Part shown: positions 1 through 64,000 of the stretch, one piece after another
How positions within the stretch are numbered: the stretch's first letter is position 1
Layout of the letters: each line of letters opens with the position of its first letter
Assembly (NCBI GenBank): GCA_041697335.1
Contig: JBGUGD010000009.1
Location: forward strand, 32,001 to 96,000
Direction: 5' to 3'
From: Vampirovibrionaceae bacterium NZW_1234
Lineage (GTDB): Bacteria; Cyanobacteriota; Vampirovibrionia; Vampirovibrionales; JAGQHJ01
DNA: 64,000 nt
The notes under the pieces: model-generated
What the model was told of the DNA's origin: nothing
Databases searched by the model: none
What the model saw: the letters and a program-made list of their open reading frames with translations, nothing else
Program-made: the position numbers and the translations under genes

Positions 1-192
1 GTTATGCATAAATTGCATCTTAAAAAGCTCTGTGCTTGATATCACGTTCTGATTCTTCGCATTAAACGTAAAATAGAAGAGGAGGGCTAGAAGAGCGTGT
101 CTGGCTGTAACAGTTTGTAACGGGCATTGAAGAAATAAAGCCGATTGACGATACGGCCTTGATAGGGCGGTGAACTGGCGAAAGGGAGAAAC

Positions 193-1665
193 ATGATGCG
201 GATCAATCTTTTTCAACGAATTCTGGCGAGCTGTATGGTTGTGTCCCTCTATGCAGGATTCATGGTGAGCCTGATCCAGACTGCGCCTGTGGAGGCAAAG
301 GGAAAAATGGCGCCTCATGCCCCAGGCGAGGTTATTGTGACCTTCCGGAATAAAACGACGGATGAAGACAAGGCCCGTTTTTACGAGTCCATTAAGGCAA
401 CTCCCAAGGAAAGTCTGGACTTTATCAAGGCCGATGTCGTCAAAGTCAACGACGAACGGTCGCTGGATTCCTGGATCAAAATTATCAAGAGCAATCCAAC
501 GGTCAAATATGCCGAACCGAATTTCGAACTGTCAATTATTGGGAGTAAGCCTAAGAATATCGGTACTCCGCCAGGGAGCGGGTTGGACGGCAAAGTGCCC
601 CAACCCAAGACAACGTCGACAGCCTCGTCAACACCCTCCATTCGATCGGCCCCGGCACCGAGAGACCCGTTATTTGCCCAGCAATGGGGGTTAAATAATA
701 CAGGGCAGAATCGGGGCAAAGCGGGTGCGGACATTCAATTCCTGAAGGCCTTGTCTCAATATACGGGGCGCACCAATGTCATTGTGGCGGTTATCGATAC
801 CGGTGTGGCTTATGAACACCCGGATTTGGCAGCCAGCGTCTACGTCAATCCCGGGGAAGACCTGAACAAGGATGGCCGTTGGACCAAACAGGACCAGAAT
901 CGGGTGGATAATGACAAACCTGCAAACAGGTTTATTGATGATGGTGTGGGTTGGAACTTTGTCTCCAACAATGCGAATGCCGGGGATGACAATGGCCATG
1001 GGACTCATGTTGCAGGCATCATAGCCGCCAGCACCGGAAATAATTTAGGGGTTAGTGGTGTCCTGGGAAATGGTCGGGTCAAGATCATGCCTCTCAAGTT
1101 TCTCAGCGCCAAGGGCAGTGGTTATGTGTCGGATGCTGTCAAGGCAATCGATTATTCCGTTCAAAAAGGGGCTCGTATCTCCAACAACAGTTGGGGTGGA
1201 TCGGGTTACAGCCAGGCGCTGTATGATGCCATTCAACGGGCAGGCCAGGCGGGGCAATTGTTTATTGCAGCGGCGGGAAATTCCAGCACCAATATTGATA
1301 CGGCTCCAAGTTATCCGGGGGCCTTCAACTTACCCAACATCATTACCGTGGCGTCGACCGATGCTACCGATAACCTGTCCTCTTTTTCCAACTTCGGTGC
1401 CATTCGAACCCATATTGCGGCTCCCGGGAGTGGAATCGTCAGTACTTATACTAGTAATCGTTACGCCACCATGAGTGGAACATCTATGGCAACGCCCTTT
1501 GTTGCAGGTGTGGCGGCCATGATCTGGTCTCAAAGCCCCAGTCTTTCGGCTCAACAGGTCAGAAGCAATATCCTGTCTACGGCTCGAGCAGTAGATTCTC
1601 TGAATGGAAAAGTTGCCAACAGTGGAGTACTCAACGCTTCGGAAGCCCTAAGGGCAAGCAAATAA
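193..1665 (+). CDS. Secreted subtilisin-like S8 serine protease with N-terminal prodomain
   Basis: Signal-peptide-like N-terminus; catalytic triad motifs VIDTG, HGTHVAG, GTSMATP; oxyanion AAGN; GGGAG RBS upstream. Confidence 0.95.
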   Translation: MMRINLFQRILASCMVVSLYAGFMVSLIQTAPVEAKGKMAPHAPGEVIVTFRNKTTDEDKARFYESIKATPKESLDFIKADVVKVNDERSLDSWIKIIKSNPTVKYAEPNFELSIIGSKPKNIGTPPGSGLDGKVPQPKTTSTASSTPSIRSAPAPRDPLFAQQWGLNNTGQNRGKAGADIQFLKALSQYTGRTNVIVAVIDTGVAYEHPDLAASVYVNPGEDLNKDGRWTKQDQNRVDNDKPANRFIDDGVGWNFVSNNANAGDDNGHGTHVAGIIAASTGNNLGVSGVLGNGRVKIMPLKFLSAKGSGYVSDAVKAIDYSVQKGARISNNSWGGSGYSQALYDAIQRAGQAGQLFIAAAGNSSTNIDTAPSYPGAFNLPNIITVASTDATDNLSSFSNFGAIRTHIAAPGSGIVSTYTSNRYATMSGTSMATPFVAGVAAMIWSQSPSLSAQQVRSNILSTARAVDSLNGKVANSGVLNASEALRASK

Positions 1666-1666
1666 T

Positions 1667-2407
1667 TCAGCCGCTATTTGAGTCCAGAGAAGGTCCTGGG
1701 GCTTTCACCGCCTCAAGAATCTTATTGGCATAAAACTGGCACAATTCCAGGGTCGCATGGGCCAACAGGGTTGTCGGTAACAATTCTGACTTCCAGGGCT
1801 GATACCCGCAATGTTTGTACATCAGAATCAGCGGGGTTTCCGGATAGTCGTCACAGATTTGAGGGCGCCGGGGATCGCCATAGAGACCGCATTGATTATT
1901 TTCGGTGAGATGAGGGCAGTGATAAAAGTACACTTCCCCATCGGTTTGTTCCAGAATCTCGGAAACCAGACTGGGAAATTTCGCACGGGCAGCCTCTGGA
2001 GACTCATAGGGCAGAAACACACTGGTGAATTGGCGGGCAAAATAGTCGCCCTGTTCGGCTTTGGCTTTCAGGGTTGCCATATCGAATTCCGAACTTGCCA
2101 GGTTGCAACAGACACCACACTGGTGGCATTGTCCAACCTCTTCTCGCTGCGCCTTGATATGCTCCAGGCTGTCGCAAATTTGTTTTCCGATGGTTTGTTC
2201 CAGGGTCAAAATGGCATCTTCCTGCCACCGACGATAACCACATCCGGCATGTAAAATTTCATCAATAGTGGTGGGTTCTGTTAAACATTCGGTACAATGG
2301 TATTGCAACCGTAATTGCGAGAAGAGATCCAAAAGTTTGCGATGGGCAAGCGGAAACAATTCCCGATACTGTTGTTTAATGGTAGATATGTCGTGAGTTA
2401 ATCCCAT
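1667..2407 (-). CDS. YkgJ-family (CxxCxxCC) Zn/Fe-S cysteine-cluster protein
   Basis: CHQCGVCC ... FYHCPHL ... CGLY ... RPQICDDYP ... CGY. Start placed at ATG 2407 (TACAAT 6 nt upstream); the ORF track extends it to 2452. Confidence 0.8.
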   Translation of the reverse strand: MGLTHDISTIKQQYRELFPLAHRKLLDLFSQLRLQYHCTECLTEPTTIDEILHAGCGYRRWQEDAILTLEQTIGKQICDSLEHIKAQREEVGQCHQCGVCCNLASSEFDMATLKAKAEQGDYFARQFTSVFLPYESPEAARAKFPSLVSEILEQTDGEVYFYHCPHLTENNQCGLYGDPRRPQICDDYPETPLILMYKHCGYQPWKSELLPTTLLAHATLELCQFYANKILEAVKAPGPSLDSNSG

Positions 2408-2450
2408 ACGAGTATTGTAAATGGTAATTCGTCGTTCTGAAATCAATTCC

Positions 2451-3506
2451 ATGCATTACACGCCGGAGGCAACCCTGAATCCGCTCTGGAGATGGGCTGA
2501 GTTGGGCTACACTCTCGCTGTGAACGCTCGTTTGTGGTGTTATCGCCAGCGCATTCTTCTGCCCTCGCGATTGCCGGCCCCGGTGATCAGCATCGGGAAT
2601 TTGACCACGGGTGGAACGGGAAAAACCCCCATGACGATTTCCCTGGGCAATTATTTGGAATCCAAGGGCCTGAAAGTGGCAGTGCTGTCCCGAGGCTATG
2701 GCCGTAAAGATCCGACGGTCTTTCATGAAGCCAATAGCCCGCAATATGGTGACGAGCCTTTCCTGATGCATCAGCGTCTGGAAAAAAGTAAGGTCTATGT
2801 TGGACGAGATCGGGTGTTTGTGGGGCAGGAAGCGTTTGAGCTTTATCGGCCCGATGTGTTTATCCTGGATGATGGGTTTCAGCACATGCGTTTATTCCGG
2901 GATCTCAATATTGTCCTCGTGGATGGTGAGCGCGGGTTTGGCAATAGCCATCTTCTTCCTGCCGGGCCACTGAGAGAGCCATTGGAACAACTGAAGCGAG
3001 CCGACTGGGTTCTGTTGACCAAGCAGATAAATCCGGAGAAACGGGAAGAGATTGTGCGTCTTTTGTCTACGGTACCCCAAGGCGAGCGAATCCGCTTGGG
3101 AGAATGCCCTTTTGAGCCAATCGGCTTATGGCACCCGGATTCCAGAACTTTGAAATCTTTGGATGCTCTTCGTGGGAAGGCAACGTATCTAATATCGGCG
3201 ATTGCGCAGCCCAAAGCTTTTGAAAATCTGGTTGAGGAACGCTTGGGACTGGAGTTGATGCAACATTTTGTATTCGACGATCATTTTGACTATACCCGGG
3301 AGAGTCTCACGACCTTGATCACCCGCTTGTCAAATCAACCCAAGAGTGTTGTGGTGACCACTGAAAAGGACTGGATTAAGATCCAATACGTTTTGCCCAC
3401 CGATTTCCATAATCGTATTTATTTACTCCGCTTTGAGCCGGTGTTTGATTGGGAGCCGGTGGTGCGGGATTGTCTGGCCCCAGTTTTAGCCCGGTATGTC
3501 TCCTGA
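2451..3506 (+). CDS. lpxK: Tetraacyldisaccharide 4'-kinase
   Basis: ISIGNLTTGGTGKTP, LSRGYG, GDEP, LDDGFQH, LLPAGPLRE, TTEKD motifs. Start likely ATG 2451 (ORF opens at 2421). Confidence 0.95.
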   Translation: MHYTPEATLNPLWRWAELGYTLAVNARLWCYRQRILLPSRLPAPVISIGNLTTGGTGKTPMTISLGNYLESKGLKVAVLSRGYGRKDPTVFHEANSPQYGDEPFLMHQRLEKSKVYVGRDRVFVGQEAFELYRPDVFILDDGFQHMRLFRDLNIVLVDGERGFGNSHLLPAGPLREPLEQLKRADWVLLTKQINPEKREEIVRLLSTVPQGERIRLGECPFEPIGLWHPDSRTLKSLDALRGKATYLISAIAQPKAFENLVEERLGLELMQHFVFDDHFDYTRESLTTLITRLSNQPKSVVVTTEKDWIKIQYVLPTDFHNRIYLLRFEPVFDWEPVVRDCLAPVLARYVS

Positions 3507-4530
3507 AAACGCGTCATTAGGTTCCAAAATCGTCGTGCTTCGGTATCGCTTCATTGGAGATACACTTCTGACGGTGCCTTTCTTGCGCGAACTGCGTCAC
3601 CAGAATCCTGAATCCGAAATCCACTGGTTGGTAGGGCAAGATGCCTATGACCTGGCGGTCGGCTGCCCTTATGTGGATAAAGTTATGGCGTTTGAGCCGC
3701 GTCGGCTTGGCTTTTGGAAAGCAGTACAACACTTAAAAGCGGAGTCCTATACAACCGCCTATGTTTTGAAACGCTCCTTTTCCAGTGCGCTGATGACGCT
3801 TTTGGCAGGTATTCCCAGCCGAATTGGATTTAATACCGATCATCGGGGCTTTTTATTGACGCAACGTGTGCCCTATCGTTATCAGGAAGCCCACGAAGCC
3901 CAGTGCCTTCTGGATCATCTTCCACTGTCAAACGAGACGAATTCGGAAGACCGTCGTCTTTGTCTGGAAACCTGGATCCCGGAGGTGAATGCCAAACGAG
4001 CCCAGAAAATGCTGGCGCCCTTTCAAGGCCCTCGCGTGGTGCTGCATGCCACCAGTACCAATCCGGCCAAGACATGGCCCATGCGTCATTTCCAGGCCCT
4101 GGCGACGGCGCTGGTGCTAGAGCATCAGGCAACCGTCTTCTTTCTGGGAACCCCACAGGACAAGTTATATTATGAAACCCTGTGTCTGGAACTGCCGGAT
4201 GAGGTGCAAGGGCGTTGTGTAAACTGGTGTGGGGAGACCACCTTGTTGGACAGTATGGCCTTACTTACCGGCATGTCCCTGGTTGTGGCCAATGATTCCG
4301 GGATGGTGCATATGGCTGCTGCCACCAATGTCCCGCTTGTGGCGCTATTTGGTCCGATGGACCCGCAGCAGTGGCGGCCCTTAAGCACAAACGCCACAGT
4401 GCTCACACATCCGGATTTGACGTGCCGTCCCTGTCGAATGAAAATAACCTGTAGTCATCAATATCCGTGTTTGACCGAACTCACCCCGGAAAGAGTGCTA
4501 CAGGCATGCAAAGCGTATTTGACATCCTAG
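3496..4530 (+). CDS. waaF: GT9 lipopolysaccharide heptosyltransferase II
   Basis: IGDTLLTVP, AKTWP, NDSGMVHMAAA, LFGP, CRPC...C...C motifs; overlaps lpxK stop. Confidence 0.85.
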   Translation: MSPENASLGSKIVVLRYRFIGDTLLTVPFLRELRHQNPESEIHWLVGQDAYDLAVGCPYVDKVMAFEPRRLGFWKAVQHLKAESYTTAYVLKRSFSSALMTLLAGIPSRIGFNTDHRGFLLTQRVPYRYQEAHEAQCLLDHLPLSNETNSEDRRLCLETWIPEVNAKRAQKMLAPFQGPRVVLHATSTNPAKTWPMRHFQALATALVLEHQATVFFLGTPQDKLYYETLCLELPDEVQGRCVNWCGETTLLDSMALLTGMSLVVANDSGMVHMAAATNVPLVALFGPMDPQQWRPLSTNATVLTHPDLTCRPCRMKITCSHQYPCLTELTPERVLQACKAYLTS

Positions 4531-6905
4531 AATGGCCCCAAGTGCTGGCACACTTGGAAAGTTGCTGTCAAACCGGTTATGGACGCTCAGCCATTTCCCA
4601 AGAGGGGTTGTTCCTGCCGGAAGTGAACGCGGTAACCCGGGAAATGAATCGGGTCGATGAAGCGAAGCGCTTGCTCATGGCTCAAGGCGACATTTCCTTG
4701 TCCGAACCTCCCGATGTGTTGCCATTGATACGGAGGCTGATGAAGCAAGGACAGGCCCAGTCATCCTCAGAGTTAGGGGCCTTGTTGATGACCCTCACGA
4801 CATTGCGCCAACTGGTTCGCTTCTTTATCCAAAACCGTTCTCGGGAAGTGACACCTACCCTGTTGTCTGAACTGGAAGAGATAACGCTCCCCAATGCGGT
4901 CATTGAGCGTTTGGAGACGGTGGTCAATGCCCAGGGTGAACTGTTGGATTCTGCCAGCCCTGAATACGCACGCCTAAAGCATCGCATTCAGGAGACCAGG
5001 TCCGGGATCCGCAGCTATCTGCAACAGCTGATTCACCGGCATTCTTTTGCCAAGTATCTTCAGGAAGCCATTGTCACCGAACGCGAGGGCCGTTCGGTTT
5101 TACCGGTCAAGGTGGAGCATAAGCCCGATGTCCCCGGGATTGTCCATGGGGCATCCTCGACCGGGGTGACTTTGTATATTGAACCCAAAGGGGTCATCGA
5201 ACAGAATAATCGTTTGATTGCGCTTCGGGGCGACATGGAACGCGAGATTCGCCGTATTCTGGAGCAGACATCGCTTTGGCTCCAAGAGGAGGCCCAAGCC
5301 CTGGAGCGCTTTATTGAGCAGGCAGGTGCCTTGGATTTGCTGTTAGCCAAGGCGCGTCAGAGCCTGTTGTTGAAAGCCAATCCGCTTCAAGTCTTGGATA
5401 CGCCCGGTGTCATCGAGCTGAAACAGGCCAAACATCCTTTGCTGATGCTGCAAACCGAGAGTGTCATCGCCAATGACATTATTATGAGACCGCCGCATCA
5501 GATCATGCTGATTACCGGGCCCAACACGGGGGGTAAAACCGTATTACTCAAACTTCTGGGCCTTTTTTCCTTGATGCTTCGGGCCGGTCTACACGTACCG
5601 GTGGCTGAAGGCTCCGCAATGGCCTTATTTGACCCGGTGATGGCAGATATTGGGGACCCCCAGAGCATTACCCAAAGTCTGTCCACATTTTCGGGGCATA
5701 TTGCTCGTCTACGTTCGTTTCTGGAGCCACCGGATCTGTCCCGGGCCCTGATCCTTGTCGATGAGATCTGTGCCGGTACGGACCCGCAGGAGGGTTCTGC
5801 CTTGGCCCAGGCGCTTTTGGAGACGTTTTACGAACGCGGTGCCACGGCCATTGTGACAACCCACATTGGCGAACTCAAGGTGGCCGCTCACCAGCACGAA
5901 GGGTACTTGAACGCGAGTGTCGAGTTTGATGCCGAATCTCTGAGACCCACCTATCGTTTGCTGTTGGGTGTGCCGGGCAGCAGTAATGCCTTATACATTG
6001 CCGAGCGTCTGGGGCTTCCTCCCGATCTGATTAGCCTGGCCCGGTCTCGACTGACCAAGCCGGTGTCCGAGTCGGCCAATTTGATTGAATCGCTGGAACT
6101 GAAAAATCGCCAGCTCAGCCAGGAACTGGCCGAAGCCACCCGCTTGCGGCAAGAGCTGCAATGGGAGGAAGAGCAGGTCCGTAACACGCTAAATCGAATC
6201 GAAGGCGAGAAGAAAAAGACCCTGCAACTGTATCGGGAAGGCTTGAAAGATAAACTCCGGGGCATTGAGCAGGATGTGGATGCGTTGAAAGACGAGGTCC
6301 GTCGTCCGAAGCGATTGGATCGAAAATCGGTGCAGCAGCTCAGTGGCAAATTCCGCCATGCCCAGCGTCAAACAGGGGAGCTGTTTGGAGAAGAGGCCCG
6401 CAAGCTGTACCCCAACCCGGGCATTGATTGGGATAGTCTCAAAGTGGGAGATACCGTGTCCTCGCATTCTCTGAACCTCACAGGAACCATTGTGGAAAAG
6501 AACGAGGCCAAGAAGGAATTGACCTTGCAATCGGGTATTTTAAAAACCACCGTGCCCTTTAGCGATATCATTCAACAAGTCAAACAGCCCTCCAATACCA
6601 AGAAGTCAAAACATCGTTCGTCGGAGAAGGGTAGTGGTCGGGTTCATTTGCAGCCTCGCCAGGGACTGCCACTGGAATGCGATGTCCGCGGCATGACGAG
6701 TGAGGACGCTCTGGGGATTCTCGACAAATTCCTCGATGATGCCTTGGTGACCGGGGTTTCCACCATTAATATTATTCATGGCATGGGGACCGGGGTCTTG
6801 AAAAAAGCGGTTCGCCAGTACTTGAAAGAAATTCCTTTTGTTAAAGCCTTTGGCCCCGCCCCGGCCATGGAAGGCGGCGACGGAAAAACCATTGTTGAAC
6901 TCTAG
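4506..6905 (+). CDS. mutS2: Endonuclease MutS2
   Basis: ITGPNTGGKT Walker A, QSLSTFSGH, DEICAGTDPQEG, coiled coil, KOW-like region, C-terminal Smr domain (DVRGM...IIHGMGTG). Start likely ATG 4506. Confidence 0.95.
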   Translation: MQSVFDILEWPQVLAHLESCCQTGYGRSAISQEGLFLPEVNAVTREMNRVDEAKRLLMAQGDISLSEPPDVLPLIRRLMKQGQAQSSSELGALLMTLTTLRQLVRFFIQNRSREVTPTLLSELEEITLPNAVIERLETVVNAQGELLDSASPEYARLKHRIQETRSGIRSYLQQLIHRHSFAKYLQEAIVTEREGRSVLPVKVEHKPDVPGIVHGASSTGVTLYIEPKGVIEQNNRLIALRGDMEREIRRILEQTSLWLQEEAQALERFIEQAGALDLLLAKARQSLLLKANPLQVLDTPGVIELKQAKHPLLMLQTESVIANDIIMRPPHQIMLITGPNTGGKTVLLKLLGLFSLMLRAGLHVPVAEGSAMALFDPVMADIGDPQSITQSLSTFSGHIARLRSFLEPPDLSRALILVDEICAGTDPQEGSALAQALLETFYERGATAIVTTHIGELKVAAHQHEGYLNASVEFDAESLRPTYRLLLGVPGSSNALYIAERLGLPPDLISLARSRLTKPVSESANLIESLELKNRQLSQELAEATRLRQELQWEEEQVRNTLNRIEGEKKKTLQLYREGLKDKLRGIEQDVDALKDEVRRPKRLDRKSVQQLSGKFRHAQRQTGELFGEEARKLYPNPGIDWDSLKVGDTVSSHSLNLTGTIVEKNEAKKELTLQSGILKTTVPFSDIIQQVKQPSNTKKSKHRSSEKGSGRVHLQPRQGLPLECDVRGMTSEDALGILDKFLDDALVTGVSTINIIHGMGTGVLKKAVRQYLKEIPFVKAFGPAPAMEGGDGKTIVEL

Positions 6906-6975
6906 CTCAGATCGGATGTCTCCGTACGCGCAATTTGCGCGTACGGCGAAGACTGTATCCAGGCATGAATCAGGG

Positions 6976-7743
6976 CTACCACTGCCCGTTTTGGGTCTCG
7001 GCAATTTTCTGAAGTTCTTTTTCAACTTCCTGATAGCGATCCGAGTATTTGCCGCGTGAGGTTGTGGTAACCGGAATAAAATACATCCCCGACAAATTGC
7101 CGTTACCATCATAAATGTACTGTGGAATCATGGTGGTCGTTTCCTCATCTTTCGGAAACTGATTGACCAGTTCCTGAAGCAAGGTTTTGATGGCAGGATC
7201 AAGGGCCGTGTCGTTCTGAAGTGTGGTCACAGCGTTTTTAGAGGCGGCAACCACGGCATCGGAATCCCTCAGCCCGGCAATTGTCCATAGAATTTTCTCC
7301 GCAGGGTGGCCCGGCAATTTCGCCACTTCTTCAATGACAAAGGCCCGAATCTTTTCATTTTGATGCCGATGATAGGTATTCAAATACTCGAACGAACGCT
7401 GAGGGTTGTTCTCAGAAACGACTTGGGAGTAGGTCTGGGTGAAGCGGTTAAATTCCTGGGTGGAGCGGGGCGTAAGCCCGCCATTCACGCCAATCAGGAC
7501 GCCCGTCGCCACGACCAGGGGGAGCCATAGATTCTGGCGCAGGGTTTGTCCAATCTTTTGGAGGCCTCCAAAGCGGAGTCCCGAAACGTGAGGTTCAGAC
7601 CCGACAGCTTGCGGCCGACGTATAAAAACGTCTTTGGCTTTCGTTTGATTGGGCAGAACGCTTGGTTGATGTATTACACTCGACTTGGTTGAAAAAAAAT
7701 GCTTTGTCTCGACAACCTGTATCATATACCCATCATCTCCCAC
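6976..7743 (-). CDS. Hypothetical protein with one TM segment (N-terminal LRFGG motif)
   Basis: 255-aa ORF filling the gap between mutS2 and the next gene; hydrophobic LWLPLVVATGVLIGV; start uncertain. Confidence 0.65.
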   Translation of the reverse strand: MGDDGYMIQVVETKHFFSTKSSVIHQPSVLPNQTKAKDVFIRRPQAVGSEPHVSGLRFGGLQKIGQTLRQNLWLPLVVATGVLIGVNGGLTPRSTQEFNRFTQTYSQVVSENNPQRSFEYLNTYHRHQNEKIRAFVIEEVAKLPGHPAEKILWTIAGLRDSDAVVAASKNAVTTLQNDTALDPAIKTLLQELVNQFPKDEETTTMIPQYIYDGNGNLSGMYFIPVTTTSRGKYSDRYQEVEKELQKIAETQNGQW

Positions 7744-7814
7744 GGTCCTATCAACCTTGAGCCATGGTAGCGAGGTTTTAGAATGCCGTCAATGACCTTG
7801 CAAGTGAACGCAGC

Positions 7815-8789
7815 CTATTCAGCGACTTCCCGAGCGGTTCGCGAACGGCCGTCATTCGGGTTTATCTTAAAGGTCAGAAGCCCTTCGGCATTCTGCGCCC
7901 CGCGGACATAAGTGCAGGCATCAATGCATTCGCCGCAGTTGAAGCAGCCTTCGCCGACGCCTACCAGCAAGTTTTCCGGTAGCCTCGGGTCAATCTCGAC
8001 GGGACATGCGGTTTTGCACGCTTGGCAGCTTTTACAGGCACTCAGATTTTCCCCAAACTTATACCGAATCTCCATGGGCACCCATTTGGCTGACAGATAG
8101 GCGGACAGGGATTGCGCCAGGCCATAGGGGCAGGCGCTTCGGCAAAATTCGTGCCCGGCATACAGCATAAAAAAGCCAATCAGCATCATCAACCCCTGCC
8201 CCATCCAGATGACGGGCTCCAGGGTACCTTGAATCAGGTTTTGGTACCACCAGGAAATGGGAACAAAATAAAACAGAAACAGGGTGCTGATCATATACGT
8301 AATGGCCGCACCCCAGAGAAGGCTAAAGGCCACATTCACTGCTTTAAGCCACGGGTATTTTGTTTCCCATTGCTTCAAATAAAAGGGCTTGGGTTTAAGA
8401 CCAATGAGCACCCGGACGGGGTGGGTCCATTCGGTCAGAGTATTATGGGGACAAACCCAGCCACAGAACAGACGTCCAAACAGGGTGGACATAAAGGCAA
8501 TAATCAGGACACAGCTAAAAAAGCCCAGGGGCAGCCAAAGCAGGGTCTGTGGGTTTAACGGGTATGATTGACCCAGGGCGATGAGTTTTTGGGAAATCAC
8601 GTCCATCCGGAAAATATCGAACACCGGACTCAAAAGCATCAGGGCCCAGAAAAGAGGCTGTACAACCAAACCGCGGAAGGTGTGAAAGGGATATTTGACC
8701 GGGTTGCGAGGAAAGACGAAAGTCATAAGCGAACTCGCCAAAAGCAAGGTGTGGAAACAACAATCCCTATACTGTCGCGTAAAAGACAC
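7815..8789 (-). CDS. Membrane 4Fe-4S protein, CcoG/RdxA/FixG-like
   Basis: GRLFCGWVCP and FCRSACPYG motifs, several TMs, two ferredoxin motifs (CKSCQACKTACP, CFNCGECIDAC). True start may be 8726. Confidence 0.85.
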   Translation of the reverse strand: MSFTRQYRDCCFHTLLLASSLMTFVFPRNPVKYPFHTFRGLVVQPLFWALMLLSPVFDIFRMDVISQKLIALGQSYPLNPQTLLWLPLGFFSCVLIIAFMSTLFGRLFCGWVCPHNTLTEWTHPVRVLIGLKPKPFYLKQWETKYPWLKAVNVAFSLLWGAAITYMISTLFLFYFVPISWWYQNLIQGTLEPVIWMGQGLMMLIGFFMLYAGHEFCRSACPYGLAQSLSAYLSAKWVPMEIRYKFGENLSACKSCQACKTACPVEIDPRLPENLLVGVGEGCFNCGECIDACTYVRGAQNAEGLLTFKINPNDGRSRTAREVAE

Positions 8790-8827
8790 AACCTGACTAT
8801 GGTTTGTCTCATATTTGGGAATCGTCC

Positions 8828-9433
8828 TCAGGACGGGACCGGGCCCAGACAGAGTTGTGTAATGAGTGCCGTCAATTCCTCCTGGCAGTTCTCCAGGACA
8901 TCATTCATCACCACATAATCAAACTGGGATTTTTGAGCCAATTCGCTCCGGGCGGTTTCCAACCGGCGCTGGATGTCAGCTTCGTCGTTGGTGTTTCGAT
9001 TTCTGAGGCGGGCTTCCAAGGCTTCCAGGGAAGGGGGTTCAATGAAAATTAGATGAGCTTGTGGGAACAGCCGCTTGATGTTGAGGGCCCCCTGGACTTC
9101 GATTTCGAGCAGAATGGAGTTCCCTTGTGCCAACGTGTTTTCAAAAAACGCTTTTGGCGTACCGTAATAATTCCCGGCGAATTCAGCCCATTCAATGAGA
9201 GCGTTATCTGCTATCATTTGTTCAAAATCGGTTCGGCTGACGAAGAAATAGTCCACTCCGTCCTCTTCGCCAGGTCGTTGAGCCCGAGTCGTTGCTGAAA
9301 CAGATTCCTTGAGCCAGGGCATCTGTTTGGACAGAAACACTCGAAGCGAGCCTTTTCCAACGCCCGAAGGGCCGGTCAAAACAAGGAGACTTCCACTGGG
9401 GTTTGGGGAGTTATCACCAAGGGACTGTTGCAT
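8828..9433 (-). CDS. gmk: Guanylate kinase
   Basis: GPSGVGKGS, SATTRAQRPGE.DGVDYFF, GNYYGT, EIEVQGA. Confidence 0.97.
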   Translation of the reverse strand: MQQSLGDNSPNPSGSLLVLTGPSGVGKGSLRVFLSKQMPWLKESVSATTRAQRPGEEDGVDYFFVSRTDFEQMIADNALIEWAEFAGNYYGTPKAFFENTLAQGNSILLEIEVQGALNIKRLFPQAHLIFIEPPSLEALEARLRNRNTNDEADIQRRLETARSELAQKSQFDYVVMNDVLENCQEELTALITQLCLGPVPS

Positions 9434-9556
9434 CGGGAATTACCCTATATAATGGAGAAACAGCGTCGGATGAGGTTCTGGTCAAGACACTTCGGAGGAC
9501 ACCCATCCTGGTCTTTTAATCGTATCAGCAAAATAGACTGGTCGTAAAACATCTCC

Positions 9557-11128
9557 ATGACATCATCGTCGGATCATACACAAATTCAGCTATCGCTCGG
9601 TCAGGGCCGCATATTTGTGGTCGATGACGAGCCGATGGTGACGACCAGTATTTGCACCATGCTGTCACTGGAGGCGGACTACGATGTTGAAGGGTTCAAC
9701 TCGCCCTTAAGTGCTCTGGAGGCTGTCAAAAAAGGCCCTGCTCCCGATATTGTCATCTCGGACTTTTTGATGCCTGAGATGGACGGCATCAGTTTTCTGC
9801 AAGAGGTTCGAAAGCTTTGCCCGCAATCCACCTTGATCCTCCTGACCGGCTATGCCGACAAGGAAAATGCCATTCAAGCCATCAACGAGGTTGGGATTTA
9901 TCGCTACATCGAAAAGCCTTGGGATAACGAGACATTAACCCTGGCAATTCGCAACGGGATTGAGCGAACACGCCTGTTGGTCCGACTGAACGAAAAAATC
10001 AGCGATCTGGAAAAAGCCCAGCACGATCTGCGCGAGTATAGCGAACATCTGGAAGAGCGGGTGACCGAGAAGACCCATGACCTGATGCTGGCGTTGGACA
10101 AGCTCAGAGCCGTGGTGGAAAACACTGGGGATGCCATTGTGACCTTGGATTGCGATGGTCACATTGTGGGCGTGAACCCGACCTTTGCCCGATGGACCCG
10201 GCGCTCGCCCGAATTTTTAGAGACCCGCTCCATTGCGGAATATCTGACCTTTCAGAACGGAACCACGCTGGCGGCATTGATAGCCTCCGGCGAGCAGTCG
10301 CAGTTGTTTGAAGGCAAGCTGGGAACGGTCTCTGTGGAGGTTAACTTATCGTTGCTGCCCGGAAATGAAGGTGTGGTCCTGATTTGCCGGGACATGACCA
10401 AACGAAAAGAGGCTGAACGGCTTCGGGAGGATTTTGTGTCCACCTTGACCCATGATTTGCGCACCCCGCTTCTGGCCGCCATTCAGACCATCGACTTTTT
10501 CCTGGACGGAACCTTGGGCGATACCTCGGAGCGGCAAAAGGACATGCTGACCATGATGAAGCAAAACAACCAGCAAATGCTGGAACTGGTCAATGTCTTG
10601 CTCGAAGTGTATCGCTATGAAGCCAGGCAGCAGAAGTTGCTCATGGGTGAATTCAGCTTGAATGAACTGATTGAAGGGGTTGTTTCCGAATTGCAACCCT
10701 TGGCCTTGAAAAAAGAACAACAGTTATCTTTTAATCCCGATTGGGAGCTTCCTACGGTGTTTGGGGATAAGCAAGCCATTCGCCGTGTCCTGGTGAATCT
10801 GACTGCCAATGCCATCAATTACACACCGGCACAAGGCCATATCCGTATCCATACCTCCCAGAATGAAGGTCGGGTTGTGGTCTCGGTAGAAGATAATGGT
10901 CGAGGCATTCCACCGAAGGACCTGGCGCAATTATTTGAACGCTTTGCCCAAGGGACCAGTCGGCATCGAACCACCGGAACGGGGTTGGGGCTTTATCTCA
11001 GCCGCCAGATCATGGAGGCCCATGGGGGGCGAATTTGGGCTCAAAGTGATGTGGGCAAAGGCAGTATTTTTTCGTTTGAACTGGGCAAGGCGGCCGAGGC
11101 CAAGCCCCAGCCGCTGGTATCAGAGTAA
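9557..11128 (+). CDS. Hybrid histidine kinase (REC-coiled coil-PAS-HisKA-HATPase)
   Basis: VVDDE / ISDFLMPEMDG / EKPW receiver; PAS-like region; THDLRTPL H-box; N, G1 (DNGRGI), F and G2 (GTGLGL) boxes. Confidence 0.95.
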   Translation: MTSSSDHTQIQLSLGQGRIFVVDDEPMVTTSICTMLSLEADYDVEGFNSPLSALEAVKKGPAPDIVISDFLMPEMDGISFLQEVRKLCPQSTLILLTGYADKENAIQAINEVGIYRYIEKPWDNETLTLAIRNGIERTRLLVRLNEKISDLEKAQHDLREYSEHLEERVTEKTHDLMLALDKLRAVVENTGDAIVTLDCDGHIVGVNPTFARWTRRSPEFLETRSIAEYLTFQNGTTLAALIASGEQSQLFEGKLGTVSVEVNLSLLPGNEGVVLICRDMTKRKEAERLREDFVSTLTHDLRTPLLAAIQTIDFFLDGTLGDTSERQKDMLTMMKQNNQQMLELVNVLLEVYRYEARQQKLLMGEFSLNELIEGVVSELQPLALKKEQQLSFNPDWELPTVFGDKQAIRRVLVNLTANAINYTPAQGHIRIHTSQNEGRVVVSVEDNGRGIPPKDLAQLFERFAQGTSRHRTTGTGLGLYLSRQIMEAHGGRIWAQSDVGKGSIFSFELGKAAEAKPQPLVSE

Positions 11129-11133
11129 TTCGT

Positions 11134-11361
11134 TTACGGCAGGGATGTCCCCGAACTGATTGGGCCGGCCCAAGGTCCTTGGCTGGTTGTTCCTGGAGTT
11201 TGGACCGACGTTGGTGGTGTTGGAATGGTGGGGCCAAGAGAAGTGGGAGAAGACTTTGTCTTGTCTCTGGGGTCTTGACTGTAGGGAGTGCCGCAATAGG
11301 GTTTTGGGGGATTAGGGGTGCCGCAGATGCGGTTGGACGCGCCAACATTTCCAAATGCCAT
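11134..11361 (-). CDS. Small Pro/Thr/Ser-rich hypothetical protein (75 aa, two CGTP motifs)
   Basis: GGAGG RBS about 9 nt before ATG; fills the gap between kinase and regulator. Confidence 0.55.
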   Translation of the reverse strand: MAFGNVGASNRICGTPNPPKPYCGTPYSQDPRDKTKSSPTSLGPTIPTPPTSVQTPGTTSQGPWAGPISSGTSLP

Positions 11362-11650
11362 ATGTTATGTCCTCCAATGATGCCTTACGTACGATGGCTT
11401 GAATACATCAAGCTATGAGTAAAAAAACATGATTTTTTCAGTTGATGCTAGGATTAAGCAAGTCTTAATGTTAGACCTTCAATGGCTGGAAACATTGAAA
11501 TAGGCTGGTATACTCGTGTTTGTACCAGTGTCCCAATGGGAGTGTCTGCGGGTGTCAACACGACTTGGCCGATGTCACGTATAATGAAGAATGAATTGTG
11601 ATTTTCTAAGTTCTGTAGTCTAAGTCCTGTCGATTAATGAGAGCGTATCC

Positions 11651-12322
11651 ATGGCGATAACCTTGTTTCTGGTCGAAGACCACCAAATGACACTGGTGGG
11701 TCTTAAAATGTTATTGGAAAAGGACGCTGATATTCAGGTAGTGGGTGAGGCCAGTGATGGGTTGACCGCTACAAAGTTGATTCCAGAGAAAATGCCGGAT
11801 GTGGTGTTAATGGATATTGGCTTGCCGGAAATGGATGGTATTGAAGCCACCCAGTTATTAAAAGAATCCCATCCCCAGATGAAAATTATTATGCTAACCT
11901 CCAAAGACAGCGAAGAAGATGTCATGGCGGCCCTGGCGGCGGGAGCAGATGCCTACTGCATGAAAGGGATTCCACCGGAAACGCTGTCAACCGCAATTCG
12001 AGCCGTGAATGAAGGCACGGCCTGGTTGGATCCGGGTATTGCACGCATTGTTCTTGGCAAATTCAAAGGGGTCCAGATGGGTAGCGACGCTGTTCAGCCG
12101 CCCGTAAGCCCGCCGGCAGATTCGCCCCTGACCGAAAGGGAGATGGAAGTGTTGGCCCTGATTGTGGAAGGCTTGTCCAACCCGCAGATTGCCGAGCGTT
12201 TATTTATCACCAAAGCAACAGCGAAAGCTCACGTCCATAGTATTCTTCAAAAACTGTGTGTGGATGATCGGACACAGGCTGCTGTATTGGCAATGCGCCA
12301 AGGATATGTACAACGATTCTGA
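11651..12322 (+). CDS. NarL/LuxR-family response regulator
   Basis: LVEDH, MDIGLPEMDG receiver; LTEREMEVL...GLSNPQIA...HVHSILQKL HTH. Confidence 0.95.
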   Translation: MAITLFLVEDHQMTLVGLKMLLEKDADIQVVGEASDGLTATKLIPEKMPDVVLMDIGLPEMDGIEATQLLKESHPQMKIIMLTSKDSEEDVMAALAAGADAYCMKGIPPETLSTAIRAVNEGTAWLDPGIARIVLGKFKGVQMGSDAVQPPVSPPADSPLTEREMEVLALIVEGLSNPQIAERLFITKATAKAHVHSILQKLCVDDRTQAAVLAMRQGYVQRF

Positions 12323-12530
12323 TTTGACATGTGTTTGGACAGGTAGTGCAAAGAAAGTGCCATTCCCTTGTTGTGATTTCAAAAGGTCTTATTGCTCTCT
12401 ACAGATACCCTTGGGTCGGTGCTTTGGGAATTGCATCCAGAAAATACGGTCGTTAAAGGTTGAAAAATGGCTCTATTGGAGTCATGATGATTGGACCACC
12501 TGTTAAGAGAGTAAGTAGGTAATTGCTGCC

Positions 12531-13673
12531 ATGAGTCAGACATACGCGCTTACCGGTAACCAAATTGTCGCAAGAGCGGCTCTGGATGCTGGTTGTACGT
12601 TTTATGCCGGTTATCCCATTTCCCCCTCCTCGGAGATTGCGGCCGAAATGGCCCGGGAATTGCCCAAGATTGGTGGCGCGTTTATTCAAATGGAAGATGA
12701 AATTGCCAGTATGGCAGCGATTGTGGGTGGAGCCCTAACCGGCAAAAAGTGCATGACGGCCACCAGTGGTCCCGGATTTTCTTTGAAACAGGAAAATTTA
12801 GGCTTTGCCTGTATGACGGAAGTTCCCTGTGTGGTGGTCAACGTCATGCGCAGTGGTCCTTCTACGGGGATGCCGACGTTTCCGGCCCAAGGCGACTTTA
12901 TGCAGACACGATGGGGGACCCACGGGGATCACCCCATTATTGTTTTGGCACCGTGTTTTCACGATGAGCTTTATTCTGAAACCATCAGAGCCTTTAACCT
13001 TTCCGAAAAGTATCGCCAGCCGGTCGTGCTGCTTTCCGATGAAGTGTTGGCACAGATGAGTGCCCGGATTGATATTCCGGATCGCAGTGAGCTGACCATT
13101 GTGGATCGGGCAAAACCGGATACAGCCAATAAAAAAGGCTACAAGCCCTATGATAATAGTCAGCTGGTGCCCCCCTTGGCTAGCTTTTTCGAAGGCTATC
13201 ATTTTCACGTTACCGGCTTAACCCACGACGAATTCGGTTTTCCGACGGAAAATACCAAGCTGGCCCAGACCATGCTGGATCGTCTGAATCGTAAGATTAG
13301 CGAGAATGTGGATGATATCTGCAAGTGGGTGGAGATTGACACGGCAGATGCCGATATTTTGTTGGTCTCTGTGGGCTCTTCCGGTCGCTCAGCCCAGCAG
13401 GCCATGCAGGAAGCGCGTCAAAAGCACGGTTTAAAAGTGGGATTGTTTCGACCTCTGACGGTTTGGCCTTTCCCGGAGAAAGGGCTGCGCGCAGCTGCCC
13501 AAGGGAAATCCCGTGTTATTGTGGCGGAGATGAACGAGGGCCAGATTGCACTGGAAGTGGAACGGGTTTTGCATCGCCCGGTGGAGACAGCGTTGCGGTA
13601 TAACGGCGAAATGATTACACCGGATGATATTCTCAAACAGTTGTTGAAAGAACGAGAAACGGTCGGGGTCTAG
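12531..13673 (+). CDS. korA: 2-oxoacid:acceptor oxidoreductase alpha subunit
   Basis: YAGYPISPSSEI, QMEDEIAS, ATSGPGFSL, RSGPSTGMPT, EMNEGQ. Confidence 0.92.
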   Translation: MSQTYALTGNQIVARAALDAGCTFYAGYPISPSSEIAAEMARELPKIGGAFIQMEDEIASMAAIVGGALTGKKCMTATSGPGFSLKQENLGFACMTEVPCVVVNVMRSGPSTGMPTFPAQGDFMQTRWGTHGDHPIIVLAPCFHDELYSETIRAFNLSEKYRQPVVLLSDEVLAQMSARIDIPDRSELTIVDRAKPDTANKKGYKPYDNSQLVPPLASFFEGYHFHVTGLTHDEFGFPTENTKLAQTMLDRLNRKISENVDDICKWVEIDTADADILLVSVGSSGRSAQQAMQEARQKHGLKVGLFRPLTVWPFPEKGLRAAAQGKSRVIVAEMNEGQIALEVERVLHRPVETALRYNGEMITPDDILKQLLKERETVGV

Positions 13674-13678
13674 AGACG

Positions 13679-14518
13679 ATGAGTAGCAAATTAGCTGAAG
13701 TAGATTATAACGAATACCTTCGGGTCGATCGCCTCCCCACCACGTGGTGCGCCGGTTGTGGCGATGGGGCTATTATGAAAGCCCTAATACGGGCGATGGA
13801 TGAGTTGAAGATCGATCGGGACAACACGGCCATTATTTCCGGTATTGGCTGCTCTGGCCGTTTTTCCGGCTATCTGGATTTTAACACCTTGCATGTCACC
13901 CACGGGCGAACCCTGGCGTTTGCAACCGGAATGAAAATGGCAAGCCCCAAATCCAAAATTATTGTCATCTCCGGTGATGGCGATTCGTTGGCTATTGGCG
14001 GCAACCACTTTATTCATGCCTGCCGACGCAACATCGATTTGACTCTGATCATTATCAATAATTACACTTATGGCTTGACCGGTGGACAGGTTTCTCCCTC
14101 GACGCCCCTGGCCAGCTCGTCCCCAACTGCCCCCTATGGCAGTATCGAGCCTACGTTTGATACGTGTGAGCTGGCCATGGCTGCTGGCGCGTCTTTTGTT
14201 TCCCGTACCGTGGTGGCAAGTCCGCTCCATATGGACAAGATGATGAAAGCGGCGTTATCACACAACGGATTTTCCGTGGTGGAGGTCATGTCTAATTGCC
14301 ATATCAACTGGGGCCGCAAAAACGAGTATGCCGCCGCGGCGGATTTGATCAAGCACTTGAAGGATCAGTCGACCTTCAGTAAAGAGGAAGCCATAAACGA
14401 TGGCAAACATTTGCTGGGGATTCTGGCTCAACGCCCTGAGATGAAAGAATACAGCCAAACGTACTATGACTTGGTAGAACGGGCGAAGGCCAAGGCTGCT
14501 GCGAAAAAAGGAGCATAG
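13679..14518 (+). CDS. korB: 2-oxoacid:ferredoxin oxidoreductase beta (TPP-binding) subunit
   Basis: WCAGCG, GIGCS, HGR, GDGD...GGNHFIHA, NN.TYGLTGGQ.SP. Confidence 0.93.
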   Translation: MSSKLAEVDYNEYLRVDRLPTTWCAGCGDGAIMKALIRAMDELKIDRDNTAIISGIGCSGRFSGYLDFNTLHVTHGRTLAFATGMKMASPKSKIIVISGDGDSLAIGGNHFIHACRRNIDLTLIIINNYTYGLTGGQVSPSTPLASSSPTAPYGSIEPTFDTCELAMAAGASFVSRTVVASPLHMDKMMKAALSHNGFSVVEVMSNCHINWGRKNEYAAAADLIKHLKDQSTFSKEEAINDGKHLLGILAQRPEMKEYSQTYYDLVERAKAKAAAKKGA

Positions 14519-15106
14519 TTGATGAGTAGTTTTGATCGCCTTGAAGCGCGTTTTTGTGGGGTCGGTGGTCAAGGGATTGTTTTGGGCACCACCATCCTTG
14601 CCGATGCGGCCATTTTTCATGAAGGCAAATACGCCGTTCAGAGTCCCACTTACGGCTCCCAGGTCCGGGGCGGCCCAACCAAGGTCGATTTGATCGTGGA
14701 TACGAAAGAGATTCTGTATCCCAAGGCGACGAACATCAATTTCTTTCTGGCCATTGCCCAGGTGTCTTTCAATCGGTATTTTTACGATATTGCCGAAGAC
14801 AGCACCATTCTGGTGGATGAAAACCTGGTGGTAAATATTCCGGACGAGTGGATTAAAGGCACCAAGCGAAAGCTCTTCACGGTCCCGGTGATGGAGATGG
14901 CCAAGCAGGAGTTTAACAATAATATGCTGGCCAATATGATTTGCCTGGGTATCACTCAGGAAGTAACGCAGGTGGTCACCATGGAGCATTTGCTGCAGTC
15001 TGTTAAAAAGCTGGTGCCTTCCAAGCATTACGAGAAAAATGTCGCGGCCCTGGAGATGGGTATCGAGCTGGCCAAGAACCGCAAACGCGAAGAGTTGGCG
15101 GTTTAG
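14519..15106 (+). CDS. korC: 2-oxoacid:acceptor oxidoreductase gamma subunit
   Basis: GVGGQGI, YGSQVRGG, NMICLG motifs; directly follows korB (start 14519 TTG or 14522 ATG). Confidence 0.9.
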   Translation: MMSSFDRLEARFCGVGGQGIVLGTTILADAAIFHEGKYAVQSPTYGSQVRGGPTKVDLIVDTKEILYPKATNINFFLAIAQVSFNRYFYDIAEDSTILVDENLVVNIPDEWIKGTKRKLFTVPVMEMAKQEFNNNMLANMICLGITQEVTQVVTMEHLLQSVKKLVPSKHYEKNVAALEMGIELAKNRKREELAV

Positions 15107-15130
15107 CCCTTCACAGTGATTTTCTACCAG

Positions 15131-15162
15131 AAAAGCCCTCTGATTTTTTCAGAGGGCTTTTT
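15131..15162. terminator. Bidirectional intrinsic terminator
   Basis: AAAAGCCCTCTGA / TCAGAGGGCTTTTT hairpin between convergent korC and the 15342 gene. Confidence 0.85.
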
Positions 15163-15341
15163 GGTTCGAGAAATAAAAGATGAGGGAGTGGGGATATTTT
15201 CAGCAAGTAATTATAGAGTCAATGAGGAAGCAAAAACAAACCAATTGACTTTTTTACGATCCATTCATGTGCCTGGAATCATAACGAGCCAGGTTTTTTA
15301 GCAAACCTGAGGTTATTATGGCGCATGGGGTTTCGTGTCGA

Positions 15342-15953
15342 TTAAGCACCCATCCGAGCGTCACGAATGCCGCCCAGGAGCAAGCTGGCAAACAGTGCTT
15401 GCGGCAACTGGCTCAAAGGATTCGGACTGCTCATGGCTTGAGGGCTTTGAACAAATGTTGGTTGAACTTGATAGGCCGAGGTTCCCCATTGCATTGGACG
15501 AGGCTGCTGTTGTCCGGCAAGTTGGCCAAAGATTCCAGCTAAGCCGCCAAAGAGCATTTGCATGGTGCGGGGGTCTAATGCTGCCGCAGGCGGTTGTTGG
15601 CCCGTGGGATAGGACGGCTGCATCGGATAGGATGGCTGCGTCGGATATGAAGGCTGTGTTGGATATGAAGGCTGGGCCGGGTAGGAGGGGTAACTTGGCT
15701 GGTGTTGGTGGTGCGGCTGCCAGGGTTTATGCTGATGCTGCACCGGATAAAAAATCGGTTGTTGAATAATGAGTGTCGGTGGCACGGGGGCCGGAGCCGG
15801 AGCTGGAGGCGTATAGGTCGGCTGCTGCTGATAGGGTGGAATGACGACCGGAGGTTGTTGAACAACATAGGGTTGACCTCCGCCATAAGGATTAGCGCCA
15901 CCTTGAGAAGGGTAACCTCCATAAGCTTGGGATGGGCTTGAGTTGCTAAACAT
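15342..15953 (-). CDS. Pro/Gln/Tyr-rich low-complexity protein with QPSYP repeats
   Basis: GAGGAG RBS upstream; tandem QPSYP(T/M/A) repeats; C-terminal hydrophobic helix. Confidence 0.75.
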   Translation of the reverse strand: MFSNSSPSQAYGGYPSQGGANPYGGGQPYVVQQPPVVIPPYQQQPTYTPPAPAPAPVPPTLIIQQPIFYPVQHQHKPWQPHHQHQPSYPSYPAQPSYPTQPSYPTQPSYPMQPSYPTGQQPPAAALDPRTMQMLFGGLAGIFGQLAGQQQPRPMQWGTSAYQVQPTFVQSPQAMSSPNPLSQLPQALFASLLLGGIRDARMGA

Positions 15954-16029
15954 TGCTGAAACTCCTCACATGTCTTCTCTCAACACATTACTATTCAATG
16001 TCGGGAACAGTAACTACTCTCTATATTTA

Positions 16030-16061
16030 TATAAAAACAATCTTAAGAGATAATTGTGATA
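16030..16061 (-). promoter_or_regulatory. Conserved upstream element TATCACAA-N12-ATTGTTTTTATA
   Basis: Same bipartite element occurs upstream of the 16378-18054 gene. Confidence 0.6.
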
Positions 16062-16377
16062 GAGTGTTGCTATATGTAAATCTGAATTTGCTGAATTGTT
16101 TTTCGTTGAAAAGCTTGCTATAAGGCTTTTTATTGGAAATCTTATGAATCCGGAAAATGAAACAAAGCATAAAAATTGGCAGTGTTATGTAATTATTTCT
16201 GCATGGTCTGTAAAAAGCGACGAAACACAGTATATGGTTTTCTACCAGAATTAACGCAAGAAAAGAAAAAACCCTCTCAGGTCATGAGCGGGTTGTTCAG
16301 TGTGTGATAATGTGTGTGGGGGATATGAAACGGTATGTTTGGTGTAAGAAAATCTATAAAATGATTCTAATCCTGAT

Positions 16378-18054
16378 CTAGTACTGCGGCGGTGGAGCCG
16401 GTGTCGGCGTCGGACTCGGTGAGGGTCCTGGCGTCGGCGATGGGCTTGGGGACGGCCCAGGGCTCGGCGTCGGGCTAGGACTCGGTGAGGGTCCTGGCGT
16501 CGGTGATGGGCTTGGAGACGGACCAGGGCTCGGTGAGGGTCCTGGCGTCGGTGATGGGCTTGGAGACGGGCCAGGGCTCGGCGAAGGTCCGGGTGCTGGT
16601 GTTGTTCCACCACCACCGCCACCACCGCTTACTGGGGCAGGCGCTGGAGATACGGGTGGGTTCACCGGTGCCGGAGCAGCTACGGGAGTCTCCGCTTCTG
16701 CTTCCGCTGCTTCTTTACGCTTACGGATCAAGTCAATAATCACCAGGACGAGGGCAAACATGGCTCCAGAGTTTTGTTGTGGCGGCTTAGGCTGTGTACC
16801 TCCTGGTTTTGGAGCGCCTGGCTGCTGGCCTTTGATCTTCTCCAAAAGCATCCGGATGAGTTGCGGATCCAGCTGGGGTTGAACAGGGGCAGGCTGTGGC
16901 ATAGGCTGAGGCATGCTTAAACCAGGTGGGATTTGACCTGATGGCCCGGGATTATAGGGAATATAAACGGGCTGGAATAAGACTTGTGGTTGCTGAATTG
17001 GCGGTTGTGTCGGGGCTGGCAATCCCATGATCATGGGAGGTTGCTGACCCATACCAGGCATTCCTGGAAAACCGCCCATTGGTGGCTGTTGACCGAATCC
17101 TGGCATTGGGGGGAAACCGCCTGCCATGGGAGGTTGCTGGCCGAAGCCTGGAACCTGTGGAAATCCACCTAAGGCGGGTTGCTGACCAAATCCGGGAACT
17201 CCTGGGAATCCGCCACCCATCGGAGGCTGACCCATACCGGGCATACCTGGGAATCCACCACCCATTGGAGGCTGGCCCATGCCTGGGAATCCACCGCCCA
17301 TCGGGGGCTGGCCCATGCCAGGGAATCCGCCACCCATCGGGGGTTGACCCATGCCAGGGAATCCACCGCCCATCGGGGGTTGACCCATGCCTGGGAATTC
17401 ACCACCCATTGGAGGCTGGCCCATGCCAGGGAATCCGCCACCCATTGGAGGCTGGCCCATGCCAGGGAATCCACCGCCCATCGGGGGTTGACCCATGCCT
17501 GGGAATCCGCCACCCATCGGAGGCTGCTGACCTAGACCTGGGAATCCACCGCCCATCGGGGGCTGCTGACCTAGACCTGGGAATCCACCGCCCATCGGGG
17601 GCTGCTGACCCATGCCTGGGAATCCACCACCCATCGGAGGCTGGCCCATACCTGGGAATCCGCCACCCATCATGGGAGGTTGCTGTTGTTGTGGTGGTGG
17701 GAAGAAACTACCGCTGCCCATAGGAGGTTGCTGCTGCATGGGCGGGAAGAAACTACCACTGCCCATACCCGGTTGCTGCATGCCTCCGAGGCCAAGACCG
17801 GACATGCTTGGGAAACCGCCACCAAAGAAGGTGGGATTCTCAAACGTTTGTAATGTGGTTGGTGCCTGGTAGTTGGTCCCGAAATCCGGGAGGTACTGCA
17901 TCGCACCAGGACCATTATTTAAGGCAATATTTAAACCAATATTTAAATTCTGCTCATTCCCGTAACCTGACACATCACCATAAAAGGTACCCGTGTTCAC
18001 CTGATTCATGTTTATGGGAGGGGAGAAAGAAATATTGTTGACGTAAGATCCCAT
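16378..18054 (-). CDS. Large Gly/Pro/Met/Gln low-complexity repeat protein with (PSPSPTPG) tail
   Basis: AGGAG RBS; 558-aa open frame through all repeats; hydrophobic helix [13 protein letters not shown] followed by RKRK. Confidence 0.8.
16395..16595 (-). repeat. Coding tandem repeats PSPSP(T/G)PG
   Basis: Repeated ggctcggtgagggtcctggcgtcggtgatgggcttgg-type units. Confidence 0.85.
17040..17685 (-). repeat. Coding tandem repeat, 36/39-nt units GQ(Q)PPMGGGFPG(M/L)
   Basis: About 13 near-perfect and about 3 degenerate copies with synonymous third-position variation. Confidence 0.9.
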
Positions 18055-18116
18055 GATCTACTCCTAACTCTCTTATCTTCTCTGTGTGACAACACAAGGT
18101 CTAACTCTCTTATGAA

Positions 18117-18147
18117 TATAAAAACAATATTTATGAGTCTTGTGATA
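18117..18147 (-). promoter_or_regulatory. Conserved upstream element TATCACAA-N11-ATTGTTTTTATA
   Basis: Matches the element at 16030-16061; 63 nt from start codon. Confidence 0.6.
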
Positions 18148-18251
18148 TTTCGTAAACATTTATTACACATGGAGGCAGAACACGCACGGCGAAAAGCTTA
18201 GCGCTGATCGGTCATTGACTATGATCAAACAGATGCGAGAGAAATCGCGAT

Positions 18252-19760
18252 TTAAACGTTCACGAAACGGGTTTGGGTTTGCCCTTGTAATGCTTTAAAG
18301 GGGCTGTTTTGAGCAGTCATTTGAAAGCTTCCCAACGGGGAGGGTTGAGGTTTTACAGGGGCTGGTTTTTTCATGTCGTTTTTGAATTTCTCGGGCACCG
18401 GGCCGCGAATACGAGTCAGGAACATAAAGGCCGTGCTGGCGACAAATGCACTGAGGGCAGCAAAACCGGTTAATGCAAAGGATCCGAGATAGCCAAGCCG
18501 CTGAACGAAGGGTAACTTGCTGACCAGCATAAAGGTGGCAGCTGCGGGAATAATACCCAGATACGCCGGGGCAATCATTTCACGTGACGTCCCGCGCTCT
18601 TTCACCAGTTGACGCTGGTAGGGTTGCAGGAACTTGGCGTCAAAGGTGTTGGCCAACAGACCGTACATCAGGAAGACGCCGATGATGCTGATAGGCAGCT
18701 TCAACCAGAAGCCACTGCCTTCAAAGACTTTGGCCAATTTCACCATCTTCAGTTTGCTGGCGCCCAACTCCTTGAATAAATTGGCTGTGGCGGGCGAAAC
18801 CTGTTTTTCATGGCGAAACAGCGGAAAGATGATGTGCTTGTTGACTTCCTGCACCAGTTGTTCCGGTGTGTAGTTGGGTCCCTTGAAGAACTTGCGGAGC
18901 CAGCCGATGGGATTGCGGGTAAATTTATAGGAGTCGCCTTTAATGTAACGGACCAGTTGAACGTCGTTCATGGAAGCCAGTTTTTTAATGAAGGTGCTGT
19001 TCTTTGTGGCCGGATGTTTCGCCAGCATGTTAAGGCGGCGGCGTAGGGATTGCAATGCGTTATCACTGGCTTCTTTCAATATTTTGGCACTATCTTGCTG
19101 GTTTTTTCCCTTGAGGGATTTCCGGACATTGCTCATGACCTGACTTTCATCCAGCTTGTTGAACAGGCTGAAATACCGCTCTTGGCGCCCCAGGTGCTTT
19201 TTCAGCAACCTGGCTTCTTCCTTGGACAGATTCAAATGTTTATCAATGTACTGTGGGGTGTTCATGATCCGGCGCAGATGTTTGGCCAGATCCTGGGTTG
19301 CCGTGATTTCTTTTTTAATTTCCTTGTGCAGGGCGCGGTTCTTGGGAGAGTATTGCACTGCTTCTTTCAGCTTGGCTTGTAGCGCCGGGATGTCACTGGT
19401 TTCCAAAAGATCGGGAACCATATAGTAACTGCGCGAACTGACAATACTCCCCATCATTTTGCCTCGCAGGCTCTTGGGGACTTCTTTCAGGCCAAGCTTG
19501 TCCAGTTCCAGGAATTTCATAAACTGGGGCATGACATAGATCTTTTCCGCCCAACGGTAAGTGCATTCCATGACATAGGCATTGGCCCAGGGCATAAACG
19601 TATCCCGCCACAGGTAGTCGATTTTCCGATCGTTGGGGACGGCTTGGGGCATGCCGAAATCTTCGGACGACACCCGGGCAATGCCTCGGATATAGGAACC
19701 AAAGTTCCCCATCTGGGTCAGAATACGGCCAGCCATAACCGGGTTTACGAGGAAGTTCAT
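18252..19760 (-). CDS. Hypothetical Lys-rich membrane protein
   Basis: 502 aa, about 3 C-terminal TM segments; start overlaps upstream stop (ATGA). Confidence 0.75.
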   Translation of the reverse strand: MNFLVNPVMAGRILTQMGNFGSYIRGIARVSSEDFGMPQAVPNDRKIDYLWRDTFMPWANAYVMECTYRWAEKIYVMPQFMKFLELDKLGLKEVPKSLRGKMMGSIVSSRSYYMVPDLLETSDIPALQAKLKEAVQYSPKNRALHKEIKKEITATQDLAKHLRRIMNTPQYIDKHLNLSKEEARLLKKHLGRQERYFSLFNKLDESQVMSNVRKSLKGKNQQDSAKILKEASDNALQSLRRRLNMLAKHPATKNSTFIKKLASMNDVQLVRYIKGDSYKFTRNPIGWLRKFFKGPNYTPEQLVQEVNKHIIFPLFRHEKQVSPATANLFKELGASKLKMVKLAKVFEGSGFWLKLPISIIGVFLMYGLLANTFDAKFLQPYQRQLVKERGTSREMIAPAYLGIIPAAATFMLVSKLPFVQRLGYLGSFALTGFAALSAFVASTAFMFLTRIRGPVPEKFKNDMKKPAPVKPQPSPLGSFQMTAQNSPFKALQGQTQTRFVNV

Positions 19761-20890
19761 GCGTTAACCCTCCGCCCGGTTGGGACCGATTGAATGAGCG
19801 AATTCATACGCTTCTGGAAGCCCGTGGCATCATCGTCATCATCACCGGTTTTGGGTTTGAGCTTGGTCTTGGGTACCAGGTGCTTATCCAGAGGGGCGAT
19901 AAACATAAAGACCAGCTTTTGCAGGAAGACGCCGACAACAACGGCCATCAGGAGTGCGGCAGCCATAACCGACATGATTTTGGTGGACGAGATCCGTTTG
20001 GAAATCTGCTCAATGCTATCGATTTTACGAATCAAATTCTTTTGCCAACCTTTCTTTCGGGCAGCCTGGAGTAACTGATCCTCGGCACTGAGTCCGCCCG
20101 TCAACAGGCCGGTCAACTTCGAGGGATTCTTCCAGAAATACGTGATCCGATTCATCAAGCCTTGCGGTGCCGGATTGATTTTCGGGCGATTTTTATCGGT
20201 AAAGAGTTTATTGATGAGGGAATTTTTGTAGACAATCAGCTTGTTCTGTTCATTCACATCAATTTTGGACCATAAGGCTTTTTCGGCTGCTTTCGCCAGT
20301 TCAGCGGAACGTTTTGCCGGGTCTCCGCTTAGTTTAACGCCCAAGGGGCTCAGATTGATTCCGGCTTCTTGGGCGATGGCAAGATAATTGGCGGTGGGAC
20401 GCATCGAGTTGACGGTGGTTAACAAGAACTGCTTGGGGTGTTTCACGAAATACATCAGGCGGTACATGGGATTGTTCTTCATTCGAAGCAGTTCTGCCTG
20501 GGGCACAATAGTATTCACCGGGACACGGGGCTTCATAAACTGATTAAACCCGGGGTTAAAGCCGTATTTGTCGTGCTTACCGACCAGCGTTACACCCAGC
20601 ATGCCAAGCCAGATGACGATGTTCCGGCCCCACGTTTCAAAGGGGTGCTGGCGGTACTTGATGGCCATAATGCCTTGAGGAATGTAGATGGTCCAGACCA
20701 TCAGGCGGTTTGAAAAATCTTCGATGGACATCCCGCCCACGTTCACATTGACGGGCTGGGGCAATTTCTGGAATAACCAGTCCGAAAGTCCTGCGGAGAA
20801 ACGCGTATGAGTGGCTTGCTGTGGCTGTGGCCGAAGCGCATGTCCCCCTTTGGTGTTATTTCCCGGTAAGGTAATACCCCGTGTTAGCAT
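19757..20890 (-). CDS. Hypothetical basic membrane protein (N-terminal TRFSAG motif)
   Basis: 377 aa, hydrophobic segments near both ends; coupled to the downstream gene. Confidence 0.75.
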   Translation of the reverse strand: MLTRGITLPGNNTKGGHALRPQPQQATHTRFSAGLSDWLFQKLPQPVNVNVGGMSIEDFSNRLMVWTIYIPQGIMAIKYRQHPFETWGRNIVIWLGMLGVTLVGKHDKYGFNPGFNQFMKPRVPVNTIVPQAELLRMKNNPMYRLMYFVKHPKQFLLTTVNSMRPTANYLAIAQEAGINLSPLGVKLSGDPAKRSAELAKAAEKALWSKIDVNEQNKLIVYKNSLINKLFTDKNRPKINPAPQGLMNRITYFWKNPSKLTGLLTGGLSAEDQLLQAARKKGWQKNLIRKIDSIEQISKRISSTKIMSVMAAALLMAVVVGVFLQKLVFMFIAPLDKHLVPKTKLKPKTGDDDDDATGFQKRMNSLIQSVPTGRRVNA

Positions 20891-21147
20891 AGAATAGCCT
20901 GTACTCTGTCAGTGTTATCTTGCTCTTATACAGGTAAAAACAGAACAAAGAAAAAATTGTCCTGAACGGGGAGTATTATCCCAAGAAGGAAGGCTTTCCA
21001 AAAGTAAATTTCCGTAAAGTCCTTGTGCCCCAAGGGTATTGCCATGTTAAGCTGTTGCCATAAAACTGCCACATTGGCATTTTATGACAACAGCACCGTA
21101 AATCGGATGGGAGATAGGCACCTTGCCCAGAGGCGAATGGGGAAATC

Positions 21148-21423
21148 CTAGTTTCGTTGGGTTGGAATGTAATAGGTTTTGGAACGAGTTTGCGCCAATT
21201 CGGCGTTGACCATATCGGAAATCAACCCCAGGCTTTTGATAAATGTCGTGGACGTTGCAACCACCACCAGGATAAAGGACAGAAAAGCCAGATCCGTTGG
21301 CGGATGAAAACCCAGGGAAAAGGGATTCACATGAATGAAGGTCATGGCAATGTAGGTATAAAAGAAAATAATAAATGTGCCGTAGGTAATGTCCAAGACC
21401 AGACTAATGAGTTTCGGAATCAC
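21148..21423 (-). CDS. Small two-TM membrane protein
   Basis: AGGAGG RBS before GTG; two hydrophobic helices. Confidence 0.65.
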   Translation of the reverse strand: MIPKLISLVLDITYGTFIIFFYTYIAMTFIHVNPFSLGFHPPTDLAFLSFILVVVATSTTFIKSLGLISDMVNAELAQTRSKTYYIPTQRN

Positions 21424-21860
21424 AAGCAGCCTCCTGAAAACAGATCGCTATCCTCGAACAACGCATCAAGAAACGCCAGGTACATCCATGTACCGACAAG
21501 TATAGCTTTGGGACTGAAGAACAACCTTGGCGTACTGCTCATATACCTCCGTTTCTGGAAAATCAAACGTGGGACACCCCCCTCATGTCATGAAAATTCA
21601 CATGCAACTTCCCGGACTGGGCAGCGTCATGGATGACATCGCTTCACCGAGCTGTCCTGACGTTCGGGTTAGCCCATCTGTGGCTCCCGACCCAAGGGGG
21701 CGGAGTGTGGTAAAATGCAAGCAGCGGTTGTCCTTCTTACCTGAAGGCAAAAATAAGTCATCATTTCCTGACCGCATTGACAGAGGTAGAATAGATCCCG
21801 GGTTGGTTTTCCGTCTCACCCTAGCCCGTTGCAGACTGGAACCTGTCGCAGAATAGAAAT

Positions 21861-23021
21861 ATGAAGAAAGAGCCTTTTATGACCACAACCTTGCCTAGAC
21901 ATCGTTCATTCCTATTAAGCGCATTGTTTGCCGTATCCCTGTTTCTGACGCCTGCCGCATTGGCAGAGGCTCCTTCTCTACCTGCGACCTCTCACGCTTG
22001 CACCAAGGACATCACCGTCTATTTACCGGAAGCTATTCCTATTGTAGGTGTCGATCCTCAGTCGCAACAGGCCAAAGATCTGGTTCATGTCTACAATGAT
22101 CTGCTGAAAGCTTCCAACGAGCACAATATTACCGAAATCTTGAAGCTGTACAATCCCAAGTTCATCAGCGGCGACAACCTGAACCTGGAACAGCTGAAAA
22201 GTATGATTCAGGAAACCTGGCAATCCTATCCGGGGATCTGCTATCAGTCCAAGCCGCTTGAAATTCGTGTTCATGGCGATTGGGCCACTATCGAGAGCCT
22301 GGATCACTCCTATGCGACGGCTCCGCCGGATAAAGACGTGATCAACGTACCCGGTAAAATGGTCAGTCATTCCCGCAGTCAACTCTTTCTGCGACGCATC
22401 GGCAGCAGCTGGGAAATTATGAGTGACGCGACCATTTGGGAAGAAGCCACCATCCGCTACGGTCTGGCCGATGACCTGAAAATCGTGTTATCGGCGCCTG
22501 AACAGGTGAAAGCCGGTGAAACCTACTCTGCAACCATTCAAGCCAACCTGCCGGAAGGCACCTTTACCCTGGCCACCATCGATAACGAGCCGACGATATA
22601 CCCGCACCAGAAAATTGATGACAAGTTCCGGGCCTTGAACAATGAAACCAACCAACTTCAGCGGGTGCTTCGTGCCAATACCACAAACCACAACGAAATT
22701 GTCACGGCTACCCTTGGTTTAACCACGGTGGAGCAATCCAACCCCGAACGCCCTTCGCTTTCCCTCAGCGGGATTGCGACCATCGTGAAGCGGGTCAATG
22801 TGGTTCCCATCTCGGCGGAAGACGTTATGGCCGAAATGAAAAAACAGGAACTGGTCCGGACCTCGGCCAATGGGAAGTTTAACTTCAGCGATCAGACCTC
22901 GTCACCCAACAATGCCAACAATGTCGCTCCCAAAACCCCAGTGAATGGAAGTCTGGAAGTCCAGCCTCTGGAGAGTTCTCCTGCAAAAAACGGCAGGTCG
23001 GAAGAGGACGCTGAAGACTAG
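21861..23021 (+). CDS. Secreted NTF2/SnoaL-like domain protein
   Basis: Signal peptide ending ALA; NTF2-like pattern (LLKASNEHNITEILKLYNPKF.SGD...SWEIMSD). Start may be 21879. Confidence 0.65.
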   Translation: MKKEPFMTTTLPRHRSFLLSALFAVSLFLTPAALAEAPSLPATSHACTKDITVYLPEAIPIVGVDPQSQQAKDLVHVYNDLLKASNEHNITEILKLYNPKFISGDNLNLEQLKSMIQETWQSYPGICYQSKPLEIRVHGDWATIESLDHSYATAPPDKDVINVPGKMVSHSRSQLFLRRIGSSWEIMSDATIWEEATIRYGLADDLKIVLSAPEQVKAGETYSATIQANLPEGTFTLATIDNEPTIYPHQKIDDKFRALNNETNQLQRVLRANTTNHNEIVTATLGLTTVEQSNPERPSLSLSGIATIVKRVNVVPISAEDVMAEMKKQELVRTSANGKFNFSDQTSSPNNANNVAPKTPVNGSLEVQPLESSPAKNGRSEEDAED

Positions 23022-23024
23022 TCA

Positions 23025-23540
23025 ATGTCCCAGAGCCCGGTAAATCTCAAGGTGAAGCTCAAGCCAACCATTCGTCACGACCACTGGATTTCCTTCGGTT
23101 TTGCTGCCCTGGTCTATGGTCTGGACGCCCTGTCCAAGGCCTGGATCATTCGGGCCCTGCAGGCCGGGGAGAGCCAGCCTGTGATTCCGGGGATTTTTCA
23201 CATCACCCGGGTTCATAATACCGGCGCCGCCTTTAGTATGTTTTACGAGCATCCCGAAGTCCTGACGTTGGTCTCAGGGCTTCTGCTGGTTGCATTTCTG
23301 GGCTACATGCTTACCAAACCCAAGCTTAGCCGGGCGGAGATTATGGGATTCGGCTTTGTCATCGGCGGGGCCTTTGGCAATCTCATGGATCGCATTCGCC
23401 TGGGGGCGGTGACGGACTTTCTCGATGTGGTTGCCATTCGGTATCCCGTGTTTAATTTGGCCGACGCCTTTATTTTGATGGGCGTCGTGGTGTTAATGGT
23501 CGCGTATGTCAAACAGTTCAATCAATCTGCTTGTCGCTGA
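23025..23540 (+). CDS. lspA: Lipoprotein signal peptidase II
   Basis: D.LSK, NTGAAFS, GAFGNLMDR, VTDFL, FNLAD. Confidence 0.96.
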   Translation: MSQSPVNLKVKLKPTIRHDHWISFGFAALVYGLDALSKAWIIRALQAGESQPVIPGIFHITRVHNTGAAFSMFYEHPEVLTLVSGLLLVAFLGYMLTKPKLSRAEIMGFGFVIGGAFGNLMDRIRLGAVTDFLDVVAIRYPVFNLADAFILMGVVVLMVAYVKQFNQSACR

Positions 23541-24447
23541 GGATGCCGACGGCGAACGGGTCGATCGGTTTTTGGCCGAAAGCCTGCCTCAGTATTCCCG
23601 AGAATATCTCAAGCAACTGATTTCCCAGGACTGCCTTCAGGTGAACGGCAAGACGGTCACCAAACCGGCTTTTGCCCTGACCGAAGGCCAGGAGTTGACG
23701 CTGTCGGTTCCGGAGCTCAAGCCGCTGACGCTTTCTCCTGAGGAGATTCCGGTGGAGATAATCTTCGAGGACGAGCACCTGCTGGTGGTGAACAAGCCCT
23801 CGGGAATGTTGACCCATCCTTCGGGCAAAGAATTGACCGGGACATTGGTCAATGCCCTGCTGCATCATTGTCATGGGCAATTGTCTGGGATCAACGGCAT
23901 TGAGCGCCCTGGGATTGTTCATCGCCTGGATCGCCAGACCTCGGGATTGTTGATGGTGGCCAAGAACGACATCGCACACAGGGGCCTTCAGGATCAACTT
24001 CGAGATCGCACGGCCAAGCGTCAGTACCGGGCGATTGTTCAGGGGGAAATGCCCGAGCTTCAAGGCGTGGTGAATGCTCCTATCGATCGAAACCCTCAGA
24101 AACGGGACAAGATGGCGGTGATGCCTGGCGGACGATCCGCCGTCACCCATTGGGAAGTTACGGACCCGATTGGTCGCAAGATGACGGTGCTTCGGCTGAC
24201 GCTGGAAACCGGGCGAACCCATCAGATCCGGGTACACATGGCCCATATCGGGCATCCGGTTTTTGCCGATCCGCTCTACGGGTCCGGCTTGGAGAAGCAG
24301 CTCAAGTACAAATGCGATGGCCAGATTTTACAGGCCTTTCGTTTGCAGTTTACCCATCCCGTCAGTGGCGAGGCAATGAGCTTTGAGATTCCGCCGGACG
24401 ACAAATTCCTTCAGGCATGGGCCTTTCTGGATGCATGGATTCAATAA
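23506..24447 (+). CDS. rluD: RluA-family pseudouridine synthase with S4 domain
   Basis: RVDRFL S4 domain; VVNKPSG; HRLDRQTSGL; GRTHQIRVH. Confidence 0.93.
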   Translation: MSNSSINLLVAEDADGERVDRFLAESLPQYSREYLKQLISQDCLQVNGKTVTKPAFALTEGQELTLSVPELKPLTLSPEEIPVEIIFEDEHLLVVNKPSGMLTHPSGKELTGTLVNALLHHCHGQLSGINGIERPGIVHRLDRQTSGLLMVAKNDIAHRGLQDQLRDRTAKRQYRAIVQGEMPELQGVVNAPIDRNPQKRDKMAVMPGGRSAVTHWEVTDPIGRKMTVLRLTLETGRTHQIRVHMAHIGHPVFADPLYGSGLEKQLKYKCDGQILQAFRLQFTHPVSGEAMSFEIPPDDKFLQAWAFLDAWIQ

Positions 24448-24509
24448 TGTCCTTTGGGTAAAATGACAGCATCGTCACAGGCAATACTGGCAAGAAAAGG
24501 AAGACCGTC

Positions 24510-24890
24510 ATGGCAATTGCAAAATCGTCGATCTTGACCGGACTGTCCGTTGTATTTGCGGTCGCTGCCGTCCTCTTGGTGGCGCAGAACTGGGCCGGAG
24601 AGATGTCGGTGATGTTTTTGGCCAAGTCCTGGGGGCCTTATCCGCAGGGTCTGGTTCTCCTGAAACTTTTTGCCCTGGGTGCCCTGGCCGGGTTGTGCCT
24701 TTACTGGAACAGCCGCACCCAATACAACCGCGAGATTAAGCACTTTGAACTCCGCCGTGAAAAAGCCGAAGTGAAGGCCGAGGCCTCCACCGATCAGGTC
24801 CGGGTGCTGGAGTCCAAAATTCAAACCCTGGAGAAAGCCTTGGAACAAGCCCTTTCTTCCGGTTCGACAACCAAAAAGGACAGGTCCTAG
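24510..24890 (+). CDS. LapA/DUF1049-like membrane protein with coiled coil
   Basis: TM ending AQN, second TM, C-terminal coiled coil (LESKIQTLEKALE). Confidence 0.6.
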   Translation: MAIAKSSILTGLSVVFAVAAVLLVAQNWAGEMSVMFLAKSWGPYPQGLVLLKLFALGALAGLCLYWNSRTQYNREIKHFELRREKAEVKAEASTDQVRVLESKIQTLEKALEQALSSGSTTKKDRS

Positions 24891-24899
24891 GAAGACGGC

Positions 24900-25604
24900 A
24901 TGAGCCCAGGCAAATACACCACGCTCTTACATCTGGTTGGCCCGGTGGGCAGTGGTAAGTCCACGTTATGTCGGTTATTTCTGGACAGCTTTTCCGATAA
25001 ATCCGTGCTGGTGGTTGATGCCTCCAGCGATCAGCTGTTGTTGCTCAGCTATGGCTTGCAAGCGTCGGTCACGGTGGCGACGTTGATGCAGCAGATGTCC
25101 ATGGGCCCGATGACCCGCGAAGCCGTGGACTGGGCCTTGCAGGATCTGCCGGTGTCCATTGCCGCCGAAGCCGATGCGGAACTTCTGGCCTGGGGTGATG
25201 TGCCGGTGTCGCTGAGCGATGTGCAGCTGGAATTAATGAATTACGCGCTTCCCCGCCTGTTTCGGGAGTATGATGTGGTCATCTGGGATGGTCCCCTGGG
25301 GCTGGTCGAGCAGATCTACCCCAAATCCGAAATTTCAACCCTTCTGGTCATCACGCCCAAGGACGAAGCCTTCTGCCAGGAGGTCCGGGAGACCAATGCC
25401 ATGGTCTTGCTCAGCAAAGCCGAGGCTTCTGATATCCTGCCGCCCACGGCGGTCATGAACATCCAATCGGGTAACTGGAAATTCCTGGGCAAGTTGCCTC
25501 CCCTGTCCCCGCCGGAACGACGCATTCGGGAGCTTCCCCAGTATTTTCAGGACTGCCTGCACAAGTTGGATCTGCCCTTCGAGCTTCGCTCCTCCTCGTT
25601 ATAG
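24900..25604 (+). CDS. P-loop NTPase, divergent CooC/ParA-like
   Basis: GPVGSGKST Walker A, VLVVDA, YDVVIWD; GTG start. Confidence 0.6.
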   Translation: MSPGKYTTLLHLVGPVGSGKSTLCRLFLDSFSDKSVLVVDASSDQLLLLSYGLQASVTVATLMQQMSMGPMTREAVDWALQDLPVSIAAEADAELLAWGDVPVSLSDVQLELMNYALPRLFREYDVVIWDGPLGLVEQIYPKSEISTLLVITPKDEAFCQEVRETNAMVLLSKAEASDILPPTAVMNIQSGNWKFLGKLPPLSPPERRIRELPQYFQDCLHKLDLPFELRSSSL

Positions 25605-25633
25605 TTGTCATTACGGAAAGGATACACGGGTTC

Positions 25634-26515
25634 ATGAGTTCTGCCACACTGTTGGATGGAAAAGTAGTATCGCAACGATTACTGGATCAGGTCCGCGAGG
25701 AGGTGGATGCTCTGGTCGGCCGTGCCCGGCCCAAGCTTGTGGCCGTCATTGTCGGCGAGGACCCGGCGAGCGAAGTGTACGTGGGACGCAAAATGAAAGT
25801 CGCTGCGGAAGTCGGGATTGAGTCCGAGTTATTGCGCTTTCCCGCGTCCATTCAAGAGTTTGAACTCCGGGAAGAACTGCAGAAGTTGAACAACGACCCG
25901 TCGGTTCACGCCATTCTGGTCCAACAACCCTTTCCCAAGCATATTCGCACCAATGTCATCGTCGAAACCATTTCTCCGGAAAAAGACGTCGATGGCTTTC
26001 ATGCCGAAAGCATCGGCAATCTGGTTCTGGGCGTCGAACCTGCCGCCATGGCCTGCACTCCGGCGGGGATTATTCACCTGCTGGATGCCTATGAAATCAA
26101 CCTCGAGGGCATGCGTGCCGCCGTGGTGGGGCGCTCCAATATCGTGGGCAAGCCCATCAGCATGATGCTCCTCCATCGCAACGCCACGGTCACCATGTGC
26201 CACAGCCGCACCCATGGCCTGGATGACATCTTGCGCCAATCCGATTTGATTGTGGCAGCCGCAGGCCAGCCGGGCCTCATCCGGGCCGAATGCATCAAGC
26301 CGGGGGCCGTCGTGGTGGATGTGGGCATCAACCGCCTCCCCAACGGCAAGCTCACCGGCGATGTGGATTTTGAAGCGGCCTGCCAGCATGCGGGCTACAT
26401 CACCCCCGTTCCCGGCGGGGTCGGCCCTATGACCATTGCCATGCTCATGATGAACACCGTCCGCCTGTGCAAGCAGCAACAAGGCCTCCGCCTCTCCAGC
26501 CTGCTTTTTGCTTAG
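25634..26515 (+). CDS. folD: Methylenetetrahydrofolate dehydrogenase/cyclohydrolase
   Basis: YVGRK, EKDVDGFH, CTPAGI, GRSNIVGKP, DVGIN, TPVPGGVGPMT. Confidence 0.97.
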   Translation: MSSATLLDGKVVSQRLLDQVREEVDALVGRARPKLVAVIVGEDPASEVYVGRKMKVAAEVGIESELLRFPASIQEFELREELQKLNNDPSVHAILVQQPFPKHIRTNVIVETISPEKDVDGFHAESIGNLVLGVEPAAMACTPAGIIHLLDAYEINLEGMRAAVVGRSNIVGKPISMMLLHRNATVTMCHSRTHGLDDILRQSDLIVAAAGQPGLIRAECIKPGAVVVDVGINRLPNGKLTGDVDFEAACQHAGYITPVPGGVGPMTIAMLMMNTVRLCKQQQGLRLSSLLFA

Positions 26516-28347
26516 TTTTTCGTGCTTTCTTCCGCCAGATGCTTCTCCATCAGGCTGTAGCCGTAGGAGGCCAGGAGCAGGCCAACGCCCAGGAGGATGA
26601 ACAGGCCGATCTTGTAGGGTGTGCTCAGGGATTCAATGTCGTGAAACAGCAGGTTCAGGCCAGCCATTAAAAGCCAAAGCAACGCTGTTCTGCGATGCTT
26701 GCGGCGCTTGGCCAGGAAGCCCAGGGTCATGTAGGCAAAGGCCGTGCTGACAAAGCCGATGGTCAGCCATTGCGGGGGCAGTTCGATGCACAGGCTGTAG
26801 AAGAGCCCAAACGATGAAAAGACGAGGGTAATCAGGCTCATAAATCGATGTTGAGGGCAGAACACGAAGTAATCCAGCGCCAGACCAATGGCTGCGACCC
26901 AGGCGCCGGTCAGCACCATGCCGGTTTTTGCGGTAAAGCCCTGGAAAAATAAAATAGAGCCGGACACCATCCAGAACACCAGGGCGCTCCACCGAAACGT
27001 TCTTGGGTAGGAGGATTGCCGGGACAGAAACCCCAGCAAGAAGGCTTCAGCAGCCAACACAGCGGCTTCCACTTTGCCGTGGCTGTAATCCAGCGTGGCC
27101 AAACCTGTAAACAGAATACCCAGCATCAGCGAGCTCCACGCCCAGCGACTGGGAATCTCATCCCGGAATGCTGTCACCATCTGCCCCAGGGAGGCAAAAT
27201 GCACGGTGGCAATCATCACCATCACCAGGCCTGACTCCAGCATGGGATGATCCAAGACTCCAGCGTACACCCAGAAAAAGGCAACCGTGTTCAGGATGTT
27301 CAGGGCCGCATCGGCTTTATGCCGAGGCCACAAGGCGGCCCCGTGAAACAGCAGGAAGACGCCCCAGGTATAAAATTCCAGCAGACTCAAGCCCGTGGGC
27401 CGCATGGGAGAGCCCGGGCGAACCGGATCGCTCCAGTACCCTGCCGTGGCGAAGGCGCCAAGAACACTCGCTTTTTTCAAAATGCCCCATTCCGGTCGAT
27501 ACAGGGCAATGGCCAGGGTCGTGAAAACCAGAATCCCTGTGGAGGCCAGGGCAATGGATTCCATGCCGGAATAGCTTGCGGTGTAGTAGCCAAACCCCAT
27601 CGACAAAACAGCGAGGGTCTGGGAGTTGGATTTCAGGGAAATGCCGATGGCGGCAGCCACATACAGCACCAGGCAGACCCACCCGGCCGGGTGGGAATGA
27701 AACATCTGGACCGAGGGGATGAAAAACATGGCGTACAGGCTCAGGTAACCCAAGGCCAAACCGCCACCTTGCAGAATGGGGGCCAGCCGAGGGGCTTTGG
27801 ATCGGATGTTCTCGCCCACCCCAAACAGGGCACCACTTAGGATCCAGCCCAGCAGAATTTTTAAGCTCGGTGCAAAGAAGGCAAAGGAATAATTCAGGGC
27901 CATGGCCAGGCCTATCAGCAGGGCCACAATGCCCAGACGACTGAACCACTTGGTGCCGATAGACATTTCCAGCGAACTTTCCGGTCGGGCCGGTTCGGCA
28001 TGGGAGGCCGATGCAGGTGGATGAAGGTGCACCACCGTGGACGCGGGTTCCGAAACAGCCTCGTCCGGAGGGACTTCACTGTCTTCAATATTGTCTTTCC
28101 CGGGCGGTTTGATGGGGAACACCACCGATTGGGCAACGGAATCGGCCAGCGCACCGAGTTCTTTCGACAAGGCGTCGGAACGTTCCCCCAGTGTGGCCAT
28201 CCGATGCGTCAGCTCGGTCATGTCGGCCCGAATGGCTGTTTGCTCTTTTATTAAATCCTGGGAGACCTCAAGCAGGTGCTTCAAGGTTTTTTCCACATAA
28301 TCGGAATGCGGGGGTCGATCAGTCATGGAGGCCTCCAACACGGTCAT
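26512..28347 (-). CDS. DUF2339-like polytopic membrane protein
   Basis: N-terminal coiled coil, LEMSIGTKWFSRLGIVAL motif, many TMs, C-terminal KIGLFILLGVGLLLASYGY. Alternative start 28326 with GGAGG. Confidence 0.8.
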   Translation of the reverse strand: MTVLEASMTDRPPHSDYVEKTLKHLLEVSQDLIKEQTAIRADMTELTHRMATLGERSDALSKELGALADSVAQSVVFPIKPPGKDNIEDSEVPPDEAVSEPASTVVHLHPPASASHAEPARPESSLEMSIGTKWFSRLGIVALLIGLAMALNYSFAFFAPSLKILLGWILSGALFGVGENIRSKAPRLAPILQGGGLALGYLSLYAMFFIPSVQMFHSHPAGWVCLVLYVAAAIGISLKSNSQTLAVLSMGFGYYTASYSGMESIALASTGILVFTTLAIALYRPEWGILKKASVLGAFATAGYWSDPVRPGSPMRPTGLSLLEFYTWGVFLLFHGAALWPRHKADAALNILNTVAFFWVYAGVLDHPMLESGLVMVMIATVHFASLGQMVTAFRDEIPSRWAWSSLMLGILFTGLATLDYSHGKVEAAVLAAEAFLLGFLSRQSSYPRTFRWSALVFWMVSGSILFFQGFTAKTGMVLTGAWVAAIGLALDYFVFCPQHRFMSLITLVFSSFGLFYSLCIELPPQWLTIGFVSTAFAYMTLGFLAKRRKHRRTALLWLLMAGLNLLFHDIESLSTPYKIGLFILLGVGLLLASYGYSLMEKHLAEESTKN

Positions 28348-28489
28348 GGAATCATGGCTGTTTCATTATCCTACGATTCCGTCCGCTGTCCCTCCTCTGT
28401 CGTTAGGGGATTCGTCGCGACACCAGGTCGAGCAGGATGAGTGCGAGACACATCGTTAAATTGGGTGGATGGCGGTTTTCAGGACGAGG

Positions 28490-28927
28490 CTAGCCTTGCT
28501 GCATCAGGGTGTCGATTGTTTCGACTTCGGCCAGAAGGCGTTCTTTGTATTGCTCCGGGGTTTCCTCGTTATGCGGGTGTTCCTGATAGTTCACAAAGCC
28601 CATGGGGGATAACACCAGTTTGCGTCCCGGCGCTTCTGCATATTCTTTCGGGGGCAAGACACCTTTCACATAGGCTCTGGCATTGGTATGTCCCCGCCAA
28701 GTGGTAATTTCGATGCCCACCAGAGGGTAGTCGCCCGGTTTGGCTTTCACCACGGCGCCAACCTCATCGGCAACCCGCTGAAAAGTATCCTGGTCTGCCA
28801 GGGCCTGTGGTCGTTTCGGATCCCGCTCCGGGTTGCCGTGAAACGAATCCGACCGATCCAAATCCGAGACCTTCACGGAAACCTGCCCTGAAAAGCGGGG
28901 GCGCAGAGGCGAGATGGCGGATGTCAT
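28490..28927 (-). CDS. Hypothetical protein (N-terminal PRFSG motif)
   Basis: GGAG RBS upstream; 145 aa. Confidence 0.65.
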   Translation of the reverse strand: MTSAISPLRPRFSGQVSVKVSDLDRSDSFHGNPERDPKRPQALADQDTFQRVADEVGAVVKAKPGDYPLVGIEITTWRGHTNARAYVKGVLPPKEYAEAPGRKLVLSPMGFVNYQEHPHNEETPEQYKERLLAEVETIDTLMQQG

Positions 28928-28992
28928 AGATAAAAAACTCCAAAAGTGGCCGGTAACGATGCGAGAAGCATATCACCAGCACTGTTCAGAAT

Positions 28993-29799
28993 CTAGGATT
29001 CCATATCCTCGTATATTTTCCGAAAGTCGGCTTCGTTGCAGCCAAAGGCCTTGGCTAGATCTTGGCCGATTTTATTGATGCGCGAGCTGGGATGGCCCGT
29101 TAATGTCAGAATAGTGAAGCTCAGATCCTTTTGGAGCTGATAGGATAAGTCTTTAAACAACTTGGCCTCCCGCATTTTCAAAAGCAGATTACTGCCGTTT
29201 TTCGCCCAACTGTGTGCAAAGCGAACCATCGGGGACTGGTTCTTTTGGGGAATGTTCTCAAGCAGGACATCCGACAAGGTCGCCATGGTTTTGGCCACTT
29301 TGTAAGGGCTGGCGTTGGTCGGTATTTGGCCAAGGGCGGCATCGACCTGTTCGGTTTGGCCGGTTTGGCGCCCGATATATTTGACGAAACGGGTCATGAT
29401 CTCGGCCATCTTGACGTTGCCGGGGGCCAGGGCTTTTTCATAGAATGCGGGTTTGGGGAGTAATTTTTGCTTCAGTCTCTGTAGGAACGAATGGGATTTG
29501 TAGGCCCACAGCATATGACCGGCAATTTGAATCGGGAGTGCCAAAAAGCCGGTACCCAGGGTCACCAGGCCCAACACGCTTCCAATGACGACGTGTCCCG
29601 AAATGGAAAACACCAGCGGGTGGGTCAACATGCTTTTGATGCCGTTACCCAGCCACCGAAAAAACGAGGGCCGCTCCTGGGTCTGCTTGGATTCCGGGTT
29701 TGCCGAAAACTGCAGCGATGGGCGCCCGGTGGACACGGCTTTTTGAGATGCCGTCCGATGGGTAAGGGCTGTGAAGGGGGCTTGTGGGGAAATGTGCAT
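28993..29799 (-). CDS. Hypothetical membrane protein (N-terminal LQFSA motif)
   Basis: Start MHISPQ at 29799 with GAGGA RBS (ORF opens at 29853); hydrophobic hairpin. Confidence 0.65.
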   Translation of the reverse strand: MHISPQAPFTALTHRTASQKAVSTGRPSLQFSANPESKQTQERPSFFRWLGNGIKSMLTHPLVFSISGHVVIGSVLGLVTLGTGFLALPIQIAGHMLWAYKSHSFLQRLKQKLLPKPAFYEKALAPGNVKMAEIMTRFVKYIGRQTGQTEQVDAALGQIPTNASPYKVAKTMATLSDVLLENIPQKNQSPMVRFAHSWAKNGSNLLLKMREAKLFKDLSYQLQKDLSFTILTLTGHPSSRINKIGQDLAKAFGCNEADFRKIYEDMES

Positions 29800-29922
29800 C
29801 GTACCCAATCCTCGTTTAAGAACGCCGGTCCCTATGATGACCGCCATACCCAACTAAAAACCGCCCAAAAAATTTCTTGCTAGGAAATTTTTCCCATCTG
29901 CCTTGGGCTGGAATGCAGGCTT

Positions 29923-31437
29923 CTAATGGAAGGTTGAGTCGATATGAGCCACATGGTCGCTGCGTTTTTCGTAGGATTTGGGGAGCAGCTCACTGCGAAG
30001 GCCGAAGTGGATGCGGAATGTGGAGCCGAGGGTAGCTGCGCCCAGGTTTTGTTCACTGAAGTTATTGGTCCCGCCAATACGCCATGCCGAGTCCACAAAG
30101 CCTTGCAGGTATTGGGTCAACCGGCAGCGAAGGCCCAGGCCTGCGGACATCAGCGTGGTGTTGTGGTTGTTGACCACACGGCTGCCCCGGAGCCAGCCTT
30201 GGGCGATGTCATAGAACACCACGCCCTTGACCCGCTGGGCCAGCGTCGGGTTGACCTGGGCCAGAAAGGGAATGGGCCAGCGATATTCAATGTTGTACAG
30301 CTGGGCGCTATCGGAATACAGCATGCCTTCGGAGAACCCGCGTACGGCGTAGGCTCCGGCCAGGGGAAACATTTGGACCGGAATCAGGGCATCCGGCGAA
30401 TATTGCCAGGAACCCCGCAGAATCAGATTCGAGTCGTGGGGCAGGTTGAAGGTCCGGGTCATTTGCCCCCGAACCCGCCAGAACCGGGCGTTGCCTCCCA
30501 GCCATTGTTCTCCCAGGTAGGTCTGGGCATAGGCATGGGTCAAACCCCATTTGTCGGGCTTGTTAAACCGCAGTCCTGCCGAAATAAAGCGAGGCTGGAC
30601 ATGAAGATTATTGACCCGAATTTCCCGGCCCGTGACTCCGATATCGGCGGTCCAGATGCGCTGCAAGTCCAGGGGTTGAATGTATCGAAACCCAATGCCG
30701 ACCTGATCGGCGGAGCGGTCCTGCAGGGCCACCGGAAAATCCAGGCTGTTCCGGGTGTATTCTGCAAAACCACCGATGGTGCCGCCGCGACGGTTGATGG
30801 GAACGTCATAACTGCCGTTAAAGAAATATGACCCCACAGAGCCAATGTACTGGAGGTTCAGTTTATCGCCGTACCCCAGCAAACTTTCGTGGGTCAGTTG
30901 GTGTCCCCAGCGGTATGTGCCAATTAGGGGGCGGCCCTGGTTGTCGAAGGTGGAGGTCAGTTGCCAGGGTTGGCGCTCGTACACGTCAACCATCAGGTTG
31001 GCCTTGTCCGGCGAGGAGCCTGGGGTAATGCGTGCCCGCAGCTTGAAAGGATTCTGCTTGTTGATGCGAACGAGTTCCTGCTCCAGGTGTTGGGCGTCCA
31101 TGGCTTTTGCGGGATCGTCAAGCAACGGCTTTAACTGACGCTGGATAACGGCGTCCCGATAATAGTGGTTCCCTTCAAACTGAATGGTTTCCAACTGCAA
31201 CCGATCCGCTTGCTGGGGTATCGATTCGGGATCGGTCACCTCATTTCGGATGACGCCTTTCAAAAAAGGTTTTTCCGGGGAGGGTCCCAGGGGCTGGGCT
31301 TCCGGGGCCGGGGTGGTGAAGACGGGATTATCCTGAAGGATGACCTTGGTCGGGGCCGCCAGGCTGGCGGGGGTAACACCGTAAAGGAAGCACAGGCTGG
31401 AAATCAGCAGAGCCATTCTGGTGGTCGGGGGAAACAT
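29923..31437 (-). CDS. ShlB/FhaC/HecB (TpsB-like) Omp85-superfamily outer-membrane transporter
   Basis: Signal peptide; POTRA-like (IQFEGNHYY); DNQGRPLIG, LLGYGD; AVRGF loop motif; SAGLGLR; beta-strand C-terminus. Confidence 0.85.
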   Translation of the reverse strand: MFPPTTRMALLISSLCFLYGVTPASLAAPTKVILQDNPVFTTPAPEAQPLGPSPEKPFLKGVIRNEVTDPESIPQQADRLQLETIQFEGNHYYRDAVIQRQLKPLLDDPAKAMDAQHLEQELVRINKQNPFKLRARITPGSSPDKANLMVDVYERQPWQLTSTFDNQGRPLIGTYRWGHQLTHESLLGYGDKLNLQYIGSVGSYFFNGSYDVPINRRGGTIGGFAEYTRNSLDFPVALQDRSADQVGIGFRYIQPLDLQRIWTADIGVTGREIRVNNLHVQPRFISAGLRFNKPDKWGLTHAYAQTYLGEQWLGGNARFWRVRGQMTRTFNLPHDSNLILRGSWQYSPDALIPVQMFPLAGAYAVRGFSEGMLYSDSAQLYNIEYRWPIPFLAQVNPTLAQRVKGVVFYDIAQGWLRGSRVVNNHNTTLMSAGLGLRCRLTQYLQGFVDSAWRIGGTNNFSEQNLGAATLGSTFRIHFGLRSELLPKSYEKRSDHVAHIDSTFH

Positions 31438-31568
31438 TCAAGCGAAACTCCTAAGGAATTGCATCACTATCACGTTGAGGCGAATAGACTGGTGTATGGG
31501 TTCTCTCTCGGGGGAAAGGGACAGTATCCATTCCCGGTTCCTATCACCGAAGGGGTTAGGGCACCCGC

Positions 31569-33884
31569 TTATGACATCCGGTCACGCATGGTGCGTTGGG
31601 CCAGTTTAAATTGGTCCACCAGCGAATTCAACTGGCTGGCCATTTGGGACAGGTTTACGGCAGCGGCCTTGGTATGTTCCGCACCTATCGCCGTTTCTTT
31701 CGTGGACGCTTTGACGGATTCAACGCTTTGAGACATGGTTTTGGCGCCCAATGCGGCCTGTTGAGCATTGGAAGAAATGGCTTGGGTCCCTTGCATCAGG
31801 CTCTCCAGGCTCTTCACAATAAATTGCACTTCCTCCGCCGACTCGGCGATTTGCTTCGCCACATCTTCCGCCCGCTCTGCAGATGCCTGTACATGGGTCG
31901 AGACGTCATTGGACGATTGGGCCGCACCGGTGACATTGCGGCAGATCTCGTTGACGGTGGCGGTTTGTTCTTCCACGGTGTTGGCAATGGTATTGTTAAT
32001 GCAGGTCAAGTCGGAAATAACGTCGGAAATGCCGTTAATTTCCACCACCACGGTGCCGGTAATGGATTGAATTTCATTGATTTTCACATGAATATCCTGG
32101 GTGGCTTCCTCCACTTGTTTGGCCAGTTCCTTGACTTCATTGGCGACAACGGCAAAGCCTTTCCCGGCCTCTCCGGCATTGGCGGCTTCAATGGTGGCAT
32201 TCAATGCCAGCAGGTTGGTCTGGGAAGCAATGCCTTTAATCAGATCAATGACCTTGCCGATGGCTTCGGCGGATGAATCCAGCTTCTGGACAATGGCCTT
32301 GCTGCTGTCCACGGACTGCTGGGCCGCAATGGCAAAGTTGGCCGCTTTGCCGGTGTTCTGGGAGACCTCGATGAGGGAGCAGGACATTTCCTCAATGGCA
32401 GCGGCAACCGAGGAAACCGAGGCGGAAATATCAGCCGTTGCCGTTGCCATGGCAGACATGCCCGTGGACAAGTGCTGCGTTACCTCGCCGATAGATTGGT
32501 TATTGGCGGCAATTTTCTCGCTGGCCTTAAACAGCTGCTGGATATTCACCGACGATTCTTCCACGGCAACCGACACCGTTTTGAGGTTATCGTTGCATTG
32601 GTGGGCCAGTTCCGAGGCAGTCATAGACAAGTGGGACATTTCGCCCGAGGCCTGTTCCATTTGCGAAGAGGTGGCCGACAGTTCTTCGGACGATGAGACA
32701 ACGGACTGGGCATTTTGCTTAATCTCCAGCACCATGCGTTCCAGGTTCCGCACCATCTCGTTTAATGACCGCCCGAGCTGGCCGATCTCATCCTGGCGAT
32801 CCAGGCTGGTGTGATGGGACAAGTCGCCCTGGGCCACATGCATGGCCACCGTCATACATTCCTGAATGGGCGGGACGATGCTGTTGGTCAGGTAATACAT
32901 CGCAAAGCCGACAAAGACCAGGGTTAATAGGGCCACCCCGACGGCAATCCACAGTTCCGTCGTAAAGTGAGCCTGTTCACTGGAGACGATGTCCTTCAGA
33001 TCGGCGGTCAATTGCGTTTCAACCTCTCTGAGGCTGTTGATATAGGTGGTGGCGGCGGAAAACCAGGTGGCGGAATCGACATTGAAACGACCGCCGGTTC
33101 CGTTGATCAATGCGATTTCTCGGAATTCCTTGACTTGTTTCGCTGCGCCAGTGGCCATTTGCTGGTTAAACAACAGGTTTTGTTTCTGTGAAGCCATCAG
33201 GGTAAAGGTTTCCAGATAGGTTGCTTCTTTGCCAATGACCGAGATTACGTTTAGGAGGTGTTCCGGGGTCATGGTGTCGCTTTTGAATGCGGCAGCCAGA
33301 AGGGCCCGGCTTCGTCCGGCGTTTTCCTTGCCACGCAGCAGGGTCACGTAGCCCCGCAAGGTGTTGACCACCTTGGCATTGGGTGTAAATTTGGAAACCA
33401 CCTCGATGGAATCCAACATATCGGCATTCAGCCGGGTATAGAATGCGATGGCCTCTTTGGCCGTCCATTCCTGCCGATCCACTTTTTCACGCACCTCCGG
33501 CAGTTGTTTCAGGGAGGCCTGTATGGACGCTAAGGGCTTCTCCAGTTCGGCACTGTAGCCATGCGAATCGAAGCGGCCCAGGAATGCCGTTAATGTCTGT
33601 AGGGCCTTATCTGCCTGCTGGCGCTGTTCCTTCAGTTGCTCCTGGCTTTTGGCATCCTTCGCGGTGAGATACAAGCTGCTGAGGCCGCGTTCTTTTTGTG
33701 TTTCATGCATAAACTGGCTCAGATGAATGCTGAGATCCGAGAGCGTGGCGACCGACTGCATATTGTGCAGTTTCACGGACTTGTCCACAATATCGGTGAG
33801 GGCGAAGTAAATTAAACACAGCAAGGGAAGCAATAACAGATAAAGGAATTTATGACTGAGTTTGGCGTCTTGAATCCACTTCAT
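31569..33884 (-). CDS. Methyl-accepting chemotaxis protein with NIT (nitrate/nitrite) sensor domain
   Basis: Two TMs; NIT motifs [10 protein letters not shown] and [13 protein letters not shown] (DEIGQL); [32 protein letters not shown]. Confidence 0.92.
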
Positions 33885-34610
33885 GCGTTTGTCCTTCTGT
33901 CTCGTCGTTCGTCATACGGTTCTCGTCACGTATCCTAAAATTTTTCAGCAACAGACTGCATCCTCTGGGCAATGGAGAACGATACAGCCCAAAACCACGG
34001 CCTACCTTATGAAACACAAGAATCCGAACTCGAAACCCAAGTCCCCAAAAGACATTCCTATCCCCTCTCTACCAGAGGGTATACGTGTAGGGGGCTGCCC
34101 TTCTCACCGGATTCCAAGACTCATCCCTGACTCTTAACGGCCTTTGCTAATGGGGTCCTTGAGAGATCGGATTATAGTCTGCCTATCGATTGTTCTATCT
34201 CAGGATGACATCCTGCTCAAAATGCTTGTCATGGTTTTATTCCTGAAAAATATGCACTATGAAAAGAAATAGGGTTACTTTAATGTTCCTTGTTGCCGAA
34301 CGGATTTAATCTGACCAGTATCAATGTTGAAGATGCCTACATATAGTCAATTACAGCGATAGAAACATTAAAAAAGCCTTAAGAATAAAGGGTTTGAGAC
34401 AAATTAGTATATAATAAAGATATAATTAAATAGCTTGGGAACTCGACCCGCCATGCGTAAAATAGCGGAAAACCGCGTGAAAATCGCCAAAATTCAAAAT
34501 TTCAGCCTGAACAGCAACCCATTGCAGCATTGCTTGATGGCTGAAATGCAGGTTTTGAGGGGTTTTTCAGGGTTGAGTCCTTTGAGCCCACCGGGGCAAA
34601 GGCGGGGAAA

Positions 34611-34720
34611 ATCACGCGCGTTTCACGCGAATTCACGGCGTGAATTTGAAAAACACGCGCGTGAATTGGGCCAAATCACGCGAAAACACGCGAAATTCAC
34701 GCGCAAGAACACGCGGCGCG
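34611..34720. repeat. Cluster of phased CACGCG repeats
   Basis: CACGCG at 34613, 34624, 34654, 34677, 34687, 34698, 34710, plus variant CACGGC at 34634. Confidence 0.8.
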
Positions 34721-34741
34721 AGACCCCAAGGAGCGGCATAC

Positions 34742-34772
34742 AAAAACGCCGTCCTATAGAAGAGGACGGCGT
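34742..34772 (-). terminator. Intrinsic terminator of infC-rpmI-rplT
   Basis: ACGCCGTCCT / AGGACGGCGT stem followed by a T-tract on the minus strand. Confidence 0.85.
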
Positions 34773-34797
34773 CTTGAAAAAGAGTAGTCAGCCCTGG

Positions 34798-35157
34798 TTA
34801 CGCAGGAAGGGCCTCTTTGGCCTGCTGGGCGATTTTGGCAAAGGCGTCTTTGTCACGCACAGCCAGGTCGGCGAGAAACTTGCGGTTCACGTCGATGTTG
34901 GCCCGTTTCAGGCCGAAGGAGAATTGGCTGTAGGACAAGCCGTGCAGACGGGCTGCTGCGTTGATGCGGGTAATCCACAGACGACGCAGGTTCCGGCGCT
35001 TGTTGCGGCGATCGCGGTATGCGTATTTCAGGGACTTCATGACCGCTTGGTTGGCGACCTTGAAGAGTTTGCTGCGAGTGCCACGGAAGCCTTTAGCGAG
35101 CTTCAGGACTTTCTTGTGGCGCTTGCGGAGGACATTTCCACGTTTAACCCGAGACAT
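34798..35157 (-). CDS. rplT: 50S ribosomal protein L20
   Basis: MSRVKRG...KLAKGFRG...YAYRDRR...LWITRINAA. Confidence 0.99.
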
Positions 35158-35193
35158 GTTCTATCTAGACCTCAATTTCAGGGTATCAAAAAT

Positions 35194-35412
35194 CTATTTA
35201 TGGATGTATTTGAGATACGGAATCTCATCCAGGATTTTAATGGCATTACCGGAATAAATCTCGATGTTGCCTTCCAAGCGACGCTTGCGTGCGGACGATT
35301 TCTTGGAGTTCAAGTGACCGCGCCCTGCCTGACCACGGACCAGCTTGCCTGTCCCGGTCAGTCTGTAGCGTTTAGCGCCCGCTTTATGGGTTTTCATTTT
35401 GTTCTTAGGCAT
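35194..35412 (-). CDS. rpmI: 50S ribosomal protein L35
   Basis: KMKTHKAGAKRYRLTGTGK...HLNSKKS; synteny. Confidence 0.98.
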   Translation of the reverse strand: MPKNKMKTHKAGAKRYRLTGTGKLVRGQAGRGHLNSKKSSARKRRLEGNIEIYSGNAIKILDEIPYLKYIHK

Positions 35413-35429
35413 AACTCCGACTGGGGCTC

Positions 35430-36005
35430 CTATTCAGGATTCGAACTACTCTTTTTCTTCCCGGGTGAGAGGATGGTAATGATCTGTCTGCCTTCCATCT
35501 TCGGAGGCGATTCGACAACACCCGAGTTTTCCAAGTCTACAACAAACTTATTTGCCAGGTCAAAGGCCAAATTTGAATGTTGTACTTCACGGCCCCGCAG
35601 TCGGATGGTGAGCTTGAGCTTATGGCCGTGATTAAGGAAGTCTTCGGCCTTTTTGCGCTTGACCTCGTAGTCGTGTGTATCAATGCGCACACCCAGTTTG
35701 AGTTCTTTGACTTCAACGTTGTGTTGTTTTTTCTTGGCCTCGCGGGCTTTTTTCTCCCGCTCAAATTTAAACTTGCCGAAATCCATCAACCGAACCACAG
35801 GCGGCGACGAGTCCAAACTCATAATAATGAGGTCAAGGCCTCGTTCGGCGGCAATCTTTTCCGCTTCAGCCCGGGAGACGACGCCGAAGGATTCATCATC
35901 GGCAATCAGGCGGACTTCCGAAGCCCGGATCTTGTCGGTCAGCAGTTGGGGGCCTTTATCAGCGGATTTGGGGTTGGATTGGGGGTTTTGGGATGATGGT
36001 TTCAT
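35430..36005 (-). CDS. infC: Translation initiation factor IF-3
   Basis: EVRLI, PPVVRLMDFGKFKFE, KELKL, RGRE; synteny. Confidence 0.98.
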   Translation of the reverse strand: MKPSSQNPQSNPKSADKGPQLLTDKIRASEVRLIADDESFGVVSRAEAEKIAAERGLDLIIMSLDSSPPVVRLMDFGKFKFEREKKAREAKKKQHNVEVKELKLGVRIDTHDYEVKRKKAEDFLNHGHKLKLTIRLRGREVQHSNLAFDLANKFVVDLENSGVVESPPKMEGRQIITILSPGKKKSSSNPE

Positions 36006-36499
36006 ACCGTTTGTGTCTGTTTCCTCCGGTTAGGGTCAATAAGGGTGAGCGACAGATGCTCGAAATAAAACTACATTATATTACACGAGTTTATCAATCC
36101 CCGCTATGGGTCGACCTTCTTCGTTTGATGGATTCTCCGGGCCGGTGGCGGGAAACGGCGGTCTGGCCGGAAAGGGGGTGTCAAAACATGAGTTTCTCAT
36201 GGTGACGTTTTCGGCATAATGGGGTAATCCGCCAACGGAATCCGGGCAATATGAAGAAATATTACAAAAAGGGTATCAGGACCCGGTCCGGCTATCAATA
36301 GAGACGATTGATGGATTTAGTACATCTGAAAGCATTTTGACCGACCCCACCGGCCAGGGTAAAGAACGTACTCAAAAAAGTGGCTCAGGAAAACAATGCT
36401 TTACTTTATGAACTCCCATGGCTTTGGTACAATACCAACCATCGGGGACCTATAAAGAAGTCGATGATACCCTCATCTAAGAAGGACAGACGAACCAAG

Positions 36500-36628
36500 A
36501 TGACGTTTTTGGTTGAATCCATTATTCAGTTTCTCCTGCTGCCTTATCGGGTGATCAAGGCCATGAAGACGGCCTACCAACAGTTCACCCAAAGCCTGGC
36601 CAAGCCCAGACCCCTGGGTCTTCTGTAA
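36500..36628 (+). CDS. Possible small amphipathic protein (42 aa)
   Basis: AAGGA upstream; MTFLVESIIQFLLLPYRVIKA... in an intergenic region. Confidence 0.35.
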   Translation: MTFLVESIIQFLLLPYRVIKAMKTAYQQFTQSLAKPRPLGLL

Positions 36629-36885
36629 TTCCCGGGTTGGTAATTCCCATTTAGGTTGGCCGAGAAACCCATATCCATTACATTGCCCGTGGCATCCCGC
36701 CGGGAGCTTTTTCAATGCTACAATTGGCGCAGGAGTAAAGCCTCATGCTTTTCTCTTGAGGGCTTCTTGGGTACAATACCCCTATACCCGGCCCTGCGGC
36801 TGTCGGCAACGCATTCGGACACAAACCGGGTTTGGCTCGCGTAAAGCGGCAAACCCCAAGGAAGGTCATCCCAAAAGGAGTCACA

Positions 36886-37722
36886 ATGGTCCTGCAATCT
36901 GGAAAACTCGGCATTATTGGAGCGGGCGTGATGGGTCAGGCCCTTGCCCGAGGCATGCTGGCCACCGGCGTGGTTGAGGCCAACCAGCTCTGGGCGGCTG
37001 CCCGAACCGAGGCCACTTGCCGCAAAATTACCGAAGACCTGGGAATTGCCGCCGTCACCGATTACAAGGACCACTTGGCCGACACCGACATCCTGCTCCT
37101 CTGCGTCAAGCCGTCGACCGTCGACAAGGTCCTGGCTAATCTTAAAAAGCACAAGCTGTCACCCAAGACCCTGGTGATTTCCATCACGGCAGGCACCTCC
37201 ATTGCCCATCTGGAAGACACCCTCGCCCAAAGCAACCCGGTTATTCGGGCCATGCCCAACACCCCCTGCATCGTGGGCCAGGGGATGACCGTTGTCTGCC
37301 CCGGTACCCACGCCACCGCCGAGGATCTGCGCAAGGCCCTCAACATCTTCGAGGCCGTCGGGCAGTGCATGGAACTGGAAGAACTTCATTTTGACGCCGT
37401 GACCGGCCTAAGCGGCAGCGGTCCGGCCTACCTCTTTCTCATCATCGAAGCCCTGGCCGATGGCGGGGTCCGTGTGGGCCTGCCGCGGGAAGTGGCCTTG
37501 AAAATCGTCAGCCAGGTGGTCCTCGGTGCTGCGACCATGGTCCAGCAAACCGGACGCCACCCGGCCTCGCTGAGAGACGATGTTACAACCCCAGCCGGCT
37601 GCACCATTGGCGGCCTTCTGATGATGGAGGACGGTAAGATCCGCTCGGTCCTGGCACGGGCCGTCGAGGAAGCCGCACAAATCGCCGGCCAATTGGGGCG
37701 CCATGAGACCGGCAAGTCATAA
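36886..37722 (+). CDS. proC: Pyrroline-5-carboxylate reductase
   Basis: GIIGAGVMG, LCVKP, RAMPNTP, GLSGSGPAY, VTTPAGCT; AAGGAG RBS before 36886. Confidence 0.96.
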   Translation: MVLQSGKLGIIGAGVMGQALARGMLATGVVEANQLWAAARTEATCRKITEDLGIAAVTDYKDHLADTDILLLCVKPSTVDKVLANLKKHKLSPKTLVISITAGTSIAHLEDTLAQSNPVIRAMPNTPCIVGQGMTVVCPGTHATAEDLRKALNIFEAVGQCMELEELHFDAVTGLSGSGPAYLFLIIEALADGGVRVGLPREVALKIVSQVVLGAATMVQQTGRHPASLRDDVTTPAGCTIGGLLMMEDGKIRSVLARAVEEAAQIAGQLGRHETGKS

Positions 37723-37749
37723 GACACATTGATTGAAGGGAGAACCGAT

Positions 37750-38958
37750 ATGATGTTGAACCAAAGCACCACCACCCAAGACTACATTGCGCTTGAAGAA
37801 CAGTACGGCGCCCATAACTACCACCCCCTGGACATCGTCATTGAACGCGGCGAAGGGGTGTGGGTGTACGACGTGGACGGCAACCGCTACATGGACTGCT
37901 TAAGCGCCTACTCCGCCGTCAACCAGGGCCACTGTCACCCCAAAATTGTCCAAGCCCTCAAGGATCAGGCCGACAAAGTGACCCTGACCTCCCGGGCCTT
38001 TCGCAACAGTCAATTGCCCCTCTTTTATAAGGAATTGACCGAGCTGACCGGAACCGAGTCCGTGTTGCCCATGAACTCCGGCGCCGAAGCCATGGAAACC
38101 GCCATTAAGACCGCCCGCAAGTGGGGCTACAAGGTCAAGGGCATCCCCGAGAACCAGGCCGAAATCATCGTCTGCGAAAACAACTTCCACGGCCGCACCA
38201 CCACCATCATCAGCTGCTCCACCGAGCCCCAGTATAAAGATGGCTTCGGGCCCTTCACGCCCGGCTTCAAAATCGTGCCCTTTGGCGACATCGAGGCCCT
38301 GAAGAAGGCCATCACCCCCAACACCTGTGCCTTTATGGTCGAACCCATCCAGGGCGAAGCCGGTATCCTGATGCCCCCGGACGGCTACTTGAAGGCGGCC
38401 GAGGACGTCTGCAAGGCCAACAACGTTCTCCTGGTCATGGACGAGGTTCAAACCGGCCTGGGCCGTACCGGCAAGCTCTTTGCCTTCCAGCACGAAGGCG
38501 TCACCCCCGACATCATCGTCATCGGCAAAGCCCTCTCCGGCGGCTTCTACCCGGTTTCTGCGATGCTGACCTCCCGGGCCATCATGTCCGTCTTCCACCC
38601 CGGCGATCATGGCAGTACCTTCGGTGGTAACCCCCTGGCCTGTGCCGTCGCCCGGGCTGCGCTCCAGGTCATCGTGGACGAGGGCCTGGTCGCCCGCTCC
38701 GAGACCTTGGGCAACAGCTTCCTGGAGAAGCTCAAGACCTTGAAGAACCCCCATATCAAAGAAGTCCGTGGCCGTGGCCTCTTCATCGGCATCGAGCTGG
38801 ACACCAAGGCGCGCCCCTACTGCGAAGCCTTGAAAGCCCAGGGCTTGCTGTGCAAGGAGACCCACGAAAACGTCATCCGAATCGCTCCGCCTCTGGTCAT
38901 CACCGAAGAAGAACTGAACTGGGCCTTCGAACGCATCCAGAACGTCCTGGACGCCTAG
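37750..38958 (+). CDS. rocD: Ornithine aminotransferase
   Basis: [62 protein letters not shown]. Confidence 0.96.
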
Positions 38959-38975
38959 ACTATTACCCCATTCCC

Positions 38976-39009
38976 AACGAGGCCCCTGTTATCCGACAGG
39001 GGCCTCGTT
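38976..39009 (+). terminator. Stem-loop after rocD
   Basis: AACGAGGCCCCTGT / ACAGGGGCCTCGTT 14-bp inverted repeat; weak U-tract. Confidence 0.7.
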
Positions 39010-39122
39010 CGTTACCAACGCCCTGAGCCGATCCGACCGACCCTGTCTTTACAGCGATCTCAGCATGGGGCATAATCATGCCTAGAGGTTCGGGCTAGAG
39101 GTTCGGGAATGAGGATACGAAC

Positions 39123-39650
39123 GTGAGATCCCCAGGGAGAGTGTCACGACATGGGTTCATGGCTATGGTGGGCCTCATCCTGCTGATGGTGCTCGTGTCA
39201 CCCCACGCAACTGCGGAAGAAGTCTTCATGGTCAAATTCCCCAAGACCTTTCCGGTCCCCACCCGAATGCTTGAAGCGGACGGCGTCGGTGGACGCTATG
39301 TGACCTCCAAAGATCGGGGCGCTCAAGTCTGCATGGTGGCATGGAACCGCATCCCCGATGCGGTTCTGAAGAAGAAGACAGCCGAGCAGATCCTGAACGA
39401 CGCGGCCAAAGGTGGGGTGGGCCAATTCGAAAAGCTCCTGGAACGGGTGACCCCCATCTCCCTGCAGGGCCATCCCGGACGCTATATCGAACGCCAGAGC
39501 CTCCAAAACGGCATGGACGTCTTCTTCGTGGACAAGGTCATTTACAAAAAACCCCGCCTCTACCAGGTGGTCTACATTGGCACCCGCAAAGCCGACATGC
39601 GGGCTCCCGAGGTGCAGCACTTCCTCGAGTCATTCCGCTTCAAACCTTAA
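39123..39650 (+). CDS. Hypothetical exported protein
   Basis: Signal peptide (...PHATA); GAGGA RBS; ISLQGHPGR...RLYQV...FLESFRF pattern reminiscent of PsbP/DcrB-like fold. Confidence 0.65.
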   Translation: MRSPGRVSRHGFMAMVGLILLMVLVSPHATAEEVFMVKFPKTFPVPTRMLEADGVGGRYVTSKDRGAQVCMVAWNRIPDAVLKKKTAEQILNDAAKGGVGQFEKLLERVTPISLQGHPGRYIERQSLQNGMDVFFVDKVIYKKPRLYQVVYIGTRKADMRAPEVQHFLESFRFKP

Positions 39651-39748
39651 GGTTTCATTAGAATCCCAAAAACCGGGGCAAAAAATCCCGTCCGTGGTTT
39701 TTATTCATGTACCCAGAATTGGTAGAGGAACACTGAGGAGGGAACCCG

Positions 39749-39949
39749 ATGACCCAAGATTTCGATTTCAGCCAACTTGAACGCTTGCACTCCGACGAGG
39801 CCTGGACAATGGCTGAACTCATCCATCTCCAGAAAGAGCCCGGCTTTTCACGCAAGGATTGGGATTCGGATAGCCCGGCCCCTCGCGCCATCTACCGCGA
39901 CGTCGATTTGAGCTGGATGCCCCCTGTGCCCGAACTGTGCGTGCATTAG
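39749..39949 (+). CDS. Small acidic hypothetical protein (66 aa)
   Basis: GAGGAGG RBS before ATG. Confidence 0.45.
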   Translation: MTQDFDFSQLERLHSDEAWTMAELIHLQKEPGFSRKDWDSDSPAPRAIYRDVDLSWMPPVPELCVH

Positions 39950-39972
39950 ACTGAACGAACTCCTAAACGGAA

Positions 39973-41286
39973 TTAGACGTCCAGCCGGGTGTGCTTGAAC
40001 GCCGTGGCGTTTTCGCCCACATAGTCGCTGACCCGTTGGCCGTCCCCGCGAAGCTTGTACTTGTAAATCACCAATCCCTCTAGACCCACCGGACCTCGGG
40101 CATGGGTTTTGGCAGTGCTGATACCGATTTCAGCACCAAACCCAAAGCGAAACCCGTCGGCAAAGCGAGTGGAGGCGTTGGCAAACACGCAGGCCGAATC
40201 AATGTGGTTGAGGAACTGCTCAATCACCGCTGGATCCTGGGCCAGAATGCTGTCGGTATGATGCGAGCCGTAGGTGTTGATGTGGTCAATGGCTTCGGCA
40301 ATGCCGGACACGACTTTGACGGCAAGCGTCAAGTCGCCGTATTCCGTGCGCCAATCGTCAACCGTGGCGGTGTCGATGGACTCGATATAGGTGCGGCTGC
40401 GATCACAACCGCGTAACTGAATGCCCACCACGCTGGCCGCCAGATAGAACAGTGGCAGGAACTTGGGTGCAATCTCGGCATCAACCAGGAGGGTTTCAAG
40501 TGCATTGCATGCAGCCGGATACTGGGCTTTGGCATCAATCACGATGTCCACGGCCTTGGACAGGGCAGCGCTGGTATGAATATACATGTGGCACACACCA
40601 TCGGCATGACCCATCACAGGGATCTTGGTCGAGGCCATAATGGACTGGACCAACTGATTGGACCCGCGGGGAATGACCAGATCGACATACTGATGGTAGG
40701 CCAGCATTTCCTGAACCGCTTCCCGGCTGTCCAGCAGTTGGGCCCAGGCCTGGGGCAGAAACTCGAACTGTGGCGTCACCTCACGCACCAGCTGCATAAA
40801 GGCGTGGTTGGAGTGATGCGCTTCCTTGCCGCCTTTCAGGACCACGGCGTTACCACTCTTCAAAGTCAAGGAGAGGATCTGGGGAATCACATCCGGGCGG
40901 GATTCGAAGATGATGCCGATCACCCCGATGGGGACTGACACCTTCTCCAACACCAGGTTGTCATCCAGAAGCGTACGGGATTGCACCTGTCCGGCAGGGT
41001 CGGCGAGCTGAATGACGTCGCGGATACCCTGGACCAGCTGGCGGAGCTTGCTTTCATCCAGCTTCAGGCGTTGATACAGACTCGGGGCAATCTTGCCCTC
41101 CTGCTCGGCCAGATCCTTGGCATTGGCTGCCAGCAGCATGGGGATGTTGGCGTCAATGGCCGATGCAAAGGCTTCCAGAACCTGGTTCTTCTGGTCCGTG
41201 GTCAACGTGGCCAGCTGATAGGAAGCTTCCCGACTGGCGCGCAGCAAGGGTTCAATGGCGGGGGCGTGAGATTGGGGCAGGTTCAT
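39973..41286 (-). CDS. proA: Gamma-glutamyl phosphate reductase
   Basis: GVIGIIFESRP, KSGNAVVLKGGKEA, IPRGS, CNALETLL, NASTRFADG..FG.GAEIGIST.KTHARGPVGL. Confidence 0.97.
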   Translation of the reverse strand: MNLPQSHAPAIEPLLRASREASYQLATLTTDQKNQVLEAFASAIDANIPMLLAANAKDLAEQEGKIAPSLYQRLKLDESKLRQLVQGIRDVIQLADPAGQVQSRTLLDDNLVLEKVSVPIGVIGIIFESRPDVIPQILSLTLKSGNAVVLKGGKEAHHSNHAFMQLVREVTPQFEFLPQAWAQLLDSREAVQEMLAYHQYVDLVIPRGSNQLVQSIMASTKIPVMGHADGVCHMYIHTSAALSKAVDIVIDAKAQYPAACNALETLLVDAEIAPKFLPLFYLAASVVGIQLRGCDRSRTYIESIDTATVDDWRTEYGDLTLAVKVVSGIAEAIDHINTYGSHHTDSILAQDPAVIEQFLNHIDSACVFANASTRFADGFRFGFGAEIGISTAKTHARGPVGLEGLVIYKYKLRGDGQRVSDYVGENATAFKHTRLDV

Positions 41287-42443
41287 GAGAGTGGCTCCAG
41301 ATAGTCTTGATAAATGACCAGGTTGTCCCGATGGATGACTTCGTCGCTTTCGGCTGCAGGCAAAATGCCAGGTATTTCCCGGCTTTGGAGGCCCTGAATC
41401 TTGCGGGTGTCCTCGGCGCTGAAGTTGGCGAGACCACGACCGATTTCGTCTCCCTCCGGGGTCTGGATGCTGACGACCTGACGGGCCTGAAAATCCCCTT
41501 GGACCTGGGTGATGCCGCTGGGCAACAGACTCGCATGGCGGTTAATCAGGGCGGCTTTGGCCCCGTCATTAATGACAATCACGCCGCTGTATCCGGAGGC
41601 CAGTCCCAGCCAGCGCTTCTTTCCGGACATCCCGCCCTGGGCCAGGATCAGGGTGCCCACATCGGTATTGTCGGGGTTAAAGATGCGATGCAGGACATTC
41701 GGTTGGGTGCCCGAGGTAATCAGGGTATGAACGCCACTGATGGCGGCCATTTTGGCGGCTTCGATTTTGGAGGCCATGCCGCCTCGTCCCATTGTCGATT
41801 TGCCGTTGGTTTCAATGGCCTTGAGCGGCTCAAAGCCCTCGATTAAACGGAGCTTCTCGGCATTGGGGTTAAGGCTGGGGTTCTCCGTGTAGATGCCATC
41901 CACATTGGTCAGGATAATCAGGAGATCCGCGCCAAGCTTGCCGGCCACAATCGCCGAGAGCTTGTCGTTGTCGCCAAAGCTGCTGGTCTGGTTCTCTTTC
42001 AGCTCCGCTGTGGAGACGGTGTCGTTCTCGTTGATGATGGGGACAACCCGGTAATCCAGAAGGGTTTCCAGGGTGTCACGCAAATTCAGATAGCGTTGGC
42101 GGTCCTCGAAATCCAGGGAGGTGAGCAGAAGCTGGGCCGTCACCAACTGGTATCGGGAGAAAAGCTCCCGATAGATGTCCATCAGCAGATTCTGCCCCAC
42201 CGCGGCACATGCCTGCTTTTGAGACAGGCTTAGGGGGGCATGACCCAGTTTCAACGCTTGTCGCCCCAGGCCTACGGCACCGGAAGAGACAATCAAGATT
42301 GACTTGCCCAGGGCCACCAGTGCGGCACACTCTTCCACCAATGCCGCCAGACGGGCATAGGCCAGTGACCCATCTTCCTGAACCAGAATCTGGGTGCCCA
42401 ATTTGATGACAATGCGGTTGGCCTGGTGTAGTTTCTCGTGCAT
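41283..42443 (-). CDS. proB: Glutamate 5-kinase with PUA domain
   Basis: VIKLGT, VSSGAV, PIINENDTV, FGDNDKLSA, GGMASK; overlaps proA start. Confidence 0.97.
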   Translation of the reverse strand: MHEKLHQANRIVIKLGTQILVQEDGSLAYARLAALVEECAALVALGKSILIVSSGAVGLGRQALKLGHAPLSLSQKQACAAVGQNLLMDIYRELFSRYQLVTAQLLLTSLDFEDRQRYLNLRDTLETLLDYRVVPIINENDTVSTAELKENQTSSFGDNDKLSAIVAGKLGADLLIILTNVDGIYTENPSLNPNAEKLRLIEGFEPLKAIETNGKSTMGRGGMASKIEAAKMAAISGVHTLITSGTQPNVLHRIFNPDNTDVGTLILAQGGMSGKKRWLGLASGYSGVIVINDGAKAALINRHASLLPSGITQVQGDFQARQVVSIQTPEGDEIGRGLANFSAEDTRKIQGLQSREIPGILPAAESDEVIHRDNLVIYQDYLEPLS

Positions 42444-42631
42444 CAGGGGTTGGTGTCGGGGGGTTGAGGGACCGTTTGATTGCTATCAGTATATCAGGAA
42501 TCCGCCCAAGCGAGCGTCATGGGTCCGGCAAATACATGCACGACAGACGTGAGGGCCTTCGGAGGGTTGGGTTTAGAGTTGCCTGAAATATGGTATAGTG
42601 AGCCTATACGGGTGATTTGAGGCAACAACCG

Positions 42632-43414
42632 ATGTTGAGACACATGGTGCATTGCGCACTGGCCATGGGCATAATCTGGGGTTTGAGTGGGGGAGCGGTC
42701 CCGTTGGCCGAGGCCAAGGCACCATGGCAAGAGGCCCAGGCGAAGGCGGAGCAACTGGATCTTGATGGGTTGAGCGAGAAAGCCGTGGCCCTGTATCAGG
42801 CGACTCTGCGGGAATACGAGTCCAAGGATGCAGAAACAGAGCCTAAGAGCGAATTCCTGTCGATGTATATCAGTCTGGCCTATCTGCTGGAGCAGATGGG
42901 ACGCCCAGCGGAAGCCATTCAAGTCTATGACCGGGGCATCGCCTTTGCCGAAAAGCACCAGCTGACCGAAGGCATTGGCCTGATGCAAATGGCCAGCGAT
43001 ACCTATGGCGACTTGGGCGACAAAGCCAACCAGATTGCCTATTGGGAGCGTTCGCTGGTTTGGGAGGAAAGCGAAATGGGCGCAGCGCATCACACCGTCG
43101 GCAATGACCAGAAGCGTCTGGCTCGTCTCTATAAAGAGGACAATCAGTGGGAGAAGTATGAAGCCCTTCTTAAAAAGATGATTCTCGTACGTCAGGGCCT
43201 CCAGGATGCCAACCGGATTTCCGTTGTCGGTCCCTTGATTGATTTGGCAGAACTCTATAGCCAGCGCCAGGATACCGTCTTGGCCCGTCAGTATTACGAA
43301 GAGGCGATAAAAGCCATTCACAAGGCCAAAGAAGACTATCCCGACGATATTCGGACCGAGATGATTCTGCCGTATGAAGCCACCGTACAAGAGGCCCTGG
43401 CGAAATTGCCCTAG
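42632..43414 (+). CDS. Exported tetratricopeptide-repeat protein
   Basis: Signal peptide (..LAEA); TPR-like helices (LAYLLEQMGRPAEAIQVYDRGI; LAELYSQRQDTVLARQYYEEAI). ORF opens at 42617. Confidence 0.75.
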   Translation: MLRHMVHCALAMGIIWGLSGGAVPLAEAKAPWQEAQAKAEQLDLDGLSEKAVALYQATLREYESKDAETEPKSEFLSMYISLAYLLEQMGRPAEAIQVYDRGIAFAEKHQLTEGIGLMQMASDTYGDLGDKANQIAYWERSLVWEESEMGAAHHTVGNDQKRLARLYKEDNQWEKYEALLKKMILVRQGLQDANRISVVGPLIDLAELYSQRQDTVLARQYYEEAIKAIHKAKEDYPDDIRTEMILPYEATVQEALAKLP

Positions 43415-43527
43415 ACTTGCCTTCAATCGCTCAATTCGGTCTCGGTTGATGGTATTGACGCTGTGATCTCAAAGCGGCGTTGCTTGTTTCCATGTTAATA
43501 AGGAATTAATGCATCTTTTCTTGCATG

Positions 43528-43539
43528 ATTGTTTTTATA
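43528..43539 (+). promoter_or_regulatory. ATTGTTTTTATA element
   Basis: Identical 12-mer to those at 16030, 18117 and 59633; 79 nt before the RBS-supported start at 43618. Confidence 0.5.
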
Positions 43540-43617
43540 ACTAAACAAGGGAGCCATCAGGTTCCCCAAAAACAGAGCGATATGACGTACATTGCTTCAT
43601 ACGGGAGGAATCGTAGG

Positions 43618-43956
43618 ATGGGTGATCTGGATCCGGCAAGTTACGTGCCGCAAGGCGTTAAAGATTATGGAAACCGGGTGCTCAATGGGGGCTCGCTTGA
43701 AAAACGGGCTGCTGAAACCAGTGCCTATGTTGCCAGTAATCCGGGTTTCCTGGATAAGAACTTTGGCAAAGCCGGGTATCAGCTGTCTCGTGCGGGGCAT
43801 GACCCGGTTTGGGCCGCCGGTCGTTCGGCCGAATATCTCTATGACAAAGGCGAGTCCGCCGTCCGGACAGTGGCAGAAACCGGCAACAATATCACCAACA
43901 GTTTCGGCAAAGGGGTGATGAATGCCGTGGATACCATATCAGGCTGGTTCCGCTAA
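43618..43956 (+). CDS. Hypothetical protein (112 aa)
   Basis: GGAGG RBS 9 nt before ATG 43618, in frame with ORF 43525. Confidence 0.6.
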   Translation: MGDLDPASYVPQGVKDYGNRVLNGGSLEKRAAETSAYVASNPGFLDKNFGKAGYQLSRAGHDPVWAAGRSAEYLYDKGESAVRTVAETGNNITNSFGKGVMNAVDTISGWFR

Positions 43957-43973
43957 TTAAGCCCGCCAGAGCT

Positions 43974-44825
43974 TTAGCGGCCTGTCTTTTTCGGCACTCG
44001 ATAGCTCCCTTCCATGGCACCGTAGTCCACTCGGATCCCCTGGATTCGATTACCCAAATGCCGAAACACCGGGAGAAATTCAAGAAGGCCATTTAGCGAG
44101 AGGATTCTCGCCAGAGTGCCGGGATCATCGCAGAATTTAAGGCCCACCTCATTTAAACGATAAGGTTTTTCCTGTTTCCGCCGGGCCAGGTCAACCCGAT
44201 GATCCACCAGTTCTGTGAGCTGCCAGCCTTTGCCCGGGTTGCCGACATGGTAGCGGGCAATATCCCAGACGGGTTTGTTCCTTAGAAAGAGCCCAACGGC
44301 CCCTTCTCTATAGGGATTATTGTCCAGTTGTGCCGCATAGATGGCCTGATCAACCGCTTCGCCCCAAGGGTTATCCCCGGCTTGCAAGGCTTGCAGGAAT
44401 AACTCCCGCCTCATCTTTCGCTCCACTTCCTGTTTCGGTCGGAAAATCTTCAAGGCATAGTCCTTGGAGCGGGTTGAAAGCTTATAAATATGGCCAAACC
44501 CGCCTTTGCCCAAGTGCCACAGGGTAACCGGCTGATCGCTCAACCGGGCGGTCATCTGCCAGGGCCGCCGTTGGTTTAATGTATCCGCAAGGGTATCGAT
44601 GGCTTCCAATGTTCGACGATCCGCTTCCGGTGACTGTGTAGAGGAGGCAAGATCTTCAGGGAGTTCTCCCAAGTAAGGATCCTGCTCCTTTTCAATGTCG
44701 TGTTTGAGAGTGCTTTCCAGCTCATATCCCATCATCAGACGTTTTTCTGCTGCCTGGGTGGCTTGTACACCCTGAAACCGCAGGCGATAATCACAAGCGG
44801 AGAAAGAAGACACGGATACTGTCAT
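43974..44825 (-). CDS. Minimal protein-kinase-like protein (N-terminal LRFQG motif)
   Basis: LGKGGFGHIY Gly-loop, YALKIF Lys, REG helix-C Glu candidate, LTELVD hinge, GN...VDYG (DFG-like). Confidence 0.65.
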   Translation of the reverse strand: MTVSVSSFSACDYRLRFQGVQATQAAEKRLMMGYELESTLKHDIEKEQDPYLGELPEDLASSTQSPEADRRTLEAIDTLADTLNQRRPWQMTARLSDQPVTLWHLGKGGFGHIYKLSTRSKDYALKIFRPKQEVERKMRRELFLQALQAGDNPWGEAVDQAIYAAQLDNNPYREGAVGLFLRNKPVWDIARYHVGNPGKGWQLTELVDHRVDLARRKQEKPYRLNEVGLKFCDDPGTLARILSLNGLLEFLPVFRHLGNRIQGIRVDYGAMEGSYRVPKKTGR

Positions 44826-45085
44826 ATCAACCCAACCTCAGTTCCTGATTAACCCAGGTTGTTATAAAGAAGGCTCAAGATGAATTTGTGTCAGAGTATG
44901 ACGTTTTATATCGTCCTGGAGGAGATCTTGTCTCTCATCGCGCTGAAACTTCTGTCTTAATCTTTTCTTTCCAGGTCTTAAATTAGTCTTAAGCTTGATT
45001 AAACACTATCACAAGGATCGCGAGAGAGGGTTTTATGCCCATGTCTCCGGGAATGATTTGTGAGAAGGACCTTATTGGAGGACAT

Positions 45086-45919
45086 ATGGCGATCGATGTG
45101 AATCAACGTGCGGCAGCACAGTTTATGAACCCTCTCTGGAACCCTGCCGCCAATGCCAATCAAAAAGGTGGTGTTAATAGTATTGATGCCGGGAATGTTG
45201 CTGCTGCCAATGGTGGTGTGAAGCCCCAGGCCGGTGATCCCAGCAATCCGGATACGTCCAAACCCAATTTAACCGCGTCCATGTTTGACAAAGGCCATGG
45301 CAATGAGTGCGGTCATTGCACGTCGGCGGCCAAAATTGCCTTTGTGAACAAAAATGGTCGCGAGCCCCAAACGGCTGAAGAAGTGGAACAGGCCGAACAG
45401 GAAGCTGACAAGGAAGCCGAACTGGATGCCGAAGACAAGCGCATTAACGATGAAGTGATGACCCACGAGATGGCCCATGCCTCCACGGCAGGGGAAGACG
45501 GGGGTGCCATTGTCATTGACAAAAAAGCGGATCACAAAGCCGGGGTCCGTGGGGCAGCCGGGCACGTACCGGTCAAAGTCAAGGATCTGGATCCCAGTAA
45601 TCCGGAAGCCGCAAAAGCTAGTGCCGACAGGGTTCGTCGGGCGGCTTTGGCCCCGGGTGAACCGTCCGGTCAGGATTATGCTGTTGCCGCCATGGCCAGC
45701 CAAAAGTTGGCCCAGGCCAATGATGCTGTCAGCAAGAAACAGCAGCGCGAGCGCCAACAGAAGGACAATCCCGAGACGGCCCAGCAGCCCGGCCGTTTTA
45801 ATCCCAACGGTAATGCCGTTGCCAATGCCGGGACGCCCAAGGCCAATCCTTTCAGCGGTTCTGGTCAGAACCCATCGGGCAATGGGAACCCCTTTGCCAA
45901 TCGCTCGATGAGCGCCTAA
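45086..45919 (+). CDS. SprA-related putative metalloprotease
   Basis: D.EV.THEMAH, GHVPV, VRRAALAPGEPSGQDYAVAA motifs; GGAGG RBS before 45086. Confidence 0.8.
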   Translation: MAIDVNQRAAAQFMNPLWNPAANANQKGGVNSIDAGNVAAANGGVKPQAGDPSNPDTSKPNLTASMFDKGHGNECGHCTSAAKIAFVNKNGREPQTAEEVEQAEQEADKEAELDAEDKRINDEVMTHEMAHASTAGEDGGAIVIDKKADHKAGVRGAAGHVPVKVKDLDPSNPEAAKASADRVRRAALAPGEPSGQDYAVAAMASQKLAQANDAVSKKQQRERQQKDNPETAQQPGRFNPNGNAVANAGTPKANPFSGSGQNPSGNGNPFANRSMSA

Positions 45920-45939
45920 TAGTCGATATTAAGATTGAC

Positions 45940-45974
45940 AAACAGGCGTGATTCCAGAGAATCACGCCTGTTTT
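45940..45974. terminator. Bidirectional intrinsic terminator
   Basis: AAACAGGCGTGATTC / GAATCACGCCTGTTTT between convergent genes. Confidence 0.85.
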
Positions 45975-46008
45975 CTAGATTTGATACCTGCGTTGCCGGG
46001 ATGACGGG

Positions 46009-46503
46009 TTAAAAATTGCGCTTAAGGCCGTATCGGGTGTCTCGGCTCGGACGTTCAGGTTGCTTAAGCTTGATTTCCTGGGGTTGGGGTTTGCCTGGAG
46101 AGGGGGGGGACTTCAGCTGTGGTTCTTCAGGGGTGTTCTGAATCACCTCTTCGATTTTGGTGATTAATTCGGATTCACACTTCATACAGTGGGTGGCTTG
46201 CTTGAAGTAGACGGTGGCCCCGCACTGTTTACAGGTGCGTTTCTCTTCCTGCTGCGGAGGCTGAACATCCAGCTTGCATTCGTGATACAGCATCGTGACA
46301 TACAGTGCTTGGGTATCAGCGCCCTCTGCGATCTGGCTGGCGTGCTGTTCCACGGACAATGAGGGATTATTGCGCATAAAGCGTCGAATGCGTTGGCATG
46401 CGCTGTCGCAGTCAATGACGCACTCCCTGCACATGACCGAATAACGCCCTGTCCCTTCCGGGGTAAAGGCTCGTGTACAGGATTCGCAGCGCTTAAACTC
46501 CAT
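46009..46503 (-). CDS. Zinc-ribbon protein resembling flagellar operon protein YvyF
   Basis: CxxC...CxxC, then RIRRFMRNNP...IAEGAD, then second CxxCG...CxxC pair. Confidence 0.6.
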   Translation of the reverse strand: MEFKRCESCTRAFTPEGTGRYSVMCRECVIDCDSACQRIRRFMRNNPSLSVEQHASQIAEGADTQALYVTMLYHECKLDVQPPQQEEKRTCKQCGATVYFKQATHCMKCESELITKIEEVIQNTPEEPQLKSPPSPGKPQPQEIKLKQPERPSRDTRYGLKRNF

Positions 46504-46678
46504 AGGATATCAATTGCCCTGTTATCTCTTAAAATCGGTGCCCAGTGAAACGTCTCTGATGTATCGGACAGTCTGGGTTGGACTTTAGCAATATTGTCGA
46601 TTTGTAACGGGTTATGGATTTGTCTCAAGGGTCCTTCTATAATCCTCTTACGTGCACGTTGTTAAGATTCGGACGGTT

Positions 46679-47464
46679 ATGCATCCTATATTCTTTCATC
46701 TCGGTCCTTTGACGCTTTATGCCTATGGTGCCTTGGTGGCTTTGGGCTTTTTAGTCGGGTCGATTTGGGTGGCTCGCCGTGCACAACGGGCGGGGGAAGA
46801 CGTTGATACGTATTTGCAGTCTATTTTTTGGATTATCATTGCCGGATTTACCGGTGCACGCTTGCTCTATGTGATTTACTATCCCGATGCCTATCTGGCC
46901 GATCCGTTGCGCATGGTGTTGGATCGGGGTGGCCTTGTCTGGTATGGCGGCTTGGTGAGTGCTGTTCTGGCCTCGTTGGTGTTTGTAAAAATCAAGCGGT
47001 TATCGTTGCCTAAGTTTGCCGATATCCTGTCCGCACCGGCGGCGATTGGCTTGGCTATTGGTCGTGTCGGGTGCTTTATGACCGGCTGTTGCTATGGCAA
47101 GCCGACGCATTTGCCATGGGCTGTTCAGTTCCCACCCGGGCACGAAACCCATCCCTTACATGTGCATCCCACCCAGTTGTACGAAAGTCTGGGCTTGCTG
47201 GTGTTAATCATACTCCTGCAATGGGCTTATAAGCACAGTAAAACGCCGGGACTCACTGCATGTCTCTTTTTCGTAGGCTATGGCATCCTCCGTTTTCTCA
47301 TCGAATACCTGCGGGGGGATGTGGTTTTCTGGGTGGCCCATGTGTTGACGGCCTCTCAAGTTTTCAGCCTGGTGGGAATCTTTCTGGGACTTGGGCTAAT
47401 GCTGATGCTGCGCCGCAAGCCCAATTTACCCTCGCTCGGATTGCCCGAGCATCGATCGGCTTAG
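46679..47464 (+). CDS. lgt: Prolipoprotein diacylglyceryl transferase
   Basis: MHPIFF..G, GARLLYV, GGLVWYGG, GRVGCFMTGCCYG, HPTQLYE, RFLIEYLR. Confidence 0.96.
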   Translation: MHPIFFHLGPLTLYAYGALVALGFLVGSIWVARRAQRAGEDVDTYLQSIFWIIIAGFTGARLLYVIYYPDAYLADPLRMVLDRGGLVWYGGLVSAVLASLVFVKIKRLSLPKFADILSAPAAIGLAIGRVGCFMTGCCYGKPTHLPWAVQFPPGHETHPLHVHPTQLYESLGLLVLIILLQWAYKHSKTPGLTACLFFVGYGILRFLIEYLRGDVVFWVAHVLTASQVFSLVGIFLGLGLMLMLRRKPNLPSLGLPEHRSA

Positions 47465-47491
47465 GCGTTTATCAGAAAGTAAAAATAACCC

Positions 47492-48127
47492 TTATCCGTG
47501 AAATGCGGATTTTAAGAGCGGTAAAATGCCGTTCAAAACGTACTGCACGCCAATACACAGCAGAATAAAGCCCATAATCCGGGTAAAGGATTTCATCATG
47601 GTAGTGCCCACGCGACGGGCAATAACCTGGGACAGGCGCATGGTGATGTAACAAAGGAAGGTCACCAGGGCAATGACGAGAAAGATGATCAGGTAATGCA
47701 GGCTGGATTTTGCATCGGTGGTCATGCCGATGATGACCGCAATGGCCCCAGGGCCGCTAAGTAAGGGCATGGCCAGGGGTGAAAAGGCAATATCGTCCTT
47801 TTCTGCAGATTCCTGCTGCTCTTCGGGAAGCAAACGATCTTTCTTCTGGAGCATTTCCACGGCCGAGCCCACGATCATCAAGCCGCCCGCGATACGCAGA
47901 CCTTCCAGGGAAATCCCGAAAAACTTGAGAATCAGGCTGCCTGCCAGAAAAAAGACAAGCAGGATACAAAAAACATACAAGCTGGCACGTTTTGCGGTGG
48001 CAACTCGTTGCGCCGGGGAATAGCTGGCCGTGATGGTGGCGTAAACCGGAACCGCCAACAACGGATCCACAATGGAAAAGAGCGACACAAAAGAGCCGAG
48101 GAAAAATAGAAACGCCTCATGGAACAT
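47492..48127 (-). CDS. marC: MarC-family membrane protein
   Basis: LFSIVDP, FFGIS...IAGG, PLAMPLLSGPGAIA, TRIMGFIL. Confidence 0.92.
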   Translation of the reverse strand: MFHEAFLFFLGSFVSLFSIVDPLLAVPVYATITASYSPAQRVATAKRASLYVFCILLVFFLAGSLILKFFGISLEGLRIAGGLMIVGSAVEMLQKKDRLLPEEQQESAEKDDIAFSPLAMPLLSGPGAIAVIIGMTTDAKSSLHYLIIFLVIALVTFLCYITMRLSQVIARRVGTTMMKSFTRIMGFILLCIGVQYVLNGILPLLKSAFHG

Positions 48128-48202
48128 GGCAAACCACCTTTTTGGACGCGAGTTTTGGGAAGCTAGGGACTTTCGTCCATTGTAGCAGAGTTTGCTTATC
48201 GC

Positions 48203-49027
48203 TTAAAGGGCCGCCGCGGTGGTGACGCTTAAAATTTCCTGTTGGATTTTGCCGTTGGATCCCACGACGTCAATGCATCGCTGACTCAAGTCGACTTTAC
48301 GGCCGTATAGGTCAGACACCTGGCCTCCGGCTTGCTCGATCAGAAGAATCCCGGCGGCAATATCCCACGGGGCCAGACGAAGCTCCCAGAAACCGTCCAA
48401 ACGGCCACAGGCAACATAGGCCAAGTCCAATGCGGCCGCACCGGGTCGGCGTATGCCATGGGTTTTGCGCAAAAACTGGGAGTGCAGTTCAATATTGCTC
48501 TTGCTGGCGTCCTGCTCTTTGACGTCATAAGGGAAGCCCGTGGCCAGAAGTGACTTGGACAGGGACTCACACGCACTGACCTGAATGGGGGTGCCGTTTC
48601 GCATGACATCGCCTTTATGGGTGGCGGTAAACATTTCGTTTTTGAAGGGGTCATAGATGACACCGGCCTGTACCTCCCCGTCTTCCACATAGGCAATGGA
48701 TACCGCAAAATGGGGGAAGGCATGGGTGTAATTCGTTGTGCCGTCCAGTGGATCCACAATCCAGGCCCGGGTCAGGTCGATGGTATTGCCGGCCACAAAA
48801 CTTTCTTCGGTGATGAGGGTGTCCTCGGGACATTCTTCGCGAATGACATCCCGAATGAGTTCATCGCACTCGGTATCAACCTGGGTGACCAGATCGGTTT
48901 CGCTGGATTTGGTGCGGATGTTGAGGAGCGTGCCGTAGTGGGCCATAATGACACTGCCGGCCATCCGGGCGGCGCGATGGGCCAAACGAAGTCGACTGTC
49001 GAGGGTCAGGGTCCGAAGTGTTGGCAT
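48203..49027 (-). CDS. suhB: Inositol monophosphatase
   Basis: DLVTQVD, TEES, WIVDPLDGTTNY, GAAALDL, PWDIAAG. Start likely ATG 49027. Confidence 0.93.
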   Translation of the reverse strand: MPTLRTLTLDSRLRLAHRAARMAGSVIMAHYGTLLNIRTKSSETDLVTQVDTECDELIRDVIREECPEDTLITEESFVAGNTIDLTRAWIVDPLDGTTNYTHAFPHFAVSIAYVEDGEVQAGVIYDPFKNEMFTATHKGDVMRNGTPIQVSACESLSKSLLATGFPYDVKEQDASKSNIELHSQFLRKTHGIRRPGAAALDLAYVACGRLDGFWELRLAPWDIAAGILLIEQAGGQVSDLYGRKVDLSQRCIDVVGSNGKIQQEILSVTTAAAL

Positions 49028-49055
49028 CTGTTTATCACCGTATAATAATGAGACT

Positions 49056-50057
49056 ATGGCTTTATTTAACATCAAACATGTTCCCATACACAGTCGAGTG
49101 ATGTTAGCCCCCATGGCGGGGGTGACCGACGTGGTGTTTCGATCCCTGGTGCGGCGATGGGCGCCTCAGTCCTTGATTTGCACCGAAATGATCAGCTCCA
49201 ACGGTATGGTGATTTCCAAGCAGCGCAAGGCTCGCATTTTAGACCATGTGGACAGTGATCACCCGATTGCCTACCAGTTGGCCGCCAATAAACCCGAGAT
49301 ACTGATCGAGGCCGCCAGGCAGATTATCGAGGATCACAATCCCGAAACCATTGATTTGAATATGGGTTGTCCGGTGAAAAAGATCACGGGCAACTTCGAG
49401 GGCTGTGCCCTGATGCGTGAGCCTGAACACGCCCAGATGCTGATTTCTTCTCTGGTCAAGGAAATTGAGACCCCTGTGACCGTCAAGTTTCGACTGGGAT
49501 GGGATCACGACAGCATGAATTATCTGGATTTCGGCAGACGGTGTGAAGATGCCGGGGCCGGGATGGTGGTGCTTCATGCCCGAACCCGATCTCAAGGCTA
49601 CCAGCCGGGCTGCAAATGGGAGGCCTTTGGCGAATTAAAGCAGGCGCTCTCGATTCCGGTCATTGCCAACGGTGATATTCGTACAGCCGAAGAGGCTCGT
49701 CACGTAATTGAAACCTACGGCGTGGATGGAGTGATGCTGGGACGGGCTATTCAAGGGCAACCATGGTTGATTGGCCAGGTTCATCAGTCCTTGGAAACAG
49801 GGCAGCCTGTTGAAGAATGGCCTCTGGCGGATCGGCTGGCTGTGGCGCTTGAGCATGCCGAGTTGCTGTGTGAGTATCGGGGCCAACACCACGGCATTCG
49901 CGAAATTCGCAAGCACCTGACCTGGTATTGCCAGGGCTTCCCCGGAGTTCGCTCAGTGCGCAATCGGCTGACCCAGGTCAACACCTTGGACGATGTGAAG
50001 CAGATCTTTGATGAGCTTCTCAACCCCGACGATGCGGATTTTGCCATCGCGATCTAG
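49056..50057 (+). CDS. dusB: tRNA-dihydrouridine synthase B
   Basis: LAPMAGVTD, TEMI, DLNMGCP, TVKFRLGW, HART, ANGDI, MLGRA. Start likely ATG 49056. Confidence 0.94.
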   Translation: MALFNIKHVPIHSRVMLAPMAGVTDVVFRSLVRRWAPQSLICTEMISSNGMVISKQRKARILDHVDSDHPIAYQLAANKPEILIEAARQIIEDHNPETIDLNMGCPVKKITGNFEGCALMREPEHAQMLISSLVKEIETPVTVKFRLGWDHDSMNYLDFGRRCEDAGAGMVVLHARTRSQGYQPGCKWEAFGELKQALSIPVIANGDIRTAEEARHVIETYGVDGVMLGRAIQGQPWLIGQVHQSLETGQPVEEWPLADRLAVALEHAELLCEYRGQHHGIREIRKHLTWYCQGFPGVRSVRNRLTQVNTLDDVKQIFDELLNPDDADFAIAI

Positions 50058-50189
50058 CCCCGGACGATTCGTTTTGTTCTGTTTGTAACAATTGCATCCA
50101 AACGCCTATGGAAATGACGCCCGACCGTGAGACACTGGGGTGCATTCGTCAGCCCAGACAAGAAAGACACGCGCGAAGGAGTTGCTTCC

Positions 50190-50483
50190 ATGGAGACCTT
50201 GAAAGAGCAGATTTTGACCCGCTTGAATGATTCATTCCAGGCGATGGTCGATGACGAGATCCCGCAATTGCTGAACGAGATTCTGCAAGAAGGGTTGCCC
50301 ACCGAGGTGTCCGAGGAGAACCCGCTGGTGGCGATTTATGCAGCCAATATCAAGTTGACCACGGCGTTAATGACCCGGTTGTGCGGCATTATGATGGAAT
50401 CTGTCGCCGAGGAGCTGGCGCAGCTTCAGCCCGGCAATACCACACCGCCGGTGAATGCCTTTGCAACAGGTCTGAAAAAATAG
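50190..50483 (+). CDS. Small acidic hypothetical protein
   Basis: AAGGAG RBS before ATG 50190; helical 97 aa. Confidence 0.6.
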   Translation: METLKEQILTRLNDSFQAMVDDEIPQLLNEILQEGLPTEVSEENPLVAIYAANIKLTTALMTRLCGIMMESVAEELAQLQPGNTTPPVNAFATGLKK

Positions 50484-50495
50484 GATTGCCTGGTA

Positions 50496-51989
50496 TTAGA
50501 CGCCTGCCGGAATGCCCTGCTTGGGGAAATATTCCTGCCAACGGCGGGTGACGGTATTCCGGGTTGTTTCGTCCATCGTGATTTCGTCGGGCCATTCTCG
50601 ATCAAATCCTTCCGAGGGCCACTTAACCGTGGCATCGATACCCATTTTGCTGCCGTAGGCCCACATGGGGCAGGCATGATCCAGAATATCCAAGGGGCCA
50701 TCCACCATCATTGTGTCTCGTTTGGGGTCGGTGTTGTTAAAGACCCGCCAGGCGACATCGGACAGGTCATGGACGTTCACGTCTTTGTCCACAATAATGA
50801 CGTACTTGCTGAACATCATTTGCCCAAAGCCCCAGACACTGCTCATGACTTTTCGGGCATGGCCGGGGTAGCGTTTGTCGATGCTGAGAATAACGCAGTT
50901 GTGGAAGACGCCTTCAGCCGGAAGGTTCATGTCCACCACTTCCGAGATAAAGAGCTTTAGCAGTGGCAGAAAAATCCGCTCTGTGGCTTTGCCCAGGTAA
51001 TAGTCCTCCTGGGGCGGCTTGCCAACAATCGTGGTGCAGTAGATGGGGTTGGCGCGGTGGGTCATTGCCGTAATATGGAAGACCGGGTAATCATCGGCCA
51101 GACTGTAATACCCGGTGTGATCGCCAAAGGGGCCTTCCCGGCGAATCTCATCCAGGCGGACATAGCCTTCCAGAATGATTTCGCTTTCCGCCGGAACTTC
51201 CATATCAATGGTTTTGCATTTCACCATTTTGACCGGCTCCCGATGGAGAAACCCGGCAAAGATCATTTCATCAATCCCTGGCGGCAATGGGGCCGTGGCA
51301 CTGTAAATAACGTGGGGCGGGGCACCGAGGGCCACAGCCACTTCAATGCGATCTTTTCCGGCCCGACGGGCGTTTTCGTAAAGGCGATTGCCATCATGAT
51401 GTTTGTGCCAGTGCATCCCGGTAGAGGAATTGGAATATTTCTGAAGCCGATACATCCCCGCATTACGCTCTCCAGTTTCCACATCCTTGGTAAAGACCAC
51501 GGGCATGGTAATAAACGGACCACCATCATCCGGCCAGCAGGTTAAAATCGGCAGTTTGTCCAGCATGGGTTGCGACGGATCCGTAATCACCACTTCCTGA
51601 CAGGGGGCAGACCCTTTGATTTGGCGGGGCAAAAATTGATTGAGTTCCGCCAGCTTGGGCAGCATCATCACTTTGTCCAGCAAAGAGGACGGCATGGAAG
51701 GCTTCACAAACTCCGTGATGCGTCGCTGGACTTCTTCAAAATGCTCAATGCCCAAGGCCAGTTTCATCCGCTCGAAGGAGCCCATGGTGTTAATGACGAG
51801 CGGCATATCGTAGCCTTGAACCGATTCGAAATAGAGGGCTTTGTTGGCCATGCCCTGATTCTTACTGACGCGATCCGTGATATCGGTAATTTCCAAATCA
51901 GGCGAGACTGGAACCTGAATCCGGGTTAGTTCGTCTTGCTGATCCAAGAGGTCCAGAAATTGTCGTAAATTCTTAGGAGGCGTGGCCAT
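50496..51989 (-). CDS. ubiD: UbiD-family (menaquinone-pathway-type) decarboxylase
   Basis: DGGPFIT, NAGMYRLQ, EGPFGDHTGYY, GKPPQED, LDH...GSKMGIDAT. Confidence 0.92.
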   Translation of the reverse strand: MATPPKNLRQFLDLLDQQDELTRIQVPVSPDLEITDITDRVSKNQGMANKALYFESVQGYDMPLVINTMGSFERMKLALGIEHFEEVQRRITEFVKPSMPSSLLDKVMMLPKLAELNQFLPRQIKGSAPCQEVVITDPSQPMLDKLPILTCWPDDGGPFITMPVVFTKDVETGERNAGMYRLQKYSNSSTGMHWHKHHDGNRLYENARRAGKDRIEVAVALGAPPHVIYSATAPLPPGIDEMIFAGFLHREPVKMVKCKTIDMEVPAESEIILEGYVRLDEIRREGPFGDHTGYYSLADDYPVFHITAMTHRANPIYCTTIVGKPPQEDYYLGKATERIFLPLLKLFISEVVDMNLPAEGVFHNCVILSIDKRYPGHARKVMSSVWGFGQMMFSKYVIIVDKDVNVHDLSDVAWRVFNNTDPKRDTMMVDGPLDILDHACPMWAYGSKMGIDATVKWPSEGFDREWPDEITMDETTRNTVTRRWQEYFPKQGIPAGV

Positions 51990-52042
51990 CGCGTCAATGT
52001 CCTCTAGCTATTACAACGGGCGGGTATCGAGTACGATATAAG

Positions 52043-53017
52043 ATGATTATGCGAAAAACACACGCCATAAACAAACGCTTCCCTTTCAGGCCTGGCCTTC
52101 GTTGGTTGCCATGTCGAAAAGGGCTGGGCGTTGTTCTCGTCTTGATGCTATCTGCATCCGCCCTGGGGCCGGTGTTGGCTCTGGAGCCGGGTGCCCGCTA
52201 CGAACTCCCCGGGCTGAGCCATCCTGTTGTGCGTGGTGTGCAGGGGGTGTTGGGATTGAACAAACTGGCTGGGTGGATTGGGGCCAAGGCCATCGAAAAG
52301 GAAATCCATAAAAAAGTGAGCGGTGACATTGATGTCCATCTGGAGCCCTATAGCGGTTTGGATCTGACCACGGGCAAAGCCAAGCATCTTCGAATCAAGG
52401 GCCACGATCTGCTTTACGACAAGGCCTTCTATGTGAGTGACTTTTTATTGCGGACCCGACGGGAAACACCGCTCTGGATTAATCTGGACACGGGCAAGCT
52501 GCAACGGGCGGTGGATGCTGACATTGAATTGCGCTTGACCGATTCGGATTTCAATCGCAGCTTTCAAACCAAAGAGGTCCAGCGGATTCTAGGCAATATC
52601 AAAGTTTCCTTGCTGGGTGGAGAGCCTCAGCGAATTCAAGTTCTGGAGCCTGCAATTGCTTTTTCCGAGGGAAAACTCCATTTTCAGGCTCAACTGGGTC
52701 TGGTTGGAGGGCCATCCGTAAGCAAAATTCCCTTAAATGTGTCAACCGGCCTGGCCTATGACCCCAAAACCGAGTTGATTCAACTTCAGGATCTGCAGTT
52801 GGCCCCGCTGCCAGGGGTGAGCGATAACACCGGTATTCAGGCTCTGGTGACACAGGCGCTTCAAAAGTACCTTAAACCCTCGAAACTGGTGCCTCTGAAA
52901 GGCGGAAAATTCAACCTGAACGATGTGGCGGTGGTCGACAATGCTGTATCGCTGAGAGGACAGGTCACCCTGTATCCGCCCTCCTCCACCTCGTCAACTC
53001 GTGTGAGTGTGCGGTAG
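52043..53017 (+). CDS. LmeA/DUF2993-like exported lipid-binding protein
   Basis: Signal peptide (..PVLA); LTTGKAKHLRIKG and LTDSDFN patterns typical of DUF2993. Confidence 0.6.
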   Translation: MIMRKTHAINKRFPFRPGLRWLPCRKGLGVVLVLMLSASALGPVLALEPGARYELPGLSHPVVRGVQGVLGLNKLAGWIGAKAIEKEIHKKVSGDIDVHLEPYSGLDLTTGKAKHLRIKGHDLLYDKAFYVSDFLLRTRRETPLWINLDTGKLQRAVDADIELRLTDSDFNRSFQTKEVQRILGNIKVSLLGGEPQRIQVLEPAIAFSEGKLHFQAQLGLVGGPSVSKIPLNVSTGLAYDPKTELIQLQDLQLAPLPGVSDNTGIQALVTQALQKYLKPSKLVPLKGGKFNLNDVAVVDNAVSLRGQVTLYPPSSTSSTRVSVR

Positions 53018-53053
53018 AATAAGAGAGATATCGTTCAGGGAATCGGCCTCCTT

Positions 53054-53617
53054 ATGAAAACCAACAAAACCACGCTAATCTTGATTTTAAGTGTCATCCT
53101 GTTGATGATCGGTGCCGTATGGGTTCTGCGTCCTCAATCCGATCCGTCGGTAAAGCCTTGGATGCAGGCGACAACCAGCCAAAATGCGGCTTTGGTATAC
53201 TTTAGCAAAAGCAAGGGTAGTGACGTCGTGACGGAAGCGGTTACCCGCCCCTGGCCTTCACCGCCGCCAACCGATGATGCCCAGCGTGTGTCCTACGCCG
53301 TGACCGAACTGTTAAAGGGCCCCTCTGAAACCGAGCAGGGGAATGGCTATTCGTCTGAGATTCCTCAAGGCACCAAGCTGTTGTCGGTGACACAAGCCAA
53401 GGACAGTATTCAAATTAACCTTTCTCCCGAATTTACCTCGGGGGGCGGTTCAAACAGCATGCTGCAGCGGTTGCGGCAGTTGTCCAAGACCTTGGTGTCT
53501 GCCTCTCATAAGAAACCCGTCTATCTCAAAGTCGATGGCCAACAGGTCGAGGTTTTGGGTGGGGAGGGGCTGTCTGTGCCTCAGCCGCTGACAAAAGATC
53601 CGGATATTACGCAATAA
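53054..53617 (+). CDS. GerMN-domain protein
   Basis: N-terminal anchor; LVYF, LLKGP...SEIPQGTKLL, INLSPEF.SGGGS.SM..RL.QL. Confidence 0.88.
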   Translation: MKTNKTTLILILSVILLMIGAVWVLRPQSDPSVKPWMQATTSQNAALVYFSKSKGSDVVTEAVTRPWPSPPPTDDAQRVSYAVTELLKGPSETEQGNGYSSEIPQGTKLLSVTQAKDSIQINLSPEFTSGGGSNSMLQRLRQLSKTLVSASHKKPVYLKVDGQQVEVLGGEGLSVPQPLTKDPDITQ

Positions 53618-53747
53618 CGTGGGCGGCATCTTCGTTCCTTAGATGATAGTGGCTCGGAAAATCCTCTGTTAATAGGATGAGCACGGCCGCAAGACGCGGG
53701 ACACTAGAGGTCAGTATGGCCCGGTATGTGCCTGAATATAGGGCCTG

Positions 53748-54377
53748 ATGTCTAAAGGAGTGATCATGTTTAATCGGCCTATCCCAGGCGGGGTGAACGA
53801 GGACGACACCATTGAATCCATAGCGGATCGGCCTGACCTGTGCCATAAATGCGGCCGATGCTGCCGGTCGGCGACAACGTTTAATTCATACAAGCGTCTG
53901 TTGGAAATGGTCGAAGAAGGCAACCAGGAAGCCATCGACTTTCTAGAGATTTTTGAGCCGTTTCCGTCCCTGGATGAGGCCCGCAAAGTGGTGCCTGAAC
54001 AGGTGGAGCGTGTAATTGAAATTGTAAAAGAACGCGAAGACATGAAACTCGAAGAGCTCACGTTCTATCACTGTCGCTATGTGACCGAGGAAGGGTTGTG
54101 CGGCATTTATGAACGTCGGCCCCGGTGTTGCAAGGATGCTCCTTATAACGGCTGGTCCGTTATGCCCCCGGGATGTGGCTTTGAAGGTTGGCAGTTTGAG
54201 CAGCGCGAAAAACAAAAGGCCGATATTCGCAAGCTCAAGGAAGTGCAGTTTCAAATGGAAATGCTGTCCCCGGACGGGGTTCATATGCCCACGCGCAATA
54301 TGACGTTGGACGATCTTCGTGCGTCCATTAACGAAGCCATTGCACCGTGGAAGAACTATGGCTCCGAGCACTGGTAA
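53748..54377 (+). CDS. YkgJ-family cysteine-cluster protein
   Basis: CHKCGRCC, FYHC, CGIYERRPRCC, PGCGF. Start may be 53766 (AAGGAG RBS). Confidence 0.85.
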   Translation: MSKGVIMFNRPIPGGVNEDDTIESIADRPDLCHKCGRCCRSATTFNSYKRLLEMVEEGNQEAIDFLEIFEPFPSLDEARKVVPEQVERVIEIVKEREDMKLEELTFYHCRYVTEEGLCGIYERRPRCCKDAPYNGWSVMPPGCGFEGWQFEQREKQKADIRKLKEVQFQMEMLSPDGVHMPTRNMTLDDLRASINEAIAPWKNYGSEHW

Positions 54378-54420
54378 TGATATGGATGTTGATAATTGAT
54401 ATTAAAGAAGAGGCCACGGT

Positions 54421-55005
54421 ATGACCGAGGATTTGGAACAACTTGAAATCGATGCTATGAAAGAGGCCAACGACTTTTCCGGTCTTGGCCAGAAATTGCG
54501 CGAGTTGTTCAAGCTTCCCCAGCATTTATGTAAGACCCGGGGCATGTGCTGCAAGGTTGCGACCTTTAAAAGCAACATGTCTTATGAACAGTTAAAAGCC
54601 CTGGCCGAGTCCGATGACCCTAATGCCAGCAACGCCCGAGAGTTTTTAACGCTCTTTATTCCCTTTGAAACCGAGGAAGAAGTTCGCGCCATTGCCCCCG
54701 TTTTTGTAGATCGGGTTAAAGAGGCCGACCCCGAAAAAGCTGATGCCGTCAGCTTTTTCCACTGCCGTTTTGTCGGTGATGACGGGCGCTGCATGATCCA
54801 TGAAGACAGACCCACAGGCTGCCGCATTTACCCGTTCCCGCATGAAAAAACCATCTACCACCCCGGCTGCGGCTTCGAGGAAAAGGGCTACGAAAACATG
54901 CGAAAAATGAACGACATCACCGAATTTTTTAATCGCAAGCTCAAGGAACTGGAGGAAGAAGCTCAATCGCTGGAAAGCCAGATGGATGAGGACGAGAGCC
55001 TGTAA
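54421..55005 (+). CDS. YkgJ-family cysteine-cluster protein
   Basis: CKTRGMCC, FFHC, CMIHEDRPTGCRIYP, PGCGF. Confidence 0.85.
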   Translation: MTEDLEQLEIDAMKEANDFSGLGQKLRELFKLPQHLCKTRGMCCKVATFKSNMSYEQLKALAESDDPNASNAREFLTLFIPFETEEEVRAIAPVFVDRVKEADPEKADAVSFFHCRFVGDDGRCMIHEDRPTGCRIYPFPHEKTIYHPGCGFEEKGYENMRKMNDITEFFNRKLKELEEEAQSLESQMDEDESL

Positions 55006-55248
55006 ATATAATATATTGTTTTTTGAACAATTAGGTATTTATCACGTGAAAATGTTCCTGCGTAATTTGTTCTTGACAGCGCTATATCTCTCTTAGGGAC
55101 TGCTTAACCGCATTTAGTATAATAATTGGTTTATAACTTTAAAAAAATAAAAATTGTTAACGTTATTCACAGAATAACACCATTTCTCTTAAGAAATTTT
55201 TTATACCTATAGCAGAGAATATTACGATGTAAAGCGGGGGAATTACGA

Positions 55249-56448
55249 ATGGGTTTATCCAGCTTGGCTGTAGTCTTGGGGATTATCAATCAGATTTATG
55301 CGATTGATTTTCAAACCAACGCGCTTTATCAACAGAAATTTGCTATTGCAAAATTTGCACAATTGATGAACCAGAATAAGATGTCTGCCTACATGGCTAA
55401 AGAAGGGCAGATGGTTAAGTTCCAGGTCTTGGATATGAGTGGCGATGTTCCGGTGATTGTTCAAAATCGCTTCCGAAACTCCAACTCTGTGTTACGTGCC
55501 GCGGCTGCCAATAATACGGCACCTGGACAACCAGGTCACCAAATTTTCCAAAATCATCGGGCTGAACTGTTTAGAAGCAACGGAGTGAACGATACTCGTC
55601 GTTTCCGTCCGGATGGAACGGTTGAAAGTGGTGAAATCCGTGTAGGTAGTGTTGTTGTCCCAGCGACTTATGCGGCTTGTACGACTGAGGAGCAGCGTGA
55701 AGCGTTCCGCAAGGTTCGTCACCTGGAAGATGTTGCTCGTGCCCGTGCACAAACCCAATTGGGTGAGAATTATTACTATAGTCAGAACGCCAATGGTGTG
55801 AGTAACACTGATCTATTCTTAGGCCGAGGCGAGGTACGCGATGACTCGTTCCTGGTGTATGATGCCAGTGGTCACTTGACACCTCCGGGCTTCTTGCCGA
55901 TTACGGATCAGTCTCGTGCAGCCTGGGCCAACGCATCGGCTTCGGATATTTTCCATCCGAACGTGGGAAGCAATGCTCACGCGGCTAGCGATGGTGAAGT
56001 TGAGGATGTTTATCGGGGTGTTGGAGGGGCACCTGCAACACCACAAGCCAGACGGGATGCCTTCAACCGGCTTGCCGGGCTGGAAGATGGAGCAGTTCTT
56101 AATGCTGCGGGTGGTGCTGGTAACGAATTTGTTGCCTTGGCGGCAAAATACGGCCTACCTGCAAACTGTACGGCTCAGCAGCTTAGACAAGCGATTACGA
56201 ACGGGATTCGTCAGAACCGTCGTGCTCAGTGTCCAACCGCTAAGAAAGGCGAGTTGATGCTGGATAAGAAACAAGCCGAAGAACTGGCCAAAGCGTATCT
56301 GGAAGCTTTGAACCAGATGGAAAAAGAAATTGATATGAAGTTGGAAACCTTAAAGTCACAGCGTGCTGCTCTGAACTCGCAGAAAGAAGAATATCAGAAG
56401 TACGTATCTGAAGGCATTAAATCCAGCTTTAAGAATAACTACGCATAA
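55249..56448 (+). CDS. Hypothetical protein with helical termini and C-terminal coiled coil
   Basis: GGGG RBS-like element; 399 aa; own terminator. Confidence 0.8.
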   Translation: MGLSSLAVVLGIINQIYAIDFQTNALYQQKFAIAKFAQLMNQNKMSAYMAKEGQMVKFQVLDMSGDVPVIVQNRFRNSNSVLRAAAANNTAPGQPGHQIFQNHRAELFRSNGVNDTRRFRPDGTVESGEIRVGSVVVPATYAACTTEEQREAFRKVRHLEDVARARAQTQLGENYYYSQNANGVSNTDLFLGRGEVRDDSFLVYDASGHLTPPGFLPITDQSRAAWANASASDIFHPNVGSNAHAASDGEVEDVYRGVGGAPATPQARRDAFNRLAGLEDGAVLNAAGGAGNEFVALAAKYGLPANCTAQQLRQAITNGIRQNRRAQCPTAKKGELMLDKKQAEELAKAYLEALNQMEKEIDMKLETLKSQRAALNSQKEEYQKYVSEGIKSSFKNNYA

Positions 56449-56458
56449 CATATTAAAT

Positions 56459-56491
56459 AAAGGCCTACAGGGGAATACCTGTAGGCCTTTT
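56459..56491 (+). terminator. Intrinsic terminator
   Basis: AAAGGCCTACAGG / CCTGTAGGCCTTTT. Confidence 0.88.
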
Positions 56492-56740
56492 CAGCAAACA
56501 AAGCTATTAATCTATAGCAGACCGAGTTATAGGAGAAATTTGAAAGTAAAAATACAAATCTGAAATTATAAATCTAGAAAAAGCCTTTTAAAGCTAAATA
56601 TCGTGGTTTAAACTTTTAAACTAAAGTTTATAATGTGTGTAAAAACAAATAAATAAATGATTATTAAAAGAATATTAATAATCGAATAAAAACTGGTTTT
56701 ATACACATAGGGGTAATGATTTTTAAGGGGGGTATACACA

Positions 56741-59431
56741 ATGTCAGGTATTGGTATCAGGGGGTTTGATCCGACGGAGCCTGTATTATTCGGGCCTGAT
56801 GGTGACATGCCAGTACGTGGACGTCGGCCTGCGGAACCATTTGTTCCTCGGATGGGCATGACTGTATACCGTCCAATTGACCCAATGACAGGGTTGCCAA
56901 GAGCAATTCCTTATATACCTGTTCCTGTGGCTCCTCCATCTGAACCAACTGGCACTTCGGGTCCAGCTTCAGTTGATGGAATGAACTCGGGCGTTAGTTA
57001 TGATGATTTTTATGCTCTACCTCCAGCACCTACTCCCGTCGGTAGCTCTGGAGCATCCGGCACAAGTGGTGCATCTGGTGCAAGCGGTGCCTCAGGTACA
57101 AGTGGTACAACTAGTCCGGTAGTCCCTGCCACTCCAACTAATCCAGACGCCATTAATTATGACGATTTTTATGCTGTACCTTCAGCACCCACTCCCGTCG
57201 GTAGCTCTGGCGCATCCGGCACAAGCGGTGCATCCGGCACAAGCGGTGCATCCGGCACAAGTGGCGCATCCGGCACAAGTGGCGCATCCGGCACAAGTGG
57301 CGCATCCGGCACAAGCGGTGCATCTGGAACAAGCGGCGCATCTGGAACAAGTGGCGCATCCGGGCCGGTAGCCCCAGCCACTCCAACTGATCCAGACGCC
57401 ATTAATTATGACGATTTTTATGCTGTACCTCCAGCACCCACTCCCGTCGGTAGCTCTGGCGCATCCGGCACAAGCGGTGCATCCGGCACAAGTGGCGCAT
57501 CCGGCACAAGTGGTGCATCCGGTACAAGCGGTGCCTCTGGAACAAGCGGTGCCTCTGGAACAAGCGGTGCATCCGGCACAAGTGGCGCATCCGGGCCGGT
57601 AGCCCCAGCCAATCCAACTGATCCAGAAGCCATTAATTATGACGATTTTTATGCTGTAACGCCAGCACCTACTCCCGTCGGTAGCTCTGGCGCATCCGGC
57701 ACAAGCGGTGCCTCTGGAGCAAGTGGCGCATCCGGCACAAGCGGTGCCTCTGGAACAAGCGGCGCATCCGGCACAAGTGGTGCATCCGGCACAAGCGGCG
57801 CATCCGGTACAAGCGGTGCCTCTGGAACAAGCGGCGCATCCGGCACAAGTGGTGCCTCTGGAACAAGCGGCGCATCCGGCACAAGTGGTGCCTCTGGAAC
57901 AAGCGGCGCATCCGGACCAACAACGCTTGCTGTCGGTGGCATAAACTATACTCTAGAGGTTGGTAGGCCTTTAGCCGGGACATCGGTTAATTTAACTGCA
58001 GATGATGTCACTAAACTGCGTGATGAAACACGCCAAGCTGCAAATTGGACTCGCTTTGAGAGTCTCGTTAATGATAGAGGCAATCCGTCGAAGATTGCAG
58101 AACTGAATACCTTTTTAGAGGGGTTAAGTCCAGCGGAACGACGTGTTTTGATGGATCGACTTGAAAAGCAGCTCGCCGATCGAGAAACGCCCAGTGCTGG
58201 AACACCTGATCAAAACCTGAGAAGGGTTGCTGCTCTTGGTTTGCCGTCTAGTACTTGGATTCGAATGAATGCTGGATTGACCTATCAGCCCAGTAATACA
58301 GAATGGGCCGTTAAGGATATTGTTGAGGGCCGATATCAACATAATCCGGCGAATTTAGGGGAATCCAGAGCTGCTATTGATCGTGCATCGCAGCTGTACC
58401 AATATCTGCAGACCTTGAAAAATGGTAATCCTGAGCAGAGACGTTTATATGATTCCATTATTGCTTCATACCGGAGCCAGCCTGGAAAAGCGTCTGCAGA
58501 TTTAGAAGCCGATTTAATAACGAATCAACGAAATTATTTAAATTGGTTAAATACGTCGACGACCATTAGTGCTACAGATCGGAATGCAGCTGTTACACAG
58601 CTTTTTGCGGGGATGCCGGCTGCACAGGCAAATCTGATTACAAATCCGCAAATCGATGGTGCTCGTGTTTCTGATCAAACTCTATTCCAAAGAGGTAACG
58701 AAAAGACAGCAACAGCGAATACCGGTGATAATGCATTCCTAGATAGCTCAGGATTCTATGCGGTTTCTCGCTGGACGAATTATGATAATCCAACACAACA
58801 TGCGGCCTTGCAACAAGAACGAGCTGCTTTAAGGGCACGTTTGGCAGGAGCTCAGTGGGACACCTTACCAGATCAAGGCTTGGATCAAGCTGGCTTTGAG
58901 ACTTGGTTAAATGCTCAAAATGATAATGTTAAGAACTTTGTTCGGGATTATCATACTTACTTGCAAGGCCAAGGGGTCACTGATGCAAATGAACGAAATC
59001 GCAGAATTCGCACATTATTCCTATCTCTCAAAATGAATGAGGTTCCGACTCGGGAAGATGTACAGGCGATTTTGGAGAAACCACACCTTGCATTACCCAA
59101 CATTACTGCAGAGAACCTAAATCAAAACTATACATCCAATAGTGTTTGGGACAATAATGCAACAAATCGCACACATGTAAGAAACCACTTAGTTACTTTA
59201 GGAGCTCGTTTTAATGATCTGCCAGGCGAGAACCTCACTCCAGAATTATTTAACACGTGGTTAAATAATCAAAATGCTCAGGTTAAACGCTTTGCAGAAT
59301 CATATAGAGCCTATTTGAGGACTTTAACGACTGGATCTCCTGCGAGACCTTTAACAAATGAGCAGATAGAAAGAGCTCTCCGTGCCTATTTCCTGTCATT
59401 AAAGTTGGAAACAATGGCTCCGCGTAGCTAA
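56741..59431 (+). CDS. 896-aa protein with nested SGASGT / YDDFYA repeats and duplicated C-terminal helical domain
   Basis: AAGGGGG RBS; frame open across all repeats; terminator downstream. Confidence 0.85.
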   Translation: MSGIGIRGFDPTEPVLFGPDGDMPVRGRRPAEPFVPRMGMTVYRPIDPMTGLPRAIPYIPVPVAPPSEPTGTSGPASVDGMNSGVSYDDFYALPPAPTPVGSSGASGTSGASGASGASGTSGTTSPVVPATPTNPDAINYDDFYAVPSAPTPVGSSGASGTSGASGTSGASGTSGASGTSGASGTSGASGTSGASGTSGASGTSGASGPVAPATPTDPDAINYDDFYAVPPAPTPVGSSGASGTSGASGTSGASGTSGASGTSGASGTSGASGTSGASGTSGASGPVAPANPTDPEAINYDDFYAVTPAPTPVGSSGASGTSGASGASGASGTSGASGTSGASGTSGASGTSGASGTSGASGTSGASGTSGASGTSGASGTSGASGTSGASGPTTLAVGGINYTLEVGRPLAGTSVNLTADDVTKLRDETRQAANWTRFESLVNDRGNPSKIAELNTFLEGLSPAERRVLMDRLEKQLADRETPSAGTPDQNLRRVAALGLPSSTWIRMNAGLTYQPSNTEWAVKDIVEGRYQHNPANLGESRAAIDRASQLYQYLQTLKNGNPEQRRLYDSIIASYRSQPGKASADLEADLITNQRNYLNWLNTSTTISATDRNAAVTQLFAGMPAAQANLITNPQIDGARVSDQTLFQRGNEKTATANTGDNAFLDSSGFYAVSRWTNYDNPTQHAALQQERAALRARLAGAQWDTLPDQGLDQAGFETWLNAQNDNVKNFVRDYHTYLQGQGVTDANERNRRIRTLFLSLKMNEVPTREDVQAILEKPHLALPNITAENLNQNYTSNSVWDNNATNRTHVRNHLVTLGARFNDLPGENLTPELFNTWLNNQNAQVKRFAESYRAYLRTLTTGSPARPLTNEQIERALRAYFLSLKLETMAPRS
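56993..57915 (+). repeat. Hierarchical coding repeat: four macro-units each containing an 18-nt (SGASGT) array
   Basis: (V/I)(S/N)YDDFYA(L/V) heads at 56993, 57152, 57401, 57632; spacings 159, 249, 231 nt. Confidence 0.92.
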
Positions 59432-59446
59432 CGAAATGAAGATAAT

Positions 59447-59481
59447 AAGAGCTCTTTGTGCAGAATGAACAAAGAGCTCTT
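59447..59481 (+). terminator. Stem-loop after the 896-aa gene
   Basis: AAGAGCTCTTTGT / ACAAAGAGCTCTT. Confidence 0.75.
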
Positions 59482-59632
59482 CTACTGTTTATAAATTACT
59501 CGGCTAGAAAAATATAAGGTTAGAGCTAAGAGGGAGGAAAGCTTGAATTGATTTTTGTCAAATAATAGAGTTTTTAGTGCTATATGCCATTATGTTAACT
59601 TTTGTTTCATACGTAACATCAAAAATATTAAT

Positions 59633-59644
59633 ATTGTTTTTATA
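59633..59644 (+). promoter_or_regulatory. ATTGTTTTTATA element upstream of the six-gene array
   Basis: Identical 12-mer found upstream of three other ORFans; 55 nt before GTG. Confidence 0.5.
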
Positions 59645-59698
59645 TTTGTAAGACTTATATAGTGCTAGGGTAATTTCCGTCTCGGAGGACATGGTACG

Positions 59699-60514
59699 GT
59701 GACATTTAATACAATATTGTTAATGACAGTCCCGATGGCTGTCGGCCAAGATCCTGACACGCCAAAGAGGCCAAGCCAGGTAGATAAGATAGAACCTTTT
59801 CCAGGCGGAAATAATGAAAATCTAGTTATCGGTGGTATTCCCGGGGGAAAGACGGGGACACCGTTTAAACCGGGACAGGTTAAAGTGGATGATACTAGAG
59901 GCACAGAAACAGGTTCAGGTGGTTCGCCGGGAGGTACTGGTGGATCAGTTTTTAAGCCAGGTCAAGTTAAGGTTGATGAAACTCGTGGTACTGAAGTAAA
60001 ACCGCCTATCCCCCAGCCTGCAGTTTATACACCACCGGCAGGGTTTTCCATGGATGTTGCAAAGGCAAATAGCCTGAGCTACCCGCCCCCAAAAAGGCCA
60101 TATGATCGTGGCGATATGAACTCTGAAAGTTATTACATTGCACGTAATCGCCCGAAGAATGAAGCTTTTGTGAAGCAGCTTTATCAAATGATTCTGGGGA
60201 GAGATGGTTCTCCAGGAGAAATCAGTGGTTGGAGCTCACGGTTAGATTCAGGTGAATCTGCAGATATGGTTCTTGCAGAGTTTTTGATTTCTGATGAATT
60301 TAACCAGAAATATCCAATGAGTAATGAAGAATTTGTAAAAAACGTTTATCGAATCTACTTACGCCGTGAAGCTGATCCTGAAGGGATAGCAGGATGGAGT
60401 GGAAAGGTTAATAGTGGTGAATTATCTCGAAAAGACTTAATTAAAAATATACTTCAATCTGCAGAATTCAGAAATAATGTACTTTTGCCAAGGTTACGAA
60501 TGTTGACTAGATAA
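59699..60514 (+). CDS. FKPGQVKVDD-motif protein A with DUF4214-like C-terminus
   Basis: GGAGG RBS; two motifs; FVKQLYQMILGR...W...L.SG...F..SDEF and SNEEFV..VY...LRREADPEG..W...SR......SAEF. Confidence 0.85.
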   Translation: MTFNTILLMTVPMAVGQDPDTPKRPSQVDKIEPFPGGNNENLVIGGIPGGKTGTPFKPGQVKVDDTRGTETGSGGSPGGTGGSVFKPGQVKVDETRGTEVKPPIPQPAVYTPPAGFSMDVAKANSLSYPPPKRPYDRGDMNSESYYIARNRPKNEAFVKQLYQMILGRDGSPGEISGWSSRLDSGESADMVLAEFLISDEFNQKYPMSNEEFVKNVYRIYLRREADPEGIAGWSGKVNSGELSRKDLIKNILQSAEFRNNVLLPRLRMLTR

Positions 60515-60614
60515 TAAGCGGAATTTGGCCAAGTCAAGTCTATGGCCATCGTCAATCTCATCTCGTAGTGATTTTAAATTCTTATACAGCTAGGTTTATG
60601 GAGGTCGTTGGATA

Positions 60615-61496
60615 ATGAATATTTCACCTGTAATGTTATTGGGCTTGCCATTTGGAGCGCCGCAAGATCCTAATACGCCGAAGCCGCCTAGCAATACAAA
60701 AAATATTGACGACAGTAGTGGTAATGAGTTTGGGGTGCCAGGGGCAACAACTCCAGATAAGAAACCGAATCATTATTTTAAGCCCGGTCAAGTTAAAGTA
60801 GTGGATTCAGGGGGAACAGAACCCAATGCTTCGAAATCCAACGGACCACCCTCAAAAAGTATATTTAAGCCGGGTCAGGTAAAAGTGGATGATTCTCGTG
60901 GGTCCGAGAAGGGAGTGCCCACTAAGGCCCCTGTGGTTTCTACTCCTCCATCTAGGAGCATCGATTTGGAATCTGCAAAGCGTTTAAGCTATCCTCCCAT
61001 CAATATTTGGGCTCTTAATTCTCTACCTGAACCATATAATTCTTTTGTGCAAGGAAATACCAAATATTTAGTTGAAAAATGCTTAAATAACTTTTCGAAG
61101 CAAACTTTTTTGGAAATCCAAAATAAAAAATTTGCAAAAGATGTCTACCAGCTATTGTTGGGCCGGGAAATACAGCCTTGGGAATTAGAGGCACGTGCCA
61201 ATCAATTGCAAACCGGTGAATTTACTCCGGAAGACTTAATAAAGGCGGTTCTCATTTCGGATGAGTTTAACCAGAAAAACCCAATGAGTAACGAGGAATT
61301 TACCAGAAGCCTATATCGGCTGATTCTACAACGAGAAGCGAAACCAAATGAAGTTTCTGGTTGGGCTTCCGCATTAGACTCAGGTCAGGTTAGTCGCAAG
61401 CAGATGATAGAAAAATTTCAGCAGTCCAGTGAATATCTTAGTGATGTAGCCTACCCAAGGTTTAAGGATGAAATAAGCCGTTATTCATTCTTGTAA
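60615..61496 (+). CDS. FKPGQVKVDD-motif protein B with DUF4214-like C-terminus
   Basis: GGAGG RBS; two motifs; paralog of A (LISDEFNQK.PMSNEEF). Confidence 0.85.
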   Translation: MNISPVMLLGLPFGAPQDPNTPKPPSNTKNIDDSSGNEFGVPGATTPDKKPNHYFKPGQVKVVDSGGTEPNASKSNGPPSKSIFKPGQVKVDDSRGSEKGVPTKAPVVSTPPSRSIDLESAKRLSYPPINIWALNSLPEPYNSFVQGNTKYLVEKCLNNFSKQTFLEIQNKKFAKDVYQLLLGREIQPWELEARANQLQTGEFTPEDLIKAVLISDEFNQKNPMSNEEFTRSLYRLILQREAKPNEVSGWASALDSGQVSRKQMIEKFQQSSEYLSDVAYPRFKDEISRYSFL

Positions 61497-61557
61497 TGAA
61501 CAAAAAGAATTTTGATTACATTGGTTATTTACGGATAAGACACAGGAGACAATAAAA

Positions 61558-62079
61558 ATGAGCGTTACTAGTGTTTTACTTTTCGGAACACCATTGGCAA
61601 TTGGACAAGACCCAAATACACCAAAGCGTCCAACTCAAACAGGCACGATTGACCCGGATGCAGGTCGTGATAGTAATCCAGTCGTTGGCCCGGGAACAAC
61701 AGGGACACAAAACAATGTGTTTAAGCCTGGGCAGGTAAAAGTTGATGATAAACGTGGGACGGAGGTCACGGGTGCATCTTCCGGAAATTCGCCTCAAACG
61801 GTGTTTAAGCCAGGTCAAGTAAAAGTAGATGACACGCGCGGGACCGAAGTTGTAAAAGCACCGGTCGTAAATGTCCCTGCACCAACGGCCCCAACACCTG
61901 CAGTGACGTACTACCAACCGGTAAAAACCACAGATCCCGATGATGAATTGGTTTATGATGATACTTGTGGTAATGACGTCTATTATACCCGTCGTCAATT
62001 GCGAGAGAAAGAGGAAGCTATTCAGCGCGCACGCCCAAATGACACACCTCCAAGCTCTGATCCCTATGACAACTACTAA
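61558..62079 (+). CDS. FKPGQVKVDD-motif protein C
   Basis: AGGAG RBS; two motifs; TTDPDDEL.Y.D.CGND.Y tail. Confidence 0.82.
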   Translation: MSVTSVLLFGTPLAIGQDPNTPKRPTQTGTIDPDAGRDSNPVVGPGTTGTQNNVFKPGQVKVDDKRGTEVTGASSGNSPQTVFKPGQVKVDDTRGTEVVKAPVVNVPAPTAPTPAVTYYQPVKTTDPDDELVYDDTCGNDVYYTRRQLREKEEAIQRARPNDTPPSSDPYDNY

Positions 62080-62142
62080 CAGCTCATATAAAGAAAGACA
62101 CACGTAAATTAAATTGATAATTCGTAGGAGGACAACGATATA

Positions 62143-62664
62143 ATGAGCGTTACGAGTGTTTTGCTATTTGGGACACAGCTCGCAATTGGACAAGACCCAA
62201 ATACACCAAAGCGTCCAACTCAAACAGGTACGGTTGACCCGGATGCAGGTCGTGATAGTAATCCAGTCGTTGGCCCGGGAACAACAGGGACACAAAACAA
62301 TGTGTTTAAGCCTGGGCATGTAAAAGTTGATGATAAACGTGGAACGGAGGTCACGGGTGCATCTTCCGGAAATTCACCTCAAATGGTGTTTAAGCCAGGT
62401 CAAGTAAAAGTAGATGACACGCGCGGGACCGAAGTTCTGAAGACGCCAATTGGCGATACTCTGAGACCAACAAAGCCAACATCTGTGGTTAATAACTATC
62501 CACTGGTAATAACCACAGATCCTGATGATGAATTGGATTATACTGACTCCTGTGGTAACGATATTTACTTTACTCGGCGTCAGGTACGTGAAAAATGGGA
62601 AGCTGTTCAACGGGCAAGAGCAAATAGCAGACCCTCAAGCTCTGAATCCTATGACGACAATTGA
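62143..62664 (+). CDS. FKPGQVKVDD-motif protein D (recent duplicate of C)
   Basis: AGGAGG RBS; 5' half near-identical to C at DNA level. Confidence 0.82.
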   Translation: MSVTSVLLFGTQLAIGQDPNTPKRPTQTGTVDPDAGRDSNPVVGPGTTGTQNNVFKPGHVKVDDKRGTEVTGASSGNSPQMVFKPGQVKVDDTRGTEVLKTPIGDTLRPTKPTSVVNNYPLVITTDPDDELDYTDSCGNDIYFTRRQVREKWEAVQRARANSRPSSSESYDDN

Positions 62665-62731
62665 ATACTCAAGTAAGAGACGAAAATAACTTGAAGAAAT
62701 TAATTGGATAGAATATGGAGTAAATTGGAAA

Positions 62732-63154
62732 ATGAGCTTTGGAACCATAGCAATGATGTCATTAACAACCACATTACCTTGGAAGTTTATTCCAGAAGAT
62801 ACGCCAAAGAGAGAAAGTAATGCCAATAAAATTGAAGATACCAGTGGCAATGGAACACAGACAACAGGATCGTCTTCTGGGGGTTCTTCTAACAACTATT
62901 TTAAACCAGGTCAAGGGAGAGTAGATGATACCCGCGGAACAGAAGTCGCGAAGACAGGTACTGCTGCAAAGCAACCATCATCGGCAGTATCAACGAGCAA
63001 CAGCGAGTCTTTGTTTGCTGAAAAAGAAATTATGATTTTATGGGGAGTTAATATGAAGGTAGTTTATTTTAATGCTCCTATTAAAAGCGTTCCTTCTTCT
63101 ACGGAGCAAAACCCTGAAATTCCTAAGTATCTTCGTGACTTACATGGCCTGTAA
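62732..63154 (+). CDS. FKPGQ-motif protein E (single motif)
   Basis: GGAG RBS; MSFGTIAMM leader; FKPGQGRVDDTRGTE. Confidence 0.75.
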   Translation: MSFGTIAMMSLTTTLPWKFIPEDTPKRESNANKIEDTSGNGTQTTGSSSGGSSNNYFKPGQGRVDDTRGTEVAKTGTAAKQPSSAVSTSNSESLFAEKEIMILWGVNMKVVYFNAPIKSVPSSTEQNPEIPKYLRDLHGL

Positions 63155-63260
63155 ATATTCTTTTACCCAGTAGTAAGAGTTTTCTATTCTCTATTACCGA
63201 TAACTACAATATACAAGGTATGAATATCATTATTTCGCAAAACTAAGGAGGAATTGGACA

Positions 63261-63776
63261 GTGACATTTGGAACCATTGCAATGATGACACCTTGGAGTT
63301 TCGGTCAGGATCCGGATACGCCAAAAAAAACCAGTAATGCTAAAAATGTTGATGATTCTGGTGGCCTTGGCACCTATTTTGGAGGTAATTCAACCGTTAA
63401 TCCTGGTGGAAGTAACGCAACAAGTGTATTCAAGCCCGGTAAAGTCAAGGTTGATGATGCCCGGGGTACTGAAACGAAAGGGGCAACCCCTGGAGGAGGA
63501 GGTTCTAAGTCGGTATTTAAACCTGGTCAAACAAAGGTTGATGATACTCGGGGGACTGAAGTGAAGACTCCGCCCGTGGTAGCTAAACCTGCAACTCCTT
63601 CTGAGGAAAAAAAGGAACCTTATAATCCTGGTTATCGATCCGAGTCAGAACCACCACCAGGCTACTACTGGGATTACAGTGACGTTGTTGCTGGCGGAGG
63701 GGGGCCTGATTTGAAACCTATTCCTGGGTATCGTCCTTCTGCACCTCCGCCTGAGTTTGATCCGAATGATTTTTAG
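63261..63776 (+). CDS. FKPGQVKVDD-motif protein F
   Basis: AAGGAGG RBS before GTG; two motifs; Pro/Tyr-rich tail. Confidence 0.82.
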   Translation: MTFGTIAMMTPWSFGQDPDTPKKTSNAKNVDDSGGLGTYFGGNSTVNPGGSNATSVFKPGKVKVDDARGTETKGATPGGGGSKSVFKPGQTKVDDTRGTEVKTPPVVAKPATPSEEKKEPYNPGYRSESEPPPGYYWDYSDVVAGGGGPDLKPIPGYRPSAPPPEFDPNDF

Positions 63777-63791
63777 TCATCTTCGCTAGCC

Positions 63792-63839
63792 TTAAAAGTG
63801 ACAATGCAAGGTGTTTTGCCTTGCTTTTGTCACTTTTAA
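63792..63839 (+). terminator. Long hairpin closing the six-gene array
   Basis: TTAAAAGTGACAA.GCAAGG / CCTTGC..TTGTCACTTTTAA. Confidence 0.75.
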
Positions 63840-64000
63840 CTTTAATCCTGGTCTATAATAGCTATGCTTTATGCAATCTGTTTTTATAAGATGCATTGTT
63901 TTTTGCTATGAGATTGAACATATTTTGTTCTGTTCTAGAAATAGAGTGCTATAAAGTCCTTGAACTTAATGAGCATAAGTATTTACATTCTCACAACATT

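What the first reader, a model, noticed from the sequence alone, without database searches (positions are those of the whole stretch)
59699..63839. Tandem six-gene family: conserved N-terminal module with 11 FKPGQVKVDDTRGTE motifs and swappable C-terminal domains
Seen in sequence: six co-oriented genes with 61-106 nt gaps, each with a Shine-Dalgarno site, a candidate promoter element at 59633 and a long hairpin at 63792. Each has a short leader, then (Q)DPxTPK, a Gly/Ser/Thr spacer, and the 15-aa motif FKPG(Q/K/H)(V/T/G)(K/R)V(D/V)(D/E)x(R/G)G(T/S)E. The motif occurs twice in A, B, C, D and F and once in E. Spacers between motifs diverge while the motif stays nearly invariant, which points to strong selection on it. 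The tails differ: DUF4214-like in A and B, a DxCGND-containing domain in C and D, and unique tails in E and F. Inference: a constant targeting or assembly module carrying polymorphic cargo, possibly an undescribed export, surface-assembly or modification system. I do not recognise the motif as a named family.
Basis: partly seen in the sequence, partly recalled or inferred. Interest (0 to 1): 0.9.

Follow-up and report, generated by a model that had tools for sequence, protein, structure and literature searches.

The report
Twelve-gene array with shared repeat heads
A relative of the alga-eating bacterium Vampirovibrio carries twelve side-by-side genes that share one repeat-bearing head joined to different tails, and they are probably proteins exported through a second, flagellum-derived secretion machine that may have been overlooked in this group.

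Summary
The six genes continue past the window into a 12-gene array with 24 motif copies. The motif is under purifying selection (pN 0.08, pS 0.77; spacers 0.64, 0.69). No relative turned up in 40 related genomes or 1.84 billion protein representatives. Heads and tails have different histories. The promoter at 59614-59644 is one of about 116 bipartite sites that precede mostly low-complexity genes without signal peptides. The genome has a second flagellum-derived type III export apparatus with a FliA-like sigma gene beside flhB2; close orthologs of both, and the promoter excess, fall in the same 40 of 91 genomes. Best reading (0.45): type III-exported proteins whose head is an export and docking module with interchangeable cargo, working like the Salmonella STE effector family without being homologous to it. 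Export and the motif's partner are inferred, not shown. The scan had no earlier look-alike of the array; a possibly similar promoter was noted in another genome (e1-3872734).

The parts
59614..59644 (+). Bipartite alternative-sigma promoter (TAnCA, 17-18 nt, GTTTTTATA) ahead of gene A
   Evidence: 31.2 bits under the genome-derived matrix; exact pattern 63 times in the genome against 0 for the reversed pattern
59699..60514 (+). Gene A, 271 aa: head (motifs at 59864-59908 and 59951-59995) plus two DUF4214 stretches
60615..61496 (+). Gene B, 293 aa: head (motifs at 60777-60821 and 60864-60908) plus two DUF4214 stretches; tail 36% identical to A's
61558..62079 (+). Gene C, 173 aa: head (motifs at 61720-61764 and 61804-61848) plus acidic DxCGND tail
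62143..62664 (+). Gene D, 173 aa: head 95% DNA-identical to C's (motifs at 62305-62349 and 62389-62433), tail 69%
62732..63154 (+). Gene E, 140 aa: head with one motif (62900-62944), short unique tail
63261..63776 (+). Gene F, 171 aa: head (motifs at 63429-63473 and 63516-63560), Pro/Tyr tail shared with gene K
63792..63839 (+). Long hairpin, probable terminator of an A-F transcript (inferred)
   Evidence: -25.8 kcal/mol, z -7.0; B-F have no promoter of their own (2.2 bits or less)
63840..64000 (+). Spacer leading to the rest of the array. Genes G-L (3, 1, 2, 2, 2 and 3 motifs) lie just past the window end, at G000:C9:96080-101380 (L001:5080-10380); H, I and J each have their own copy of the promoter
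   Evidence: promoter scores H 21.4, I 19.4, J 18.7 bits; G has only the core, at window 63880, and scores 1.7

Best explanation
The array encodes a private family of 12 exported proteins. A FliA-like sigma factor encoded beside flhB2 transcribes them (A-F probably as one unit; H, I and J from their own promoter copies) as part of a regulon of about 100 genes, and they leave the cell through a second, flagellum-derived type III export apparatus. The first 15-20 residues would be the export signal. The rest of the head is a flexible chain of 1-3 short turn-and-strand motifs, the first always at residue 53-57 and the next ones 28-30 residues apart, which dock on one dedicated partner (an export adaptor, or a surface or prey scaffold). 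The head is exchanged between genes by recombination, so different tails are delivered to the same place; A and B carry a cell-surface glycan anchor. SHOWN: genes, selection on the motif, fixed position, discordant head and tail histories, promoter, second export apparatus, co-distribution. INFERRED: that this sigma reads this promoter, that the proteins are exported by that route, and that the motif is a docking site.
For: Motif columns F1, P3, G4, V8 and G13 are the same in 24 of 24 copies (the regex that collected them fixes those columns, but the HMM found no further genes); motif identity 79% against 26% for spacers; first motif at residue 53-57 in 12 of 12. pN/pS 0.084/0.771 for the 11 window motifs against 0.638/0.69 for spacers. 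The head is predicted disordered (pTM 0.12). No K or R in residues 1-6 in 12 of 12 and no transmembrane-strength segment. Among promoter-bearing genes 0 of 70 have a crude Sec-like start against 128 of 1187 background genes (Fisher p 0.0008), and their N-termini are richer in S, N, Q, G and poorer in E, K. FlhA, FlhB, FliP, FliQ, FliR, FliI, FliF and FlgC each have a second copy. The sigma gene follows a flhB2-like gene in 66 of 80 related loci, including the named V. chlorellavorus record. Close orthologs of the sigma and of FliF2 occur in the same 40 of 91 class genomes; promoter hits against reversed control are 203 vs 40 in 39 of these (plus 63 vs 0 in G000) and 32 vs 50 in the other 51 (my hand sums). 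DUF4214 belongs to Psh, which binds O-antigen (bioRxiv 10.64898/2026.09.02.748959, passages).
Against: No secretion or expression data. The second export operon itself lacks the promoter (-8.6 to -22.4 bits). The other promoter-bearing genes lack the motif, so it is not the general export signal. No YbjN-type chaperone over the cut-off; the CesT search rang in no control and decides nothing. The five families that carry the trio are kin, not independent cases; in f7 the excess is weak (68 vs 27) and 2 of 18 genomes have no site. A/S-x-G|Q at the end of the leader in 9 of 12 hints at cleavage, which type III substrates do not usually undergo (the rule is recalled). The F+K tree test is marginal (p-AU 0.046, 7 of 9 inner branches open). 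The promoter matrix was trained on 58 of its own hits.
Confidence: 0.45

Rival explanations
1. The motif is a self-assembly strand. After export the 12 proteins co-polymerise through their repeats into an extracellular coat or attachment pad; DUF4214 ties it to surface glycan and the Gly/Tyr/Pro-rich tails act as cement.
For: Multivalent repeats with fixed spacing and variable number (1-3). Tails of J and L are Gly/Tyr- and Gly/Pro/Phe-rich. Tandem DUF4214. V. chlorellavorus has an attachment pad (PMC4451040, passages).
Against: The motif is highly charged and starts with F-x-P-G, unlike curli or Fap repeats (recalled). E and H have a single full copy. G and H have long tails that look folded rather than cement-like.
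Confidence: 0.2
2. The proteins are intracellular scaffolds of a developmental state, switched on by the alternative sigma and not exported; the motif docks on a cytoplasmic partner.
For: The absence of Sec signals fits the cytoplasm equally well. FliA/WhiG-type sigmas can run stage programs, as in the Bdellovibrio attack phase (PMC3627812, abstract). The second export operon lacks the promoter.
Against: DUF4214 occurs mostly in secreted or surface proteins (passages). The sigma gene sits beside an export-gate gene in 66 of 80 loci.
Confidence: 0.15
3. The genes are processed precursors: the leader is cut at A/S-x-G|Q (by signal peptidase or a C39-like peptidase) and the repeats are released or cross-linked, for example by an ATP-grasp (graspetide-type) maturase.
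For: A/S-x-G|Q in 9 of 12. Four of 7 C39-like hits in the genome carry the same promoter. One stand-alone maturase-like ATP-grasp gene exists (TIGR04187 132.8 bits, cut-off 350), and I found no likely precursor next to it.
Against: No basic n-region. No Tat, lipobox, prepilin or double-glycine pattern in 12 of 12. The ATP-grasp is on another contig and lacks the promoter (-13.4 bits). Most motif copies in I, J and K have no lysine, position 11 is variable, and the conserved Thr follows the conserved Asp pair, the reverse of the usual donor-acceptor order (order recalled). The invariant residues are F, P, G, V, G.
Confidence: 0.12

Closest known systems
Salmonella translocated effector family (SlrP, SspH1, SspH2, SifA, SifB, SseI, SseJ)
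   Same: A shared N-terminal region of about 142 aa directs type III secretion of effectors with different functions (PMC9320238, passage); here a shared head of about 70-130 aa sits on unrelated tails.
   Different: No sequence relationship (one search returned only this locus). The head here is disordered and built of 1-3 short repeats, the genes are in one tandem array, and the exporter is a duplicated flagellar-type apparatus, not an injectisome.
Terminal reassortment of type III effectors (Stavrinides, Ma and Guttman 2006)
   Same: N-terminal export modules recombine with new C-termini. The paper is not held; I saw its title in the reference list of PMC6460904 and that paper's passages on chimeric effectors; the mechanism is recalled.
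   Different: Here the exchange appears to be among neighbours in one array, and only DUF4214 has an evident outside source.
DUF4214 surface proteins such as Psh (RTX-DUF4214) of Pseudomonas putida
   Same: A and B carry DUF4214 over the Pfam cut-off; Psh binds O-antigen (bioRxiv 10.64898/2026.09.02.748959, passages).
   Different: No RTX repeats and no adjacent type I secretion genes; the genome's type I system lies on C16 next to an RTX-like protein fragment.
Bdellovibrio FliA attack-phase regulon
   Same: A FliA-type sigma repurposed to drive about 140 promoters in a predator (PMC3627812, abstract).
   Different: That site resembles the E. coli sigma-28 box; this one does not. Canonical sigma-28 sites occur separately here (26), and the candidate reader is a divergent FliA-like paralog (74.8 bits on TIGR02479, cut-off 189.6).

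Membership tests
Any named Pfam, NCBIfam, PHROG or PDB family for the motif | Profile or sequence match of the head | tested here: not met
   Pfam 12 of 12 proteins, NCBIfam A-F only, PHROGs 12 of 12, PDB sequences best E 1.2
Salmonella STE effector family | Homology to the shared 142-aa translocation domain | tested here: not met
   The head profile found 11 proteins among 1.84 billion representatives, all from this locus or a near-identical fragment of G
Type III secretion substrates | Type III export apparatus in the genome | tested here: met
   Two sets of FlhA, FlhB, FliP, FliQ, FliR, FliI, FliF
Type III secretion substrates | No Sec, Tat, lipoprotein or prepilin signal; polar, flexible N-terminus | tested here: met
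   Crude rules only; AlphaFold2 predicts disorder; A/S-x-G|Q in 9 of 12 is a caveat
Type III secretion substrates | Co-regulation with the export apparatus | tested here: inconclusive
   Sigma gene beside flhB2 and co-distribution, but the export operon lacks the promoter
Type III secretion substrates | Class I chaperone | tested here: inconclusive
   YbjN: one hit below cut-off; CesT: no hit and no control rang
Type III secretion substrates | Export shown to depend on the apparatus | not testable with these tools
   Needs a secretion assay
Graspetide (ATP-grasp RiPP) precursors | Maturase gene next to the precursor | tested here: not met
   The only RimK-family hit is on C30, below all maturase cut-offs
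Graspetide (ATP-grasp RiPP) precursors | Conserved Thr/Ser/Lys donors ahead of Asp/Glu acceptors in the repeat (recalled) | tested here: not met
   Lys replaced by Arg in many copies, position 11 variable, conserved Thr after the Asp pair
Sec-exported proteins | Basic n-region, hydrophobic core, small-residue cleavage site | tested here: not met
   No K or R in residues 1-6 in 12 of 12; best 12-residue hydropathy 0.9-1.9; only the cleavage-like site fits, in 9 of 12
DUF4214 (PF13946) proteins, genes A and B only | Pfam gathering score | tested here: met
   87.2 and 66.6 bits against 23.2
RTX / type I substrates like Psh | RTX repeats and a linked type I system | tested here: not met
   No RTX Pfam hit; type I genes on another contig without the promoter
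Canonical sigma-28 promoters | TAAA-N15-GCCGATA consensus (recalled) | tested here: not met
   Different consensus; none of the 26 canonical sites lies on contig C9

The most novel reading that the evidence does not exclude
Vampirovibrionia run an undescribed, flagellum-derived protein delivery system with its own sigma factor and up to about 100 substrates, and this array shows a second address layer on top of it: a portable cassette of short repeats that recombines onto new tails and docks them all on one partner at the prey or host interface. Predation by Vampirovibrio, so far ascribed to a conjugative type IV system, would then rest at least partly on this machine.
Probability: 0.3. Interest if true: 0.85.

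Novelty: new variant of a known kind. Interest (0 to 1): 0.62.

Why it matters
The family has no relatives in the collections searched and shows cargo exchange behind a selected head. Its context may matter more. How Vampirovibrio attacks algae is open: Soo et al. 2015 (passages) predict a type IV route and the term 'type III' does not occur in the main text, while Di Rienzi et al. 2013 (passages) list two flhA genes for ACD20 as flagellar genes. A second export apparatus, a candidate sigma and a precise promoter give a list of candidate substrates that can be tested in V. chlorellavorus co-cultures, and may explain why gut relatives without filament genes keep flagellum-production genes. Four paper searches and a fifth with flhA showed no description of such a system; the library lacks most subscription journals, and the supplements of both papers, which list flagellar genes, were not read.

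Tried and rejected
Homolog searches that found nothing beyond this locus: 40 relatives; 1.84 billion representatives; longer proteins (weak evidence by the tool's own note); degenerate DNA pattern in metagenome and genome contigs, 0 each; protein I in metagenome contigs, 0 of 313 stretches; a shorter pattern in viral contigs, 1 hit that lies out of frame in another ORF and was rejected; ESM Atlas, no usable hit; H tail only itself; G tail 0 of 33 candidates. Rfam: 0 matches in C9:91001-111000. AlphaFold2 of the head gave no fold; H alone scored pLDDT 44 and Foldseek found nothing at E <= 0.001. Three copies of the head in complex prediction: no answer, score 0.02, no evidence either way. Sequencing runs: no RNA holder listed, no evidence on expression. 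One contig skips one 87-nt repeat in J, but 35 letters fit both sides, so it may be an assembly collapse. P0016, a 162-aa form of G on a 943-base contig, diverges for its last 8 residues; treated as a fragment, not as a tail swap. The sigma-70 promoter scan was at chance, 24 against 26.5. A VirB10 search gave one hit below cut-off. Resemblances recalled from memory (KOW first strand, tau repeats, CsoS2, SUMO sites) have no profile support and were dropped; the aquaporin-4 hit at E 1.2 is chance. A+B as one clade was not rejected (p-AU 0.062), nor was I+J+K (0.18).
Full report
Observation. The six ORFs, their gaps (100, 61, 63, 67, 106 nt), ribosome-binding sites and 11 motifs are as described. 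The window is G000:C9:32001-96000, and the array runs on: six more genes, G-L, lie at C9:96080-101380, giving 12 genes and 24 motifs. A profile of the head finds these 12 and nothing else among 33,250 six-frame ORFs (next E 2.6). The array is 42.9% G+C against 50.4% for the genome. Contigs of four public runs (at most three samples, one possibly the source) lie on the locus with 0-2 differences in the long pieces listed. The closest named relatives of a marker gene are Vampirovibrionales, with V. chlorellavorus at 70%.

Anatomy of the head. A leader of about 16 residues without basic residues at its start ends in A/S-x-G|Q in 9 of 12 genes. Then comes PxTPxRPSxAxNIxDSSGxE, which reads as a degenerate motif copy; G's first motif is intermediate between the two. 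The first full motif starts at residue 53-57 in 12 of 12 genes, and further copies follow every 28-30 residues. Motifs are 79% identical on average and spacers 26%. For the 11 window motifs pN is 0.084 and pS 0.771; for equal-length spacers 0.638 and 0.69. Selection therefore acts on the peptide, not on the DNA. Lys is freely replaced by Arg, which argues against lysine chemistry. AlphaFold2 on the 12-row alignment gives no fold, only a helix at 5-14 (pTM 0.12).

Tails and exchange. A and B carry tandem DUF4214; C and D share an acidic tail; F and K share a Pro/Tyr tail; the rest are unique, and G and H found no homologs. C and D differ at 5% of head bases and 31% of tail bases, with synonymous difference 0.14 against 0.58, which points to recent conversion of the head. 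K's head is 70-71% identical to I and J and 48% to F, yet its tail is F's; holding F and K together is marginally rejected (p-AU 0.046, weak tree). 'Swappable' is thus reasonably supported, though conversion among neighbours explains it as well as capture of new tails.

Distribution. The head was not found in 40 relatives (4 of the same family), and 11 of 1.84 billion representatives matched, all from this locus or a near-identical fragment. DNA and protein scans of metagenome, genome and viral contigs added nothing. Pfam, NCBIfam (A-F), PHROGs and PDB sequences give no family.

The promoter. The core 10-mer occurs 78 times against a median of 11 for shuffled 10-mers, and 56 of 102 intergenic cores have the upstream box at exactly 22-23 nt. 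A matrix trained on 58 sites finds 116 sites at 16 bits or more against 0 in the reversed genome; the plain pattern gives 63 against 0. A scores 31.2, H 21.4, I 19.4, J 18.7 and the 833-aa gene after the array 18.3; B-G, K and L score 2.2 or less. With the hairpin at 63792-63839, A-F probably form one transcript. Of 99 sites with a downstream ORF I kept 70 with a ribosome-binding site at 30-200 nt; none has a crude Sec-like start against 128 of 1187 background genes (p 0.0008). In 30 of 35 sites from five relatives the downstream ORFs were again mostly low-complexity or lineage-specific by eye, with some EF-hand-like and peptidase-like ones and two ordinary enzymes.

The likely exporter. The genome has two FlhA-family genes; one passes the FlhA cut-off and the other falls below both the FlhA and SctV cut-offs. 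FlhB, FliP, FliQ, FliR, FliI, FliF and FlgC are also doubled, while the flagellin-family search shows three flagellins in one cluster and one FlgL-like gene. The second cluster (flgF/G, flgG, flgB, flgC, a lytic transglycosylase-like gene, fliE, fliF, an unassigned gene, fliH, flhA, fliI; some names by eye) matches the gene numbering that Di Rienzi et al. list for ACD20 (passages). Directly behind flhB2 lies a divergent FliA-like sigma, an arrangement seen in 66 of 80 related loci. In a class-wide sample, close orthologs of this sigma and of FliF2 occur in the same 40 of 91 genomes. Promoter hits exceed control there (203 vs 40 in 39 genomes, my hand sums) and not in the other 51 (32 vs 50). 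Against this: the groups are kin; the excess is weak in f7; the export operon lacks the promoter; a second sigma paralog exists; and no chaperone was found.

Mechanism. I put 0.45 on type III export with the head as signal plus docking module. Because the other promoter-bearing genes lack the motif, it cannot be the general signal; its fixed position, repeat number and invariant F, P, G, V, G fit a short binding motif for one partner. Rivals are self-assembly into a coat or pad (0.2), intracellular developmental scaffolds (0.15) and processed precursors (0.12). The last draws on the G|Q site, four co-regulated C39-like peptidases and an unlinked ATP-grasp below the maturase cut-offs.

Comparison. 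It works like the Salmonella family with a shared N-terminal translocation domain (PMC9320238, passage) and like terminal reassortment (title seen; mechanism recalled), but it is a member of neither. A and B are DUF4214 proteins, a domain found in the O-antigen-binding protein Psh (passages), without RTX repeats or linked type I genes. The regulon parallels the Bdellovibrio FliA attack program (abstract) with a different box.

Verdict. A real, selected, lineage-private family, classed as a new variant of a known kind, interest 0.62. Its value is raised by the second export apparatus and regulon it led to, which five paper searches did not show described (supplements of PMC4451040 and PMC3787301 not read). 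It is lowered by being known from one organism, with no expression data and no identified partner.

Noticed in passing
window 56741-59431: 896-aa protein with four YDDFYAxPPAPTPVG-type repeats separated by long Gly-x-Ser triplet runs (Pfam Collagen 93 bits) and a helical C-terminal half; the Tyr motif recalls phosphorylation motifs of effectors (recalled). Promoter score only 5.9 bits.
   Followed up: partly
window 55249-56448: 399-aa protein with helical ends weakly related (E 0.004) to a family of five genes in this genome, among them the 111-aa MSFAAS-type protein; promoter-like site at 12.0 bits.
   Followed up: partly
L001:11034-13535 (C9:102034-104535): 833-aa protein after the array with a long hydrophobic stretch and coiled coil, translocator-like by eye; promoter 323 nt upstream, followed by a 16-codon ORF with a good ribosome-binding site.
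   Followed up: partly
L044:444-2603 (C2:10943-13102): 719-aa protein with an RpoD-like sigma core behind a long N-terminal extension that starts like the genome's many 'xFG' leader proteins; possibly an exported sigma factor.
   Followed up: no
genome-wide, for example window 28993-29853 and 43974-44825: Many proteins have an N-terminal [LIVP]xFG-type motif (92 of 1187 background genes, 2 of 70 promoter-bearing genes), suggesting a second class of exported proteins under other control.
   Followed up: no
window 15342-18054: Two minus-strand Pro/Gly/Gln/Met-rich repeat genes (203 and 558 aa), each with a strong copy of the same promoter (36.1 and 31.2 bits).
   Followed up: partly
G000 C37:142312-144786, C5:228339-229037, C14:49516-50193: Four stand-alone C39-like peptidase genes carry the promoter.
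   Followed up: partly
L163:1465-2394 (C30:121164-122093): Stand-alone ATP-grasp protein resembling ribosomal peptide maturases, with no evident precursor; short TQNYSG-like tandem repeats lie upstream on the other strand.
   Followed up: partly
G000 C5:200162-201952: A third DUF4214-like insert inside an otherwise different 596-aa protein, about 25% identical to A's tail.
   Followed up: no
G000 C16:18950-19630: Second paralog of the FliA-like sigma (44% identical), present in most relatives searched.
   Followed up: partly
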